DNA of 64,000 nucleotides, taken from assembly GCA_965249135.1 (NCBI GenBank), contig OZ252220.1, positions 1,952,001 through 2,016,000 on the forward strand. Reading direction: 5' to 3'. Both the position numbers and the translations under genes were made by a program. Positions 1 to 64,000 of this stretch are shown here, piece after piece. Every line of letters begins with the position of its first letter. Position 1 is the first letter of the stretch. The stretch is from Alphaproteobacteria bacterium. Its GTDB lineage: Bacteria > Pseudomonadota > Alphaproteobacteria > GCA-2746255. The notes beneath the pieces are model-generated. The model saw only the letters and a list, made by a program, of their open reading frames with translations. It made no database searches and was not told the origin of the DNA.

Positions 1-1
1 G

Positions 2-358
2 TTAGTGGCCGAAGATGAAGAGTCCGTTCGGCAATTCGTTGCCCGTGCGCTAACGCATAGCGGTCATGAAGTCACCGCTGTTGAGAATGGCCTGCTTGCC
101 CTTGATATGCTGTCTGCGGAATCCTATGATCTTCTGTTAACCGATATTGTCATGCTAGGCATGGATGGCATTGCCTTGGCATTGAAGGTCGCGAAGGAAA
201 GCCCAAACATACCGATCGTGCTGATGACGGGCTATGCAGCTGAAAAGCAGCGCGCTCACAATCTAAACGTTTTAATTCATCACGTTATTTCGAAACCTTT
301 TACCCTGAAAGAGATATGCGATGTCGTTAATGACGCACTGGCAGTATCCGACGAATAG
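2..358 (+). CDS. cpdR: Single-domain response regulator CpdR (5' end cut by window edge)
   Basis: Receiver motifs LVAEDE, DLLLTDIVM.GMDG, MTGYAA, ISKPF; no output domain; frame open from window start. Confidence 0.8.
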   Translation, partial: LVAEDEESVRQFVARALTHSGHEVTAVENGLLALDMLSAESYDLLLTDIVMLGMDGIALALKVAKESPNIPIVLMTGYAAEKQRAHNLNVLIHHVISKPFTLKEICDVVNDALAVSDE

Positions 359-438
359 GCCTTTCCCATTACCATGACGCCTCGAGGAGGGCGGTTTCCG
401 TAAGGGGATAGATTCAGTCGATCGAAATTAGACATCTC

Positions 439-3400
439 ATGAAAGACAAAAGTAAAAAAAGAACCCTTTACGGCATACTTGGTGCACTTGCCGTCGCAGT
501 CCTGATCGCTTTCATCGTTCCAAGTTTTATTGACGCAAATCAATATAAAGATACCATTGCCGAGAAAGTTCAGGCCGCGACGGGACGCACGCTTGCAATC
601 GAGGGCAATATCGATCTTGCGATTCTTCCGGCGCCTACCTTATCCGTTTACCAGATAAGACTGGCAAACCTTGAAGGAGCTACCAGTCCTGACATGGTGC
701 AACTTGCCGCGCTTCGAGTGCGGATTGCGCTGTTCCCGCTTTTTGCCGGCCGCGTTCAGGTTGAAAGCATTTTGCTAATCGATCCAATCATCGAACTCGA
801 GATACTCGCGGACGGGAGACCGAATTGGGAATTCACGTCACAAAAGGAAGAGAACGCGACTCCATCGGAGGGGGAGGCGCAAGAAAAAATTTCGGACACC
901 GATTCACAAGCGATCCAGGCTGAACGTTTTTCAATTGAAAATGGAACCATCGTTTATCGGGATACCAAGTCAGGAACGCTTGAGCGCATCGAGCGGCTGA
1001 ATGCCGATATTCGCGCCGAATCCCTTACGGGGCCGTTCCGTGTGCAAGGAGACCTCGTTGCGCGCGGCATGCCGGTCTCGCTCAACGGCGGATCGGGTCG
1101 TTTCGTTGAGGGGCCGGGCACACCGGTCAATTTTGAGGTCGAGTTTGAAGAGGCAGATACGACGCTTGAATTTTCTGGAACCCTTTCGGCGCCCAACCCG
1201 ACCGGCGTGCTTACCGGGAAATTGACGGCAAAAAGCGAAGATTTGGCGACGTTGATTGCCGGGGTCGGCGTGGAAAACGGGAAAAAGGCTCTGCCGGGGT
1301 TTCTTGCTCAGGAATTTTCTTACGAATCGTTGATTGTCGGCTCGTCTACCGGCATCGAACTTCGCGAAATCGCGCTTACTCTTGGGGATACCATCGCCAA
1401 TGGCGGTGTAAAAGCAAAGCTGGGTAAAACCGTCGATGCTGAGATCAATGTTCAGGTTTCGAAGATCGACCTTGACCATTGGCTGGCGATGAACGCGAAA
1501 AACGTACGTGAAAAAAAAGAGAGTAAAGCAAGTACAGCGATAGAATCAGGCAAGGCAACGACCGTTACAAGTACAGCGATAGAATCAGGCAGGGCAACGG
1601 CCGTTAAAGGAAAAAACGCATTCACGCCCCCGAAGGACCTCAACCTTTCCTTCAGCTTTGCTGCCAATTCGATCATCTTTCAAGGCGCGGAGATACGTGA
1701 AGGCCGTATCCATGCATCGCTTGCGAACGGAGAGCTTGCACTCGACCAGGCAACGGTTCAACTGCCGGGAGGGGCCAGCCTTTCCCTGTTCGGTTTCGTT
1801 TCTGCCACGGAGGAAACGCCTCGTTTCGATGGAGATCTGGATTTTCATACGGAAAATCTACGAAGTCTCTTGAATTGGTTGCGGGTGGATATCGCGAGTA
1901 TACCTGCAGACCGTATGCGTAAGTTTTCGCTGAAGTCGAAGGTTATGGCCTCTCCGGAAACGGCAAGTCTAAAAAAAGTGAATCTTAAGCTCGATGAATC
2001 GCAAGTAGCCGGCGAGCTTTTGGTCGCTCTTGTTGATCGCCCAAGTTTTCGGGGCAATTTATCGATGAATCGGCTGAACCTGGATGCCTATCTCAAGGGG
2101 GAAAAGAAAAAGAAAAGATCCGATGCAAGCTCACCCTCGCAATCTTCCGGTAGAGACGGAAAGGGAGAGAAAAATGCCTCGGAAGGCTTAGATGTGCTGA
2201 ATAGTTTCGATGCGGATCTCAGCTTTAAACTCGATCGGCTTACCTTTCAGAAGCAAACAATTTCCGGCATTCGATTCGATGGCGCCCTTAACAAGGGGAA
2301 ACTTTCAGTCCGAGAAGCAAGCATTCTGGATCTTTCGGGGTCCAGCCTGAAAGCGTCCGGGGTCGCGAGCGAATTTACCGACACACCCAAGCTCGATGCC
2401 CAATTCAGCCTGCGCTCAAAGGACGTGGGCCAACTGCTTCGCCTTGCTGCCGGCGCCTCGCCATCGCCAACGCTTACCAAGCTGGGTGCGACGACCCTGA
2501 ATGTGCGACTGGTTGGCGGCCTCGATCGCTTGGATCTTCGGGCCGAGCTTAGCGCGGCAAAAGGCGCCGTTCGTGCAGATGGGGAAATCGGAAATCTACC
2601 CGATGCACCTAATTTCAACCTTCGTGTTACGGCGGAACATCCGAACCTCGCTTCTCTTTTACAGACGTTCGATTATCGACCACAATCGTCGAGACTGGGG
2701 GGACTTAATCTCCAGACCCAACTGAAGGGAACGAACACCGCCTTCGACCTTTCAAAACTAGATGGTCGCATTGGTCCGGTTAAGTTGACCGGTAACCTTG
2801 GGGTGAAGCTGGAGGGAGCACACCCTGCTATCACAGCCAAGTTCGATACAGGTGAAATTCCTCTGCATCGCTTCCTTCCTGCCGGTAAGGATTCGAAACC
2901 TAGCGCTGCTCGGCAGAAAGGACAGCCTGCCTCAGGCCGCAGTAGTGGGGGCAATGAACGCTGGTCGAAGGAAGCACTCGATCTTTCAGGCCTTCGGCTC
3001 GTCGATGCAAAAGTCGACCTATCGGTGGCGGCGCTTATTTACGATAACGTTCGGGTCGAACGCCCTCGGCTGACGATTGCCTTGAAGAACGGCATTCTCG
3101 AGCTTAGCAAGCTTTCGGGAGGTCTTTTTGGCGGTTCCTTCGATGCGAAGGCACGGGTTATAGATAGCACGCCTGCGGTGTTAGGCGGCACGCTTACGGT
3201 GCGGAATGCGAATATCCGAAAGGCTCTTTTCGCTTCTTCCGGGTTCGATCTGGGCGATGGAAATCTGGATTTTGACCTAAAGCTCAATGCCTCGGGGAAT
3301 AGTCCCCATGAGCTCATTGCCGCCCTCAATGGGAATGCAAACGTCCTTGTCAAAGATGGGGTGGCGAGGGGTTTCGATCTCGACGCGGTCAGTGCGCGAT

Positions 3401-3873
3401 TGAAGAAGTTGGATAGCCCCGAAGCCTTCCTTGGCGTTCTAGATACGGCTCTCTCAGGGGGTGAGACGCGGTTTCAGGATCTCCGCGGCGCCATCCGTGT
3501 CACCAAGGGGGTTGCGCAAATGGAAAATATGCGCATGCAAGCGCAGTCGGGTAGCGCCGACATCTCCGGCAACGTAGACTTTCCTCGTTGGCACATGGAC
3601 CTAAGGACCGACTTCCGTCTTGCTTCCGAACCGGAAGCGCCGGTCTTTGCGATGCTCTTCACGGGCCCCCTTGATAACCCCCGCCGTCGTTTCGACACGA
3701 AACAGTTTCAGCGCCACCTTATCAAAAAAGGAATCGGTAGCCTGCTGAAGAAAGTGCTGCCGTTAAAGATCCCTGAAAGCGGAGCCCCCGCGGAAAAAGA
3801 AGGTGAAAAAACTTCCCCTATACCGGAGCCGGAAAAAATCATTCAAGATATCCTCAAAGGGTTTGGCCTTTAA
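439..3873 (+). CDS. AsmA family protein (lipid-transfer bridge-like)
   Basis: N-terminal TM anchor then PSFIDANQYK..I..KV..ATGR.L.I.G, GRPNW; repeated beta-rich AsmA-like segments; C-terminal G.LDNP. Confidence 0.85.
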   Translation: MKDKSKKRTLYGILGALAVAVLIAFIVPSFIDANQYKDTIAEKVQAATGRTLAIEGNIDLAILPAPTLSVYQIRLANLEGATSPDMVQLAALRVRIALFPLFAGRVQVESILLIDPIIELEILADGRPNWEFTSQKEENATPSEGEAQEKISDTDSQAIQAERFSIENGTIVYRDTKSGTLERIERLNADIRAESLTGPFRVQGDLVARGMPVSLNGGSGRFVEGPGTPVNFEVEFEEADTTLEFSGTLSAPNPTGVLTGKLTAKSEDLATLIAGVGVENGKKALPGFLAQEFSYESLIVGSSTGIELREIALTLGDTIANGGVKAKLGKTVDAEINVQVSKIDLDHWLAMNAKNVREKKESKASTAIESGKATTVTSTAIESGRATAVKGKNAFTPPKDLNLSFSFAANSIIFQGAEIREGRIHASLANGELALDQATVQLPGGASLSLFGFVSATEETPRFDGDLDFHTENLRSLLNWLRVDIASIPADRMRKFSLKSKVMASPETASLKKVNLKLDESQVAGELLVALVDRPSFRGNLSMNRLNLDAYLKGEKKKKRSDASSPSQSSGRDGKGEKNASEGLDVLNSFDADLSFKLDRLTFQKQTISGIRFDGALNKGKLSVREASILDLSGSSLKASGVASEFTDTPKLDAQFSLRSKDVGQLLRLAAGASPSPTLTKLGATTLNVRLVGGLDRLDLRAELSAAKGAVRADGEIGNLPDAPNFNLRVTAEHPNLASLLQTFDYRPQSSRLGGLNLQTQLKGTNTAFDLSKLDGRIGPVKLTGNLGVKLEGAHPAITAKFDTGEIPLHRFLPAGKDSKPSAARQKGQPASGRSSGGNERWSKEALDLSGLRLVDAKVDLSVAALIYDNVRVERPRLTIALKNGILELSKLSGGLFGGSFDAKARVIDSTPAVLGGTLTVRNANIRKALFASSGFDLGDGNLDFDLKLNASGNSPHELIAALNGNANVLVKDGVARGFDLDAVSARLKKLDSPEAFLGVLDTALSGGETRFQDLRGAIRVTKGVAQMENMRMQAQSGSADISGNVDFPRWHMDLRTDFRLASEPEAPVFAMLFTGPLDNPRRRFDTKQFQRHLIKKGIGSLLKKVLPLKIPESGAPAEKEGEKTSPIPEPEKIIQDILKGFGL
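1529..1606 (+). repeat. 39-bp near-perfect in-frame tandem duplication inside AsmA
   Basis: caagtacagcgatagaatcaggca(a/g)ggcaacg(a/g)ccgtta x2, encoding STAIESGKATTVT/STAIESGRATAVK. Confidence 0.9.
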
Positions 3874-3878
3874 GACCA

Positions 3879-4127
3879 TTAGGCATCGCGAGATGCACGC
3901 TCGCGAAATGTTCGCAAAATGTAAACCCGGATCGCACTTGAAAGATTGTTTTGGTTTTCACGATCAATTTCCGTGACTAGGTGGTTGATCGAAACGTCGC
4001 GCTTATTAGCGAGCTCGGCAAGCGCCTCCCAGAAAGTCTCCTCAAGCGAGACGCTTGTCCGGTGGGCCGATACGATCACGGATCGCTTGCGGATTCGATC
4101 CGGTATGGGAGCTTCCGAAGACATCAT
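3879..4127 (-). CDS. Ribbon-helix-helix domain protein
   Basis: KRSVIVSAHRTSVSLEETFW..L....NLSSAIRVYIL signature; start at 4127 forms an ATGA overlap with the TfoX stop. Confidence 0.85.
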   Translation of the reverse strand: MMSSEAPIPDRIRKRSVIVSAHRTSVSLEETFWEALAELANKRDVSINHLVTEIDRENQNNLSSAIRVYILRTFRERASRDA

Positions 4128-4507
4128 TTTTCTCGTGCTACCGCCTTTTGCTTCTTGTTTCCCCCCTTCTTCTGCTCCCGAGCTCGAAGCGCCACTTCGA
4201 AAGCTTTGTGAGCCCATGCACAGAGTGCGTCGCGATCCTCCATGATATCGGCGGGAACTTCGTAATAGGAGATGGTCAAGCTCCTATCTTTCTCGAAGGC
4301 GCGGATTGAGTCATGGATTCCATAGGAACGAAAATCATCCAGGTTCGAATCATCAACTTTGAAATAAAGCGTATCATCGAAAACGATGGCAAATGGGATC
4401 CCATCCAGATAAAGGCAATGACCGCCAAACATTCCCCGTTGATTGAGTGGCCCGAGCGGTCTTAACAAATCGAAGATATATTCTATAAATTCGGAATTTG
4501 TAGACAC
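4124..4507 (-). CDS. TfoX/Sxy N-terminal domain protein
   Basis: R.MFGG..LY.DG..FA.V.DD.LYFKVD and SYYEVP..I.ED motifs. Confidence 0.85.
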   Translation of the reverse strand: MSTNSEFIEYIFDLLRPLGPLNQRGMFGGHCLYLDGIPFAIVFDDTLYFKVDDSNLDDFRSYGIHDSIRAFEKDRSLTISYYEVPADIMEDRDALCAWAHKAFEVALRAREQKKGGNKKQKAVAREK

Positions 4508-4549
4508 CGAACGAATACCGCTTCGTTAGGATTGATCCAACATGGATTT

Positions 4550-5062
4550 CTATTTCTTGCGAAAGGTATCCAGCGGGATTACATCCGCGGTTTGGTCGTC
4601 CCCCGTTTGATTCGTTGCGACTTCAGCACCTTTTCCATCCTTACCATTTAACGGAGGTTGCGAGCTTTGCTCCTCTTCTGGCAGAGGTGCTACCGATACA
4701 TCTTGGTCTTTTCCACCGCGGAATTGCAAGCCGAAGCGGACGGAAGGGTCAACTAAACTCGTAATTGCCGCAAAAGGAACGATCACTTGTTCCTGGATGT
4801 TATTGAAACTAAGCGTCACTTCGAACAACTCGTCCGCTATTCTTAAGTCCCAGAACTGATTTTGAAGAACGATAGTCATCTCATCCGGATAACGGCTTTG
4901 CAGGTGGTCAGGGATTTCAACGTCGGCCTGATCCGTCCGAAAGGAAATATAGAAGTGATGCTCCCCGGGAAGCCCCTCTTCTGCGACGCGTTGCAAAACT
5001 GTCCGTACGACGTCGCGAAGTGCGTCTTCAAACAATTGATCGTAGTCCAGCGGGTTTGTCAT
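4550..5062 (-). CDS. sspB: ClpXP adaptor SspB (alphaproteobacterial type)
   Basis: GLPGEHHFYISF, YPDEMTIVLQNQFWDL, DPSVRFGLQF; C-terminal ClpX-binding VIPLDTFRKK. Confidence 0.93.
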   Translation of the reverse strand: MTNPLDYDQLFEDALRDVVRTVLQRVAEEGLPGEHHFYISFRTDQADVEIPDHLQSRYPDEMTIVLQNQFWDLRIADELFEVTLSFNNIQEQVIVPFAAITSLVDPSVRFGLQFRGGKDQDVSVAPLPEEEQSSQPPLNGKDGKGAEVATNQTGDDQTADVIPLDTFRKK

Positions 5063-5084
5063 AGCTTGTCGATACGCCGAGTAG

Positions 5085-5390
5085 CAAAAGTGGGGGGCTT
5101 CTGTTGCCCGGTGCCCCCCGGACCGCGCTTGCTTAATGCTTAAGCAGCGAGTGCATAACGATTGTTATCGTTGGCACTTTCAAAATGACCCGATAACGGC
5201 GGTATCATACCGGGAAAAAGTTAAGCCTTTACCACGTGCGTCGATCCTGGTTCGCCCCCGTGAATTCTCTTTCCCTAACCAAAAAAAAAGCAAATTTGGT
5301 GGAGGCGCCGGGCACTGCCCCCGGGTCCGCTACGATTATTCCACTTAACGTTTATTTCCATAGCCGGAAGTCCGACACTTCCTAATATAG
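5085..5390 (-). ncRNA. ssrA: Two-piece (circularly permuted) tmRNA
   Basis: Acceptor piece ends ...GGCGCCTCCACCA at 5297; intervening segment 5260-5296; coding piece starts GGGGGCGAA at 5259; tag frame 5175-5140 encodes ANDNNRYALAA*. Outer boundaries approximate. Confidence 0.92.
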
Positions 5391-5508
5391 GCACTTCGAA
5401 GGGGCATGGAAAGGCTAGCCGGTACGCGGATTGCCACTTAGTGGGGCGCTGGCGCTGGCCAGGACCAAGCGCTAAAGTGCCCGACCGGACGAACGCGTGG
5501 ACCGCCTA

Positions 5509-6447
5509 ATGCCGCTTACCCCCGAACAGCTCAAGGAAGTCGAGGACCTTCGCGCGAGCCGGCAATCAACTTGTCGTACGACCGTTCCTGAACTCGAAGA
5601 GATTCTTTACCAACCGATTCCTCTGCTTGATCACGGCTTTGTCCGTGTCATCGACTACATGGGAGACGATGGCGCGATTGTGCAAGCTGCCCGCGTCTCC
5701 TATGGGAAAGGAACGCGGAAGGTGCGTGAAGATCAGGGGCTCATTAATTATTTGATGCGTCACCGGCACACCACCCCGTTCGAGATGTGCGAGATAAAAT
5801 ACCATGTGAAACTGCCAATTTTTGTCGCTCGGCAGTGGATTCGGCATCGTACGGCCAACGTGAATGAATATTCTGCCCGCTATTCCATCTTAGATCGGGA
5901 ATTCTACATCCCGGCTCCTGAGCAGTTGGGGGCTCAATCCAAGGGCAATCGTCAGGGCCGCGGGGATGTCTTGGAAGGTGAGGAAGCCGACCGCGTTCTG
6001 AAATTGTTACGTGAAGATTCGGAACGTGCTTACGAGCATTACACGGAGATGCTCAATGCGGACGAGGAAGGAAATATTCTTGATCCGAACCATTCGGGAC
6101 TTGCCCGCGAACTTGCGCGGATGAATCTTTCTTTAAATTTCTATACACAGTGGTATTGGAAGACCGATCTGCACAACTTGATGCATTTCATCTCTCTTCG
6201 TGCGGATTTGCATGCCCAATACGAGATTCAAGTCTATGCGAACGTTCTTCTCGACACGTTGAGCCGATGGGTTCCGATGACGCATACGGCCTTTCTTCAG
6301 TACCGCATGAGTGGCTTCCATCTCTCGGCAGAAGCAATGCGTATCGTTCGACGGATGTTAGCGGGAGAAAAATTGACTCGTGAAGAAACGAGTTTAAGTG
6401 CTCGCGAATGGAGCGAACTAATGACGATCCTGGAACAGGACGCCTAA
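5509..6447 (+). CDS. thyX: FAD-dependent thymidylate synthase
   Basis: [34 protein letters not shown] (RHRx7SxR), ARELARMNL. Confidence 0.97.
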
Positions 6448-7553
6448 TCTCCAATTTTGCTTATGCTGACACCCTGGTTTGAGGAAAGCCGCTCTTCCAG
6501 CTTGTTCCAAAGTTGCTCGGCAATGGCTCGATAAGCCTTGGTGTGTTCACCAGTGGGTTCCGCAACGGTGATAGGGGTGCCCTCATCCGCCCTCTCTCGG
6601 ATCGAAATGGCGAGTGGGATCTCGCCAAGAAAATCAACGCCAAGACGGCTGGCTTCTTGCCGTGCGCCGCCGTGGTCGAAAATCGGTGTCTTGTCTCCAC
6701 AGTGGGGGCAGGTGAAATAGCTCATGTTCTCGAGAATACCCAGGACCGGTACATGAACTTCATTGAACATGTTGATCCCCTTCCGCGCATCGAGAAGGGC
6801 GAGGTCCTGCGGGGTGGATACGATAATGGCTCCGGTAAGCGGCGCCCCCTGTGCCAGGGTCAACTGTACGTCTCCCGTGCCAGGCGGTAGATCCAGAACG
6901 AGGACGTCTAGCTCCCCCCATCGAACGTTGCGAAGCATTTGTTCGATGGCCCGCATGACGATCGGGCCCCGCCAGATGACGGGGGAGTCCGGGTCGACCA
7001 GGAATCCGATGGACATGCAGACAATGCCATGATTCTCGAGCGGAAGAATCGTCTTGCCGTCCGGGGAGTCCGGTTTGCCGGTGATTCCCATCATGCGGGG
7101 AATCGACGGGCCAAAGACGTCCGTATCCAGGATGCCGATGTGCAGGCCGTTTGCCGCAAAAGCAAGCGCTAGGTTAACGGCGGTCGTCGATTTGCCGACG
7201 CCGCCCTTGCCGGATGCCACCGCCAATAGGGTTCGCACGCCCGCAACCGGTTGAATGCCACTCGATGTTTCCGGTGGATTCTGTGGCGTTGCTTCGTCGT
7301 TGCCTGCCTCGGCAGTGAGTACGAACGTGGTCGAAACGACGCCGGGAAGAGCCTGCACGGCTTCTTCGGCGGCCTTTCGGACCGCTTCCATCTCTTCCAC
7401 GCGCTCCGGGTCAATTTCAATGACGACGGCGACATTGCCGTCCTTGTTGATGACATTCGCCACAAGCCCGCTTGTCACGATGTCCTTCCCACTGGCCGGA
7501 TCGGTGATCCTGCGAAGGGCACTCAAGATTTCTGCTTCATCCGTCGTTGCCAT
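6444..7553 (-). CDS. mrp: Mrp/NBP35 (ApbC) Fe-S cluster carrier ATPase
   Basis: [36 protein letters not shown]; start uncertain (7553 vs 7592). Confidence 0.95.
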
Positions 7554-7702
7554 GCCCTGCATTCCGTGCCGCTGAGAGACGATTGAAACCATCGAATATA
7601 GCCGGGAAAGCCGTCATTGCACGGCGACCCAAGCTGTCATATAAGGCTATAGGAATGCCTTGGGCAAGGTAGGGCCTTCCCTAAGCCACGGAGAAACTTG
7701 CA

Positions 7703-8806
7703 ATGCCTTGGACCAGTCAGGGAGGGAATGGGGGGCAGGGCGGCCCTTGGGGCCGTGGGCCCGGTGGACCGCGTCCGCCGGATGTTGAGGACCTTCTCCG
7801 CCAAGGCCAGGATCGTTTTCGAAGCTTTTTTCCGGGCGGTGGCGGCCGCGGCCTTCTTCTTGTCTTTCTTGTCCTTTTCGCGATTTGGCTCGCCAGCGGA
7901 TTCTACCGGGTGCTCCCGGACGAGCAGGGCGTCGTGCTTCGTTTTGGTGCATGGATCAAGCCGACAATGCCACCGGGGCTTCATTACCATTTGCCCTATC
8001 CAATCGAGCAGGTCAAAACGCCGAAGGTGACGCGCGTCAACCGTGTCGAAGTGGGTTTTCGTTCCTCTTCCGAATTTGGGAACGCAGGCGCCTTGCGGGA
8101 AGTTCCCGAGGAAGGCCTGATGCTGACGGGGGACGAAAACATCGTCAGCGTCAACTCCACCACCTTCTGGATAATCAACGATGCCGGCAAGTACCTCTTC
8201 AACATTCGCAGTCCCGCCGAAACCGTGAAAGCCGCCTTCGAGAGCGCGCAGCGCGAAATCGTTGGGCAGAAGCCAATTGCGCGGGCGTTTGCGGAAGGAC
8301 GCCAGCAGATCGAGCAGGAGACGCACACCCTCCTCCAGAAGATTCTGGACTACTACAATGCCGGTATTGAGATTACGCAGGTCCAATTGCAGAAGGTCGA
8401 CCCACCTTCGGAAGTGATCGATGCCTTCCGCGATGTCCAGCGTGCCCGTGCCGATCTAGAACGGATGCGCAACGAAGCGGAAGCCTACCGGAATGACATC
8501 ATTCCGAGGGCACGGGGTCTAGCGGAAAGAAACATTCAGGAGGCGGAGGCCCATAAACAGGAGATCGTAGCCCGCGCGCAAGGGGACGCAAATCGCTTCC
8601 TTGCAGTCTACAAAGAATACCGGGAAGCAGAAAAAATCACGGAACTGCGGCTTTATCTGGAAACGATGGAAGAGATTTTCCGTAACGCCGAGAAGGTCAT
8701 CATCGATTCGGATGCGTCAGGCGGAGCTGGAGTCGTACCCTACCTTCCGTTGCCTGAAATTCAGAAACGAATCAAAAAACAAGATGACGAGGAGGCCGGA
8801 GAATAA
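7703..8806 (+). CDS. hflK: FtsH protease modulator HflK
   Basis: MPW..GGPWG N-terminus, MLTGDENIV, VDPP.EVIDAF.DVQ.A, RLYLETME, GVVPYLPL. Confidence 0.97.
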   Translation: MPWTSQGGNGGQGGPWGRGPGGPRPPDVEDLLRQGQDRFRSFFPGGGGRGLLLVFLVLFAIWLASGFYRVLPDEQGVVLRFGAWIKPTMPPGLHYHLPYPIEQVKTPKVTRVNRVEVGFRSSSEFGNAGALREVPEEGLMLTGDENIVSVNSTTFWIINDAGKYLFNIRSPAETVKAAFESAQREIVGQKPIARAFAEGRQQIEQETHTLLQKILDYYNAGIEITQVQLQKVDPPSEVIDAFRDVQRARADLERMRNEAEAYRNDIIPRARGLAERNIQEAEAHKQEIVARAQGDANRFLAVYKEYREAEKITELRLYLETMEEIFRNAEKVIIDSDASGGAGVVPYLPLPEIQKRIKKQDDEEAGE

Positions 8807-9693
8807 TGAAAAAAACTGCCTTTCTTGTCACAATAGGCATCGTCCTGGTTTCCGTCATTGTGGCGTTGAATACGCTCTTTACGGTGCACCAAACCCAACA
8901 AGTAATCGTTCTCCAATTTGGTGATCCAAGACAGGTAATCACCGAGCCAGGGTTAAAGTTCAAAATCCCCTTCATTCAGGATGTGATTTATTACGATAAG
9001 CGGTTACTGGACTTCCCCCATCCGGCGGAAGAAGTTATTGCCGCCGATCAAAAACGTTTGGTTGTTGACAGTTTTGCGCGTTGGAAGATTGTCAACCCAC
9101 TTCTATTCTACCAGACGGTGGCAAACGAACTGGGCGCACGCGCCAGACTGAATTCATTGATGAGTGCGGGTCTAAGACGTGTGATCGGCAGCGTGCCTTT
9201 GGCTGCGGTGTTGACCGAGAAGCGTATGGGCATTCGCGAAATGATCCGTGACCAGGTGGACGCCGAGGCGCAACGTTTCGGCATGCGTGTGATAGACGTA
9301 CGCATCCGTCGCGCCGACTTGCCTGCTGAGAATAGCCAGGCAATTTATGCGAGAATGAAAAGCGAGCGCGAACGTGAAGCGAAGGAGTTCCGGGCGCAAG
9401 GTGCCGAGATTGGGCAACGCATCCGCTCCCGCGCCGACCGAGACCGTATCGTGATTCTTGCCGAATCCCGAAAACAGGCACAAATCCTGCGTGGTGCAGG
9501 GGATGCCCAATCGGTTCAGATTTATGCGGATGCCTTTACCCAGGCACCGGATTTCTACGCATTCTATCGATCCTTGCAGGCCTATCGCGAATCATTACAA
9601 GGCGGTAATACAACGCTCATCCTCTCACCGGATAGTGCTTTCTTCAAGTTTTTCAAAGAGCCAGAGGGAAGGAACGCGAAGTCAAAACGGTAA
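8806..9693 (+). CDS. hflC: FtsH protease modulator HflC
   Basis: PGLKFKIPF, DQKRLVVD, DVRIRRADLP, FYRSLQAY, LSPDS.FF; coupled to hflK. Confidence 0.97.
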   Translation: MKKTAFLVTIGIVLVSVIVALNTLFTVHQTQQVIVLQFGDPRQVITEPGLKFKIPFIQDVIYYDKRLLDFPHPAEEVIAADQKRLVVDSFARWKIVNPLLFYQTVANELGARARLNSLMSAGLRRVIGSVPLAAVLTEKRMGIREMIRDQVDAEAQRFGMRVIDVRIRRADLPAENSQAIYARMKSEREREAKEFRAQGAEIGQRIRSRADRDRIVILAESRKQAQILRGAGDAQSVQIYADAFTQAPDFYAFYRSLQAYRESLQGGNTTLILSPDSAFFKFFKEPEGRNAKSKR

Positions 9694-9939
9694 AGAAACC
9701 GATTGGCAGCACGCCTCTCGATTTTGTGATCTTGCGTTTAAACTACGGCCTTGATTTTCTCCAGCGGTACCTAAATTTATTTGGAGTTCCATCCGAAGGC
9801 ATGCGGAACGGTCTTAGGAATAAGGCTCTTAGGGGCGCCAACACAGAGGTTGGCGAATCCGATCTTTCCGGAGGGATGTTTGAAAGGGGCTAGCCCTTCG
9901 AACATGAACCGAAGACGAAAAGGTAGACAGGAGACTCCT

Positions 9940-11481
9940 ATGATCCAGGCCAAGCTCTCGATGATGGCGCCCCACATGCCGACCCCAAAAAATCCATTTT
10001 CGATTCTTGCTCCATTGTTTGCGGCTTCATTTTTCTTGCTGGCCGTTTTGTTTCTTGCTGCTCCAGCCCAGGCAAAACAGGGACCGGGTAGCTTTGCCGA
10101 TTTGGCAAAAGAATTAACGCCGATGGTCGTCAACGTTTCGACGATTCGAGTCATCAAGAATCGTGGGCAGCGTGGACAGGAAGGTCAGCCATTTCCTCCA
10201 GGCTCCTCACCCTTCGAAGAATTTTTCGGGCAGCCCATGCCTCGGCAAGAACGTCGTCCGCGCAGGGTGCCGTCCGGAGGGTCTGGTTTTATCATTAGCC
10301 CGGACGGTTATATCGTGACGAACAATCACGTCATCGCAGATGCGGAAAAAATCACCGTTATTTTGCATGATGACACGAACCTGAAGGCCAAGATTGTTGG
10401 TCGCGACCCAAAAACGGATTTGGCGCTTCTCAAGGTTGAAACGAAAAAACCGCTTCCTGTCATTCGTTGGGGGGATTCGGATACGGCCGAGGTCGGCGAT
10501 TGGGTCATCGCCATCGGCAATCCATTCGGTCTGGGAGGTTCGGTGGTGGCGGGGATCATTTCGGCGCGTGCCAGGGAAATTAAGGGACCCATTTCGGGAC
10601 CCTATGTTGACTTCATCCAGACGGATGCGCCGATCAATAGTGGAAACTCCGGTGGCCCGATGTTCAACATGCGGGGCCAGGTCGTTGGCATCAACTCCGC
10701 CATTCTTTCGCCACGTGGCGTCTTCGGCGAAAATGCCGGGAGTATCGGGATTGGCTTTGCCATTCCATCTTCCCTGGCCAAGCCAGTCATTGCGCAGCTG
10801 AAGCAATATGGCCATGCGCGCCGTGGCTGGCTCGGTGTCCGCATTCAGGAAGTCACGCCGGAGATTGCCGAAAGCCTCGGTATGGGCCGTCCGCGCGGTG
10901 CAATGGTTGCGAGTGTCGTCGACGATAGTCCGGCGGCAAAAGCGAAGCTGTTGCCGGGGGATGTCATTCTTCGCTTTGCGGATAGGGAAATCAATAGAGT
11001 CCGCAAGCTTTCCCGTGTCGTCGCTGAAACTGCCGTCGGTAAAAATGTGAATGTCGAAATTTGGCGGAAAGGCAAGAAGAAGACCATGAAGGTTGGAATC
11101 GGCCTGATGGAAGAAGAGCAGGTTGCCGAAGCGGAGGAAGAGCCCTCGGAAGAAGGAACGCCAAAAAAAGGCGCGAAAGTACTTGGTCTATCCCTTGCCT
11201 CGATGAGCTCCGATACCCGCAATGCGTTCAATTTGCCACGCGATATAAAAGGCGTTGTGGTCGTTGACGTCGATGAAAACAGCGCGGCGATGAAGAAAGG
11301 TATTCGACCGGGAGATGTCATTACACTCATTGGCCAGGACCACGAGGAAGTGAATTCGCCGAAAGCAGTCGTCGAGAAAGTTGAGAAAGCGCGGAAGGCC
11401 GGTCATAAATTTTTCTTTCTGCAGGTCACGCGTAGAGGCGGCGAAGCGCGTTTCCTTGCGCTGCTAATAGAGGAAGACTGA
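9940..11481 (+). CDS. degP: Periplasmic serine protease Do/DegP-DegQ with two PDZ domains
   Basis: GSGFII, VTNNHV, TDLAL, IQTDAPINSGNSGGP, GWLGV; AGGAG RBS before ATG 9940. Confidence 0.93.
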   Translation: MIQAKLSMMAPHMPTPKNPFSILAPLFAASFFLLAVLFLAAPAQAKQGPGSFADLAKELTPMVVNVSTIRVIKNRGQRGQEGQPFPPGSSPFEEFFGQPMPRQERRPRRVPSGGSGFIISPDGYIVTNNHVIADAEKITVILHDDTNLKAKIVGRDPKTDLALLKVETKKPLPVIRWGDSDTAEVGDWVIAIGNPFGLGGSVVAGIISARAREIKGPISGPYVDFIQTDAPINSGNSGGPMFNMRGQVVGINSAILSPRGVFGENAGSIGIGFAIPSSLAKPVIAQLKQYGHARRGWLGVRIQEVTPEIAESLGMGRPRGAMVASVVDDSPAAKAKLLPGDVILRFADREINRVRKLSRVVAETAVGKNVNVEIWRKGKKKTMKVGIGLMEEEQVAEAEEEPSEEGTPKKGAKVLGLSLASMSSDTRNAFNLPRDIKGVVVVDVDENSAAMKKGIRPGDVITLIGQDHEEVNSPKAVVEKVEKARKAGHKFFFLQVTRRGGEARFLALLIEED

Positions 11482-11569
11482 TTTACGCTCGCACCATTCT
11501 TGGCCGCAGATGGTGTCTGCGGTGAGGAATGTCTTGACGGCTAGGGATGGATTAGGGAAACGGTTTGGG

Positions 11570-12811
11570 ATGCCGTTAGTGACACCCTTCGCAGCACTCC
11601 GCCCGGTTTCGGAGCATGCCGCCGATGTGCTGGCGCCACCTTACGATGTGCTCACCAGTGAGGAAGCCCGTCACCGTGCCGAAGGACGGCCGTGGAGCTT
11701 TCTGCATATCTCGAAGCCCGAGATCGACCTGCCGCCGGAGACGGATGTCCATGCGCCGGAAGTCTATGGGAAGGCGGCGGCAAATCTGAAAGCCATGCTG
11801 GCAGCAGGCATTCTTCATCGCGATCCGACGCCTTGTTATTACGTCTACCGGCTTCGAATGGGCGGGCATACCCAGACCGGGATCGTCCTTGCCGCCTCCG
11901 TTACGGCCTATGACGAGGGCCGTATCCGCCGTCACGAATTGACGCGCCCCGAAAAAGAAAACGACCGCGTTCGTCAGATCGAGGCTCTGGACGCCGAGAC
12001 CGGGCCAGTGTTGCTTGCCCATCGGCGTGCGCCGGCGCTTCCACCCTTGGTTTCGGAAGTCACCGACAGAAAGCCGGCCTACGATCTCACGGCCGACGAT
12101 GGGGTTCTGCATACACTGTGGCCGATCGAGGATCCGGCCGCGATCGACAGGATTAGCGAAGCCCTCGAGGCGATGCCGACGCTTTACATCGCTGACGGCC
12201 ATCACCGTTCGGCTGCAGCCTCGCGGGTTGCGGCGGCAAAACGTGCGGCCAACCCGCACCATACTGGTAACGAGCCATATAACTATTTTCTTGCCGTCGC
12301 CTTTCCGTCCGATTCGCTACACGTGCTCGACTACAACCGCGTCATTCGGGATTTGAAGGGGCTCACGAAGCAAGCGTTTCTGGAGCGCATTCAGGAAGCT
12401 TTCACGATTACCGAATGCAAAGAGGCGGTGAAACCCGCCCATCCGGGCGAGTTTGGCATGTATCTCGAGGAAAATTGGTATCGGCTTGCGATACACCCGA
12501 CACGTATGCCAGAGGCGGATCCCGTCGCCAGGCTAGATGTGAGCCTCCTTGCCGATCATCTGATCGCTCCCATCCTTGGCATTGAGGATCTGCGTCGCGA
12601 CGACCGGATCGATTTCGTCGGTGGCGTTCATGGATTGGACGGGCTTGCGCGCCGGGTCGATTCGGGTGAAATGGCCATTGCTTTTTCGCTTTACCCGACA
12701 CGGCTCGACGATCTGATGGCCGTTGCCGATGTCGGCGAAATCATGCCGCCGAAATCCACTTGGTTTGAACCGAAACTTGCCGATGGGCTCGTCTCGCTCA
12801 TGCTATCGTGA
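11570..12811 (+). CDS. DUF1015 family protein (ParB/Srx-like DGHHR motif)
   Basis: APPYDV, HELTRPEKE.DR, YIADGHHRSAAA, YNRVI, MPPKSTWFEPKL. Confidence 0.88.
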   Translation: MPLVTPFAALRPVSEHAADVLAPPYDVLTSEEARHRAEGRPWSFLHISKPEIDLPPETDVHAPEVYGKAAANLKAMLAAGILHRDPTPCYYVYRLRMGGHTQTGIVLAASVTAYDEGRIRRHELTRPEKENDRVRQIEALDAETGPVLLAHRRAPALPPLVSEVTDRKPAYDLTADDGVLHTLWPIEDPAAIDRISEALEAMPTLYIADGHHRSAAASRVAAAKRAANPHHTGNEPYNYFLAVAFPSDSLHVLDYNRVIRDLKGLTKQAFLERIQEAFTITECKEAVKPAHPGEFGMYLEENWYRLAIHPTRMPEADPVARLDVSLLADHLIAPILGIEDLRRDDRIDFVGGVHGLDGLARRVDSGEMAIAFSLYPTRLDDLMAVADVGEIMPPKSTWFEPKLADGLVSLMLS

Positions 12812-12848
12812 TTCTTAAAAGCTGGGTCCGCTTCCAAGGCCGATTGAC

Positions 12849-13781
12849 ATGACAGAACGCGTTCTCGTCATCTGTGGCCCGACGGGGAGTGGGAAGTCCG
12901 CGCTTGCACTTGCCGTTGCCGAGGCCTTCGATGGCATCGTCATCAACGCGGATAGCATGCAGCTTTACCGCAACCTGCGTATTTTGACGGCGCAGCCAGG
13001 TGAGGCGGATCTCGCACGCGCACCTCACCGTCTCTATGGGGTTTTGCCGGCAACGACGCCTGCTTCCGCCGCCAAGTGGCGGGCAATGGCGCTTGAAGAA
13101 ATTCATGCGGCGAGAGAGACGGAGAAGCTTCCCATCCTGGTCGGCGGCACCGGATTATACCTTCACGTCCTTGTCCATGGCTTGGCGGCCGTGCCGGACA
13201 TTCCACCGGAAGTGCGCGCCGAGGCGGCACACCCCCTTGAGGAGCTTGGGCCGGCCGGCCTTCATGCAAGGCTTCAGGGGTGCGATCCAGTGATGGCGGC
13301 ACGCCTCCATCCGAGTGACCGTCAGCGGCTTCTCCGTGCCTGGGAGGTGATCACCGCCACCGGCCGGTCCTTGGCCGACTGGCAGCGTGAGGAGGGCGAG
13401 GAGATGCCTACCGAGCTTGCCCCTATCGTCCTCTCACCCTCCCGGGAAGTCCTCTATGAGGCGTGCAATCAGCGCTTTCTCAGGATGATCCAGGCAGGGG
13501 CCCTGGCCGAGGTAGCCGCTCTTGAGGGGCTGGATCCGGAACTTCCTTTGATGAAGGCGGTCGGCGTGCCTGAACTGCTCCGGCACCTGCACGGGGAGAT
13601 CACGTTGGAGGCCGCGATATCCCTTGCTCAACAAGCCACACGAAACTATGCGAAGCGCCAGCTCACCTGGTTCCGTCACCAGATGACAGGGGCGCACTGG
13701 GTAAATGAGCAATATTCGGAAAGTTTACACCAAAAAATCTTTTCATTTATTCGTCAGTTTTCATTGACCCCGTCCGACTGA
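12849..13781 (+). CDS. miaA: tRNA dimethylallyltransferase
   Basis: GPTGSGKS, INADSMQLY, LVGGTGLY, TRNYAKRQLTWFR. Confidence 0.97.
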   Translation: MTERVLVICGPTGSGKSALALAVAEAFDGIVINADSMQLYRNLRILTAQPGEADLARAPHRLYGVLPATTPASAAKWRAMALEEIHAARETEKLPILVGGTGLYLHVLVHGLAAVPDIPPEVRAEAAHPLEELGPAGLHARLQGCDPVMAARLHPSDRQRLLRAWEVITATGRSLADWQREEGEEMPTELAPIVLSPSREVLYEACNQRFLRMIQAGALAEVAALEGLDPELPLMKAVGVPELLRHLHGEITLEAAISLAQQATRNYAKRQLTWFRHQMTGAHWVNEQYSESLHQKIFSFIRQFSLTPSD

Positions 13782-13879
13782 CCGACTAGGTTGTGCCGCT
13801 TGTCGGTGAAATCTGAGGGATTCCGGCCCTCTCCCAACTCGCAATCAAAGTTCGTCAACGCGCTGAGAAGGACGCGGGA

Positions 13880-15637
13880 ATGAGTCAGGATCGGATCATA
13901 GGATCGGAGATCGTCCTCAAGGCCCTGATTGATCAGGGGGTTGAGGTTATTTTCGGCTATCCGGGCGGCGCCGTGCTGCCAATCTATGACGCGTTGTTCC
14001 GGCAGAAGGAACTTCGGCACGTCCTCGTTCGCCACGAACAGGCGGCGGCGCACGCGGCGGAAGGCTATGCGCGCTCGACCGGCAAGGTAGGCGTTGTCCT
14101 GGTGACCTCTGGTCCTGGGGCGACGAATGCCGTCACTGGCTTGACGGATGCCCTCATGGATAGCGTGCCGGTTGTTTGTCTGACCGGACAGGTTCCGACG
14201 CATCTTATCGGCACCGACGCTTTTCAGGAAGCGGACACGATCGGCATTACGCGACCGTGCACGAAGCATAATTATCTTGTGCGCGAGGCGGATAAACTTG
14301 CGCACACCGTGCACGAGGCCTTCTACGTCGCGCGCAGTGGACGCCCAGGGCCGGTTGTTATCGATTTGCCGAAAGACGTTTTGATGACCGGCGGCTCTTA
14401 TTATGGGCCTACGAATGTTGAGCATAAAACCTACAAGCCGACGGTGAAGGGGGATACGGAAAGTATCCGCCAAGCGGTCGAGCTTATGGGATCGGCAAAG
14501 CGGCCCCTTATCTATTATGGCGGCGGCGTCATTAATTCTGGCGTAGCGGCGTGCCAACTGCTGACCCAGTTCGTTGAAATGACCGGTTTTCCCTGCACGA
14601 GTACGTTGATGGGGCTTGGCGCCTTCCCTGCCTCGCATTCCCAGTTCTTGGGCCTAGTCGGCATGCACGGCACCTGCGAATCGAATTGGGCGATGCATGA
14701 CTGCGACGTCATGGTCAATATCGGGGCTCGATTCGATGACCGTGTGACCGGTCGGCTGGATGCTTTTTCGCCAGGATCGAAAAAGATCCACATCGACATC
14801 GACCCGTCCTCCATCAACAAGAACGTGCCGGTCGATTTGGCCATCATCGGCGATATCGCCCATGTGTTGGAGGACATGATCAAATTGTGGAAGGCCGCTC
14901 AGGCGCGACCGGATAAGAAAGCGCTGAAGGAGTGGTGGGAACAAATCGACGAGTGGCGGGCAAGGGATTGCCTGCACTACATGCAATCCGGCGAACTCAT
15001 CAAACCGCAATACGCTATTCAGCGGCTTTATGAGCTAACGAAGGACCGGGAGGCTTACATCACGACCGAGGTTGGGCAGCATCAAATGTGGGCCGCCCAA
15101 TACTACAAATTTGAAAAGCCGTTCCACTGGATGACGTCCGGCGGACTCGGAACGATGGGCTATGGCCTGCCGGCCGCGATGGGAGTCCAAATCGCCCATC
15201 CGAAATCCCTCGTCATCGACATTGCCGGCGAGGCCTCCATCTTGATGAACATCCAGGAAATGTCGACGCTTGTTCAACACCAGTTGCCGGTGAAGGTCTT
15301 CATTGTCAACAACGAATATATGGGGATGGTCCGTCAGTGGCAGGAGTTGATGCATGGCGGCCGCTATTCCGAAAGTTATACGGCGGCATTGCCGGATTTT
15401 GTGAAACTTGCGGAATCCTTCGGCGCGGTTGGCCTGCGTGCGACGAAGCCGGAGGACGTCGACCCGGTCATCAAGGAGATGATCGGCGTCGACAAGCCTG
15501 TCATCGTGGATGTCCGCGTTGATCCAGCGGAAAACTGCTTCCCGATGATTCCATCCGGCGCTGCCCATAACGAAATGTTATTTGGACCGGAAGACAAACC
15601 GGGCGAGGTCTCTGAAGAAGGAATGGGCCTTATCTAG
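13880..15637 (+). CDS. ilvI: Acetolactate synthase large subunit
   Basis: FGYPGGAVLPIYD, RHEQ, TSGPGATN, SGGLGTMGYGLP, GMVRQWQ. Confidence 0.97.
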   Translation: MSQDRIIGSEIVLKALIDQGVEVIFGYPGGAVLPIYDALFRQKELRHVLVRHEQAAAHAAEGYARSTGKVGVVLVTSGPGATNAVTGLTDALMDSVPVVCLTGQVPTHLIGTDAFQEADTIGITRPCTKHNYLVREADKLAHTVHEAFYVARSGRPGPVVIDLPKDVLMTGGSYYGPTNVEHKTYKPTVKGDTESIRQAVELMGSAKRPLIYYGGGVINSGVAACQLLTQFVEMTGFPCTSTLMGLGAFPASHSQFLGLVGMHGTCESNWAMHDCDVMVNIGARFDDRVTGRLDAFSPGSKKIHIDIDPSSINKNVPVDLAIIGDIAHVLEDMIKLWKAAQARPDKKALKEWWEQIDEWRARDCLHYMQSGELIKPQYAIQRLYELTKDREAYITTEVGQHQMWAAQYYKFEKPFHWMTSGGLGTMGYGLPAAMGVQIAHPKSLVIDIAGEASILMNIQEMSTLVQHQLPVKVFIVNNEYMGMVRQWQELMHGGRYSESYTAALPDFVKLAESFGAVGLRATKPEDVDPVIKEMIGVDKPVIVDVRVDPAENCFPMIPSGAAHNEMLFGPEDKPGEVSEEGMGLI

Positions 15638-15668
15638 GGTGGGGACGTGATCGGTCGAGGAAAGAAGC

Positions 15669-16172
15669 GTGGATAAAATCGCGAAACATACGATTGGGGT
15701 GCTCGTCGACAACGAGGCGGGGGTGCTGGCACGCGTCATCGGCCTTTTCTCCGGCCGCGGCTACAATATCGAAAGCCTTACTGTCGCCGAGGTGGATGCC
15801 AAAAAGGAGCTCTCCAGGATCACCGTTGTTACGTCCGGCACCCCAATGGTGATCGAGCAGATCAAGGCACAGCTTGGTAGGCTCGTACCGGTACACAAGG
15901 TGAGCGATCTCACGACCGAAGGACCGGCCGTTGAGCGTGAGCTCGCGCTTATCAAGGTCGAAGGCAGTGGCGAGCAACGGGTCGAATCCTTGCGGATCGC
16001 CGATATTTTCAGGGCGCGCGTTGTCGACAGCACGAGCCACTCCTTCGTATTCGAAATGACTGGCTCGACGGATAAACTGAATGCCTTTATCAATTTGATG
16101 ATTCCATTGGGGCTCGTCGATGTCTCGCGTACCGGCGTCGTGGCGATTTCAAGGGGGCCTGAAGCGCTGTAG
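15669..16172 (+). CDS. ilvH: Acetolactate synthase small subunit
   Basis: VDNEAGVLARVIGLFSGRGYNIESL, ERELAL, SRTG. Confidence 0.97.
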   Translation: MDKIAKHTIGVLVDNEAGVLARVIGLFSGRGYNIESLTVAEVDAKKELSRITVVTSGTPMVIEQIKAQLGRLVPVHKVSDLTTEGPAVERELALIKVEGSGEQRVESLRIADIFRARVVDSTSHSFVFEMTGSTDKLNAFINLMIPLGLVDVSRTGVVAISRGPEAL

Positions 16173-16206
16173 CCCGCCCGGTTGGGCTGGATAGCAAGAG
16201 GATTGA

Positions 16207-17229
<1,023 letters not shown>

Positions 17230-17294
17230 ATAAATCAATTGGTTAATGGCAACGCCAAGGCCGTCCGGCGCTCTGTCTGATGGAAAGGTTTTAG

Positions 17295-17310
17295 TGGACC
17301 AAATGGTCCA
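17295..17310. promoter_or_regulatory. Palindromic operator upstream of tetR (probable autoregulation)
   Basis: TGGACC-AAAT-GGTCCA perfect inverted repeat about 44 bp before the start codon. Confidence 0.6.
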
Positions 17311-17353
17311 AAAGCCCTATATTGGGCAGACTGGATTGAAATGGGTTGGGACC

Positions 17354-17938
17354 ATGGTGCGACCACGGGAATTCAACAAAGACGAAGCCCTCGAACAGGC
17401 GATGCACGCCTTTTGGGCGAAGGGCTATACGGCAACCTCCCTCCTCGATCTCATCGCGGCCATGGGCATCAGCAAGAGCAGCTTCTATGAGACCTTCGGC
17501 AGCAAGCATGAGCTCTTCGTCACGGCCCTAGACCGTTATGGGGATGAAATCGTCCGGCAAGTCGCCTTGGGACTCGAGGGCGCCCTTTCCCCGCGCCAGG
17601 CGATCCGGGATCTCTTCGATATGGCCGTCGACGGCATGTTGACGAAAGAAGGACGTCACGGATGCCTCGCTATCAACACGGCGGCCGAGCTCGCAGCACA
17701 CGATCCCCAGGTCGCGGCTCGGGTGAACGCCATCTTCGATCGGATCGCGGATGTCCTTCAGAAGGTGATTGCCCGCGGCCAGGCGGCAGGTGAGATCCGG
17801 GCCGACCGCCGCGCCGGCACCCTTGCGCGCTACCTTATGAGCACCCTTACCGGCCTTCGGGTGGTCGGCAAGGCGAAGCCGGATCGGACGGCATTGGACG
17901 ATGTGGTGCGGGTCGCGCTGTCGGCCCTCGATGGATGA
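17354..17938 (+). CDS. TetR/AcrR family regulator (NemR/ComR-like)
   Basis: MVRPREF, FWAKGYTATS, MGISKSSFYETFGSKHELF, GCLAINTAAEL. Confidence 0.92.
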   Translation: MVRPREFNKDEALEQAMHAFWAKGYTATSLLDLIAAMGISKSSFYETFGSKHELFVTALDRYGDEIVRQVALGLEGALSPRQAIRDLFDMAVDGMLTKEGRHGCLAINTAAELAAHDPQVAARVNAIFDRIADVLQKVIARGQAAGEIRADRRAGTLARYLMSTLTGLRVVGKAKPDRTALDDVVRVALSALDG

Positions 17939-17949
17939 TCGCCCCATTT

Positions 17950-18052
17950 TGGACTAGATAGTTCATAATCATTTCCCGCGCGATCGTCTGCCTTTCGGGT
18001 AGTCCAGATACATGGCGCCAGCCTTCTCAATTTTGAACTGAAGGGTTCAAAA
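17950..18052. promoter_or_regulatory. Two further TGRAC-N6-GTYCA boxes downstream of tetR
   Basis: TGGACTAGATAGTTCA (17950-17965) and TTTTGAAC-N6-GTTCAAAA (18031-18052). Confidence 0.45.
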
Positions 18053-18425
18053 CTAGGTCATGGCCAGGGCATGGGAGGGCCGCCGATGGAGGAAAAAGTT
18101 AAAAAATTGCTCCCCGGGCGTTGCAAAAGGACTCGGAGAAGCGCACATTTCCTTGGATTACAAAGAAAGTGTTAACCAATTTTGTTGACAATTCTCTTCG
18201 GTTGTTAATCCTAACCACAAGGGATAAAAGGCAATTACTTGGTTTGGCACAGTGTCGAACCGGTGGGAACGCGGCAAAGATGCACGAAGAACCGAAAGAT
18301 CGATTCGGTTTCACACCCGGCGGAACGATTCGCCTGTGCGGGGCCCACAGCTTTGCCACATTCCCGGCTCCTCTGCCGTTCCCTGCTGCCGCGAATTCGC
18401 TCGCGGAGATTCTTCGACTTAGGCG

Positions 18426-18464
18426 CCCTGAGCGTCACTGCCGCATGCCAGCAGACGTTCAGGG
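18426..18464 (+). promoter_or_regulatory. Putative leuA leader hairpin
   Basis: CCCTGAGCGTC...GACGTTCAGGG stem about 50 nt upstream of leuA, preceded by CTT-CGA-CTT; leader peptide not established. Confidence 0.35.
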
Positions 18465-18514
18465 AGTTCGTCTTTAAGCCTGAAGTCATACGAAGAATCT
18501 GAAGGGATACCCCG

Positions 18515-20068
18515 ATGAGCAAGAGCACGGATAAAAACCGAGTCATCATTTTCGATACGACCTTGCGCGACGGTGAACAATCGCCGGGCGCGTCGATGAA
18601 TCTCGAAGAGAAATTGCGCATCGCCCAAGTGCTGGCAGAGCTCGGCGTCGACGTTATCGAAGCCGGCTTTCCGATCGCCTCGAAAGGCGATTTCGAGGCT
18701 GTGCATGAAATTGCAAAGACGATCGATGGGCCTACCATTTGCGGGCTTGCGCGTTCGGGCCGAGAGGACATCGATCGGGCGGCCGAAGCGCTGAAGCCGG
18801 CGAAGCGTAAGCGTATTCACACCTTCATTTCGACGAGTCCGCTCCATATGAAATACAAGCTTCAGATGGAGCCGGAGGCCGTCCATCAGGCGGTGATCGA
18901 CAGCGTCACGCGTGCCCGGAATTTTACGGACGATGTTGAGTGGTCCTGCGAGGACGGTTCGCGAAGCGAGCGTGACTTTCTCTACCAGTGCATCGAAAGC
19001 GCAATCAAGGCAGGCGCAACGACCATCAATATCCCGGATACGGTCGGCTATACGGTTCCGGATGAATTTGCCGATTTGATCACGTCGATCATGAACCAGG
19101 TGCCGAATATCGATAAGGCAACTATCTCTGTTCATTGCCACAACGACCTCGGCCTCGCCGTCGCCAATTCTCTGGCGGCGATCAAAGTGGGGGCACGCCA
19201 GGTCGAGTGCACGGTGAACGGCCTTGGGGAACGAGCCGGCAATGCCGCGATGGAAGAAATCGTCATGGCGCTTCGGACGCGTTCGGACGTGCTCGGTTAT
19301 ATGACAGGGATCAAAGCGGAAAACATCATGAAAGCCTCACGGCTTGTCTCAACGGTGACCGGTTTCACGGTTCAGCCGAACAAGGCCGTTGTTGGTGCGA
19401 ATGCGTTCGCTCACGAATCCGGCATTCATCAGGACGGCATGCTGAAACATGCTGGTACTTACGAAATCATGACTCCGGAATCGATCGGCCTCACCCAGTC
19501 AAAGTTGGTGATGGGCAAGCATTCTGGCCGCCATGCCTTCCGGGTGAAGCTGAAGGATCTGGGATATGACCTCGGTGATAACGCAATCGAGGACGCCTTC
19601 CGGCGATTCAAGGATCTCGCCGATAAGAAGAAGGATATCTATGACGAAGATATCATCGCGCTCGTCGACGACGCGCTCATGCAGGTGAACAATCGGATCA
19701 AATTTGTGTCGCTACGGGTTGTGTGTGGCTCGACGGGCCCGCAGACGGCAGAATTGGAGCTCGATATCGACGGCGAAGTACATAAGACGAAGGCAACCGG
19801 CGACGGGCCGGTCGATGCGACTTTTAATGCCATTCGCGAGCTGTTTCCCCATGATGCCCGTCTGCAGCTTTATCAGGTGCATGCGGTGACGGAAGGGACG
19901 GACGCCCAGGCCGAAGTCACGGTGCGGCTTGAAGAGAAGGGCAAGACCGTGAACGGACAAGGGGCAAACACCGATACCTTGGTGGCTTCCGCGCGCGCCT
20001 ACGTCATTGCGCTGAACAAGCTTCTCGTTAAACGGGAGAAGACCGCTCCGGCGGCCCTCTCAGCGTAA
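18515..20068 (+). CDS. leuA: 2-isopropylmalate synthase
   Basis: [42 protein letters not shown] regulatory domain. Confidence 0.98.
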
Positions 20069-20134
20069 GTTTAGGTCATGGCGGGAGAGAAGGTGGGAAC
20101 ACGCCCCTTCACTACCCAATAGAAAGCAGGGTGA

Positions 20135-21181
<1,047 letters not shown>

Positions 21182-21239
21182 TCAAGCCCTGTTCCGCTAA
21201 GGTTTGCTCGGCGGAGCTGGCAGTTCAAGGAGAAGGAGG

Positions 21240-22130
21240 ATGGCAAGGTCGCGCGCTGGGTCGTTCCTGCGTCTTACGACACCAGTAAGATCGCTTGCCC
21301 ATCGCTTTCCTTTTCTTCTTCTCATTCTAGCTGCACTCACCCTCATTGCGGTTGGACGGGTAGAAACGGCCTTCATGGAGCGCTTGCGCGCAAACGTGAC
21401 GGATGTCGTTACCCCGATCATTGATCTTGTTTCCCGTCCGATCGTGGCTACCCGGACACTGCTTGAAGAAATATCAAGCTTGGTGCTCATCCGAGAAGAA
21501 AATCAGCGGCTGCATGCGGAGGTGGCGTCTCTTCAGCAGTTGAATCTGACGTTGGAACGGCTTGCAACCGAGAACGACAGCTTAAGAGCCCTTATGAATT
21601 TTGTTCCGGATGCTTCGATCAGTTATGTCACGGCCCGTACGATTGCCGATTCCGGAAGCGCCTTCGTCCGTAGCGTTCTCGTAAATGCCGGCGAACGCGA
21701 TGGGGTGAAGAGGGGCGATCCGGTGATCAATGGCGAGGGCGTCGTCGGGCGGATTGCCCAACTTGGAAAGCATTCTTCCCGCGCCATTCTGATGACGGAC
21801 TGGAATTCGCGGATTCCCGTTCTCGTGGAATCATCCCGGGAAAAGGCGATTCTTGCGGGGGACAACACAAACCGCCCGCGTTTGCTGTACCTGCCGGAAG
21901 GGGTCGTGATGGCCCCTGGGGACCGGATCGTCACATCCGGTCATGGCGGGGTGTTTCCCCCCGGCCTTCCTATCGGCACGGTGGGCTCCGTTGGTGAAGA
22001 GGGGGTCCGTGTGCAGCCCTTTGTCACGTGGAACCGCCTGGAACTTGTCCGCGTCGTGAATTACGGCTTGAAAGGCGTGTTGCCGTCCTCGCCGGCAGGT
22101 CCGGACGCCAAAGAGGGCTCCCACAAGTGA
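21240..22130 (+). CDS. mreC: Rod shape-determining protein MreC
   Basis: TM segment, coiled coil EN..LR.L, GVVGRI, GDRIVTSG.GGVFPPGLPIG; AGGAGG RBS. Confidence 0.95.
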   Translation: MARSRAGSFLRLTTPVRSLAHRFPFLLLILAALTLIAVGRVETAFMERLRANVTDVVTPIIDLVSRPIVATRTLLEEISSLVLIREENQRLHAEVASLQQLNLTLERLATENDSLRALMNFVPDASISYVTARTIADSGSAFVRSVLVNAGERDGVKRGDPVINGEGVVGRIAQLGKHSSRAILMTDWNSRIPVLVESSREKAILAGDNTNRPRLLYLPEGVVMAPGDRIVTSGHGGVFPPGLPIGTVGSVGEEGVRVQPFVTWNRLELVRVVNYGLKGVLPSSPAGPDAKEGSHK

Positions 22131-22642
22131 CGGCTTCGTTTTGGCACCGTCTTGAACATTATTTGCGGAATCTTGTGCCATTTATAACGGCGCTTGTCTT
22201 TCTCCTTCTTAGTCTCATACCGTTTCACCTCCCCGGTTATGCCAGCATCGTTCCCATGCTGACGCTAACGGTGGTTTATTACTGGGGGCTTTATCGATCC
22301 GATCTGTTACCGGCGACGGCGGTGTTCTTCATTGGTCTTCTTCAGGACCTGCTTTCCGGAGCCCCGATTGGGTTGAACACCGGCATTTTACTTCTCGTCT
22401 ATGGGGTTGTTGTTTCTGAGCGTCGCTACTTTCTCCATGAATTCTTTTCCATTGCCTGGATCAGTTTCATGGTGGTGGCTGCCGGCGCGTCGGTGCTTCA
22501 GTGGGCAGTTCTTTCGCTGCTCGATTGGACGATTCATGATCCCAGCCCGGGAATCTTCCAATATCTCCTTACCATCGCTCTTTATCCATGCCTTGTCTGG
22601 GTTTACGCCCGCACTCAGCAAGTTCTTTTTCGGCAGACCTGA
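22127..22642 (+). CDS. mreD: Rod shape-determining protein MreD
   Basis: Hydrophobic, YYW.LYR.DL, GLLQDLLSG.P.G; GTGA overlap with mreC. Confidence 0.92.
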   Translation: MTASFWHRLEHYLRNLVPFITALVFLLLSLIPFHLPGYASIVPMLTLTVVYYWGLYRSDLLPATAVFFIGLLQDLLSGAPIGLNTGILLLVYGVVVSERRYFLHEFFSIAWISFMVVAAGASVLQWAVLSLLDWTIHDPSPGIFQYLLTIALYPCLVWVYARTQQVLFRQT

Positions 22643-24501
22643 TGTATCGGGAAGGTGACCGGTATCGCATGTTCAGCCGCCGGGCTGCGATTCTGGCGGG
22701 GGGCAAGCTGACGCTTGCCATGGCGCTGATCGGCCGCATGTATTATCTGCAAGTCCTCGAATCGGACCGCTACACGACGCTGGCGGAGGAAAACCGGGTC
22801 AACCTGCGTCTGATTCAACCTCCTAGGGGCTCGATCGTCGATCGCTTCGGAACGCCGCTGGCGGAAAATAGGAAGAACTACCGTGTCGTTGTTATTCCGG
22901 AGCAAACGGTGGATATCGAGGCGACCCTTGACCGACTCAGCCTCATCTTACCGATTGGCGTTGCCGAGCGTCGGCGGATTTTTCATGAGATGAAGCGGAA
23001 GCGTGGATTCGTTCCGGTCACGGTTCGGGAAAATCTAAGCTGGAAGGAAGTTTCACGCGTCGAGGTGAACACGCCGGACTTGCTAGGCGTTCTGATCGAT
23101 GTTGGGCAAAGCCGCTATTACCCCTTAGGTGATTCTGCAGCTCATGTAGTCGGCTATGTAGCGGTGGTTGCAGAAGAAGAGCTGACGGATGATCCGTTGC
23201 TCCAGCTTCCAGATTTTCGTACCGGAAAGAATGGGATCGAGAAGGTTTACGACCTTGCCCTTCGTGGGAAAGCCGGCAGCAGTCAGATGGAGGTCAATGC
23301 CGTAGGGCGTGTCGTCCGTGAGCTTTCGCGCGAGGAGGGAAAGCCCGGTCATCAGGTAGCCCTAACGCTGGATTCCAATTTGCAGAAATTTGCAAACAAA
23401 CGTTTCGGGCGCAAAAGCGGTGCGGCCGTCGTCATGGATGTGCATAACGGGGAGTTGATGGCGATGGTTTCCGCCCCTGGTTTCGATCCAAACGAATTCG
23501 TAACCGGCCTAAGTGAGGAAAGCTGGCAGCGACTACTCGCCGACAGGCGTACACCGCTTACAAACAAAAGCATCGCCGGTCAGTATGCTCCCGGCTCGAC
23601 CTACAAGATGATCGTCGCCGTCACTGCGCTGGAAGCTGGTCTGATCACGCCAGAGCATCAGGTTTTCTGTAAGGGCTATATCGAGCTTAGCCGGGACCGG
23701 TTCCACTGTTGGAAGAGGAAAGGTCACGGCCATATGCGTCTGTTCGAGGCGATCCAACATTCGTGCGATGTCTATTTCTACGATCTCGCCCGTCGCTGTG
23801 GGATCGACCGCATCGCAGAGATGGCGCGCCGATTCGGATTGGGAAAGGCCTTAATCGAGGATCTGCCAGGCGAACAGGCTGGCCTTGTGCCAGATCCCGA
23901 TTGGAAGATGGCTGCCTTGGGCTCCCCCTGGCAGGGAGGGGAAACCCTGGTCACGGGGATCGGTCAGGGCTATGCGCTGGCGACCCCGTTGCAGCTTGCC
24001 GTTATGACCGCCAGGCTTGTGAATGGGGGCTATGGGGTTTTCCCCCATATTACGAAGGAGATTGTCCGACCAGAAAGTACCGGAGCTCGCGCCGATGTTG
24101 AATTCGAATCCTTGGGCATTCGCCAGGCGACGCTTTTGTTCGTCCGCGAGGCCATGGTCGCGGTTACGAACAAGCCGGGAGGAACGGCCTATGGTTCCCG
24201 GATTCGGAACAAGCGGATGGCTATGGGCGGCAAGACGGGGACCTCCCAAGTAATGCGGATCACCAAAAGAGAGCGGGAGGAAGGCGTTCTCAAGAATAAA
24301 GAGCGCCCCTGGCATGAGCGCGACCATGCGCTGTTCGTCGGTTTTGCGCCGGTTAGTGCCCCGAAATATGCAGTCTCTGTCATCGTCGAGCATGGTGGCA
24401 GCGGTTCGTCCGCCGCCGCACCGATCGCCCGGGATATTCTACTCGAAATTCAACGGCAAAACCGCAAGTCGGAAGCAAGCTTAGAGCAAGGAACAGCATG
24501 A
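22642..24501 (+). CDS. mrdA: Penicillin-binding protein 2
   Basis: PRG.IVDR, YAPGSTYK (SxxK), SCD (SxD), GKTGTSQ, DHALFV. Confidence 0.96.
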   Translation: MYREGDRYRMFSRRAAILAGGKLTLAMALIGRMYYLQVLESDRYTTLAEENRVNLRLIQPPRGSIVDRFGTPLAENRKNYRVVVIPEQTVDIEATLDRLSLILPIGVAERRRIFHEMKRKRGFVPVTVRENLSWKEVSRVEVNTPDLLGVLIDVGQSRYYPLGDSAAHVVGYVAVVAEEELTDDPLLQLPDFRTGKNGIEKVYDLALRGKAGSSQMEVNAVGRVVRELSREEGKPGHQVALTLDSNLQKFANKRFGRKSGAAVVMDVHNGELMAMVSAPGFDPNEFVTGLSEESWQRLLADRRTPLTNKSIAGQYAPGSTYKMIVAVTALEAGLITPEHQVFCKGYIELSRDRFHCWKRKGHGHMRLFEAIQHSCDVYFYDLARRCGIDRIAEMARRFGLGKALIEDLPGEQAGLVPDPDWKMAALGSPWQGGETLVTGIGQGYALATPLQLAVMTARLVNGGYGVFPHITKEIVRPESTGARADVEFESLGIRQATLLFVREAMVAVTNKPGGTAYGSRIRNKRMAMGGKTGTSQVMRITKREREEGVLKNKERPWHERDHALFVGFAPVSAPKYAVSVIVEHGGSGSSAAAPIARDILLEIQRQNRKSEASLEQGTA

Positions 24502-25649
24502 GCGTAATTGACGACGTTCCCGGTGGTTCGCTCCGCTTGACGGATAAGATTCGGCAAGTGCACTGGGGCATGGTTTTCCTTCTCTGCCTTGTCGCCGCGA
24601 TCGGGGTTGCCATGCTCTATTCGGCTGGCGGTGCGAACTTCACGCCTTGGGCCGGCCGGCAGGCGCTTCGCTTTGTCGTCGGGCTCTCGGTTCTCTTCGT
24701 GGTAGGGCTTACGGATATCCGATTCTGGCTCCGGCATGCCTACGCTATCTACGGCGTCTCGCTCGTGCTTCTGCTGGCCGTCGAGGTCGCCGGCATCGTC
24801 GGGATGGGGGCGCAGCGTTGGTTGGATTTAGGCTATTTTCAGATCCAGCCTTCCGAAATCCTGAAAATCACGCTCGTGCTTGCCCTTGCCCGGTACTTCC
24901 ATGGAACAAGCCTTGAGGATGTCTCCCGGCCTGCTTTTCTCGTCGTTCCCCTTGTGCTGATGGCGTTGCCTACCTTTCTGGTTCTCCGTCAGCCTGACCT
25001 TGGGACGGCGCTCATGTTGGGCATAGGCGGCTTAGTGATCTTCTTTCTGGCAGGGGTCCGGATTTGGAAGTTCGTAGTTTTGATCGGAGGGGCGCTTGCC
25101 ACGATGCCGCTCATCTGGATGGGGCTGCACGAGTATCAGCGGCGGCGCATCCTCGTCTTCCTCGATCCGGAAAGCGATCCCTTAGGCGCCGGATACCACA
25201 TCCTGCAATCCCAGATCGCCCTTGGCTCGGGTGGACTGTGGGGCAAGGGGTTCCTTCAGGGGACCCAGGCGCATCTCAATTTTCTGCCCGAGAAGCAAAC
25301 GGATTTCATCTTCACGATGCTAGCCGAGGAATTCGGCATTGCCGGCGGCCTCGTCCTGCTTGGCCTTTATTTGCTTCTTGTCCTTTGCGGTTTCATGATC
25401 AGCCTGCGCAGCCGCAACCAGTTTGGCCGCCTGCTTGGCATGGGCGTGACCGTTACCTTCGCGCTCTATTTCTTCATCAACATTGCCATGGTTACCGGCC
25501 TGATCCCGGTTGTCGGCGTGCCACTACCGCTGATTTCCTATGGTGGGACCGCGCTTCTTACGCTTCTTTTCGCCTTCGGTCTCCTGATGAGCATCCACAT
25601 TCACCGCGACATCCGTATGAGCCGCCGCGGCGCTGCCGAGGACTTCTGA
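24498..25649 (+). CDS. rodA: SEDS peptidoglycan polymerase RodA
   Basis: GAQRW, QPSE, QPDLGT, FLPEKQTDFIF, GVPLPLISYGG. Confidence 0.97.
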   Translation: MSVIDDVPGGSLRLTDKIRQVHWGMVFLLCLVAAIGVAMLYSAGGANFTPWAGRQALRFVVGLSVLFVVGLTDIRFWLRHAYAIYGVSLVLLLAVEVAGIVGMGAQRWLDLGYFQIQPSEILKITLVLALARYFHGTSLEDVSRPAFLVVPLVLMALPTFLVLRQPDLGTALMLGIGGLVIFFLAGVRIWKFVVLIGGALATMPLIWMGLHEYQRRRILVFLDPESDPLGAGYHILQSQIALGSGGLWGKGFLQGTQAHLNFLPEKQTDFIFTMLAEEFGIAGGLVLLGLYLLLVLCGFMISLRSRNQFGRLLGMGVTVTFALYFFINIAMVTGLIPVVGVPLPLISYGGTALLTLLFAFGLLMSIHIHRDIRMSRRGAAEDF

Positions 25650-25700
25650 GTGAAGCCTATCGACAAGCGAAGATGGCTTTGCTATAGGGGCAGCCTCTTC

Positions 25701-25777
<77 letters not shown>

Positions 25778-26370
25778 TTTTTCTTTAAGAACTTATCCCA
25801 CCTTCTTGCGCATGGCGATGAACCGTTCGATCAGATCTTCCAGGGTCTGTTCAGACTGAAACCCTGTCGCGACCTGGAATTTTTCGAATCCGCAAAGGAA
25901 CGAGACTGCGGCAGGCGGAACTCCCCCGGTTCCCGTCGCGCGACGGAGTCACTATGATCAGAGATTTCCGGTCACTTGCCATGTATAGCGGCTTGTCCGC
26001 TAATGAAGATTACAGCTCGTGCCAAGGGGCCTAATTTAGGGGGATTATATACGAAAGTCACATTTTGGCGGTATTAGGCAGCAAGCGCATCAATGTACAT
26101 TGATGTACATCAGCACTATGATGCGATTATGGCGAAGCAAAAGAACAGCGATGCGCCTGCGCGTTATGAATTAGGCAGGGCCCCCGACAGTGATCTAGCG
26201 GACCTAAGCGAAGGCTACAAGGGTGCGCAAATAACGCGTTACAAGAGGACGGATCATGAGCAAGAAAGCGCCGGGAAAGAGCCACCGCTGAACTGCCAGA
26301 GATGTGGCGAAATCGTGACTTAAATGACACCTTTTCTGTTGCAGATGCACCGGCCATCCTCTTTACCGGT

Positions 26371-26397
26371 AAAATGTGACTTTCGTATATAATCCCC
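26371..26397. repeat. Internal second copy of the right IR (defines a 358-bp MITE, 26040-26397)
   Basis: AAAATGTGACTTTCGTATATAATCCCC, identical to 27164-27190. Confidence 0.9.
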
Positions 26398-26431
26398 ATT
26401 ACTTCCGCATAGCCCCGATGTTCGCGCCTTC

Positions 26432-26782
26432 CTAGGTTCCCTCTCGTTTGCCAAGCTCTTTGGCAATCACAGCAGTTACAAACTGATTGATACTGGTTCT
26501 CTCCGTTTCCGCCCGTGCCGCGAGTCGCGTGTGAAGAAACACCGGCATTCTCACCGTGAATATCCCACTGTGCGAGGGAATTGACGAAGGTTTTGGCGTG
26601 GGCCTCCCCATTTTAGCGTTCGCATCCAACCACGCCGCCTCGGCCCCCTCCCAATCCTTCAGGGCTTCCTCTGGCGTTTCACCGTCAGCCATGCAGCCAG
26701 GAAGATCGTCAGAGGTTGCGAGCCACCCACCGCCGTCTTCCTCTGACAATTTCGATAAAACAACCCTATAATCACTCATCAT
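26432..26782 (-). CDS. hicB: HicB antitoxin with C-terminal RHH domain
   Basis: Y.V....EEDGGGW.A...DLPGCMADGETPEEAL; SG.FTVRMP..LH.RLA..A..E..SINQ. Confidence 0.93.
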   Translation of the reverse strand: MMSDYRVVLSKLSEEDGGGWLATSDDLPGCMADGETPEEALKDWEGAEAAWLDANAKMGRPTPKPSSIPSHSGIFTVRMPVFLHTRLAARAETERTSINQFVTAVIAKELGKREGT

Positions 26783-27012
26783 TCTATCTCCTCGATCAGC
26801 GCCAGTAGCCTCTTGACGTAAACCGGCTTCACTGGCCGGCTGGCAGGGATCGTTAAAATGTCCCTCAAGTTTTCATGACGAAAATGCCAGTGGCTACCAT
26901 CTGGGTTCTCTACCGTGAAGCCATGCGCCTCAGCTACAGTGCGGAGTTGTCCGATCCGCCAATCACGGGGGTTCCGCCTCAACTTCTCCAGGGTCTTTTC
27001 TGCCCGTGCCAT
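26779..27012 (-). CDS. hicA: HicA mRNA interferase toxin
   Basis: K.L.K.R.NP.DW, GSHW.F, LTIPA.RPVKPVYVK; ATGA-coupled to hicB. Confidence 0.9.
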   Translation of the reverse strand: MARAEKTLEKLRRNPRDWRIGQLRTVAEAHGFTVENPDGSHWHFRHENLRDILTIPASRPVKPVYVKRLLALIEEIE

Positions 27013-27018
27013 GAAGAT

Positions 27019-27047
27019 ATGATACCGTGGGCGGTGGCACAAGTCAA
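27019..27047 (-). promoter_or_regulatory. Sigma70 promoter of hicAB
   Basis: TTGACT-17 bp-TATCAT, ending 6 nt before the hicA ATG; imperfect IR in the spacer. Confidence 0.65.
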
Positions 27048-27119
27048 TTAAAACTGCACCAAAAGTGCACCAACACACCTTTAATTACTACTAATTATCA
27101 TGCTAACTATTTGAAAAGA

Positions 27120-27164
27120 TGGTAGGCGCTGCTGGGATTGAACCAGCGGCCCCTGCCGTGTGAA
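27120..27164 (-). pseudogene. 3' half of tRNA-Val(CAC), att-like fragment
   Basis: Minus strand TTCACACGGCAGGGGCCGCTGGTTCAATCCCAGCAGCGCCTACCA runs from the anticodon loop through the T-arm to CCA; 5' half absent. Confidence 0.85.
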
Positions 27165-27265
27165 AAATGTGACTTTCGTATATAATCCCCTAATTTAGCT
27201 ACTATTTGATAATAGCTGCTGACCAACATAACCGCTCAAGAGTTCTTCAGAATCGAACCGTTTCG

Positions 27266-29572
27266 ATGGATGTGGATGTAAAGCCCGATATTGAAAAAAC
27301 CTTTGCCATTAGCGAATCGGCTTGCGCATGGACGGTGCGCGTCATGTCCATCTTGGAGTCCAGGCTAAGCATCAATATCAACTTGCACGATCCGGACCAT
27401 TGCGCAGAAAGCGGTCAGATATTCCTGTTCAATCATTTCGCGCGTTTCGAGACTTTTATTCCCCAATACCTGATTCATAAAAAGACCGGCGCCTATTGTC
27501 GCTCTATCGCATCGCGAGAGTTTTTCTCTGACAATAGCGTCTTGTCCAATTATCTTCTAAGTCTCGGAGCGGTGCCCAACGATTATCCTCCTTTGCTTCC
27601 GTTTCTGGCCGCAGAGATCCTTCGAGGGAGAAAAGTCGTCGTCTTTCCCGAGGGCGGCATGGTCAAGGACCGGCGGGTGATTAACAGAAAAGGTAAATAC
27701 AGCGTCTATTCGAGGGTCGCGAAGGAGCAGAGAAAACACCATGCGGGGGCGGCCGTTTTGGGCCTGACGCTCGATGCCTTCAAAACGGGTCTTCTGGAAC
27801 TTGCGAAGGCGGGGTGTACCGATCATTTGGCGCGGTGGGTCGACCAACTCGGGATCGAGAGCGTCGAGGCTCTCATGAAGGAGGCCCATCGCCCCACCGA
27901 GATCATACCATCCAACATCACCTTTTACCCCATTCGGATCGGCGACAATCTTGCCGTGAAATCTGCCGAATTCTTCAATGCCGGGATGCCGAAGAAATTT
28001 TCCGAGGAACTGCTCATCGAAGGAAACCTTCTGCTTAAAGATACCGACATGGATATCCGGCTCGGTACGCCCGTTCGGCAGGGCCAGTCTTGGAGCTGGT
28101 GGGAACGGAAATTGCTTGGTCATCTGCTGCGGCGCGTCGAATCGATGGAGGAGTTTTTCCGCAGAGAAACGGGTAAGGGCACACCCGTGGATCGCCTCTT
28201 CAGAATGTGCATCGAACGTAGGGTTTCTCCCGCTCGCGACGCCTACATGCATGAGATGTATGACAACCTCACCGTCAATCTGTCTCATCTTGCATCGCAG
28301 CTCATCGTGTGCCTGGTCGATGCTGGGAAAACGAAGATCGAGCAGGAGGCGTTTCGCAAGATCCTGTATCTAGCCATCAAAACGATGCAGGAGCAGCCGA
28401 GCGTCCATCTTCATCACAGCTTGCTGAATCCGGACGACTATGGCGGCATCCTGGAAGATCGATGTGGGGGACTTGACCAGTTCATATCCTCGTCGATCCG
28501 AGCCGACCTCCTGGCAACGGACGCAGATTGTTACAGTTTTCTGCCAAAACTTTGTGAGGAACATGATTTCGATGAAATCCGCATCGAGAATCCCATTGCC
28601 GTTTACGCCAATGAAGCGGCTCCCATTGCCGAAACGACACAAGCGATTAGGAAAGCGATGGACGAAGGTGAGGATATCACCAAGCAACAGTGGGCCGAGG
28701 CAGCGTTCGACGACGCACGTTTAAGCTTTGCCTGGGAGAAGAAGAGGTTCTCAGATCCGCGCTACGATGAGATCAACGAACAAGAAACCGCAACGGAAAA
28801 TGCCGAACCCTATCTTCTGGTTCCTAAGAACAGCAACGGTCTCGGTGTCGTACTGGTTCACGGGTTTCTGGCATCGCCGGCGGAACTTAGTGCGTTCGGA
28901 CAACGCCTGTTCGAGGACGGCCACCCGGTGATCGGTGTGCGTTTGAATGGACACGGGACGTCACCCTGGGATCTCCGGGGGCGGACCTGGCAGAACTGGA
29001 TGGAGCCGGTGCGTGAAGGCTATCGTACCCTGTCGGCCTTCGCCGACCGGATCTGCATGGTAGGGTTTTCCAGTGGCGGTGCCTTGTCCTTGATCCTGGG
29101 TGCCGAAAAACCAGCCAACCTTGCTGGTATCGTTGCCGTTTCGACACCGATGAAATTCGTGAACAAGAATATGATCTTCGTGCCGCTGATCCACGGCGCC
29201 AACAAACTCGCCCAGTGGGTTTCGACCCTGGAAGGCATCATGCCCTTCCGCGAGAACGATTCAGAGCATCCGCACATCAATTATCGAAACATGGCGATCC
29301 GTGGATTGTTTGAACTACGTCGCATGGTCGATGAATTGGATCGTCGGCTGCCCGAGATTGATTGTCCCGTTGCCCTCGTTCAGGGGGATGCGGATGGCGT
29401 CGTTGATCCGAAAAGCCTCGAGCTCATCTATGAAAAACTGACCACCAAGGAAAAGACCGCAAAGCTGGTTCCTTCCGAAAGGCATGGGATCCTGAGCGAA
29501 GACATCGGCCACACCCAGGAAATCGTTCGATCCGCACTCGCCGCCCTTCTCCCGCAGCGCGCTTCCGGGTGA
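27266..29572 (+). CDS. Fusion of a PlsC/GPAT-like acyltransferase and an alpha/beta hydrolase (esterase/lipase)
   Basis: N-half FNHFARFE and VVFPEGG acyltransferase blocks; C-half VHGF, GHGT, GFSSGG nucleophile elbow, QGDADGVV, ERHG. Confidence 0.8.
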   Translation: MDVDVKPDIEKTFAISESACAWTVRVMSILESRLSININLHDPDHCAESGQIFLFNHFARFETFIPQYLIHKKTGAYCRSIASREFFSDNSVLSNYLLSLGAVPNDYPPLLPFLAAEILRGRKVVVFPEGGMVKDRRVINRKGKYSVYSRVAKEQRKHHAGAAVLGLTLDAFKTGLLELAKAGCTDHLARWVDQLGIESVEALMKEAHRPTEIIPSNITFYPIRIGDNLAVKSAEFFNAGMPKKFSEELLIEGNLLLKDTDMDIRLGTPVRQGQSWSWWERKLLGHLLRRVESMEEFFRRETGKGTPVDRLFRMCIERRVSPARDAYMHEMYDNLTVNLSHLASQLIVCLVDAGKTKIEQEAFRKILYLAIKTMQEQPSVHLHHSLLNPDDYGGILEDRCGGLDQFISSSIRADLLATDADCYSFLPKLCEEHDFDEIRIENPIAVYANEAAPIAETTQAIRKAMDEGEDITKQQWAEAAFDDARLSFAWEKKRFSDPRYDEINEQETATENAEPYLLVPKNSNGLGVVLVHGFLASPAELSAFGQRLFEDGHPVIGVRLNGHGTSPWDLRGRTWQNWMEPVREGYRTLSAFADRICMVGFSSGGALSLILGAEKPANLAGIVAVSTPMKFVNKNMIFVPLIHGANKLAQWVSTLEGIMPFRENDSEHPHINYRNMAIRGLFELRRMVDELDRRLPEIDCPVALVQGDADGVVDPKSLELIYEKLTTKEKTAKLVPSERHGILSEDIGHTQEIVRSALAALLPQRASG

Positions 29573-29643
29573 GAAGTATTTATTATTTATAATCAATTAG
29601 TTCCATCTCTCCGCGTCACCTGATCCACTGCAGCCTCCTGCAT

Positions 29644-29679
29644 GTAACGTTAACGTAATCTTCTTTTCGTTAACGTAAA
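29644..29679. promoter_or_regulatory. Tandem LiuR-type boxes upstream of the fad operon
   Basis: GTAACGTTAACGTAAT and TTTTCGTTAACGTAAA, 20 bp apart, resembling the TTTACGTwwACGTAAA consensus; MerR gene inside the operon. Confidence 0.7.
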
Positions 29680-29708
29680 TCTAAGGACGAAGCCCCATAT
29701 ATTAGGGC

Positions 29709-31436
29709 ATGAAGTTGACGAAGCTCATCTGGGGCGATCAGCGTAGCCACGGGGACAAACGTGGCAAATTACCTGAACCATCCTTGTATTCCCTGATTGA
29801 CGACGCCGTTGCCCGGTTCCCCGATCGTCGTTGCTTGGATTTTCTTGGCAAGGTTTACACCTACGGCGAGGTCGGCGATCTCGTGAACCGTGCGGCCAGA
29901 GGATTTCAACTGCTCGGCGTTAAGAAAGGCGTCAAGGTGGGGCTGTTCCTGCCCAACACGCCCTTTTACGTCATTTCTTACTACGCAATTCTCAAGGCCG
30001 GCGGCACGGTCGTCAATTTCAATCCCCTCTACGTCGAGCGGGAGATCGTTCACCAAATTGAGGATTCCGGCACCAAGATCATGGTGACGCTCGACCTTCG
30101 ACAACTCTATCCCAAAATCGCCGCTGCCTTGGAGGACTCCTGTCTCGAGAGGGTCGTGATTTGCCCGATGCGGGACATCCTTCCTCCTGTCAAGGGTCTG
30201 TTGTTCTCGGTCTTCAAACGAAGTGAGATCCTGGCAATTCCGGCAGATCTGCAACATGTGCCGTTCGACATGCTCATTCAAAACAATGGTGATGTAGAGC
30301 CAGTCAAAATCGATTCGGATAAAGACATCGCCGTTCTTCAATACACCGGGGGCACCACGGGAGAGCCCAAAGGCGCCATGCTGACTCACAGTAACCTGAT
30401 GGCCAACACGCGGCAGACGGGACAACTCATCGAAGGACTCGTGGATGAGTCCCTGAAGATCCTGGCCGTCCTACCGCTGTTCCACGTTTTCGCGATGACG
30501 ACGATCATGAATCAAGGGATCGCGGCCGGCGCCGAACTCATTCTTCTGCCGCGGTTCGAGTTGAAGCAAGTTTTAAAGACCATCGCTGCGAAACGGCCGA
30601 CGGCCTTTCCCGGCGTTCCTACCATCTATAACGCGATCAACGGTTATGCGGACACACCGAACCATGACCTTTCAAGCTTAAAGGTTTGTATTTCCGGTGG
30701 CGCACCTCTACCGATCGAGGTTAAGAAGGCGTTCGAGTCACTAACTGGGTGCAGCCTGGTCGAAGGCTATGGGCTCAGCGAAGCCTCGCCGGTAGTGACG
30801 TGCAACCCAATCGGCGGCCTCGTCAAGGAAGGCTCGATCGGCCTTCCGTTACAGGACACGGTGGTTGAAATCCGATCGCTCGACTCCCCGAAAAAGAAAC
30901 TAGCCGTAGGCGAGACCGGTGAAATCTGTGTGTCCGGGCCTCAGGTGATGGCCGGTTACTGGAAGCGTCCGAAAGAAACGGCAGAAATCGTACACGAAGG
31001 CCTGCTGCATACGGGTGACGTAGGCTACATCGACGACGATGGCTACGTGTTCCTCATCGATCGGGTGAAGGACCTGATCCTCTGTGGCGGCTACAACGTT
31101 TATCCGAGGGCCGTCGAGGAAGCCATCTACCTTCATCCGGATGTAGCCGAGGTGACAGTGATTGGGGTTCCCGACAGTTACCGCGGGCAAACCCCGAAAG
31201 CGTTCGTCAAATTGCGCGACGGGGCAAACTTAAGCGAAGGGAACTTACGCGCCTTTCTCGTGGACAAATTGTCGCCAATCGAGAGGCCGAAATTCGTCGA
31301 GTTCCGTGACGAGTTGCCGAAGACCATGATCGGAAAGCTCTCCAAGAAGGAGTTGGTAGCCGACGAGACGACTAAACAGGCCATCGAAGAAGCCGAAGAC
31401 TCGAACAAGGCTAAAGCTGAAAGCGAGGTGTCGTGA
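29709..31436 (+). CDS. fadD: Long-chain fatty acid-CoA ligase
   Basis: QYTGGTTGEPKG, EGYGLSE, TGD, DRVKDLI, PKTMIGK. Confidence 0.92.
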   Translation: MKLTKLIWGDQRSHGDKRGKLPEPSLYSLIDDAVARFPDRRCLDFLGKVYTYGEVGDLVNRAARGFQLLGVKKGVKVGLFLPNTPFYVISYYAILKAGGTVVNFNPLYVEREIVHQIEDSGTKIMVTLDLRQLYPKIAAALEDSCLERVVICPMRDILPPVKGLLFSVFKRSEILAIPADLQHVPFDMLIQNNGDVEPVKIDSDKDIAVLQYTGGTTGEPKGAMLTHSNLMANTRQTGQLIEGLVDESLKILAVLPLFHVFAMTTIMNQGIAAGAELILLPRFELKQVLKTIAAKRPTAFPGVPTIYNAINGYADTPNHDLSSLKVCISGGAPLPIEVKKAFESLTGCSLVEGYGLSEASPVVTCNPIGGLVKEGSIGLPLQDTVVEIRSLDSPKKKLAVGETGEICVSGPQVMAGYWKRPKETAEIVHEGLLHTGDVGYIDDDGYVFLIDRVKDLILCGGYNVYPRAVEEAIYLHPDVAEVTVIGVPDSYRGQTPKAFVKLRDGANLSEGNLRAFLVDKLSPIERPKFVEFRDELPKTMIGKLSKKELVADETTKQAIEEAEDSNKAKAESEVS

Positions 31437-31825
31437 GTAAACTGTTTTCCGTTTCCGAACTGGCCTGTGAAGTCCAAGTCACCCCACGTACGATCCGATT
31501 TTACGAATCCAAGGGCCTCCTGAATCCCCAACGAGCGGGCCGACACCGGGTCTTCACCCATCGCGATCTGGCACGACTCAAAATCATCCTGCGAGGCAAG
31601 CGTCTTGGCTTTAGCCTAGCCGACATCAAGGCATATCTCGACCTTTATGACATCGATCCGACCCATGCAAGCCAGGTTCGGATGCTGCGCGAAAGGGTGC
31701 GCGAACGAATCATCGAATTGGAAGGACGGCGTTCCGATCTGGAGGATGTGCTCCGTGAATTGAAGAATATCGAGCAGCAGGCCAACGAGGCCCTGCATAG
31801 CAAGCAAGCCGTGGGAGGAGCCTGA
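31433..31825 (+). CDS. MerR family regulator, LiuR-like
   Basis: TPRTIRFYE.KGLL.P.R.G, RLKIILRGKRLGFSL.DI. Confidence 0.88.
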   Translation: MSKLFSVSELACEVQVTPRTIRFYESKGLLNPQRAGRHRVFTHRDLARLKIILRGKRLGFSLADIKAYLDLYDIDPTHASQVRMLRERVRERIIELEGRRSDLEDVLRELKNIEQQANEALHSKQAVGGA

Positions 31826-31871
31826 CGGCTGGAGTTGAAAGGTGCGCGATTAAGCCGATGAGGAAAACGCC

Positions 31872-33011
31872 ATGAAGAACGTAGTCATCGCTGGATATGC
31901 GAGATCTCCCTTTGCCTTCGCGAACAAGGGCGAGTTGATCAAGGTTCGACCGGACGATCTGGCTGCCCAGGTGGTCAAGGGATTGATCGAAAAAACCGGG
32001 GCTCGCACCGAGGACATCGAGGATCTGATCGTCGGCTGCGCCTTTCCGGAGGGCGAGCAAGGGCTGAACGCCGCCCGCCTGATCGGATTCATCGCCGAAT
32101 TGCCGATCGAAGTGGCAGGCGCCACGGTGAACCGTTTCTGCGGTTCCTCGATGCAGGCCATCCACATGGCGGCGGGCGCCATCCAGATGGATGCCGGCGA
32201 GGTTTTCCTTTGTGCCGGCGTCGAATCCATGACCCGCGTACCCCTGCCGGGGTTCAATCCGTTGCTCAATCCCGCCCTCTACGAAGCCTATCCGGAGGCC
32301 TACATATCGATGGGCGAGACGGCGGAAAGGGTTGCCACGCTCTATGACGTCTCCCGCGATGATCAGGAAGGCTTCGCCGTGGCAAGCCACCAGAAGGCGG
32401 CTGCGGCCCAGGCGAATGGCAAGTTTAATGACGAGATCGTACCGATCACCAGCAAGGATGGAACGATCAAAAAAGACGGCTGTATCCGGCCCGATACGAC
32501 GCTCGAAGCGCTATCCGCACTGAAACCGGCCTTCGATCAGGAAGGAACGGTGACCGCCGGGACCTCTTCCCCGTTGACCGACGGTGCCGCCGCGGTCTTG
32601 GTATGCACCGAGGACTATGCCGCAAGGACGGGTCTGAAGCCGCTGGCAAGGATTAAAAGCGTTGCCGTGGCGGGGTGTCGGCCGGAGATCATGGGCGTCG
32701 GTCCGGTAGGCGCGACCAGGAAGGCCCTGGCGCGTGCAGGGCTTAAGGTTGGCGATCTCGACGTCATTGAATTGAACGAGGCCTTCGCCTCGCAGTCTTT
32801 GGCCTCCATTCGTGAACTTGGCCTCGACATGGCAGCGGTCAATCTGGATGGTGGTGCGATTGCCCTTGGGCATCCGCTTGGCGCGACCGGAGCTCGGATC
32901 ACCGGCAAGGCCGCGCAGCTCCTGAAACGAGAAGGCGGCAGGTTTGCGCTCGCGACTCAATGTATTGGCGGCGGGCAGGGCATCGCGACCATTCTGGAGG
33001 TCGTTCAATGA
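31872..33011 (+). CDS. fadA: Acetyl-CoA C-acyltransferase (thiolase)
   Basis: NRFCGSS, NEAFA, GHPLGATG, CIGGGQG. Confidence 0.93.
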   Translation: MKNVVIAGYARSPFAFANKGELIKVRPDDLAAQVVKGLIEKTGARTEDIEDLIVGCAFPEGEQGLNAARLIGFIAELPIEVAGATVNRFCGSSMQAIHMAAGAIQMDAGEVFLCAGVESMTRVPLPGFNPLLNPALYEAYPEAYISMGETAERVATLYDVSRDDQEGFAVASHQKAAAAQANGKFNDEIVPITSKDGTIKKDGCIRPDTTLEALSALKPAFDQEGTVTAGTSSPLTDGAAAVLVCTEDYAARTGLKPLARIKSVAVAGCRPEIMGVGPVGATRKALARAGLKVGDLDVIELNEAFASQSLASIRELGLDMAAVNLDGGAIALGHPLGATGARITGKAAQLLKREGGRFALATQCIGGGQGIATILEVVQ

Positions 33012-35335
33012 CCGGCGTTGACAGGATCGCCGTCATCGGCGCCGGAGTCATGGGCGCCGGAATTGCCGCCCAAGTGGCGAATGCCAGAAAGCGCGTGGTG
33101 TTGTTGGATATCGTTCCCGAAGGTGCGGACAACCGGAATGTCATCGCCGAAGGGGCGATCACCAAAATGCTGAAGGCCGATCCCGCGCCCTTCATGCACA
33201 AGCGCAACGCGAAGCTTATTACCGCGGGCAATACCGAAGACCATTTCGACCTGCTGGCCGAATGCGACTGGATCATCGAGGCGGTGATAGAGAAACTGGA
33301 AGTTAAGCAAAGCCTGTACCGGAGGCTTGAGGATGTTCGAAAGCCGGGTTCGGTCGTTTCCTCGAACACATCGACCCTTCCCCTCGCAGTTTTGACGCGA
33401 GGCATGCCGGATAATTTTATCCGGGATTTTCTGATCACTCATTTTTTCAATCCGCCCCGTTACATGCGCCTTCTCGAAATCGTTGCCGGTAAGAGAACGC
33501 GTCCCGAGGCACTCGATACCATTCGCGTGTTCGCGGATATGGTGCTCGGCAAAAGTGTCGTCGGTTGCAAGGATACGCCTGGCTTTATTGCCAACCGCAT
33601 CGGCACCTTCTGGCTGCAATGCAGCGTCATTGAGGCGATGGACGCGGGGCTCACGGTCGAAGAGGCGGATGCCATCGTCGGCCGTCCGATGGGCATTCCC
33701 AAGACCGGCGTATTCGGACTTCTCGACTTGGTTGGGTTGGACCTCATGCCCCATGTCCTCGATGGGCTCGCTGGGGCTCTGGCAAAAGGAGACGCTTTCC
33801 ATGACGTCTACCGAAAGCCCGAGCTGATTGAGCGAATGATTGCCAAGGGCTACACCGGCCGTAAGGGCAAGGGCGGGTTCTACCGCCTCGATACGTCTAC
33901 GGGAAAACGAATCAAGGAAGCGATCGACCTCACAAGCGGTGAATACCGGACGGCCACGAAACCAACCTTCGCGAGCGTCAAGGCGGCGTGGAAAAAAGGG
34001 CTGCGCGCGTTGGTCGAGCACGACGACAAAGGCGGAAAATATGCATGGCGTGTTCTTTCAAAGACACTCGGTTACGCAGCCTCGCTCGTTCCAGAGATCG
34101 CCGACGACATCGTGGCGGTCGATGAAGCCATGCGGCTCGGTTACAACTGGAAGTACGGCCCCTTCGAGATGATCGATAGGCTCGGGCCGGCATGGTTTGC
34201 CGATCGATTGCATACCGCCGGCCTTCCCGTGGCGCCACTGCTTGAGCGGGCTGCCGACCGTCCGTTCTACCGGGTAGAAGAGGGGCGGCAGCAATACCTG
34301 ACCGTCGAGGGTGCCTACAAAGATTTGGTTCGTCCCGCTGGTGTCGAGATGCTGTCCGACATCAAGCACCGTTCGCAACCGCTTATCGCCAACCGGTCGG
34401 CCAGTCTGTGGGACGTCGGAGACGGGGTGGCCTGTCTCGAGTTCCATTCCAAGATGAACTCGCTCAACCTTGGCATTCTGTCCATGATCCGCAAGTCCAT
34501 CGACACGGTATCCGAACAGCACAAGGCCCTGGTGATCTACAACGAAGGTACCAATTTCTCGGTCGGTGCAAATTTGGTGCTGTTGCTGTTTCCGGCGCTG
34601 CTTCGTGCCAGGTTCTTGATCGGTTGGGTGATCGGTAAGGGCCAGGAGACGTTCAAGGGCCTCAAATACGCGCCGTTTCCTGTAATCGGGGCGCCATCGG
34701 GCATGGCACTGGGCGGCGGCTGTGAGGTTCTTCTTCATTGCGATGCGGTGCAGGCCCACGCCGAAACCTACACAGGCTTAGTGGAAACCGCCGTCGGGAT
34801 CATCCCCGGATGGGGCGGTTGCAAGGAGATGCTGACACGGTGGTGGGTCAATCCCCGCCGTCCCGGTGGTCCCATGCCGCCGATCCGCAAAGTTTTCGAG
34901 ACGATCAGCACGGCGACCGTCGCCAAGTCGGCGGATGAGGCGAAAGACTACCTTTTCCTGCGCCCCGAAGACGGGATCACCATGAACCGCTATCGGCTGC
35001 TCGCCGACGCCAAGGCCAAGGCGCTCACCCTGGTGGCCGATTACGTGCCGCCGGAGCCGGTCGAGGTTTCCCTGCCGGGGGCCAGCGCATTGGCCGCGAT
35101 GAAAATGGCCGTCGAGGACTTCCGAAGACTCGGTCTGGCGACCGCATACGATACGGTCGTGGCCGGCGTGTTGGCGACGGTTCTCAGCGGCGGCGATAGC
35201 GATGTCACGGAGACGTTGAACGAAGACGACTTATTAGTACTCGAGCGCCGGGCCTTCACCAGACTGGCGTGCCGGTCGGGCACCATTGCCCGTGTCAAAC
35301 ACATGTTGATGACTGGTAAGCCGTTGCGAAACTAG
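33008..35335 (+). CDS. 3-hydroxyacyl-CoA dehydrogenase / enoyl-CoA hydratase (FadN-like domain order)
   Basis: GAGVMG, SSNTS, HFFNPPRYM, GFIANRIG; C-terminal crotonase FSVGAN, ALGGGCE, GKPLRN. Confidence 0.92.
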   Translation: MTGVDRIAVIGAGVMGAGIAAQVANARKRVVLLDIVPEGADNRNVIAEGAITKMLKADPAPFMHKRNAKLITAGNTEDHFDLLAECDWIIEAVIEKLEVKQSLYRRLEDVRKPGSVVSSNTSTLPLAVLTRGMPDNFIRDFLITHFFNPPRYMRLLEIVAGKRTRPEALDTIRVFADMVLGKSVVGCKDTPGFIANRIGTFWLQCSVIEAMDAGLTVEEADAIVGRPMGIPKTGVFGLLDLVGLDLMPHVLDGLAGALAKGDAFHDVYRKPELIERMIAKGYTGRKGKGGFYRLDTSTGKRIKEAIDLTSGEYRTATKPTFASVKAAWKKGLRALVEHDDKGGKYAWRVLSKTLGYAASLVPEIADDIVAVDEAMRLGYNWKYGPFEMIDRLGPAWFADRLHTAGLPVAPLLERAADRPFYRVEEGRQQYLTVEGAYKDLVRPAGVEMLSDIKHRSQPLIANRSASLWDVGDGVACLEFHSKMNSLNLGILSMIRKSIDTVSEQHKALVIYNEGTNFSVGANLVLLLFPALLRARFLIGWVIGKGQETFKGLKYAPFPVIGAPSGMALGGGCEVLLHCDAVQAHAETYTGLVETAVGIIPGWGGCKEMLTRWWVNPRRPGGPMPPIRKVFETISTATVAKSADEAKDYLFLRPEDGITMNRYRLLADAKAKALTLVADYVPPEPVEVSLPGASALAAMKMAVEDFRRLGLATAYDTVVAGVLATVLSGGDSDVTETLNEDDLLVLERRAFTRLACRSGTIARVKHMLMTGKPLRN

Positions 35336-35383
35336 TCGAGGCGTCAAGGAGCTCGCGTCGAAAGAAAAGAAAAGGATGCCGTC

Positions 35384-37801
35384 ATGGAAACGTTGCTAAT
35401 TGCGATCGGTGTGATCCTTCTTCTCGGCCTTCTCTATGCCGGAAGAGGTTATTGGGCGTGGATTGCCCTGACGGCCGCAGTTCTCCTCGCTTGGGTTATT
35501 GGCGGGATCGAATCGCTTGAAGCCTTCGCCGTCGTGGCCGTTGCTGCCTTTACCATTGCGCTCCTTTTCGGCATTTTCGCGATCCGCCGGACGCTTGTTT
35601 CGTCCCCCCTGATGCGACTCGTCGGTAAGGCGCTCCCGATCATGGGAGACACCGAACGGATCGCCCTTGAAGCGGGAACCGTCTGGTGGGATGGCGAGCT
35701 TTTCTCCGGCAATCCCGACTGGCAGAAATTGATCGACTTCGAATCACAGCCCTTAACAGGGCAAGAACGGGCTTTCCTTGATGGTCCCGTCGAGGAACTA
35801 TGCGCCAAGCTCGACGATTGGCAAATCGCCCAGGCCAGGGACATCCCCCAGGAGGCTTGGGATTTTCTGAAGCAGCATCGTTTCCTGGGCATGATCATTC
35901 CCGAGAAATACGGTGGGCTTGGATTCTCGGCGATCGCGCATTCCGCCGTCATCGCCAAGATCTCCAGCCGAAGTGCCGCCGCCGGTGTGACCGTGATGGT
36001 TCCCAATTCCCTCGGCCCCGGCGAACTCTTGCTCCATTACGGAACCGACGCACAGAAGGATTACTATCTGCCGCGCCTCGCGCGCGGTGAGGAAATCCCG
36101 TGCTTTGCCCTGACTGAGCCGACGGCCGGTAGCGATGCGGCCTCCACGACCAGCACCGGCATCGTTTGCCACGGCACCTACGAGGGGAAAGAAGTGTTGG
36201 GCATGCGGCTCAACTGGGAGAAGCGCTACATCACGCTGGCACCCATTGCCACGGTGATCGGCCTTGCCTTCCGGCTTTACGACCCGGACGGTCTCATAGG
36301 CGATGAGGAAGATCTGGGGATCACCTGCGCCCTGCTGCCAAGGGACCTGCCGGGAATCGAAATCGGCAACCGTCACGATCCCATGGGCGTTCCATTCCCC
36401 AACGGCCCGATTTTCGGAAGGGGCGTCTTTGTCCCCTTGAGCTTCATCATCGGCGGCCCAGATGGGACCGGCCAAGGTTGGCGGATGTTGATGGAATCCC
36501 TGGCGGCGGGCCGCTCGATCTCACTGCCGTCGCTTTCGATTGCCGCCGCCCAGACGGCGACCCGCGTCGTCGGCGCCTATGGCACAATCCGCGAACAATT
36601 CGGCCTGCCGATCGGTCGTTTCGAGGGCGTGGAGGAAGCCATCGCCCGGATCGGCGGCTACACCTACCTTATGGATGCGGCTCGCAGGCTGACCTGCGGT
36701 GCCGTGGATGCCGGCGAAAAACCGGCCGTGCTTAGCGGGATCGTCAAGGCCTACCTTACCGAAATCATGCGGAGCGTTCTCAACGACACCATGGACATTC
36801 GTGCCGGCGCCGAAATCTGCCGCGGGCCGAAGAACACCATCGGTCGCACCTACACGGCCGTTCCGATTGCGATCACGGTGGAGGGAGCAAATATCTTGAC
36901 CCGATCCCTGATCATCTATGGGCAGGGTGCGGTTCGTGCACACCCCTTCGTCCGCGAAGAGATGGAGGCCATAGGGCGGAAAGATCTGGCCCGGTTTGAT
37001 CGCGCCTTCTTTGGTCACGTCAATTTCTTTTTCCGCAACTTCGTCCGAGCCTTCCTCCTCGGGCTCACCGGCGGCCGTTTCGTAAGCGCGCCCATCGGCG
37101 GTCCTTCGGCCCGGTACTACCGGGCGTTGTCGCGATGGAGTGCAGCCTTCGCCCTGGTTTCCGATTCGGCGTTGGCAATCTTCGGGGGCGAACTGAAGCG
37201 GCGCGAGAAAATTGGCGGACGTCTTGCCGATGCCTTGGCTTGGCAATATCTCGCTTCGGCGACTCTCAAGCGTTTCTACGACGAAGGCCAGACGCCGCGG
37301 GACGAAGCGGTGATGCGCTGGGCGGCAACCCAAGCCTTGGCGAAGATCGAGGAAGCGCTCGGCGGCGTCCTCGACAACCTTCCCAACCGACCGGTAGCGT
37401 GGTTGCTCAGGCTCATCGTATTGCCTTGGGGCTTTTCCATGCGGCCACCGTCCGACGCACTCGGCACCAAGGTGGCAGCGGCAATTTTGAATGATGGCGA
37501 GTTACGCCGTCACCTGACTCCCGACGTCTACGTGCCATCAGCTCAGGAGGACGGGCTGGGCGTCCTCGAATTCGCACTTATCAAGGTCGTCGAGGCGCAA
37601 CCGGCCAAGGTCAAGCTCCGCAATGCCATGCGCGATGGCCGGCTCAAAGGCGTCACCGCCGATGATCTTGCCGCCGCGGTTTCGGCGGGGATCGTCACCG
37701 ACACCGAACGTCGCAGTCTCGAAGAAGCGGACGCGGCACGCAACGCGGCAATCCAGGTCGACGTCTTCGAACCGGATGTCTACTACTCCCTCAAGGGCTA
37801 G
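35384..37801 (+). CDS. fadE: Membrane-anchored acyl-CoA dehydrogenase
   Basis: N-terminal TMs, ALEAGTVWW, MVPNSLGPGELL, ITVEGANILTR, long C-terminal extension. Confidence 0.93.
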   Translation: METLLIAIGVILLLGLLYAGRGYWAWIALTAAVLLAWVIGGIESLEAFAVVAVAAFTIALLFGIFAIRRTLVSSPLMRLVGKALPIMGDTERIALEAGTVWWDGELFSGNPDWQKLIDFESQPLTGQERAFLDGPVEELCAKLDDWQIAQARDIPQEAWDFLKQHRFLGMIIPEKYGGLGFSAIAHSAVIAKISSRSAAAGVTVMVPNSLGPGELLLHYGTDAQKDYYLPRLARGEEIPCFALTEPTAGSDAASTTSTGIVCHGTYEGKEVLGMRLNWEKRYITLAPIATVIGLAFRLYDPDGLIGDEEDLGITCALLPRDLPGIEIGNRHDPMGVPFPNGPIFGRGVFVPLSFIIGGPDGTGQGWRMLMESLAAGRSISLPSLSIAAAQTATRVVGAYGTIREQFGLPIGRFEGVEEAIARIGGYTYLMDAARRLTCGAVDAGEKPAVLSGIVKAYLTEIMRSVLNDTMDIRAGAEICRGPKNTIGRTYTAVPIAITVEGANILTRSLIIYGQGAVRAHPFVREEMEAIGRKDLARFDRAFFGHVNFFFRNFVRAFLLGLTGGRFVSAPIGGPSARYYRALSRWSAAFALVSDSALAIFGGELKRREKIGGRLADALAWQYLASATLKRFYDEGQTPRDEAVMRWAATQALAKIEEALGGVLDNLPNRPVAWLLRLIVLPWGFSMRPPSDALGTKVAAAILNDGELRRHLTPDVYVPSAQEDGLGVLEFALIKVVEAQPAKVKLRNAMRDGRLKGVTADDLAAAVSAGIVTDTERRSLEEADAARNAAIQVDVFEPDVYYSLKG

Positions 37802-37843
37802 GGGCCTAGGCTCGAGTCCTGGTACGACTACGTTTTTTTTCAA

Positions 37844-38288
37844 TCAGTTCGATTGTTGTTCAGGATGAGTCGACCCACCTAGGGTCAACCATTTGTCGTC
37901 CTTGCGTAGGATGAAGAGGGCGACAAGTGCACCAAGTACAGGTACGGCAGCCCAGAACAGGTGATTGATATCGCTGTAAGGATTGGCGAGTTGTCCAATG
38001 GTGGATAGCGTCGAGGCCGTATGCATGAGGAGGACAGCGCCGTAAGTCCAAATCTTCCAAAGTCCGCAGGCGAAGGCGAGGATGATAGCGGTCTGAACGG
38101 CGCCGACGAAGATGGAGCCCATGGCGGGAAGCGATTCGATGAAATAAAAGGCTTGAAACACACTGGCCGCTCTCTCAGGCGCGGCAATCTTCTCGATGGA
38201 CCAGACAAAGAAAGAAGGCCGCGGCCGTTAAACGAATAACGGCAAGGCCAAACTCGAGACGGCGTGTGCTTAGGATTTCATTTAACAT
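37844..38288 (-). pseudogene. DoxX-family membrane protein, frameshifted
   Basis: MLNEILSTRRLEFGLAVIRLTAAAFFL continues as VWSIEKIAAPE... only after removing one T (38207-38209); C-terminal NHLFWAAVP..GAL..LF.LR..D. Confidence 0.7.
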
Positions 38289-38318
38289 ATCTATCGAAAA
38301 TCGTAGGCTTTTTTTAGC

Positions 38319-38531
38319 CTAAAGGGCCATAGATTCCCCTTCCAAGGCTTCTTCCTGTGCTTGTTCCTCGATTTTCCAGCAAGCGTCACAAAGATCAACA
38401 AGCCTGCCACCACACGGGCAATCTTCGATTTCAGGGTCCGGATGGTGTGCCAGAATGCGCGACGTCGTCGCCACCGTTTCGATACCCTTTCGGATGCAGA
38501 TTTCGCAGAGGTCCTTCGGTTCGGATGACAT
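38319..38531 (-). CDS. Small Cys-rich hypothetical protein (CxxC-CxC-CxxC)
   Basis: GGAGG RBS before ATG 38531; 70 aa with CEIC, HH, CPC, CDAC and an acidic tail. Confidence 0.6.
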   Translation of the reverse strand: MSSEPKDLCEICIRKGIETVATTSRILAHHPDPEIEDCPCGGRLVDLCDACWKIEEQAQEEALEGESMAL

Positions 38532-38852
38532 TCGATCCTCCGGCAAGTCCGATTGTTGTAGATACAAGCAACCTCATCATAGCGTAATTTTAAGGGGCTG
38601 GAAAAGGGCTCTTCGGCAACGGTCAGGGCGGCGGGCGAATCCAACTGCCTTCCCATGGACTTATCCAACAAGCCAACCCGTCGCGCTCGGTTTCTGGTAA
38701 AATCTGGGCAAACAACAGATTGCCCTTGTCCATGGGCGCGTACGGAAACATGAGAGGGCTCGATGGCTTCCCGATTCAAGTTCACCATTGCCGCAGCAAT
38801 TTTTGCCATTCTGTGGTGGTTGATTGCGAATTTCCTATAATAACCGCTTCGA

Positions 38853-39470
38853 ATGACGACTAGACTTTCACCAATGCAGGCAAGGGGATTTCGAAAAAAG
38901 GTAATTCTTTTTGCCATTCTCATTTTTGCACTCGCAGGCATTGGCGGCTTTTTCGCCTTCAAAAATGAGGTCGGGCGGATCGCCAGCATCCCCAATCTCT
39001 CCCCGGAGGAACTCTCCCAGGGCCTTTCCACGCGTAAGGAAGATTTCGTTCCCTTTGACGTGCGAACGCCGGCAGAGTTTAGAGAAAGCCACCTTGCGGG
39101 AGCGATCCGGATCGAGCCCGGGATGAAGGCGCAAGGCTTTGCTCGGGAGCATGGGGATCGGCTGGAGGGGAAGACCGTGGTTTTCTATTGTACGCTTGGT
39201 GTGCGCAGCACGCGGCTTGTCCATCGAATCCGGGATCGCCTGGAAGGCCTAGGCATTACCGCCTTCTATAACCTGAGCGGCGGCATCTTCCGATGGTCGA
39301 GGGAAGGCTATCCCGTCGTGAGGACAGAAACACCGGTGGACAGCCCCTTTACCCGCCGATCACCGATCGTTGATGAAGTTGCTGCACAACAGCGCTTTGC
39401 TCACGTTTCTCCTCGGGATAAAACAGGGTTTTCCATTACCGCTCCGATGGGTGAGGGGGACGCGCCATGA
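38853..39470 (+). CDS. Rhodanese-like protein with N-terminal membrane anchor
   Basis: FDVRT..EF..SHL.GA, active loop FYCTLGVRS, NLSGGIFRW. Confidence 0.85.
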   Translation: MTTRLSPMQARGFRKKVILFAILIFALAGIGGFFAFKNEVGRIASIPNLSPEELSQGLSTRKEDFVPFDVRTPAEFRESHLAGAIRIEPGMKAQGFAREHGDRLEGKTVVFYCTLGVRSTRLVHRIRDRLEGLGITAFYNLSGGIFRWSREGYPVVRTETPVDSPFTRRSPIVDEVAAQQRFAHVSPRDKTGFSITAPMGEGDAP

Positions 39471-40635
39471 GCACGACGACACTCGATAAGGACGCCGCCG
39501 TTTTACGCCGTTATGCGGCAGCGTCGCAGGTTCGCGAAGAGGCCTTATGCTGCGCCCCGCAATACGACCCCGCCTATCTCAAAATTCTGCCCAAGGAAAT
39601 TATCGAACGCGACTATGGCTGCGGAGATCCGACCTCTTACGTTCGTGAAGGCGAGACGGTGTTGGATTTGGGAAGCGGCAGCGGTAAAACCTGCTATGTG
39701 CTTTCGCAGGTCGTAGGGTCGTCCGGCCGTGTGATCGGCATCGATTTTAATCCCGACATGCTTGCCTTGGCGGAAAAGCACCGCCTCACAATCGCCAAGC
39801 GGATCGGCTGGGACAACGTCACCTTTTGTCGGGCTCGGATTCAAGACCTTCGGACGGATATCGGGGTCCTCGAGAAGCAAATTGCCGAGAAACCGATCGC
39901 CAGTTACGAGGATTACAGCGCTTTCGAATCTCATCACCGCGAGATGGTGACGCCACTCATTGCCGACAATAGCATCGACGTCATCGTCTCGAGCTGTGTG
40001 CTGAATCTTATCCATCCGGATGAAAAACAACTGCTATTCCAGGAGATGTATCGCGTGCTGAAAGTAGGCGGGCGCGTGGCGATCTCGGATATTGTGTCGG
40101 ATGAAGAGGTCCCGGCACGCCTACGCGAAGATGCGGAGCTCTGGTCCGGTTGTGTTTCTGGTGCCTTTCAGGAGACGGCCTTCCTGCGTGCGTTCGAAGA
40201 AGTGGGTTTCTACGGGATTTCGATCGAAAAGCGCGACTCGACTCCATGGTGCACCGTCGAGGGTGCACCGTCGAGGGAATCGAATTTCGGTCCGTAACGG
40301 TAACCGCTCACAAGGGCAAGGAGGGCCCTTGCTGGGAGCGCAATCAGGCAGTGATCTATAAGGGCCCTTGGCGGGAGGTACAGGACGATGACGGTCACGT
40401 TCTGCAACGCGGCGTACCGACGGCCGTATGTGACAAAACCTATCGGATTTTCACCCCCCCGTATAAGGGCGAGATCGATCCAGTGTCTCCTCGGGTCGAT
40501 ATTCCTTTGGAACAAGCCCATCCCTTCGACTGTTTACGCACCGTCGCACGTCATCCCAGAGAGACGAAGGGGATGGACTACGACGTCACCACGGAAGCGG
40601 CCGACGTTTGCGGATCGGAGAAGGATTGTTGTTGA
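39467..40635 (+). pseudogene. ArsM-like SAM-dependent methyltransferase, frameshifted by a 14-bp duplication
   Basis: ALCC, DYGCGDP, LDLGSGSG, SSCVLNL, LWSGCVSGA; C-terminal KGKEGPC..AVCDKT..CC in another frame; GGTGCACCGTCGAG x2 at 40248-40275. Confidence 0.8.
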
Positions 40636-40653
40636 GAGTGAGGCCGTGGCCGC

Positions 40654-41130
40654 TTAGAGCCGTTCCGCGATAGCGTCTGCGTCGGGAGCCAGGTTTGCCA
40701 GAGTGGCGACCACTTCTTCCCACTGACCGGGCTTCATTTGTTGGACAAGCTGGGTTTGTACTTTCGTCCAAAGCGGCAGGGCTTCCTTCAGTCGCTTAAC
40801 CCCTTTCGCGGTTAGGGCAAGCTCCTTATGGCGCTGCTTGGGACGGGCCTTCACCTTGATCAGACCATCCCGTTTAAGCGGCCTTAGATTGCGGGAAAGG
40901 GTTGAGGGATCCATCGCCATCTCCTGGGCAAGGCCCGAGATTGTTGGCCGATCCGCAAGCGCCGTACTGACCAGGATGGCCATTTGGTTTGCATGAAGCC
41001 CTGTGGGAGCCAGTGCTTCGTCGTAGAGCCGCGTCACCGCTCGGGAGGATCGCCGCAAGTTGTGGCAAACACAGACCTTTCTAGTCCGAGCAAATTTCTT
41101 AAGTTCTTCGCGATTCCATGCATCCGGCAT
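40654..41130 (-). CDS. MarR family regulator with N-terminal CxC
   Basis: CVCHNLRR..R.VT.LYD.AL, MDPSTLSRNL.PL.R.GL, LT.KG; start uncertain (41130 or 41136). Confidence 0.85.
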   Translation of the reverse strand: MPDAWNREELKKFARTRKVCVCHNLRRSSRAVTRLYDEALAPTGLHANQMAILVSTALADRPTISGLAQEMAMDPSTLSRNLRPLKRDGLIKVKARPKQRHKELALTAKGVKRLKEALPLWTKVQTQLVQQMKPGQWEEVVATLANLAPDADAIAERL

Positions 41131-41229
41131 GTGCATATCCCTTGATACTATCTCGGCAAGATAAGGAAAGCCGAACAATCCCACAACTTCCCAGCTTTTG
41201 GCGGCCTCTCGTCTGCTGACAAAAAACTC

Positions 41230-41281
41230 TCACAAATTTGTGATCGTCCAGAATTTGAACAGGCAAGTCCGTGTATATACA
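41230..41281. promoter_or_regulatory. Palindromes in the divergent marR / P460 intergenic region
   Basis: TCACAAATTTGTGA (41230-41243) and TGTATATACA (41272-41281). Confidence 0.45.
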
Positions 41282-41425
41282 ATCAAATATATATGGAACG
41301 ATTCTAAAAATCAAAAACAAATCTCACTTACGGATTAAGAGGATCTCCTGAGGTTGGAACGTACCGAAGGAGGAAATGCAGAAGAAAAAAGTTGGTGTAA
41401 TGCGACTTGGAATCAGGAGACTCCG

Positions 41426-42360
41426 ATGAGTGCAGATTCCCTAAAAACCCTTAAATCCGTTTTGCTATCCGGCACCATGCTTCCTTTGGTGGCGGGGGCA
41501 GGCGTTATTGCGATTGGCGTGACGCTTGGTGACACCCCTGTGCAAGCCGAGCAGCTCGCGGGCTATTACAAAAATCAGGGAACGAAGAATCCCTGTGCCG
41601 CGAAGAATCCCGATATGGCAAGGCGGGGCTGCAACCCTTGTAACCCTTGCGCGGCGAAGGGCTGTACCCCTGTGGCCCGTGCGGTCCATGCGGTGCCGCT
41701 GCAGGCCCAGAGCTTTCGGATAAGGAAGCAGACGCGCTTTATAAGAAGCTCAAGGGCAAGATGGCGAAGGCCTACAAGCAATCCGGTCTTCCCTTCGCCG
41801 CCTATTACCAGACCTGGAAACGCTTCAATACCGTCCCATACGTTTCCGCCACCCATGGCGGTCGTTATGTGAACAACTATGGGAACGCGAAGGCAGGCGC
41901 ATACAGAAAATTCGAAGAAGCTGGGAAGATGCCCAAAAGCGCCATCCTTGTGAAAGACAGCTTCACGAGCGTGGCTGCGAAAGGATGCAACCCCTATAAT
42001 CCCTGTGCGGCGAAGAACCCTTGTGCGGCGAAAGGATGCAATCCCTGCAACCCCTGCGCGGCGGAGAACCCTTGTGCGGCCAAGGGCTGCAACCCTTGCA
42101 GCCCGTGCGGTCCCTGCAACCCATGTGGGGCTACATCGAAATCTCCCATTGGTCCCCTCTTCGTCATGGAAAAGATGGGAGAAGGATTCTACCCCGCGAG
42201 CGGCGATTGGCGTTACACGATGGTCTTGCCAAACGGGCAGGTCTTTGGGACGACGAAGGGAAAGGGCTCCGACAAGGTTGAGTTCTGCATAACCTGTCAC
42301 GTAGCTGCGGAAGATTACGATCACTTGATGTTCTTGCCGGACGAATATCGGAAAAAGTAA
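41426..42360 (+). CDS. Secreted cytochrome P460-family protein with two Cys-rich NPCAAK repeat blocks (1-nt frameshift at about 41666)
   Basis: AGGAG RBS, signal peptide ending VQA; [33 protein letters not shown]...GDW.Y, C-terminal CITCH; restoring one A (TGT-AAC-CCC) joins the two ORFs. Confidence 0.8.
41585..41694 (+). repeat. NPC/GPC repeat block 1 (8 Cys after frameshift repair)
   Basis: [27 protein letters not shown][N]PCGPCGPCG. Confidence 0.85.
41974..42129 (+). repeat. NPC repeat block 2 (12 Cys) inserted within the P460 domain
   Basis: [52 protein letters not shown]. Confidence 0.9.
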
Positions 42361-42466
42361 CCGAAACCGGCATCCGAACATCCAAGCACTTTGGCCCATC
42401 CGCGGCGGCATCGCGTTAAAACGTGAGTCGCCCGGTGGTGTCAAGGTGCAAGTCTAGGGAAGAATC

Positions 42467-43495
42467 ATGCGCGAGGATTGGACAAGGCCCCTTTTATTGG
42501 CAGCTGGCATATTTATCTTTTGTGTAACCGCCTACCATCTTTTTTCAGGGAACGACGTCCTGGCCAGCGATTTGCGCAAATCCAGCGATTTGCGCAAATG
42601 GAGGTCAGAATGGCCCCATACGGACTTTGCAAAAACATCGATCGACTTCAATGAGATTTCTTCCGGGGGACCCAAGAAAGACGGTATTCCTGCAATTGAT
42701 TATCCGAGATTTAAGCCGATCGATGAGATTTCGACGGTCGGCAATGATGAACTCGTTGTGACGGTTATTATTGGTGATGAGGCACGTGCCTATCCAGTGC
42801 AAGTCCTGATGTGGCACGAGATCGTCAATGACAAGATCGGGGAGGTGCCCCTTTCCGTCACGTTCTGCCCGCTTTGCAACTCGGCAGTCGTTTTCGACCG
42901 GCGGCTGAAAGGGAAAGTCCTGGATTTTGGGACCACCGGTAAACTTCGCAACTCAGACCTCGTCATGTACGACCGTCAAACGGAAAGCTGGTGGCAACAG
43001 TTCACGGGTGAGGCGATTGCCGGATCCCTTACCGGCGAAAAATTGACGTTCCTCCCGGCGCGGGTCGAATCCTTCGCGAAGTTTCGGAAGCGGGCTCCAA
43101 AGGGAAAAGTGCTGGTCCCGAATTATACGAGCATGCGTGCCTACGGCTACAATCCCTATGCCGGCTATGACCGCAATCCCTATCCTTTCCGCTATCGGGG
43201 CGAAATGCCGTCAAACATCGCCCCGTTGGAAAGAGTCGTCTCGGTGGGGAAAGAGGCCTGGAGCCTCAAATTTCTCCGCAAACGTCGAAAGATCGTCGCC
43301 GATGGTCTTATTCTCACATGGGAATCCGGCCAGAACTCGGCGCTTGATACAGAGCGTATCAGCGAGGGGCGCGATATAGGGAATGTCATCGTCCAACGGA
43401 AAACGGCGGATGGCCCGGAAGATGCCGTTCACGACATAAGTTTTGCCTTTGCGTTTCATGCCTTTCATCCCGACGGCGTGATTCACGTGGATTAG
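42467..43495 (+). CDS. DUF3179 domain exported protein (CxxC)
   Basis: GGPKKDGIPAID.P.F, HEIVND, TFCPLCNS, FGTTGKLRNSDLVMYDRQTESWWQQFTGE; in-frame 18-bp tandem duplication at 42564-42599. Confidence 0.88.
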   Translation: MREDWTRPLLLAAGIFIFCVTAYHLFSGNDVLASDLRKSSDLRKWRSEWPHTDFAKTSIDFNEISSGGPKKDGIPAIDYPRFKPIDEISTVGNDELVVTVIIGDEARAYPVQVLMWHEIVNDKIGEVPLSVTFCPLCNSAVVFDRRLKGKVLDFGTTGKLRNSDLVMYDRQTESWWQQFTGEAIAGSLTGEKLTFLPARVESFAKFRKRAPKGKVLVPNYTSMRAYGYNPYAGYDRNPYPFRYRGEMPSNIAPLERVVSVGKEAWSLKFLRKRRKIVADGLILTWESGQNSALDTERISEGRDIGNVIVQRKTADGPEDAVHDISFAFAFHAFHPDGVIHVD

Positions 43496-43567
43496 GGAAA
43501 CCCGGGTCGACGCGATGGGGATTATCAGCCCCGACGGCAATCAGAAAATACTATATTTTTCAACAAA

Positions 43568-45148
43568 CTACGCAAAGTTGATCGGCCGTCCGATGAGCGA
43601 TTCCGTAAGCCGTGCCGTGTTCCGGGCAACCAGCGCATAAATCGATACCTGGGGATTGACGCCGAGGCTCGTCGGAAAGACGGATCCATCAAAAATGGAA
43701 AGCCCTTCGACTTGGTGATGGCGACCAAACGAATCGACGACCCCAAGCTTGGCATCGTCCGACATCGCACAGCCGCCCATGATATGTGCAGAGAAGATAA
43801 GTGCGCGAGGAGGTTTCATCGAAAGACCCTCGGTGATCGCCTGTTTTGCCTCTCGCCAGCTTTCATAAGGCCGCGTCTCCCGGTGAACGGGAAAAACGGA
43901 TTTTGCACCTGCTGCAAAGCTAAGTTCCGCCATCGAAAGATAAGCGTGACGGAATCCTTCCCAGTGAAATTCATTTGTACGGTAGTCGAGCACGGGACTT
44001 TCATCTTTTTGGAGAACGACCGTGCCGCCTTCGAAAGAGGGATTGAACCCATCCCGTATTAGCGCAATCAAGGCATGCGTATAGGGAAGCTGCGCCATCC
44101 CGTCTGCACGCTGATCACCGAACGTCGGGATCGAAATCGCCGCATGAACGGGGAAAAGCGGAGGCACCTCAAGTTTATAGCCGACCTTTCCATCGATACC
44201 GTCGCGCCAGAGAAACTCATCCGAATAGATCGACTGCGGTGCTCCATCGAAAGGCAGGACTTCTTTCGATAATTCACCGGCAAGGGCATTGACCGGATGG
44301 AGGAAGGTTCGTTTACCAAGCCGTTGATAAGGATCTGGAATCTTGGATCGGAGAAGCAGGCCGGGTGAATTGATGCCACCCCCCGCCACGACGACGTTTG
44401 ATGCATAAACCCTGATCTTCCGGCCGTTCGGATGAATACCTTCCGGATCGAGAGCCAGACACTGCACCATTTTCACCTGACCGTGCGCCGTTTCGATCTT
44501 CCTGGCTCTGGCATGGCTGATCAGGATGGCGCCGTGGTCAAGCGCCGCTGGAATCGTCGTTACCAGCATGGATTGTTTCGCATTCGTCGGGCATCCATAG
44601 CCGCAATAGCTGATGTTCCAGCATCCACGGACATTCCGGGACACGATGCCATGTTTCCAGCCAAGGGCATCGCAGCCACGAAGCAGCGCGCCGTTGTTGG
44701 CATTCGGAGGCACGTCCCAGGGCGCGATGGCAAAGCGGCGTTCCACCATTTCGAACCACGGCGCCATCGTCTCTGCGTCCGTCTCCTTCACGCCAAACGC
44801 TTCCGCCCAATGGGCAAGGGTCTCGGGCGGCGTGCGGAAGCTTGCCGTCCAGTTGACGACGGTGCCGCCGCCGACGGCCCGCCCCTGAAGGATGGTGATT
44901 GCCTTGTCCTTCGTCTTATGGCTTCCCGTGTCCCAATAGAGCCTACGGTAGGCGTCCCCCTCCCGGCCCGTGAAATCACGCGCCGTCCAATAGCCGCCTT
45001 CCTCGATCAGCACGACCTGCAGGCCGGCCTGGGCCAGCATTTCCGCCGCCACGCCGCCGCCGGCACCGGTACCGATGATGGCGACATCGGCGGCGAAGCT
45101 TTCGTCCTTCTCGAGCGTCGCAGCGTCGATATGGATTTGTTCCGCCAT
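43568..45148 (-). CDS. GMC family oxidoreductase (long-chain alcohol oxidase-like)
   Basis: IGTGAGGG FAD motif, GRAVGGGTVVNW, C..GCP.NAKQS, SAHIMGGC, DGSVFPTSLGVNP. Confidence 0.9.
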   Translation of the reverse strand: MAEQIHIDAATLEKDESFAADVAIIGTGAGGGVAAEMLAQAGLQVVLIEEGGYWTARDFTGREGDAYRRLYWDTGSHKTKDKAITILQGRAVGGGTVVNWTASFRTPPETLAHWAEAFGVKETDAETMAPWFEMVERRFAIAPWDVPPNANNGALLRGCDALGWKHGIVSRNVRGCWNISYCGYGCPTNAKQSMLVTTIPAALDHGAILISHARARKIETAHGQVKMVQCLALDPEGIHPNGRKIRVYASNVVVAGGGINSPGLLLRSKIPDPYQRLGKRTFLHPVNALAGELSKEVLPFDGAPQSIYSDEFLWRDGIDGKVGYKLEVPPLFPVHAAISIPTFGDQRADGMAQLPYTHALIALIRDGFNPSFEGGTVVLQKDESPVLDYRTNEFHWEGFRHAYLSMAELSFAAGAKSVFPVHRETRPYESWREAKQAITEGLSMKPPRALIFSAHIMGGCAMSDDAKLGVVDSFGRHHQVEGLSIFDGSVFPTSLGVNPQVSIYALVARNTARLTESLIGRPINFA

Positions 45149-45495
45149 CAGACTACCTTTTGCACCTCGTCCGGGATGTCCGGCGGCCCGTCATAGCCCA
45201 CCCAGGGCCAGGCGCGCGGATTGTCGTACCAGGCGGCCATAACCAAGTCGTGGAAGGCGGCATAGGCAAGCTGCAGGAGCGTAAATGAGCTCGTCGACCA
45301 ACGGCCCCCAGGAAATCCTCCACCTCTTTCCCGGAGGCCGTCTCCCAGCCGCTCCAAATGCCCGTGAGTGCTATTCTGGCCGGCGGGAAGTCCAATAGGT
45401 CGAAAAGCTGGCGCAGGTCAGCCTGCATCAGGGGGGACATGGCGGCGATTAGGCGGTCGATTTCACCCAAGATTTCGGCAATCGCAGCCGGCCGC
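45148..45495 (-). pseudogene. Small partner subunit of the GMC enzyme, 5'-truncated and frameshifted
   Basis: L.QLFDLL...R..LTG.W..W in one frame, then W..S...LL..AY......AAWY..P..W..GY.GPP in another; shift at the C5 run 45305-45309; no N-terminus before the acyl-CoA synthetase stop. Confidence 0.65.
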
Positions 45496-45496
45496 C

Positions 45497-47122
45497 CTAA
45501 CCGGCCTTGTGCGCTCCGTCCTGCTTGCGCAGTTTCCGACGCATGATCTTGCCGGTTGCCGTCATCGGCAATTCGGAAACGAACTCAACTTCGCGCGGAT
45601 ATTCATGCGCCGCAAGACGCGACTTTACGAAAGCCTGAATCTCGCTCGCCAGCGCATCATTTGGCGAGAACTCCGGCTTGAGAACGACGAATGCCTTGAC
45701 GACCTCTGTGCGCACCGGATCCGGGATGCCGATGGCAGCGACCAGCGCGATGGCCGGATGCTTCATCACGCATTCCTCGATCTCACCGGGACCGATGCGA
45801 TAGCCAGCGCTGGTGATAATGTCATCGTCGCGACTCTTGTACCAAAAGTAGCCCTCGTCATCCTTACTTGCCAGATCGCCGGTCAGACACCAATCGCCGA
45901 TGAATTTCTTCTTGGTGGCTTCCGGGTTCCGCCAATATTCGAGAAACATCACTGGATCCGGGCGTTGGATTGCAACCTGACCGACGGTCCCCGGTGCTAC
46001 CGGATGACCCTCCTCGTCGACGATATCGACGTTATGCCCTGGGATCGGACGTCCCATGGAACCAGGTCTCACGGGCAGAATGGTAGCGCAATTGCCCAGC
46101 ACCAAATTGACCTCGGTCTGACCATAGAACTCATTAATGGTAAGGCCGAATACCTCGTCCCCCCAACGCAACAATGCCTCGCCCAGCGTTTCGCCGCCAC
46201 TGCCAAGGCTTCGTAGGTTGACGGCATGACGTTCCTTCGGATTTTCGACCTGACGCATGAGCTTGAGAGCGGTCGGCGGCAGGAAGACGTTGCGTACATT
46301 GTGCTTTGCGATCAGATGAAACGCATGTTCAGGATCAAACTTGCGCGCCCGGTGGGCGAGAACCGGAATGCCATGATGCCAACTCGGCAACAGCACATCG
46401 ATCAGTCCGCCGATCCATGCCCAATCCGCCGGTGTCCAGAACAGATCTCCCGGCTGCGGAAACAGGTTGTGAGGAAACTCGACCCCTGGCAGATGACCGA
46501 GCAGTACACGATGGGCATGTACGGCTCCTTTCGGCGGGCCGGTCGTGCCGGAGGTATAGATGATCAGTGCCGGGTCATTGGCGGTCGTGGCGACAGGCTT
46601 GAAATCGGCCGACGCCTCATCGAGGAGGGCCCAGAAATTGGCAGTGTCTTCATCCTTTCCCTCAGTCACGATAATGGTGGAAAGGCTCGGCAGGCGGTCG
46701 CGAATGGTGAGTAGCTTTTCAAGATTTGAACCGTCCGTGACGACCACGCGGGCATCGCTGTTGGCGAGCCGGTATTCGATGGCATCCGGTCCAAACAGCG
46801 TAAACAGCGGAACGGCAATACCCCCCGCTTTGTAGACGGCAAGGTGGGTAATCGCCGCTTCGGGGGATTGCGATAGCAAAATGCCAACGCGTTCGCCGCG
46901 CTCGAGACCCAAAGCCTGTAACACGTTCGCGAAACGATTGGAAAGTTTTCTCAGTTGACCAAAGGTGTAGGTGGTAACGTTGCCGGCCTCGTCTTCGTAG
47001 ATTAAGGCCCGTTTATTGGCCGGGTGCTTGTCGCAGACATCGATGCCAAGGTTGTATTGCTCGGGCACCTCCCAGCGAAATGCTTGGCGAATTTCCTCGT
47101 AGCTTTTGCCCGGTTTTAGCAT
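45497..47122 (-). CDS. Acyl-CoA synthetase (AMP-forming, short/medium chain)
   Basis: YTSGTTGPPKG, DWAWIGG, EFYGQTE, TGD, RIGPGEIE, TATGKI; start uncertain (47122 vs 47161). Confidence 0.9.
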   Translation of the reverse strand: MLKPGKSYEEIRQAFRWEVPEQYNLGIDVCDKHPANKRALIYEDEAGNVTTYTFGQLRKLSNRFANVLQALGLERGERVGILLSQSPEAAITHLAVYKAGGIAVPLFTLFGPDAIEYRLANSDARVVVTDGSNLEKLLTIRDRLPSLSTIIVTEGKDEDTANFWALLDEASADFKPVATTANDPALIIYTSGTTGPPKGAVHAHRVLLGHLPGVEFPHNLFPQPGDLFWTPADWAWIGGLIDVLLPSWHHGIPVLAHRARKFDPEHAFHLIAKHNVRNVFLPPTALKLMRQVENPKERHAVNLRSLGSGGETLGEALLRWGDEVFGLTINEFYGQTEVNLVLGNCATILPVRPGSMGRPIPGHNVDIVDEEGHPVAPGTVGQVAIQRPDPVMFLEYWRNPEATKKKFIGDWCLTGDLASKDDEGYFWYKSRDDDIITSAGYRIGPGEIEECVMKHPAIALVAAIGIPDPVRTEVVKAFVVLKPEFSPNDALASEIQAFVKSRLAAHEYPREVEFVSELPMTATGKIMRRKLRKQDGAHKAG

Positions 47123-47279
47123 GCTTCTTCCCAAAAAATTTATTGGTTTTTTTTCATTCATCTACCCACTTAAACTTGTTGTGGATTATGACCAGCGTCT
47201 TTGGTCGCACCTAGCATTTTTCAGAACTCCTTGTATGCTAAGGGGTTCTTACTAAATAAGGGGGCAGGAGTCAGAACGG

Positions 47280-48551
47280 ATGATGGTGAAGACAAGGATC
47301 ATTTGGATATGGGCCATGTTGGCCGCTGGCCTGATCTTTGGGATTCCGGCTTATGCCGAAGAAGTGCCCGAAGGGACAGTCATCAGCGCCAAGAATCTTG
47401 GCTCCCTTCTCGATAAGACCTTCGAGGGGGAAACCATTCAGAATCTTATCTCTGAGCAGTTTCAGTGGCAGATTCGCGAGAAGGGTCTGACGATGAAACT
47501 TAAGCATTCGAAGCCTCATCCAAAGGATCCGCAATGGGTGGCGGCGACGAATCGCAATCTGGAAGCGGTAACGCTGGATGGCGCAACGAATCAGGTGAAT
47601 GGCTGGCTGGCTGGTGCGCCTTTTCCGGCGATCGACTTGCAAGACCCGAAGGCGGGCATCAAGGTCATGTGGAACATGTTCCTGGGCAAGCAGCAGGGCG
47701 ATAGTCAGGAATACCCGAACACGGTCATTGCACTTCTCAACGACAAATCAGGGCTCGAACGGGTCCAGAAACAATTTGTCAAGCGGGTTTTCGTGAGAGG
47801 GGCTTTGCGCCGGGGCGGGCAAGTCTCCGAAGAGAAGAGAATCTTGGAAAAAACGCTTTCCGTCCTGACCGCACCCCTGGACTTGAAGGGAAATGGGCTG
47901 GTCCTGATCCGCTACGTAAATGGGGATCCGGATTGGCTATTGGCCTACGCGGTAGCGGCGCGCAAAGTACGGCGTTTTTCAGGGGCCTTCTGGATGGATA
48001 AGTTGGGTGCCACGGACTTCCTTACCGACGATTTGATGGTCTTGAGCGCACATCCGACCTGGTATCCAGAATTCAAGATAATCGCGAAAAAGAAGATCCT
48101 TGTAGTTGCCCATTCGAAGGACCCTTTCTGGCAGCCAAAGGCTGCCACGCCCCAAGAACGATTTCCTCTCTTCGATTTAGGAACGCCACCCTATTGGAAT
48201 CCGGTCGATGAGTGGGAACCCCGTGAGGTCTACGTCGTCGAGGGAAAAACGCCCGAACAGCACCCCTATAGCCGCAAGGTGGTCTATGTCGATGCCGAGT
48301 TCTGGACCCCTTATTTGGGCGAGTATTACACGCCGAAGGGGCAGCTCTGGAAAACGACGATCCAGGGCTACAGCGTCTTCCCGACCCAGGATGATCCAGA
48401 CGGAAAGGTCTTGTGGCCGACATGGTCGGCGGTTTTTGATTTTCAGATCGGCCACGCCACTATTCTGATGACGGATGAAAACATCCGATTCAATACCGAT
48501 ATTTCGCCAACGGAAATCAATCTGAAGGCCGTCAAAAGAGCAAAGTGGTGA
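47280..48551 (+). CDS. DUF1329-like exported protein
   Basis: Signal peptide, G.PFP...P.AG..VMWN, AP.DL.G, RKVRR, WEPREVYVVE..P..HPYSRKV.YVD.E. Confidence 0.75.
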   Translation: MMVKTRIIWIWAMLAAGLIFGIPAYAEEVPEGTVISAKNLGSLLDKTFEGETIQNLISEQFQWQIREKGLTMKLKHSKPHPKDPQWVAATNRNLEAVTLDGATNQVNGWLAGAPFPAIDLQDPKAGIKVMWNMFLGKQQGDSQEYPNTVIALLNDKSGLERVQKQFVKRVFVRGALRRGGQVSEEKRILEKTLSVLTAPLDLKGNGLVLIRYVNGDPDWLLAYAVAARKVRRFSGAFWMDKLGATDFLTDDLMVLSAHPTWYPEFKIIAKKKILVVAHSKDPFWQPKAATPQERFPLFDLGTPPYWNPVDEWEPREVYVVEGKTPEQHPYSRKVVYVDAEFWTPYLGEYYTPKGQLWKTTIQGYSVFPTQDDPDGKVLWPTWSAVFDFQIGHATILMTDENIRFNTDISPTEINLKAVKRAKW

Positions 48552-48576
48552 GGGGTAGCTTTTTGTGAAGCATCGC

Positions 48577-48613
48577 AAAACCGGGCAGAGCCGATAGGCT
48601 CCGCCCGGTTTTT
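48577..48613 (+). terminator. Rho-independent terminator after DUF1329
   Basis: AAAACCGGGCAGAGCC-GATA-GGCTCCGCCCGGTTTTT. Confidence 0.75.
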
Positions 48614-48657
48614 ATATGTGCCGTCTCATAGGATGCCTTCCACATAAGAGGAAGCTC

Positions 48658-48689
48658 AAAAAAAAGAGGAGCGCGAAAGCGCCCCTCTT
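48658..48689 (-). terminator. Rho-independent terminator of the minus-strand gene
   Basis: AAGAGGAGCGC-GAAA-GCGCCCCTCTT hairpin preceded by an A8 run (U-tract on the minus strand). Confidence 0.7.
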
Positions 48690-48715
48690 GCATAAATCCG
48701 GAACGAATTTAGGTT

Positions 48716-49834
48716 CTAGCTCGCATCGGTCTCGAAATAAAGCGTCTTCTTGTACTCATCCGGAAGGGCGAACAAATAATTGGATTTTGCGCCTCTTTCC
48801 TTTGTGATATCTGCAGCACTACCTTTGGCGTCGATCCTGGTGATCTTCCAGTCGCCGGTTGCAGCGCTGAAGCCTTTTTCCATCTTTTCAAGAATGACGA
48901 GCTCGCCGGCCCTCCACCTGGCGGTGAAGCCGGTGCGATTGCCATCACCGTGGAAGCTCTCCAGCACGAGAATCGTGTCGGCCGGCATCCGGTTGAAATT
49001 GCCCCACTTGTCCACCTTGTCGTTTGCATAAAGGTTGACGTAATGGTCGCCGGTGTATTTTCCGATTTGGAAGGGAACGAAGTTATAGCGCTTCCATTCC
49101 GTGTATTCGGAAACGATCTCGTTCTGGGATTTTTCCCACTCTTCCACCATCTTCCATCCAACCGCCATATAGAGGGCCTGCGCTTCCTTCTTCGAGAGCT
49201 TGTTGCGGGCGACCAATTCAGCTTGCTCTTCAGCCGACCTCAAGTCTTCACGACCGATCACTTCGCCGCGCACGACTGGAGATTCAATGGCGTTGACGAC
49301 CAAGGCGTCTCCCTCGGTGTGAACGATGATCTCCCAGAACATGCCGGTTGCGAAAAGCGACGTCACGGCAAGAACGAACTGATCGTAGTCAAACGGCTCA
49401 CCCGGACGTGTACGCTTGGCGTGGTCTTCGCCCAAGATATAGCGTTCGGCAAAACCTGCTTCGAGATCCTTCTCGCCCTCGACGCGAAGCTCTTTAACGA
49501 CCTTGCCGTTCTTCATAGGCCAAGTCTTGCCGGCACCGGGCGCGTAGAACGTGCCAGGGAGGTCAATCGTATCCGGGTAAAACCGGTAATAGTCCTTCGG
49601 CAAATCTTGCGTGAAGTTTTGGGGGGCGGCATCTGTTCGATCGTGATGCGTGAACGTGTTTTCTTTCACGTTGTAGATATGCCCGCCCCGAATGAAGGTG
49701 TCTGGTGCGTCCGGCGATTCGGCCCTGGCAGACGTGCCCATGACCAGAGCGGCTGTCGTTACGACGACAGCCCCAAAGGCTATTGGAAGTATCGCTCCGG
49801 ACGACAGAAGGGATTTCACGAAACTGGAACTCAT
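48716..49834 (-). CDS. Exported protein with a C-terminal heme-less cytochrome P460-like domain
   Basis: Signal peptide ending ARA; C-terminal LSKKEAQALY, WKRYN.VP, HYVNLYAN, MP..ILVLESF, LEKM.KGF...GDW, LPDEYKK align with 41426-42360; no cysteine in the protein. Confidence 0.75.
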   Translation of the reverse strand: MSSSFVKSLLSSGAILPIAFGAVVVTTAALVMGTSARAESPDAPDTFIRGGHIYNVKENTFTHHDRTDAAPQNFTQDLPKDYYRFYPDTIDLPGTFYAPGAGKTWPMKNGKVVKELRVEGEKDLEAGFAERYILGEDHAKRTRPGEPFDYDQFVLAVTSLFATGMFWEIIVHTEGDALVVNAIESPVVRGEVIGREDLRSAEEQAELVARNKLSKKEAQALYMAVGWKMVEEWEKSQNEIVSEYTEWKRYNFVPFQIGKYTGDHYVNLYANDKVDKWGNFNRMPADTILVLESFHGDGNRTGFTARWRAGELVILEKMEKGFSAATGDWKITRIDAKGSAADITKERGAKSNYLFALPDEYKKTLYFETDAS

Positions 49835-50094
49835 GGCTTCCTCGCTGTCTTTGTTCTGTTTAGAAATTCTTTGTTTTTTATCGTTGGCGCCAAGCTGGCG
49901 CGTTGAATTATTTAACATATTTTCAACGGGTCAGGAAATCTAGTCAATATCGCTTGATTGGTGGCCTGACTTTGCGGGCGCGGGAGACCAGGGCTTGGCC
50001 TTATTTCTTAAGCTGTTGATCTGACTTAAGAACTGGGATTAACCTTAGCGACGATACCGAATTTTAAAAGCCGGCCCAGAGGCGCCAGGGTGCA

Positions 50095-50802
50095 ATGACC
50101 GACCAAAACCCGATTTCTCGCCCTAAACTCGAGGCCATGCTGACGGCCGGCCACGAGATCCTGGAATGCTACCGGCTGCTCACCAAGACAGGCGACAACG
50201 TCGTCGGCGAGCTGATTCGCGGTCACGAGACCTTCTATGAGTGGAATCACTATCCCGAGGGGGATGCCTACGATCCGGAGACCCATTCCCAGTACTACTA
50301 CCACGCCCATCGGGAGGATCGGGAGGAACACGGCCATTTCCACACCTTCCTGCGGCCAAAGGGCATGCCTTCGGATATCCTGCCGGCTCTTTTGGCGGAT
50401 TTCGAGCCGCCTGAAGGCGACAACGCCGCCCTCAGCCATCTCATCGCCATCTCGATGGATGCCCATGGGTACCCGACCGGACTGTTCACCACGAACCGCT
50501 GGGTGACCGGCGAGGTCTGGTATGCCGCAAAGGATGTCTGCCGGATGGTTGAAATTTTCGAGATGGATCAGGCGCGTCCATCCTGGCCAGTCAATCGCTG
50601 GGTTACGGCAATGCTGCGGCTTTTTCAGCCGGAAATTTTTGATCTCCTTTCACGTCGCGACGCGGCGGTAAAAGCCTGGGAGGAGAAGCATCCGGATCGC
50701 AATGTTTACGAAGACCGGGAATTCGAGGTCGCTTCCGAAATCGACATTTCCGTGGAGGGTAAACTTCGCCAACTCGAAGCGATGCTCCAGGAAAGCGCCT
50801 GA
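50095..50802 (+). CDS. Conserved hypothetical protein with His-rich motifs (DUF6969-like)
   Basis: HYP.GD.YD, QYYYHAH, EHGHFHTF, SHLIAISMD, FTTNRWVTGE; family name from recall only. Confidence 0.65.
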   Translation: MTDQNPISRPKLEAMLTAGHEILECYRLLTKTGDNVVGELIRGHETFYEWNHYPEGDAYDPETHSQYYYHAHREDREEHGHFHTFLRPKGMPSDILPALLADFEPPEGDNAALSHLIAISMDAHGYPTGLFTTNRWVTGEVWYAAKDVCRMVEIFEMDQARPSWPVNRWVTAMLRLFQPEIFDLLSRRDAAVKAWEEKHPDRNVYEDREFEVASEIDISVEGKLRQLEAMLQESA

Positions 50803-50830
50803 TATCGGCGCGATTCATCGGTCGAAATGG

Positions 50831-50866
50831 AAAAGGCGCCGCTACCCGTTAAGGTGACAGCGCCTT
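50831..50866 (-). terminator. Terminator downstream of cytochrome c2
   Basis: AAGGCGC...GCGCCTT hairpin followed by TTTT on the minus strand. Confidence 0.55.
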
Positions 50867-50888
50867 AAAAGCATGCGGTTCGGAAGGC

Positions 50889-51266
50889 TTACTTTGCCGC
50901 TTCCTTCAAATACGCGATTAGATTCTGGCGTTGGGCTTCCTTCTTCAGTCCCGGGAAGGCCATTTTGTTGCCTTTAATGTAGGTCTTCGGGCTTGCAAGA
51001 TAGGCGTCGATCGTTTCTTCGTTCCAGGTGACGCCCGCCGCCTGCATCGCCTTCGAGTAGTTGAAACCTTCCGCCGTTCCCGATTTCCGACCGAAGATGC
51101 CGGCAAGGGAGGGACCTACTTTGTGTTTGCCAGCCTCCAATGTGTGACAGGCTTTGCACTTTTTAAAAACCTTTGCGCCTTTTTTCGCGTCACCCGCCAA
51201 CGCGGATACACTCGACAGTGCGAGCACTAAGGCAACCGAAACGGCCAGAATCTTCGATGATTTCAT
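50889..51266 (-). CDS. cycA: Cytochrome c2 (class I)
   Basis: Signal peptide, GDA.KG.KVF.KCKACH, KVGP.L.G, YS.AM, GNKMAF.G. Confidence 0.9.
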
Positions 51267-51420
51267 CTATTCTCTCCTGAACCTTTCACAGGCTTGGGGA
51301 ATTCGTTCAAAATGCGTCCGCAGTATCCGAAAGATATAGGCGCCTTGCAACCGGTTAGCTGGAAATCGGCCGAATCATTGTTCCCATACGGGACGCACCC
51401 TCAGACGTAATGCCCGCGTC

Positions 51421-52530
51421 TTAAAAAGGCGTAAATCCAGACTGACCCCCCATACGACGGTAACGGAAAGGGGGCGGCGCCTCGCCAGGCTCGCTTTCCA
51501 CCAAGCGTCTTACCAAGTCGTGGTCTGGGGAAAGTTCACAGACCGGGTCCGTGTTTGCCGCGTTTCCGGTCAACATCAGCGCCTGGCAACGACAGCCCCC
51601 CCAATCGACTTCTCGCCGGTCGCAGGACCGGCAGGGCTCTGGCATCCAGTCGGTACCTCGGAAACGATGGAAGGCGTCCGATTCCAACCAGATATCGGTC
51701 AAACTCCGCTCCCGGACATTGTCGAAGTGAAGGTCGGGGATGGTCTCGGCGGCATGGCACGGAAGCACCTTGCCGGATGGGCTTACATTCAGGAATTGGT
51801 TGCCCCATCCGCCCATGCAGGCCTTTGGCCGCCTCGCATAGTAATCCGGCGGCACGTAATCGATGAGTAGAACCCCCTTCAGCCGCTCTTCCGCCTCCAC
51901 GACGACGGCATTTGCCGCTTCAATCTGCTCACGGCTGGGAAGCAGTGCACGTCGGTTTTCGATGGCCCATCCGTAATATTGGGCATGGGCGATCTCCAGC
52001 CGTCCGGCGCCGAGATCGACGGCAAGATCAATCATTGCGTCCAGCCGCTCCAGATTCTGGCGGTGAAAGACGCAATTGATCGTGAGCGCAAGGCCGGCAT
52101 CGCGAATAAGCCGTGCCACCGTAAGTTTCTTTTTGTGTGCACCTTGTATGCCGGCGATCCGGTCTGCTGGCTCAGCAGAGACGTCCTGAAGACTGAGTTG
52201 AACATGCTCGAGGCCAGCTTTCCTAAGTGCGGCAATCTTCGATTCATCAAGGGGGATGCCAGAAGTGATCAGGTTCGTATAAAGCCCAAGGCCTGTGGCA
52301 TGGCGAACGAGGGTGGAGAGGTCCTTGCGAGCGGCGGGTTCGCCGCCGGAGAAGTGGATTTGATAGGCGCCAAGGGCAGCTGCTTCCTCCACTACCCGGC
52401 ACCATTCCTCCGTTCCTAGTTCGTCGCCTACGCCCTCCAGTGCCAGCGGGTTCGAGCAATATGGGCATTGCAGCGGGCAGCGGTGGGTGAGCTCGGCTAG
52501 CACGGCAAGAGGGGGTGCCGGCGTGTTCAT
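51421..52530 (-). CDS. pqqE: PqqA peptide cyclase (radical SAM/SPASM)
   Basis: LAELTHRCPLQCPYCSNP, QYYGWA, PKACMGGWG, LPCHAA, CRSC...DWGGCRCQA. Confidence 0.97.
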   Translation of the reverse strand: MNTPAPPLAVLAELTHRCPLQCPYCSNPLALEGVGDELGTEEWCRVVEEAAALGAYQIHFSGGEPAARKDLSTLVRHATGLGLYTNLITSGIPLDESKIAALRKAGLEHVQLSLQDVSAEPADRIAGIQGAHKKKLTVARLIRDAGLALTINCVFHRQNLERLDAMIDLAVDLGAGRLEIAHAQYYGWAIENRRALLPSREQIEAANAVVVEAEERLKGVLLIDYVPPDYYARRPKACMGGWGNQFLNVSPSGKVLPCHAAETIPDLHFDNVRERSLTDIWLESDAFHRFRGTDWMPEPCRSCDRREVDWGGCRCQALMLTGNAANTDPVCELSPDHDLVRRLVESEPGEAPPPFRYRRMGGQSGFTPF

Positions 52531-52814
52531 ACCGCAAGGATCCCCTGATCCGCGAGGTCCTGAAGAAGCTCCAATACGTCCTCCCCAACCCTTTCGCTGG
52601 AGGTCTCGTAGCGCTCGGCAAGGGTTGTAACCATAGCAGCAACGGATGAATTCCCATCGCAGAGCTTCAGTACCTCGACCGCGATTTCGTCTGGCACGAG
52701 AAGGCGTTCCGGGGCCAGCACGATCCACCGCCCGCGCTTTTCATCGAAACGAAACCGAACATGCGGCGCAAGTCGTGGCATGGTCTCGGTGTCAAGCACA
52801 CGTCGTTTATTCAT
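52527..52814 (-). CDS. pqqD: PqqD peptide chaperone
   Basis: R.D..R..W.VLAPER, EVL.LCDG, DV...L..L. Confidence 0.95.
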   Translation of the reverse strand: MNKRRVLDTETMPRLAPHVRFRFDEKRGRWIVLAPERLLVPDEIAVEVLKLCDGNSSVAAMVTTLAERYETSSERVGEDVLELLQDLADQGILAV

Positions 52815-53551
52815 GCACCGCTCTCCGGTTGGAAGGCGCCAGGTGGAACCCGTCCGGGATCAACATAGGCATAGGTAAGCGCATCCAGCTGTGTCCACAA
52901 AACGTCACATTTGAAGTGGAGGGCCTGAAGGACGCGTTGCTGGGCTTCTGCCGTTCGTGCTTCCCTCTTCACATAGTCGAGGGCAAAATCGGCGTCCCGC
53001 GTTGCCTGGTCGAGGCGCTTGCGAAAATAGGAAAGCGTCGTCTCATCGATGAAATCGTAGTGTTCCAGCATGCCGGCGATCCGCTCGCGATGGATTTTCG
53101 GCGCGAAGAGTTCCGTCAATGAAGAGGCGATTCCCTCAAGAAGGGATCGCTCGGCGACGAAGTGAACATAGGCTTTCACGGCAAACCGCGTGGCTGGCAG
53201 GACCCCTTGCATGGAGACGACGTCGTCCCGGGGAAGTCCCAGGCCATCCGTCAGTTTCAGCCAACGGGCGATACCCCCCTCGCGTTCCGGCGTCCCGTCG
53301 TGATCCTCGATGCGAACACGCCAGGCGCGTCGGAGTGCCGGGTCCGTCATACGCGAAAGCAGCACGGCATCCTTGATCGGAATGTGCGCTTGATAGCAAT
53401 AGCGGTTAAGTGCCCAAGCCTGCACCTGTCCTTTCCGAAGCTTCCCTCCGTGAAGAAGTGCATGGAAAGGATGCTTGTCATGATAGCGCTCGGCTCCGAT
53501 CGCATGCAGCGCCGCTTCAAGTTCATCCGGTGTCAATGGCACGCCACTCAC
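52811..53551 (-). CDS. pqqC: PQQ synthase
   Basis: RYHDKHPFH, WALNRYCYQ, DHDG, ASSLTELFAP, FKCDVLW.QLDAL. Confidence 0.97.
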   Translation of the reverse strand: MSGVPLTPDELEAALHAIGAERYHDKHPFHALLHGGKLRKGQVQAWALNRYCYQAHIPIKDAVLLSRMTDPALRRAWRVRIEDHDGTPEREGGIARWLKLTDGLGLPRDDVVSMQGVLPATRFAVKAYVHFVAERSLLEGIASSLTELFAPKIHRERIAGMLEHYDFIDETTLSYFRKRLDQATRDADFALDYVKREARTAEAQQRVLQALHFKCDVLWTQLDALTYAYVDPGRVPPGAFQPESGA

Positions 53552-54480
53552 AACTGAATCTCCATGCCGTCATAGGCCACTTCCCAGCCCTTCTCGGTAA
53601 CCGACTCGCGTTCCGGCGAATCATCCATGAGAACAGGGTTCGTATTGTTGAGATGAACGAAGATTTTCCGTTTCACCTCTAACGTCCGAAAGGCGGCAAG
53701 GCTACCTTCTTCACCGGAGATACTCATGTGTCCCATACGCTTTCCCGTCTTTACGCCAGTGCCGGCCGTGACCATTTCATCGTCCTGCCATAGCGTTCCG
53801 TCGAAAAACACAAGGGGCGTCTTACGAAGGCGCTTCGCCAACCCATCGGGGAAGGCCGCGCAGCCCGGTATGTAATAGAAATAACCATCCCCCGTCTCGG
53901 ATGCCACCCGAAGCGCGATGGTGTCTTCCGCAACGCTGCCGAAATCTGGTCCCGCCGTCGGATCCTCCAGATAAAGCGCCACTTTCCCCGGGACGGTGAA
54001 TGCCTCGACGACGAGGCCGGAGGGAGCGCGATCGGCGTTTTCGAGTCGCGTTGGTGTGTCGAGGGTAAATTTTCTCCGGCTCACTACCTCAGGGTTTAGC
54101 GCTTGAAAAATTTGATTTGCATCGAAAGTCCCGTGCACCCTTGCCGTCGCGTAAAGGCTTAACGGTTGCCCCTCACGAAGGGTAAGAAGCCCTGCGATGT
54201 GATCGACATCGGCATTCGTCACCACGACACCGCCAATCGGACTGTGCCTTGCCCCATCCGCTGGATGAAGGGCCGGATTGTCGTTCAGTTGCTGGCGAAG
54301 ATCGGGGGAGGCGTTGAGAAGAAACCAGGGCCCTTCATCCGCGCGCACGGCAAGGGAGGACTGGGTTCTGGGGTGGACTTTCGGATCCCCCGAACGGGCG
54401 CGCTGGCAGACGGGGCAGTTACAGTTCCACTGAGGGAGCCCCCCACCGGCAGCCGATCCCAGAACGAGAATCTGCAACAA
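53548..54480 (-). CDS. pqqB: PqqB metallo-beta-lactamase-fold hydroxylase
   Basis: VLGSAAGGG.PQWNCNC, RTQSS, NASPD, MGHM, HLNNTNP. Confidence 0.97.
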   Translation of the reverse strand: MLQILVLGSAAGGGLPQWNCNCPVCQRARSGDPKVHPRTQSSLAVRADEGPWFLLNASPDLRQQLNDNPALHPADGARHSPIGGVVVTNADVDHIAGLLTLREGQPLSLYATARVHGTFDANQIFQALNPEVVSRRKFTLDTPTRLENADRAPSGLVVEAFTVPGKVALYLEDPTAGPDFGSVAEDTIALRVASETGDGYFYYIPGCAAFPDGLAKRLRKTPLVFFDGTLWQDDEMVTAGTGVKTGKRMGHMSISGEEGSLAAFRTLEVKRKIFVHLNNTNPVLMDDSPERESVTEKGWEVAYDGMEIQL

Positions 54481-54539
54481 CCGGCGCCTCCCGTTGCGAT
54501 GTTTTCTTCGAGGGCTGTGTGAAACTTAAAAGTTTGAAA

Positions 54540-54623
54540 TCAGCCTTCCGCACAGGCGTAGGCGTTGATCTCAAGGCCGATGCGGATCACTTCGATCCGG
54601 GGTTTCTTCCACTGCTTTCGCAT
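54540..54623 (-). CDS. pqqA: PQQ precursor peptide PqqA
   Basis: MRKQWKKPRIEVIRIGLEINAYACAEG, with W.KP and GxEINxY (ExxxY); directly upstream of pqqB. Confidence 0.95.
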   Translation of the reverse strand: MRKQWKKPRIEVIRIGLEINAYACAEG

Positions 54624-54741
54624 ATCTGCTTCCCTGGGCCTTGTCTTCTTTTCGTCTAAGGCCTTTCCATGCAAAGTATGGCCTTTCCGTCTGCAGAGAG
54701 GCAAGGGCTTTATCTGGAGGATGGGGAGGTAAGGTACCGCA

Positions 54742-55746
54742 ATGCTGCGAAGGCAAAGAGCCCAATGGAAAATATTGCTGGTCACGGCGCTTATCCTCGC
54801 CGTTGCGCCTGCCGGAGCCGTGTCCACTCAAGAGGCCACGCCGTTAATCCGGCTTGCCGTCCTGAAATACGGTTCCGTGGCCTGGGAACGCGACGTGATC
54901 GAACACCATGGGCTTGATCGCAAACATGGCTTTACCCTGGATACCGTCGAGCTTGCCGGCACACAGGCCTTGAAGGTTGCGCTCCAGGCGAATCGCGTCG
55001 ATATCATTCTCTCCGATTGGCTCTGGGTTTCCCGCATTCGCCAGATGGGTTCCGATGTTACCTTCGCCCCCTATGGGGCGTGGGCGGGCGGACTCGTGGT
55101 TTCGGCGGACTCCTCGGTCCAAACTCTCGCGGCGTTGCGGGATCGCCGCCTCGGTGTTGCCGGTGGGCCGATCGATAAGAATTGGCTTCTCTTGCGGGCA
55201 TTGGTCGCTCGTGAAGAAGGCATGCGGCTTGTCGAAGCGACGGACGTCGTCTTCGGTGCGCCGCCGCTCTTGCGGATGGAATTACAACAAGGGCGTTTGG
55301 ATGCTGTGCTCACCTATTGGCAAGACGTGGCGAAGCTTCGAATGACCGGATTCCGCCTGCTTATCGACACGGCAGAAGTCGCGAAACGTCTTGGCATTCA
55401 ACGGCGGGTCCCGTTTTTGGGCTATGTCTTCTCGGAAGGGTGGGCGGAGAAGCACCAAAAGACCGTTCTGGGGTTTCTGGCGGCCTCCCGTGAGGCAAAG
55501 GCGATCCTTCGTGATTTGGACGCGGAATGGGACCGGATTGCCCCGCTCACCCGCACACAGAATGAGGCGCAGCTTCATGGCGTACGTGATGCCTATCGGC
55601 GTGGCCTTCTCGATCGCTGGGGAAACGAGGAGCGGACAGCGGCGAAGGCCCTCTTCCGGATTCTTGCTGAAATTGGGGGCGAGCCGTTGACCGGTGGGCA
55701 GGCGGTCCTTGCGGCGGGTACGTTCTGGGCGGAGGACCGATTTTAG
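54742..55746 (+). CDS. NitT/TauT-type ABC transporter substrate-binding protein
   Basis: Signal peptide, LKYGSV.WE, D.I.SDWLWVSR, GVAGGP.DKNW, GAPPLL. Confidence 0.8.
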   Translation: MLRRQRAQWKILLVTALILAVAPAGAVSTQEATPLIRLAVLKYGSVAWERDVIEHHGLDRKHGFTLDTVELAGTQALKVALQANRVDIILSDWLWVSRIRQMGSDVTFAPYGAWAGGLVVSADSSVQTLAALRDRRLGVAGGPIDKNWLLLRALVAREEGMRLVEATDVVFGAPPLLRMELQQGRLDAVLTYWQDVAKLRMTGFRLLIDTAEVAKRLGIQRRVPFLGYVFSEGWAEKHQKTVLGFLAASREAKAILRDLDAEWDRIAPLTRTQNEAQLHGVRDAYRRGLLDRWGNEERTAAKALFRILAEIGGEPLTGGQAVLAAGTFWAEDRF

Positions 55747-55749
55747 GGA

Positions 55750-56499
55750 ATGTTCAGCCTGAAAGAACACGCACCGAGGCTTGCCTCTTTTCTCCTCTTT
55801 CTCCTTCTTTGGGAGGTTGGGGCGGTTGCGTTCGAGAGCCGTCTCCTGCCGCTGCCGGAAGCCGTCTTTTCCGTACTGCTTGACGGCCTGCGAAATGGCG
55901 AAATCCCCTATCATATTGCCATTACGCTTGGACGCGTGGCTGCGAGTTTTGTGCTCGCGATGGCGATCGGGTCTGCCGTCGGCATTGCGATGGGGCAATC
56001 TCGGTTGCTTGATCGGTTGTTTGATAGCTGGCTTGTTTTTTTCCTGAACGTTCCTGCGCTGGTCGTCATTTTGCTGGCCTATGTTTGGTTTGGACTGATC
56101 GAAGCCGCCGCGATCTTGGCCGTTGCCGTGAACAAAATCCCAAACGTTGCCGTTACCTTACGGGAAGGCTCTCGTGCACTTGATCGAGACTACCTTGAAA
56201 TGGCGAGAAGTTTTCACTTGAGTTCCATCCGAACGTTTCGCCATGTGGTTCTCCCGCAACTTTCCCCGTATTTCCTTGCCTCTGCGCGTTCCGGACTGGC
56301 GTTGATCTGGAAGATTGTCCTCGTCGTCGAACTGCTTGGGCGAAGTGATGGGGTCGGCTTTCAATTGCATCTCTATTTTCAACTGTTCGACGTGACTTCC
56401 ATTCTTGCCTACACCCTGGCCTTCATTGCCGTCGTGCTGGTGATCGAAGCGACGGCCCTTCGGCCGCTTGACCGTCGGGCGCTTCGGTGGCGGCGATGA
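55750..56499 (+). CDS. NitT/TauT-type ABC transporter permease
   Basis: TL.RV, EAA-like loop, WKIVLVVELLG..GVG. Confidence 0.85.
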   Translation: MFSLKEHAPRLASFLLFLLLWEVGAVAFESRLLPLPEAVFSVLLDGLRNGEIPYHIAITLGRVAASFVLAMAIGSAVGIAMGQSRLLDRLFDSWLVFFLNVPALVVILLAYVWFGLIEAAAILAVAVNKIPNVAVTLREGSRALDRDYLEMARSFHLSSIRTFRHVVLPQLSPYFLASARSGLALIWKIVLVVELLGRSDGVGFQLHLYFQLFDVTSILAYTLAFIAVVLVIEATALRPLDRRALRWRR

Positions 56500-57245
56500 G
56501 CGGAATCCGGGTCGATGTCCATGCGAAGCACTTTCCGGATACAACCGGGGCCGGGTTGCGGAAGGTCCTCGACACACTCCGTTTTACGGCCGAAAAGGGG
56601 GAATTTCTAGCCATCGTCGGGCCATCCGGCTGCGGCAAGACGACGCTTCTCAACCTGATTGCGGGTCTGGATTTGGCTTACGAGGGCAATGTCGAACTTC
56701 CTCTCGCATCCGGAAAGGACATGCCTGCCATCGGTTATGTCTTTCAAAATCCGCGCCTGCTTCCTTGGCGGACGGTGCTCGAAAACATCCACCTTGTACT
56801 CGAACACCCTGGGAAGAAGGCGGCCCTTGTAGAGGCACTGCTAGAAGAAACCGGTCTCTCGGAATTCCAGGATGCGTACCCTGGGAAACTCTCCCTCGGT
56901 CAATGCCGGCGCGCCGCCATCGTCCGCGCCTTTGCCCCTGAACCGGACCTGCTCCTTATGGATGAACCTTTCGTCTCGCTCGATGCGACGACGGCCGAAC
57001 GGCTTCGCCAGCTCCTTCTGCGAATTTGGCAGGTTCGCCCGACGACAGTTCTGTTCGTCACGCACGATCTGGACGAAGCGATCACGCTTGCCGATCGCAT
57101 TCTCGTTCTTTCGGATATTCCGGCGACGGTGGTGGCGGATGTGCCGGTCACGATTCCACGCGAGAAACGCATGGACGCTGCGTTGATCGATGAATTCCGG
57201 CGCCGTCTTCCTGAATCCAAGGCAACCGGTTCGTCGGATTCCTAA
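56496..57245 (+). CDS. NitT/TauT-type ABC transporter ATP-binding protein
   Basis: GPSGCGKTT, FQ.PRLLPW, LSLG, MDEPF, VTHD. Confidence 0.9.
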   Translation: MSGIRVDVHAKHFPDTTGAGLRKVLDTLRFTAEKGEFLAIVGPSGCGKTTLLNLIAGLDLAYEGNVELPLASGKDMPAIGYVFQNPRLLPWRTVLENIHLVLEHPGKKAALVEALLEETGLSEFQDAYPGKLSLGQCRRAAIVRAFAPEPDLLLMDEPFVSLDATTAERLRQLLLRIWQVRPTTVLFVTHDLDEAITLADRILVLSDIPATVVADVPVTIPREKRMDAALIDEFRRRLPESKATGSSDS

Positions 57246-57249
57246 TGCC

Positions 57250-58053
57250 CTAGGTACCAACCTTCCGCTGCATCATGCCGCGTGCCGGGTTGTAACCAAG
57301 GACGGCGAGGGCTAGGAACAAAACAAAAGTTCCGGTGGTGATGGCGATGGCCCAGAGATTAACCTCGCCGTATAGCGCAAAGCGGATGGTTTCGACTGCA
57401 TGGGTGAACGGGTTGAAGCGGCAAATCTCATAAAGCAACACGCTCGACTCTTGCATTTTCCAAAGCGGGTAAAGTGCGGAAGATAGAAAGAACATCGGGA
57501 AAATCACGAAGTTCATGATACCAGCGAAGTTCTCAAGTTGGCGAATGGCAGACGAAAGCAAAAGCCCAAGTGCACCGAGCATAAGACCAGAAAGGACCAG
57601 TGCTGGAAAGATGGTGACATAGCCAAGGATCGGTGCCTCGATGCCGATCAGCCAGGCAATGCCCAGAAAGGCGTAGACTTGCAGGATCGAGACGAAGGTT
57701 CCCGCCATAAGTTTACAAATTAAGAGATACCATCGGGGCAGCGGGCTTACGAGAAGCGTGCGCATGCTTCCCATTTCCCTGTCGTAAACCATCGAGAGGG
57801 AACTTTGCATGCCGTTGAAGAGTTGGATCATGCCGATGAGACCGGGGACGATATAGACCTCGTAGGTGATATAGGTTTCGTAAGGTGGAATAATCGAAAT
57901 ACCAAGCGCTGCTCGGAAGCCGGCTGCAAAAACGACAAGCCAGATGAGAGGACGAACGAGAGCGGCGAGAAACCGTTCGCGCTGTTGTATGAATCGCAGT
58001 GCCTCGCGGGTCAGAATCCCGATAAAGCAACGGAGGTAATGCATGGCACTCAC
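57250..58053 (-). CDS. ABC-2 permease of the PQQ-alcohol/lanthanide-associated system (PedC/LutF-like)
   Basis: RFLAALVRPLIWL.VFAAGF, LFNGMQSSLSMVYDREMGSM, QLENFAG.MNFVIFP. Confidence 0.88.
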   Translation of the reverse strand: MSAMHYLRCFIGILTREALRFIQQRERFLAALVRPLIWLVVFAAGFRAALGISIIPPYETYITYEVYIVPGLIGMIQLFNGMQSSLSMVYDREMGSMRTLLVSPLPRWYLLICKLMAGTFVSILQVYAFLGIAWLIGIEAPILGYVTIFPALVLSGLMLGALGLLLSSAIRQLENFAGIMNFVIFPMFFLSSALYPLWKMQESSVLLYEICRFNPFTHAVETIRFALYGEVNLWAIAITTGTFVLFLALAVLGYNPARGMMQRKVGT

Positions 58054-58814
58054 GCGGCGCCCTCCATCGGCGTCAGTTTCGTGAAGGCGTCGCCAATCGT
58101 TGCCACGCCAGCCGCTCGAACGACGTCTGCAACCGAGCCCTCGGCCTGAATCCGTCCTTCATGCAGCAAGACGATACGATCGGTGGGTGCAATTTCATCG
58201 ATCAGATGCGTTGCCCAAAGAACGGCGATCCCTTCGTCTTCGCAGAGATGATGAATGTGATCGATGATGGCTTGGCGGGTTGGAACGTCCAGACCGACGG
58301 TAGGTTCGTCTAGTAGAAGAAGGCGCGGCCGGTGAAGGAGTGCGCGGGCGATTTCAACCCGGCGGCGGTGTCCACTGTTGAGTGTCCGGACCTTCTCGTT
58401 TCGACGCTCTTCCATGCCGAGTCGCTGGAGTTCGATTTCGATCCGCGCGAAGACCTCTCGCTTCCGCATGCCACGAAGCGCCGCGTGGTAGCGAAGGTTC
58501 TGCATCACGCTAAGGTCCAAATCCAGCGTCGATTGCTGGAAAACGACCCCCATCTCCGCCAGCGCCGGCAGGGGGGCCGTTTGAACGTTATGACCGCCGA
58601 CGGCGATGGTTCCCTGGCCGGCGTCGTAGAGGCGGGTGATCAGGGAAAAAAGCGTCGTCTTTCCGGCGCCGTTCGGGCCCAAAAGCGCGGTGAACCCACC
58701 CGGCGCAATCGTAAAACCGATGTCGGCAAGGGCTGGTTTCGCGCCATAGCCGAAGCTTATCCCCTCGACGCGAAGAGCCGGCCTTGAACCGCCATTTGGT
58801 TTACGGTCCGACAT
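58050..58814 (-). CDS. ABC ATP-binding protein (PedB/LutE-like)
   Basis: LLGPNGAGKTTLFSLITRLY, FQQ.TLDLDL, GHRRRVE, LDEPTVGLD, WATHL. Confidence 0.88.
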   Translation of the reverse strand: MSDRKPNGGSRPALRVEGISFGYGAKPALADIGFTIAPGGFTALLGPNGAGKTTLFSLITRLYDAGQGTIAVGGHNVQTAPLPALAEMGVVFQQSTLDLDLSVMQNLRYHAALRGMRKREVFARIEIELQRLGMEERRNEKVRTLNSGHRRRVEIARALLHRPRLLLLDEPTVGLDVPTRQAIIDHIHHLCEDEGIAVLWATHLIDEIAPTDRIVLLHEGRIQAEGSVADVVRAAGVATIGDAFTKLTPMEGAA

Positions 58815-59775
58815 CGATCCCCCAGGGATAGCGACCCGTGGCAACGGATTTCCGAACCTTCAGGGCCTCCACATCGATGATGGAGATGTCGTTGCTGACC
58901 CCGTTCGTCGAATAAAGCCACTTTCCGTCCGGCGAGAAGGCAAGATTCCATACCCTGTTGCCGACAAGAAGATATTTCTCCACCTCATAAGTATGACGGT
59001 TCACTACGGCGACGTGATTTGCCGGACCGAGCGCCACGAATGACCGTGAGCCGTCCCCAGAATGAGCAATGCCGACCGGCTGGATCTTCTCGGATTCGAT
59101 GCCAGAGATGGCAAACGCAATTCTTTGGGTAATTTCGTGGGAGGTGCTGTCGATGACATTCACCGTGCCGCCGATCTCGGAGGAAACCCATGCCTCCTTC
59201 GCATCCGGCGTAAAGGCGATGTATCGAGGGCGGCCGTCGACAAGAATGTTCTTGACGACCGTTTGCGTCTCCACCTCGATCCAGTGAACCATGTTTGTGG
59301 TCTCGGAGGTGACGACGGCCCATCGCCCATCCCCGCTTATGCCCACGCCCTCCGGTTCGACTCCGACCGGGATTTCGGCCACGACTTCGCGTTTCTCGAC
59401 GTCGATGACGGTGGCGAGGTTGTCATCTTCATTCGATACATAGAGAAGCCGTCCATTTGGGTGAAGGGCGAAGGTTTCCGGATCATCCCCCGAAGGAAGC
59501 GTATGCGTGATTTTACCCGTCTCCAGATCAAGAACCTGGATCGTATCGTCGTCGCTGGCACAGATGTAAAGCGCCTTCTTGTCGTGGCTTAACGTGATCC
59601 CACGGGGGCGTTGACCGACGGCAATCGTCTGCTTGAGTTCACCTGTCTTGCCATCGAGGATGGCGATCGAATTGTCCTTTTCGTTCGAGACATAGACGGT
59701 CTGAGCGAAAGCCGCATTTGGGACGGAAAGGGCCAATGCCAAAAGTGTGATTCCTAACGCCCGTTTTGCCGCCAT
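58801..59775 (-). CDS. PQQ-catabolism-associated YVTN beta-propeller (PedA2/LutB-like)
   Basis: YVSNEKDN, VGQRPRGI, YICASD, SG.DPE, VGVEPEG, TSETTNM, VALGPAN, G.YPWG. Confidence 0.88.
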   Translation of the reverse strand: MAAKRALGITLLALALSVPNAAFAQTVYVSNEKDNSIAILDGKTGELKQTIAVGQRPRGITLSHDKKALYICASDDDTIQVLDLETGKITHTLPSGDDPETFALHPNGRLLYVSNEDDNLATVIDVEKREVVAEIPVGVEPEGVGISGDGRWAVVTSETTNMVHWIEVETQTVVKNILVDGRPRYIAFTPDAKEAWVSSEIGGTVNVIDSTSHEITQRIAFAISGIESEKIQPVGIAHSGDGSRSFVALGPANHVAVVNRHTYEVEKYLLVGNRVWNLAFSPDGKWLYSTNGVSNDISIIDVEALKVRKSVATGRYPWGIDVGP

Positions 59776-59779
59776 GGTC

Positions 59780-61018
59780 TCACTCTCTGTTCTTGGTCGT
59801 TGAAGTTTTGCAGCTGCTTTCCGGCTCATCGTAACCCAGGGTATCGAGCGTGGTTTCGGGATGCAGGAAACCTTCTTGGGGGGCGGTCGCCACCAGGGCC
59901 TTCGGTGCGGCAAGCAGGATCGGCTGCCGCAGCTGTCGATTCCATTGGCGGAAGGTAAGTTTCCGACCCTTGAAGCCCTGCAGGGCGAAGCTCTCATCCA
60001 GGAGGTGATGGCGGATCGCCCTGAATTCGACGGACTGCGTTCGCGTTGCCGCTTCTCCGATGGCCCGTACGGAAAGCCAGGCTGCGTAATCGATCGCCCG
60101 CATTGGGCGGCCGGTTAGTTTCCTGAAGCGCCGTTGGAGTTGGGTGGCGCCCCATTGCTCATGCGCATGGTGCCAGGCCGTTGGCGTCAATCCCTGTGTG
60201 CCGGCGGTTGGTCGAGGCTCCCAACTGCGGTATGCGAAATATTCACCGAAATCGCCGCGTTCGTCGGCAAGGATTAGGATGTCATAATCCACCCCTTGTG
60301 TGAATACCGGCACCTCGGCCTGCGCCGTTCGCCTGGCGTCATGAGTATAGGTCCAGTTTTTTTCCGCGACGATACGGCCACCGAAGCGATCGGCAGCCCG
60401 CTTAACGGCTTCGGCAAAGCGCATGTCCGCCTTGCTGGGACCGACGACAAGAAACCATCGCGACCAACGTTTACGAATGAGGTATTGCGCAAGGGCATCC
60501 GCCAGCATTGCGCGGCTTGGAAATATATGGAGAAGGTTTGGCCGACACGAACCATTCCGCAAAGCATCGTCCGGCGCACTGGCGTTATAGAGAAGTACAT
60601 CCTTCGCCTCCGGTAGGTCTGCAATCTTGAGAAGCGTGTCTGCGGGAAGATGTGTCACGATATGACGAACGTTGGACGTGACGAGGTCGTGAAACGCGGC
60701 TAACGGATCGCCATCTATCGGTACGACGACTTCTTCAAGCTGGAAATCCTGTTTCAGGAAACTTCCCGTCGTATCGTTATCCCGAAGGGCAAGACGGGCC
60801 CCTTGCATACCAAGATCGCCGGGTTCCGTCTCAAGATTCGAAAGTGCCGGCGGCGCCTCCCTTTCCATCGTTAGAAAGGCAATGCGGACCGTTGCCATAC
60901 CCGTTTTTTCGGCAAAGGCGTGATTTCCAGCAATCGCCAGAGGCAGCAAGCACCACGCCAAGACGGCCAATCCCCGCCTCCAGTGCGATAACCCAGTGAT
61001 TTTTTTACGTTTTATCAG
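59780..61018 (-). CDS. ABC substrate-binding protein of the PQQ-alcohol/lanthanide-associated system (PedA1/LutA-like)
   Basis: DN.TTG.FL.Q, PSRAMLADALAQY, EQWG.TQLQ.RF, QLRQP, LDTLG.D.PE..C; start possibly CTG 61018 (ORF track gives TTG 60970). Confidence 0.85.
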   Translation of the reverse strand: MIKRKKITGLSHWRRGLAVLAWCLLPLAIAGNHAFAEKTGMATVRIAFLTMEREAPPALSNLETEPGDLGMQGARLALRDNDTTGSFLKQDFQLEEVVVPIDGDPLAAFHDLVTSNVRHIVTHLPADTLLKIADLPEAKDVLLYNASAPDDALRNGSCRPNLLHIFPSRAMLADALAQYLIRKRWSRWFLVVGPSKADMRFAEAVKRAADRFGGRIVAEKNWTYTHDARRTAQAEVPVFTQGVDYDILILADERGDFGEYFAYRSWEPRPTAGTQGLTPTAWHHAHEQWGATQLQRRFRKLTGRPMRAIDYAAWLSVRAIGEAATRTQSVEFRAIRHHLLDESFALQGFKGRKLTFRQWNRQLRQPILLAAPKALVATAPQEGFLHPETTLDTLGYDEPESSCKTSTTKNRE

Positions 61019-61188
61019 GAATTCCTCCAGATGATCGGATTGTCGAAAAGGAATCTGCCGCCGTCAAGGCCATCTCCGTCCCGTACTTGGCCTTGAGGGA
61101 TCAAAGTGGAAGCGAGTCTTTCGGAATGGATGCGGAATGGGCTAGCTTATCCAAGGGTAATACCCCTGTTCTCCAGGGCGAAGAAGGC

Positions 61189-64000
61189 ATGTTAGAGAAA
61201 ACCCAACAAGCACAAACGACCCTCATTGATAGCGTCGTTCAGGCGGCGGCGAAGAAAAAAGAAGGCGGAAAAAATACCTCGCTGGGAAAGTTTATCCGTC
61301 TTTATTTTTCGAACGTTTCGCCTGTGGACCTGGCTGGTTGTTCCATTGACGAACTTTGTTGTGCGGCACTCTCTGTCTGGCGCTTAGGTCAGGAACGCGC
61401 CCCTTGCGAGGTGCGGATTAGGACTTTCAATCCAGACCGTAAAAAAGACGGATGGGAATCCTCACACACAATCATTGAAATCATCAACGACGATATGCCG
61501 TTTCTCGTCGATTCCCTGACGATGGAACTCAACCGTCATGGACTCACGGTGCACCATATCATCCATCCAGTTTTCGAGGTTAAACGTACGAAAGCTGGAA
61601 AACTTTCTCGGATTGATGGACTCGAGGATGGCGGTGACAAAACGACCCGTGAATCCTTCATGCACATCGAGATCGATCAGCAAACCGCGCCCGATTTCCT
61701 AAAGCGCCTTAAAGAAGGGCTGACAAGTGTTTTGGAAGATGTACGGTTTTCAGTCGAAGACTGGATGCCAATGCGCAACCAGATGAATGCGATTATCGAC
61801 GAGCTTAACCAAAAGCCGCCTCCCTTGCCGGCGCACAAGGTTGCCGAGGGAATCGCCTTCCTTCAATGGCTGCTCGACAATCACTTTTCTTTTCTTGGGT
61901 ATCGTGAATACAGCTTGGTGGAGGAGGGGGGGAAGGAATATGTACGCCCGGTTTCCGAATCTGGGCTTGGAATCCTTCGGAAGATGACGCCGGAAGCAAT
62001 TGCCCATAGCGAGCAGGCCCTTCGCCCGGCAATCCAGCGCTTCGCTCACAAGAAGGCCTTGTTGATTGTTACGAAGACAAACGCACAGGCCACTGTCCAT
62101 CGGGCGGCCCATATGGAGTATATCGGGATCCGGGTCTTTGATGCGGATGGCAACGCAGTGGGCGAGATGCGATTCCATGGTCTTTACACTTCCACCGCCT
62201 ATAGCCGAAGCCCGAGAGAGATCCCAATTCTTCGCGACAAGGTTGCTGCCACGCTTGAACGGGCCGGTTTCCTTCCCGCCAGTCACAGTGGAAAGGCGCT
62301 ACTCCACATTCTTGAGACCTATCCGCGGGATGAATTATTCCAAATCTCAAAGCCCGAGCTTCATCGGATCAGCACTGGAATACTCGCCCTTCAGGAGCGT
62401 CGGCGCGTAGCCCTTTTTACCCGCCATGACGTGTTCCAACGTTTCGTTTCCTGTCTCGTTTACCTTCCACGGGACATTTTCGACACCGAATTACGCGAGC
62501 GCATACAGAAGGCTCTTGAGGAATCCTACAAAGGCGAGATGACCGACTACTACACGCAGGTCGGCGATCCGGCCCTTGCTCGTCTTCTATTCATTATTCG
62601 AAGCACGCCCGGGAAGGCTTCAAAAGTTAACGATGCCGATGTTGAACAACGGCTGATCGTGATCGCGCGCTCCTGGGAAGCGGATCTTCGAGAGGTATTG
62701 ATTGAAAGTAGTGGAGAAGAGAAGGGCTTAAGCCTGCTCCGAAAATATGAAAAGGCTTTTCCGCCTTCCTATCGTGAGCATTTCGATACCGGCGCTGCGG
62801 TTGGCGATATAGAGAAAATTTCGAACGTGCTCACAACCGGCGAGCTTGACCTCGATCTTTACCGGCAGGAAGGCGAGGCAGGCAACCAACTAAGATTCAA
62901 GATTTACAATCCCAGTGTACCCGTACCGCTCTCGGATGCCTTGCCCATGCTTGAGAATATGGGGCTTCGTGTTATTGGCGAAGTTCCATTCCAGATTACA
63001 CCGAAGGATGCCGAACCCGTCTTCATTCATGATTTTCGGATGGTGACGCAAGACGGGAGTGAAATTTCACTCGAAAAGGTCAAAGAGAATTTCGAAGAGG
63101 CGTTCCAACAGGTCTGGTGCGATCATGTCGAGGATGATGTTTTCAATCGTTTGGTTTTAATTGCCGGCCTCACCTCACGGGAAGTCGTTATCCTCCGTGC
63201 CCTACATAAATTCCTTCGTCAGATTGGTATTCCATTCAGCCTGGCTTATATGGGCGAGACGCTGGCAAGCAATGCGCATATCGCGCGTATGATCGTTGAA
63301 TTGTTCGCGGCTCTTTTTGATCCGAGGAATCGCAAGCGAGCGGAAGTTCGTACTGTGAAGCTTCGCAATGAAATTGAAGAAGCATTGGACAAGGTTCCGA
63401 ATCTTGATCAGGATCGAATTCTTCGGCGGTTTCAGAACCTCGTCGAATCGACTTTGCGCACAAACTATTTTCAACGGGACGCGGAAGGGGAGCCGAAAAC
63501 TTACGTTTCCTTCAAATTCGCCAGCCAATGCATTGAAGGCCTGCCATTACCGCGGCCGATGTATGAGATTTTTGTATATTCACCGAGAATGGAGGGGGTG
63601 CACCTTCGTGGTGGTCCAGTCGCTCGTGGTGGTATTCGCTGGTCGGATCGGCGCGAGGATTTTCGAACCGAAATATTAGGCTTGATAAAAGCCCAGATGG
63701 TGAAGAACGCCATCATCGTACCGGTTGGCGCAAAGGGAGGTTTCGTGATCAAACGCCCGCCGACGGAAGGTGGGCGTGAGGCGCTGATGACCGAGGTCGT
63801 CGCCTGTTACAAAACGCTCATCCGGGGCATGCTGGACATCACGGACAATCTCAAGGGCGATCAGGCCATTCATCCGTTGGAGACGCTCTGCAAGGATGGG
63901 GCGGATCCGTATCTGGTGGTTGCCGCCGATAAAGGGACGGCAACTTTTTCCGATACCGCGAACGAGCTTTCGCAAGATTACGGCTTCTGGCTTGGGGATG
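61189..64000 (+). CDS. gdhB: Large NAD-specific glutamate dehydrogenase (partial, runs off the window; missing from the ORF track)
   Basis: Hand-translated motifs DDMPFLVDS, YPRDELFQ, EGVHLRGGPVARGGIRWSDRREDFRTEILGL.KAQ.VKNA.IVPVGAKGGF, DPYLVVAADKGTATFSD. Confidence 0.95.
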   Translation, partial: MLEKTQQAQTTLIDSVVQAAAKKKEGGKNTSLGKFIRLYFSNVSPVDLAGCSIDELCCAALSVWRLGQERAPCEVRIRTFNPDRKKDGWESSHTIIEIINDDMPFLVDSLTMELNRHGLTVHHIIHPVFEVKRTKAGKLSRIDGLEDGGDKTTRESFMHIEIDQQTAPDFLKRLKEGLTSVLEDVRFSVEDWMPMRNQMNAIIDELNQKPPPLPAHKVAEGIAFLQWLLDNHFSFLGYREYSLVEEGGKEYVRPVSESGLGILRKMTPEAIAHSEQALRPAIQRFAHKKALLIVTKTNAQATVHRAAHMEYIGIRVFDADGNAVGEMRFHGLYTSTAYSRSPREIPILRDKVAATLERAGFLPASHSGKALLHILETYPRDELFQISKPELHRISTGILALQERRRVALFTRHDVFQRFVSCLVYLPRDIFDTELRERIQKALEESYKGEMTDYYTQVGDPALARLLFIIRSTPGKASKVNDADVEQRLIVIARSWEADLREVLIESSGEEKGLSLLRKYEKAFPPSYREHFDTGAAVGDIEKISNVLTTGELDLDLYRQEGEAGNQLRFKIYNPSVPVPLSDALPMLENMGLRVIGEVPFQITPKDAEPVFIHDFRMVTQDGSEISLEKVKENFEEAFQQVWCDHVEDDVFNRLVLIAGLTSREVVILRALHKFLRQIGIPFSLAYMGETLASNAHIARMIVELFAALFDPRNRKRAEVRTVKLRNEIEEALDKVPNLDQDRILRRFQNLVESTLRTNYFQRDAEGEPKTYVSFKFASQCIEGLPLPRPMYEIFVYSPRMEGVHLRGGPVARGGIRWSDRREDFRTEILGLIKAQMVKNAIIVPVGAKGGFVIKRPPTEGGREALMTEVVACYKTLIRGMLDITDNLKGDQAIHPLETLCKDGADPYLVVAADKGTATFSDTANELSQDYGFWLGD

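Follow-up and report, generated by a model that had tools for sequence, protein, structure and literature searches.

Cytochromes P460 and c'-beta serve as models for one fold with different heme chemistry, hydroxylamine oxidation in the former and NO binding in the latter. To our knowledge, POTRA domains have been described almost exclusively in Omp85 transporters and in FtsQ, where they form the periplasmic arms. FtsQ/DivIB is built from a membrane anchor, a POTRA domain and, at the C-terminus, a beta domain to which partners bind by beta-augmentation. According to the accessible part of one publication (PMC6427953), CXXCH is fully conserved in 144 P460 sequences, and the P460 and c'-beta proteins whose structures are solved form homodimers. 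The literature was searched for a P460-POTRA fusion; none was found in the accessible parts of the texts, where both terms occurred together only in passing, and a search for cytochrome P460 with Rhodospirillales gave no match.

The window (the whole stretch of DNA that was analysed, 64,000 nucleotides) holds a gene whose product carries the name 'hypothetical protein' and nothing else in every source. The product very probably consists of a signal/anchor, a lineage-specific segment of ~70 aa, a BamA-type POTRA domain and a heme-less P460 domain. The features of the gene, and of a heme-bearing paralogue in the same window, were as follows.

48716..49834, minus strand: whole gene for the POTRA/heme-less P460-fold protein, from the listing of open reading frames (372 aa and stop)
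49721..49834, minus strand: signal/anchor segment, residues 1-38, hydrophobic and ending in A-x-A (ARA/AKA), from alignment A1
49508..49720, minus strand: family-specific segment, residues 39-109, from invariant columns in A1
49265..49507, minus strand: POTRA domain, residues 110-190, from homology to BamA POTRA1, and extending as far as the first strand of POTRA2
48734..49249, minus strand: helical linker and heme-less P460/c'-beta-fold domain, residues 196-367, from alignments, AlphaFold and Foldseek
48664..48689, minus strand: hairpin and T-run resembling an intrinsic terminator, 27 nt past the stop codon
49835..49970, minus strand: conserved promoter and 5' leader, from comparison of the window with genomes L001 and L002
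41426..42360, plus strand: heme-bearing paralogue, a P460-domain gene with Cys repeats (NPC), PF16694 at 27.9 bits (cutoff 27)

The open reading frame as listed extends over 48716..49918 on the minus strand. The start was placed at 49834, where the same Met begins 8/8 full-length homologues (alignment A1) and where a GAGGAA Shine-Dalgarno site backs the choice. A 400-aa frame from the ATG at 49918 was rejected, since in L001 and L002 the stretch upstream carries indels of lengths not divisible by three, and the later Met is the start in all homologues. The hairpin past the stop codon has 11 pairs, 7 of them G-C, and a loop of 4, and is followed by the T-run; the claim of the preliminary description that the frame is intact and has its own terminator was borne out. 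Upstream, the promoter core (49913-49948) contains a promoter-like site, TTGACT-17-GAAAAT, that occurs once within the window. Identity among the window, L001 and L002 is 71-78% over the proximal ~135 nt, against 44-52% over the distal intergenic DNA, and conservation of the promoter and leader above background fits the expectation for a regulated, functional gene. No Rfam family was matched by the leader at gathering score (best matches a snoRNA model at 21.6 bits vs 65 and preQ1 at 15.6 bits vs 39), and covariation was seen in 0/22 pairs predicted for its consensus fold from 3 sequences. The gene is monocistronic, being divergent from a DUF6969 gene and convergent with a DUF1329 gene, so that no partner is suggested by operon context.

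The C-terminal part (~160 aa) was compared with the neighbouring open reading frame (41647-42360, plus strand). BLASTP gave E 5e-22 with 61/220 identities (28%) and 65 gap columns, and hhalign of the two families gave a probability of 99.85% and E 1.6e-30 over 153 columns. The similarity is far beyond chance, and the homology to the P460 gene that had been claimed for these residues stands. In the family profile search, 126 of the 149 non-self matches listed covered profile positions ~200-345; 30 such C-domain matches were scanned, of which 28 had PF16694 at E <= 0.01 and 23 reached its gathering score. The target itself did not reach the PF16694 gathering threshold. A Pfam scan of the whole protein gave nothing at E <= 1, the POTRA and P460 models included, so both domains are divergent, and the tie to PF16694 is visible only through the family's own profile or through profile-profile comparison.

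The AlphaFold model had a pLDDT of 76 overall and mostly > 90 in the C-domain (high over most of 210-360). Foldseek placed the C-domain in the P460/c'-beta fold, a five-stranded antiparallel sheet with helices. The top matches were McP460 (6hiu; E 6.5e-4, TMt 0.51), McCP-beta (6hih; TMt 0.55), the c'-beta and P460 proteins of N. europaea and the c'-beta protein of T. thermophilus; a prob of 1.00 was obtained for 6hiu, 9hqt, 6hih, 7s5o, 2je2 and 7ead. P460 chains were absent from the PDB matches obtained by sequence with the family profile, and the ESM Atlas gave no usable match for the whole protein.

The heme columns were then compared between 9 members of the target family and 127 rows of heme-bearing relatives (126 search matches and the neighbour). 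CxxCH is present in 92/127 relatives and deleted in 9/9 targets, the deletion being a gap of ~14 residues after about residue 349. The column of the cross-link Lys holds K in 104/127 relatives and L or I in all nine targets (L291 here), and the conserved His column holds H in 119/127 relatives and T, F or Y in the targets (T261 here). The Cys count is 0 in 9/9 members. What had been noted earlier for the single protein, namely the missing CxxCH, the replacement of Lys by Leu and the lack of Cys, accordingly holds throughout the family, with Leu or Ile at the Lys position. The core motifs W.RYN, Y.N.YAN, MP...L..SF, EKM..GF and GDW are kept. Having no CxxCH, no cross-link Lys and no Cys, the target can belong neither to the known c-type heme proteins nor to the known hydroxylamine oxidases. 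With cytochrome P460 (CytL) and c'-beta (CytS) of PF16694 it has the twisted beta-sheet fold and the sequence core in common (e.g. 6hiu, 6hih, 2je2), and it is presumed from its sequence to be exported like them. It differs from them in the three losses just given and in ~160 extra N-terminal residues that include the POTRA domain; c'-beta has Phe at the position of the cross-link Lys and the target does not.

Residues 110-190 are a POTRA domain homologous to BamA POTRA1. Among the matches listed in the family profile search against 1.84 billion sequences, those to the N-domain (E 6e-8 to 3.5e-4) were in 23/23 cases N-terminal pieces bearing a PF07244 POTRA. BamA N-terminal fragments were 35% identical to the target over 91-99 residues by BLASTP (E 6e-18 and 4e-15), with similarity extending into the start of POTRA2. 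When the family profile was run against PDB sequences, BamA was found at E 2.2e-5 and 40 of the 46 matches at E <= 1 were BamA/YaeT; the FimG rows in the same search (E 0.27-0.44) were weak and were regarded as chance. NCBIfam gave nothing but a sub-threshold BamA match (18.6 bits vs a cutoff of 297). Foldseek matched the POTRA part to E. coli YaeT (2qdf and 3efc; 31% identity, rmsd 2.7-3.0 Å, 75-80 columns), and the beta-alpha-alpha-beta-beta order was present in the DSSP assignment of the model (E115-119, H128-134, H150-162, E166-174, E177-184). The domain is like BamA POTRA1 (PF07244) in the order of its secondary structure, in identity and in rmsd. It differs in carrying a family-invariant 7-residue insertion between the POTRA helices (G135-E-D-H-A139, R141) and in receiving no score from the Pfam model.

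In contrast to Omp85/BamA, the target has a single POTRA domain with a P460-fold domain behind it instead of a beta-barrel. The C-terminal 16-stranded Omp85 barrel is absent from the AlphaFold model and from the family searches, and a P460-fold domain of ~170 residues ends the protein. To FtsQ/DivIB the likeness is one of architecture alone (an N-terminal hydrophobic segment, one POTRA and a beta-rich C-terminal domain): no sequence relation was found, the POTRA is of the BamA type and not of the FtsQ type, and Foldseek matched FtsQ only weakly (8hhf_Q, rank 50; E 0.54, prob 0.44).

The N-terminal ~170 aa had been called unrecognised. This is right for Pfam, which gave no match, and for a segment of ~70 aa without relatives, but not for the POTRA (~110-190) or the signal/anchor (1-38). 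For residues 39-109 an exhaustive profile search detected no relatives; among the matches listed, none outside the family starts before about profile position 88. The segment has invariant residues in A1 (F47, R49-G50-G51-H52, Y83-R84-F85-Y86-P87 and W105-P106). Model confidence is low over residues 1-72, with a pLDDT mostly < 50 over residues 11-72. The motif K..LLS..P...G.G is common to the N-termini of the target and of the neighbour's Cys-repeat P460 family; of the latter, 51/119 fit a pattern made ad hoc for the motif. Judged from the sequence, the protein is probably exported with cleavage of its signal, and its location is probably periplasmic.

The target family forms one 50%-identity cluster and was found in 2/185,579 GTDB species genomes. 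No stops or frameshifts occur in 3 genomic copies or in 8 full-length database homologues, and the gene is intact in 9/9 full-length members, whose alignment (A1) has 130+ invariant columns. Among the 3 genomic copies, dN/dS was 0.13-0.17 for the whole gene, 0.11-0.19 for the POTRA, 0.08-0.12 for the C-domain and 0.12-0.22 for residues 39-110, with dS of 0.8-2.5 in the same comparisons. The gene is under purifying selection, and this, together with its integrity in all nine homologues, makes the 'repurposed P460 fold' of the preliminary description a reasonable proposal. It looks as if an enzyme fold, having lost all heme-attachment residues, has become a binding module. The gene sits in conserved synteny, and in the window as in L002 target and paralogue lie in one conserved block; the conservation of synteny may reflect just the common descent of the three related genomes.

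In the window the paralogue is interrupted near 41664 by a frameshift, which lies in the N-terminal repeats, after the signal peptide and ahead of the P460 domain; the gene can be read only by joining two frames. Compared with the intact orthologue in L002 (285 aa) it has a 10-nt gap, and the frameshift may be a sequencing error. Its AlphaFold model was matched by Foldseek to c'-beta and P460 structures with TMt 0.65-0.71, and its family has at least 900 members. A midpoint-rooted tree was built from the first 136 profile columns only; rows with fewer than 110 matched positions were dropped, and the window's own neighbour (P0002) was left out because a repeat insertion splits its match. The leaves nearest to the target clade were P0106 and P0019 (supports 0.71-0.91), a placement made uncertain by the long target stem (0.96) and by these limits of the tree. 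The tree distance from the target clade to the neighbour was 2.87, about the same as the median over all relatives (2.94), and the two did not group together. The idea of the paralogue as a close duplicate finds no support in these data, nor does an origin by recent tandem duplication of the neighbour.

The whole is best explained, though we hold this with some reserve, as an exported, non-catalytic 'pseudo-cytochrome' of four pieces that may serve as a periplasmic adaptor. How such an adaptor might act is more doubtful. With an exposed beta-edge, the POTRA domain would bind a partner polypeptide by beta-augmentation; the heme-less P460 domain would add a second binding surface, either the vacated heme cradle or the dimer surface of the family. 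The protein would hold or escort its partner and catalyse nothing. A precedent is provided by BamA, whose POTRA1 binds SurA by beta-strand complementation according to the accessible part of a report (PMC11970506). A bolder form of the proposal, which we regard as improbable, would make this the first POTRA to work outside Omp85 and FtsQ: a stand-alone adaptor, periplasmic or tethered to the inner membrane, whose POTRA1 copy docks on a chaperone, on BAM or on a client while the P460 domain recognises cargo, for example the Cys-repeat P460 cytochromes that share its signal segment, so that the protein would be a dedicated escort factor.

Other uses of the two domains were weighed against the adaptor. 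Retention of the fold at high model confidence despite the lost cofactor residues, the invariant aromatic residues of the C-domain (W233, W247, Y265, Y269, W277, W307 and W329) and the occurrence elsewhere of P460 domains fused to signalling modules (cyclase, TIR and caspase), which suggests a ligand-sensing use of the fold, would suit a binder of small molecules or non-covalent tetrapyrroles. In such a protein the vacated cradle would take heme b, another tetrapyrrole, a lipid or a quinone-type cofactor, and the POTRA would only tether or localise it. However, no invariant His or Cys is left in the C-domain as an axial ligand (H295 is present in 8/9 members) and the proximal side of the pocket is lost with the 14 deleted residues, and we consider this use unlikely. 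It is distinctly unlikely that the protein, as the preliminary description had put first, pairs with the heme-bearing Cys-repeat P460 paralogue in the dimer mode of the family and so modulates or tethers the heme domain. The homodimers of the solved proteins (PMC6427953, in its accessible part), the signal motif common to both genes and their place in one conserved block speak for such a heterodimer; against it, 6 kb lies between the two genes, which belong to different transcription units, the target clade is as far from the neighbour as from relatives at large, and the paralogue is frameshifted in the window (a possible sequencing error) while the target is intact. Moreover, with at least 900 members in the paralogue's family and a single target cluster, almost all members of that family act without such a partner. 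In a complex prediction of target residues 196-372 (A1) with neighbour residues 18-237 (A4), run without controls, the score was 0.00 and the mark 0.32, a result that speaks neither for nor against binding.

The specific resemblance of the POTRA to BamA POTRA1 (all 23 listed N-domain matches and 40 of 46 PDB matches), its continuation into the start of POTRA2 and the binding of SurA to POTRA1-2 alone with a Kd of 16 uM, as given in the accessible part of PMC11970506, could also be read as signs of a decoy or regulator directed at BAM/SurA. In this reading the POTRA1 copy would be a rival of BamA POTRA1 for SurA or nascent outer-membrane proteins, or would dock next to it. We hold this to be quite improbable: no link to BAM genes was found in the window, and the insertion and 65% divergence of the POTRA may have altered its specificity. 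Hardly credible is a decaying, functionless relic of a P460 gene. The complete loss of the cofactor site, the very narrow distribution and the bare name 'hypothetical protein' might be expected of one, but the selection data contradict it (dN/dS 0.08-0.22 in all mature domains at dS 0.8-2.5), as do the nine intact members with their invariant columns, the conserved promoter and leader and the gene's own terminator.

A member of the P460 fold that is under selection and unable to bind c-heme means that the fold has a cofactor-free use too, and the protein offers a natural 'apo' scaffold for comparison with heme-bearing P460 proteins. With a single BamA-type POTRA joined to an unrelated soluble domain, the range of uses known for this module would grow, and a partner, if found, could reveal a lineage-specific step of periplasmic assembly or escort; the very narrow distribution of the family limits the practical weight of these points.

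A second, separate clade of heme-degenerate P460-like proteins was also found, with 6 leaves (P0065, P0090, P0094, P0140, P0143 and P0157; support 0.993) and no Pfam match. Its members keep CxxC and have the axial His replaced by D, L, T, S or N, with L, A or T in the Lys column. They differ from the target in that both Cys are kept, no POTRA is present, and the proteins are of 305-570 aa with acidic tails. Since this clade is separate from that of the target, loss of heme looks to have occurred at least twice independently.

The preliminary description had aligned the C-terminal part of the target protein with a nearby P460 gene, and this homology is real and far beyond chance. The features concerned, in window positions, are:

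48716-49834 (-), target gene, encoding a 372-residue POTRA and heme-less P460-fold protein
49835-49970 (-), conserved leader/promoter region of the target, core 49913-49948
41426-42360 (+), neighbour, a heme-bearing Cys-repeat (NPC) P460 paralogue
41560-41700 and 41950-42130 (+), Cys-rich repeats of the neighbour
39467-54480, conserved gene block from pqqBCDE to the methyltransferase (224-13827 in L002)

L001 and L002 are two related genomic loci that carry the target. BLASTP of the C-terminal part against the ORF at 41647-42360 (+) gave E 5e-22 (61/220 identities, 65 gap columns, mostly from the neighbour's Cys-rich insertion), and profile-profile comparison with the neighbour gave a probability of 99.85% (E 1.6e-30, 153 columns). 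The neighbour itself scored 27.9 bits on PF16694 (Cytochrome_P460; cutoff 27), and the neighbour's model gave TMt values of 0.65-0.71 against structures of c'-beta and P460.

The target was modelled with AlphaFold2 from an alignment of 120 rows (9 family members plus 91 P460-type and 20 POTRA matches, the matches being picked by length and coverage from 149 listed non-self matches). Mean pLDDT was 76.1, with most of residues 210-360 above 90 and residues 1-72 mostly below 50. The P460 fold proposed earlier was recovered when the model was searched against the PDB with Foldseek: McP460 (6hiu; E 6.5e-4, TMt 0.51), McCP-beta (9hqt and 6hih; TMt 0.54-0.55), c'-beta and P460 of N. europaea and c'-beta of T. 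thermophilus were all matched at prob 1.00. The E. coli YaeT/BamA POTRA structures 2qdf and 3efc formed a separate set of matches (31% identity, rmsd 2.7-3.0 Å, 75-80 columns).

Heme-binding features were compared using a profile of 80 heme-bearing relatives, to which 127 relatives (126 search matches and the neighbour) and the 9 targets were aligned. The cross-link Lys (motif A-K-D-S-F) is K in 104/127 relatives and L or I in 9/9 targets; the conserved His is H in 119/127 relatives and T, F or Y in the targets; and CxxCH, present in 92/127 relatives, is deleted in the targets along with about 14 residues. CxxCH was not aligned in the other 35 relatives, of which 8 have variant or partial motifs and 27 are without the motif columns at all, many of these being fragments that stop short of the motif. 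All 9 family members are free of Cys. The loss of CxxCH, the replacement of Lys and the absence of Cys were thus confirmed as previously described. PMC6427953 counts CXXCH and the Lys in the very small set of features conserved throughout 144 P460 sequences, and there the P460 cofactor is defined by the Lys cross-link. Since the family's motifs for the structural core are kept, the target has lost the cofactor site and retained the fold.

Six other database homologues (P0065, P0090, P0094, P0140, P0143 and P0157; support 0.993) form a second heme-degenerate P460-like clade. These proteins, of 305-570 aa and without a Pfam match in any of the six, keep CxxC; D, L, T, S or N takes the place of the axial His, and the cross-link Lys is replaced by L, A or T. 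The two sequences inspected, P0065 and P0094, have acidic low-complexity tails. Heme binding was probably lost here a second time, independently, and cofactor loss in the P460 fold is therefore not unique to the target.

An exhaustive HMMER search of the target-family profile against 1.84 billion cluster representatives (E <= 1e-3) returned 168 proteins. Among the 150 matches listed, the only full-length one was the family's own representative (E 1.8e-196), 126 covered profile positions of about 200-345, and 23 covered about 90-200. All 23 of these listed N-domain matches carry PF07244 (POTRA) and have the appearance of N-terminal pieces of BamA-type proteins; solved BamA chains were found by the same profile at E 2.2e-5. 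When two of these POTRA proteins were compared with the target by BLASTP, both were 35% identical to it, one over 91 residues (E 6e-18) and the other over 99 (E 4e-15); the latter alignment runs on into the first strand of POTRA2. In the model, residues 115-184 follow the canonical beta-alpha-alpha-beta-beta order, with a family-invariant 7-residue insertion between the helices. Residues 1-38 form a hydrophobic segment ending in A-x-A. The sequence pattern of this segment is also seen N-terminally in the neighbour's family (51/119 by an ad hoc pattern), which suggests that the target descends from this Cys-repeat subfamily. The N-terminus of about 170 residues, previously called unrecognised, was indeed without a Pfam match, and residues 39-109, with many invariant positions, had no relatives in the family-profile search; the POTRA domain and the signal-type segment can, however, be recognised. 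The target thus reads as a chimera in which a P460-family signal segment and a new segment precede a POTRA1 derived from BamA, with the heme-less P460 domain last, an anatomy in which we have high confidence.

The reading frame is open over 48716..49918 (-). The start at 49834 (-) assigned in the preliminary description was correct: the same Met and first residues are found in 8/8 full-length homologues from 5.8 billion protein clusters, a Shine-Dalgarno sequence (GAGGAA) lies ahead of it, and the indels that L001 and L002 have upstream of it are not multiples of three. An in-frame ATG at 49918 (-), 84 nt 5' of this start, gives an apparent ORF of 400 aa, which was rejected; the extension lacks coding conservation in L001 and L002, and automatic annotation may therefore over-extend the target. 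Over the approximately 135 nt 5' of the start codon, the window, L001 and L002 share 71-78% identity; distal intergenic DNA of the same loci is just 44-52% identical, and synonymous sites of the target are near saturation. This stretch holds a promoter-like TTGACT-17-GAAAAT and a leader of about 85 nt; it matched no Rfam family, and no covariation was found among the three sequences. The terminator already attributed to the target corresponds to a terminator-like hairpin of 11 pairs followed by a T-run (48689..48664, -), 3' of the stop codon. The target is a transcription unit of its own.

The family, named only 'hypothetical protein' in any source, forms one cluster at 50% identity and 10 at 90% (8 full-length, 2 fragments); among 185,579 GTDB species, one genome each, it is encoded at two loci, one in a Rhodospirillaceae MAG and one in an alphaproteobacterial MAG. 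Purifying selection is shown by pairwise Nei-Gojobori dN/dS among the three genomic copies: 0.13-0.17 for the whole gene, 0.12-0.22 for residues 39-110, 0.11-0.19 for the POTRA domain and 0.08-0.12 for the C-domain, with dS near saturation in pairs with the window and 0.8-0.9 for L001 vs L002.

The gene order in L002 is pqqBCDE, cytochrome c, DUF6969 (divergent), target, DUF1329 (convergent; LolA-like), a small ORF with a GMC oxidoreductase, DUF3179, an intact 285-aa Cys-repeat P460 and an ArsM-like methyltransferase; L001 matches as far as its contig extends. As only three related genomes are compared, common descent, and not function, may account for the synteny. Between DUF1329 and the GMC pair, the window carries a gene for an acyl-CoA synthetase (45497-47161, -) that both loci lack, and the small ORF before GMC encodes 105 aa in the window vs 189 and 215 aa in the loci. 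The remaining window is ordinary chromosomal core (AsmA, ThyX, HflKC, DegP-like protease, ilv/leu, mreBC and PBP2/RodA among others).

A FastTree phylogeny was built from 237 sequences over the first 136 profile columns, dropping rows with <110 matched positions; the window's neighbour was dropped because of its insertion and is represented by the L002 copy. The 9 targets group together with a support of 0.995, their stem being long (0.96); the leaves nearest to them are P0106 and P0019, with moderate supports (0.71-0.91). Their distance to the L002 neighbour is 2.87, close to the median of 2.94 over all relatives, so target and neighbour are family paralogues and probably not a recent duplicate pair. 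Compared with the intact orthologue in L002, the window's neighbour lacks 10 nt near 41664, within its N-terminal Cys-rich repeats, and its signal peptide and its P460/heme domain therefore lie in different frames; the gene may be a true pseudogene, or the gap may be a sequencing/assembly error in a repetitive stretch. At E <= 1e-10 the neighbour's family numbers at least 900 proteins (best identity 69%). They have Cys-rich repeats of the N-P-C-A-A-K type in tandem, both before the P460 domain and inserted in it; among 119 of the matches listed (P0178-P0296), 118 have at least three NPC motifs and all have CxxCH.

The target cannot bind c-type heme and is without the P460 cross-link, which excludes the known chemistry of the P460 family. 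What is left are two binding modules under purifying selection. For these reasons, and because POTRA domains act by beta-augmentation, we tentatively favour an adaptor role in the periplasm, without catalysis: one partner or ligand would be held by the POTRA domain and another by the heme-less P460 domain. For BamA POTRA1, beta-augmentation with SurA has now been observed directly (PMC11970506). That the target instead binds a small molecule, or a tetrapyrrole non-covalently, is doubtful. Pairing with the heme-bearing paralogue as a heterodimer is unlikely, given the frameshifted neighbour, the placement of the two in the tree and their mismatched family sizes. A decoy directed at BAM/SurA is improbable, and a functionless relic, contradicted by the selection data, highly so.

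The target shares its fold with the P460/c'-beta family and fails three of its defining features (CXXCH, Lys and the Pfam threshold); with Omp85/BamA it shares a BamA-type POTRA and lacks the Omp85 barrel. The order of parts in FtsQ resembles that in the target, with weak Foldseek support (rank 50). Neither a P460-POTRA fusion nor a heme-less P460 was described in the accessible portions of the literature searched. P460 domains with CxxCH were also found fused to adenylate/guanylate cyclase, caspase (Peptidase_C14), TIR and LysM domains (P0083, P0104, P0133, P0124), which suggests use of the fold as a sensor module in signalling, possibly defence, proteins.
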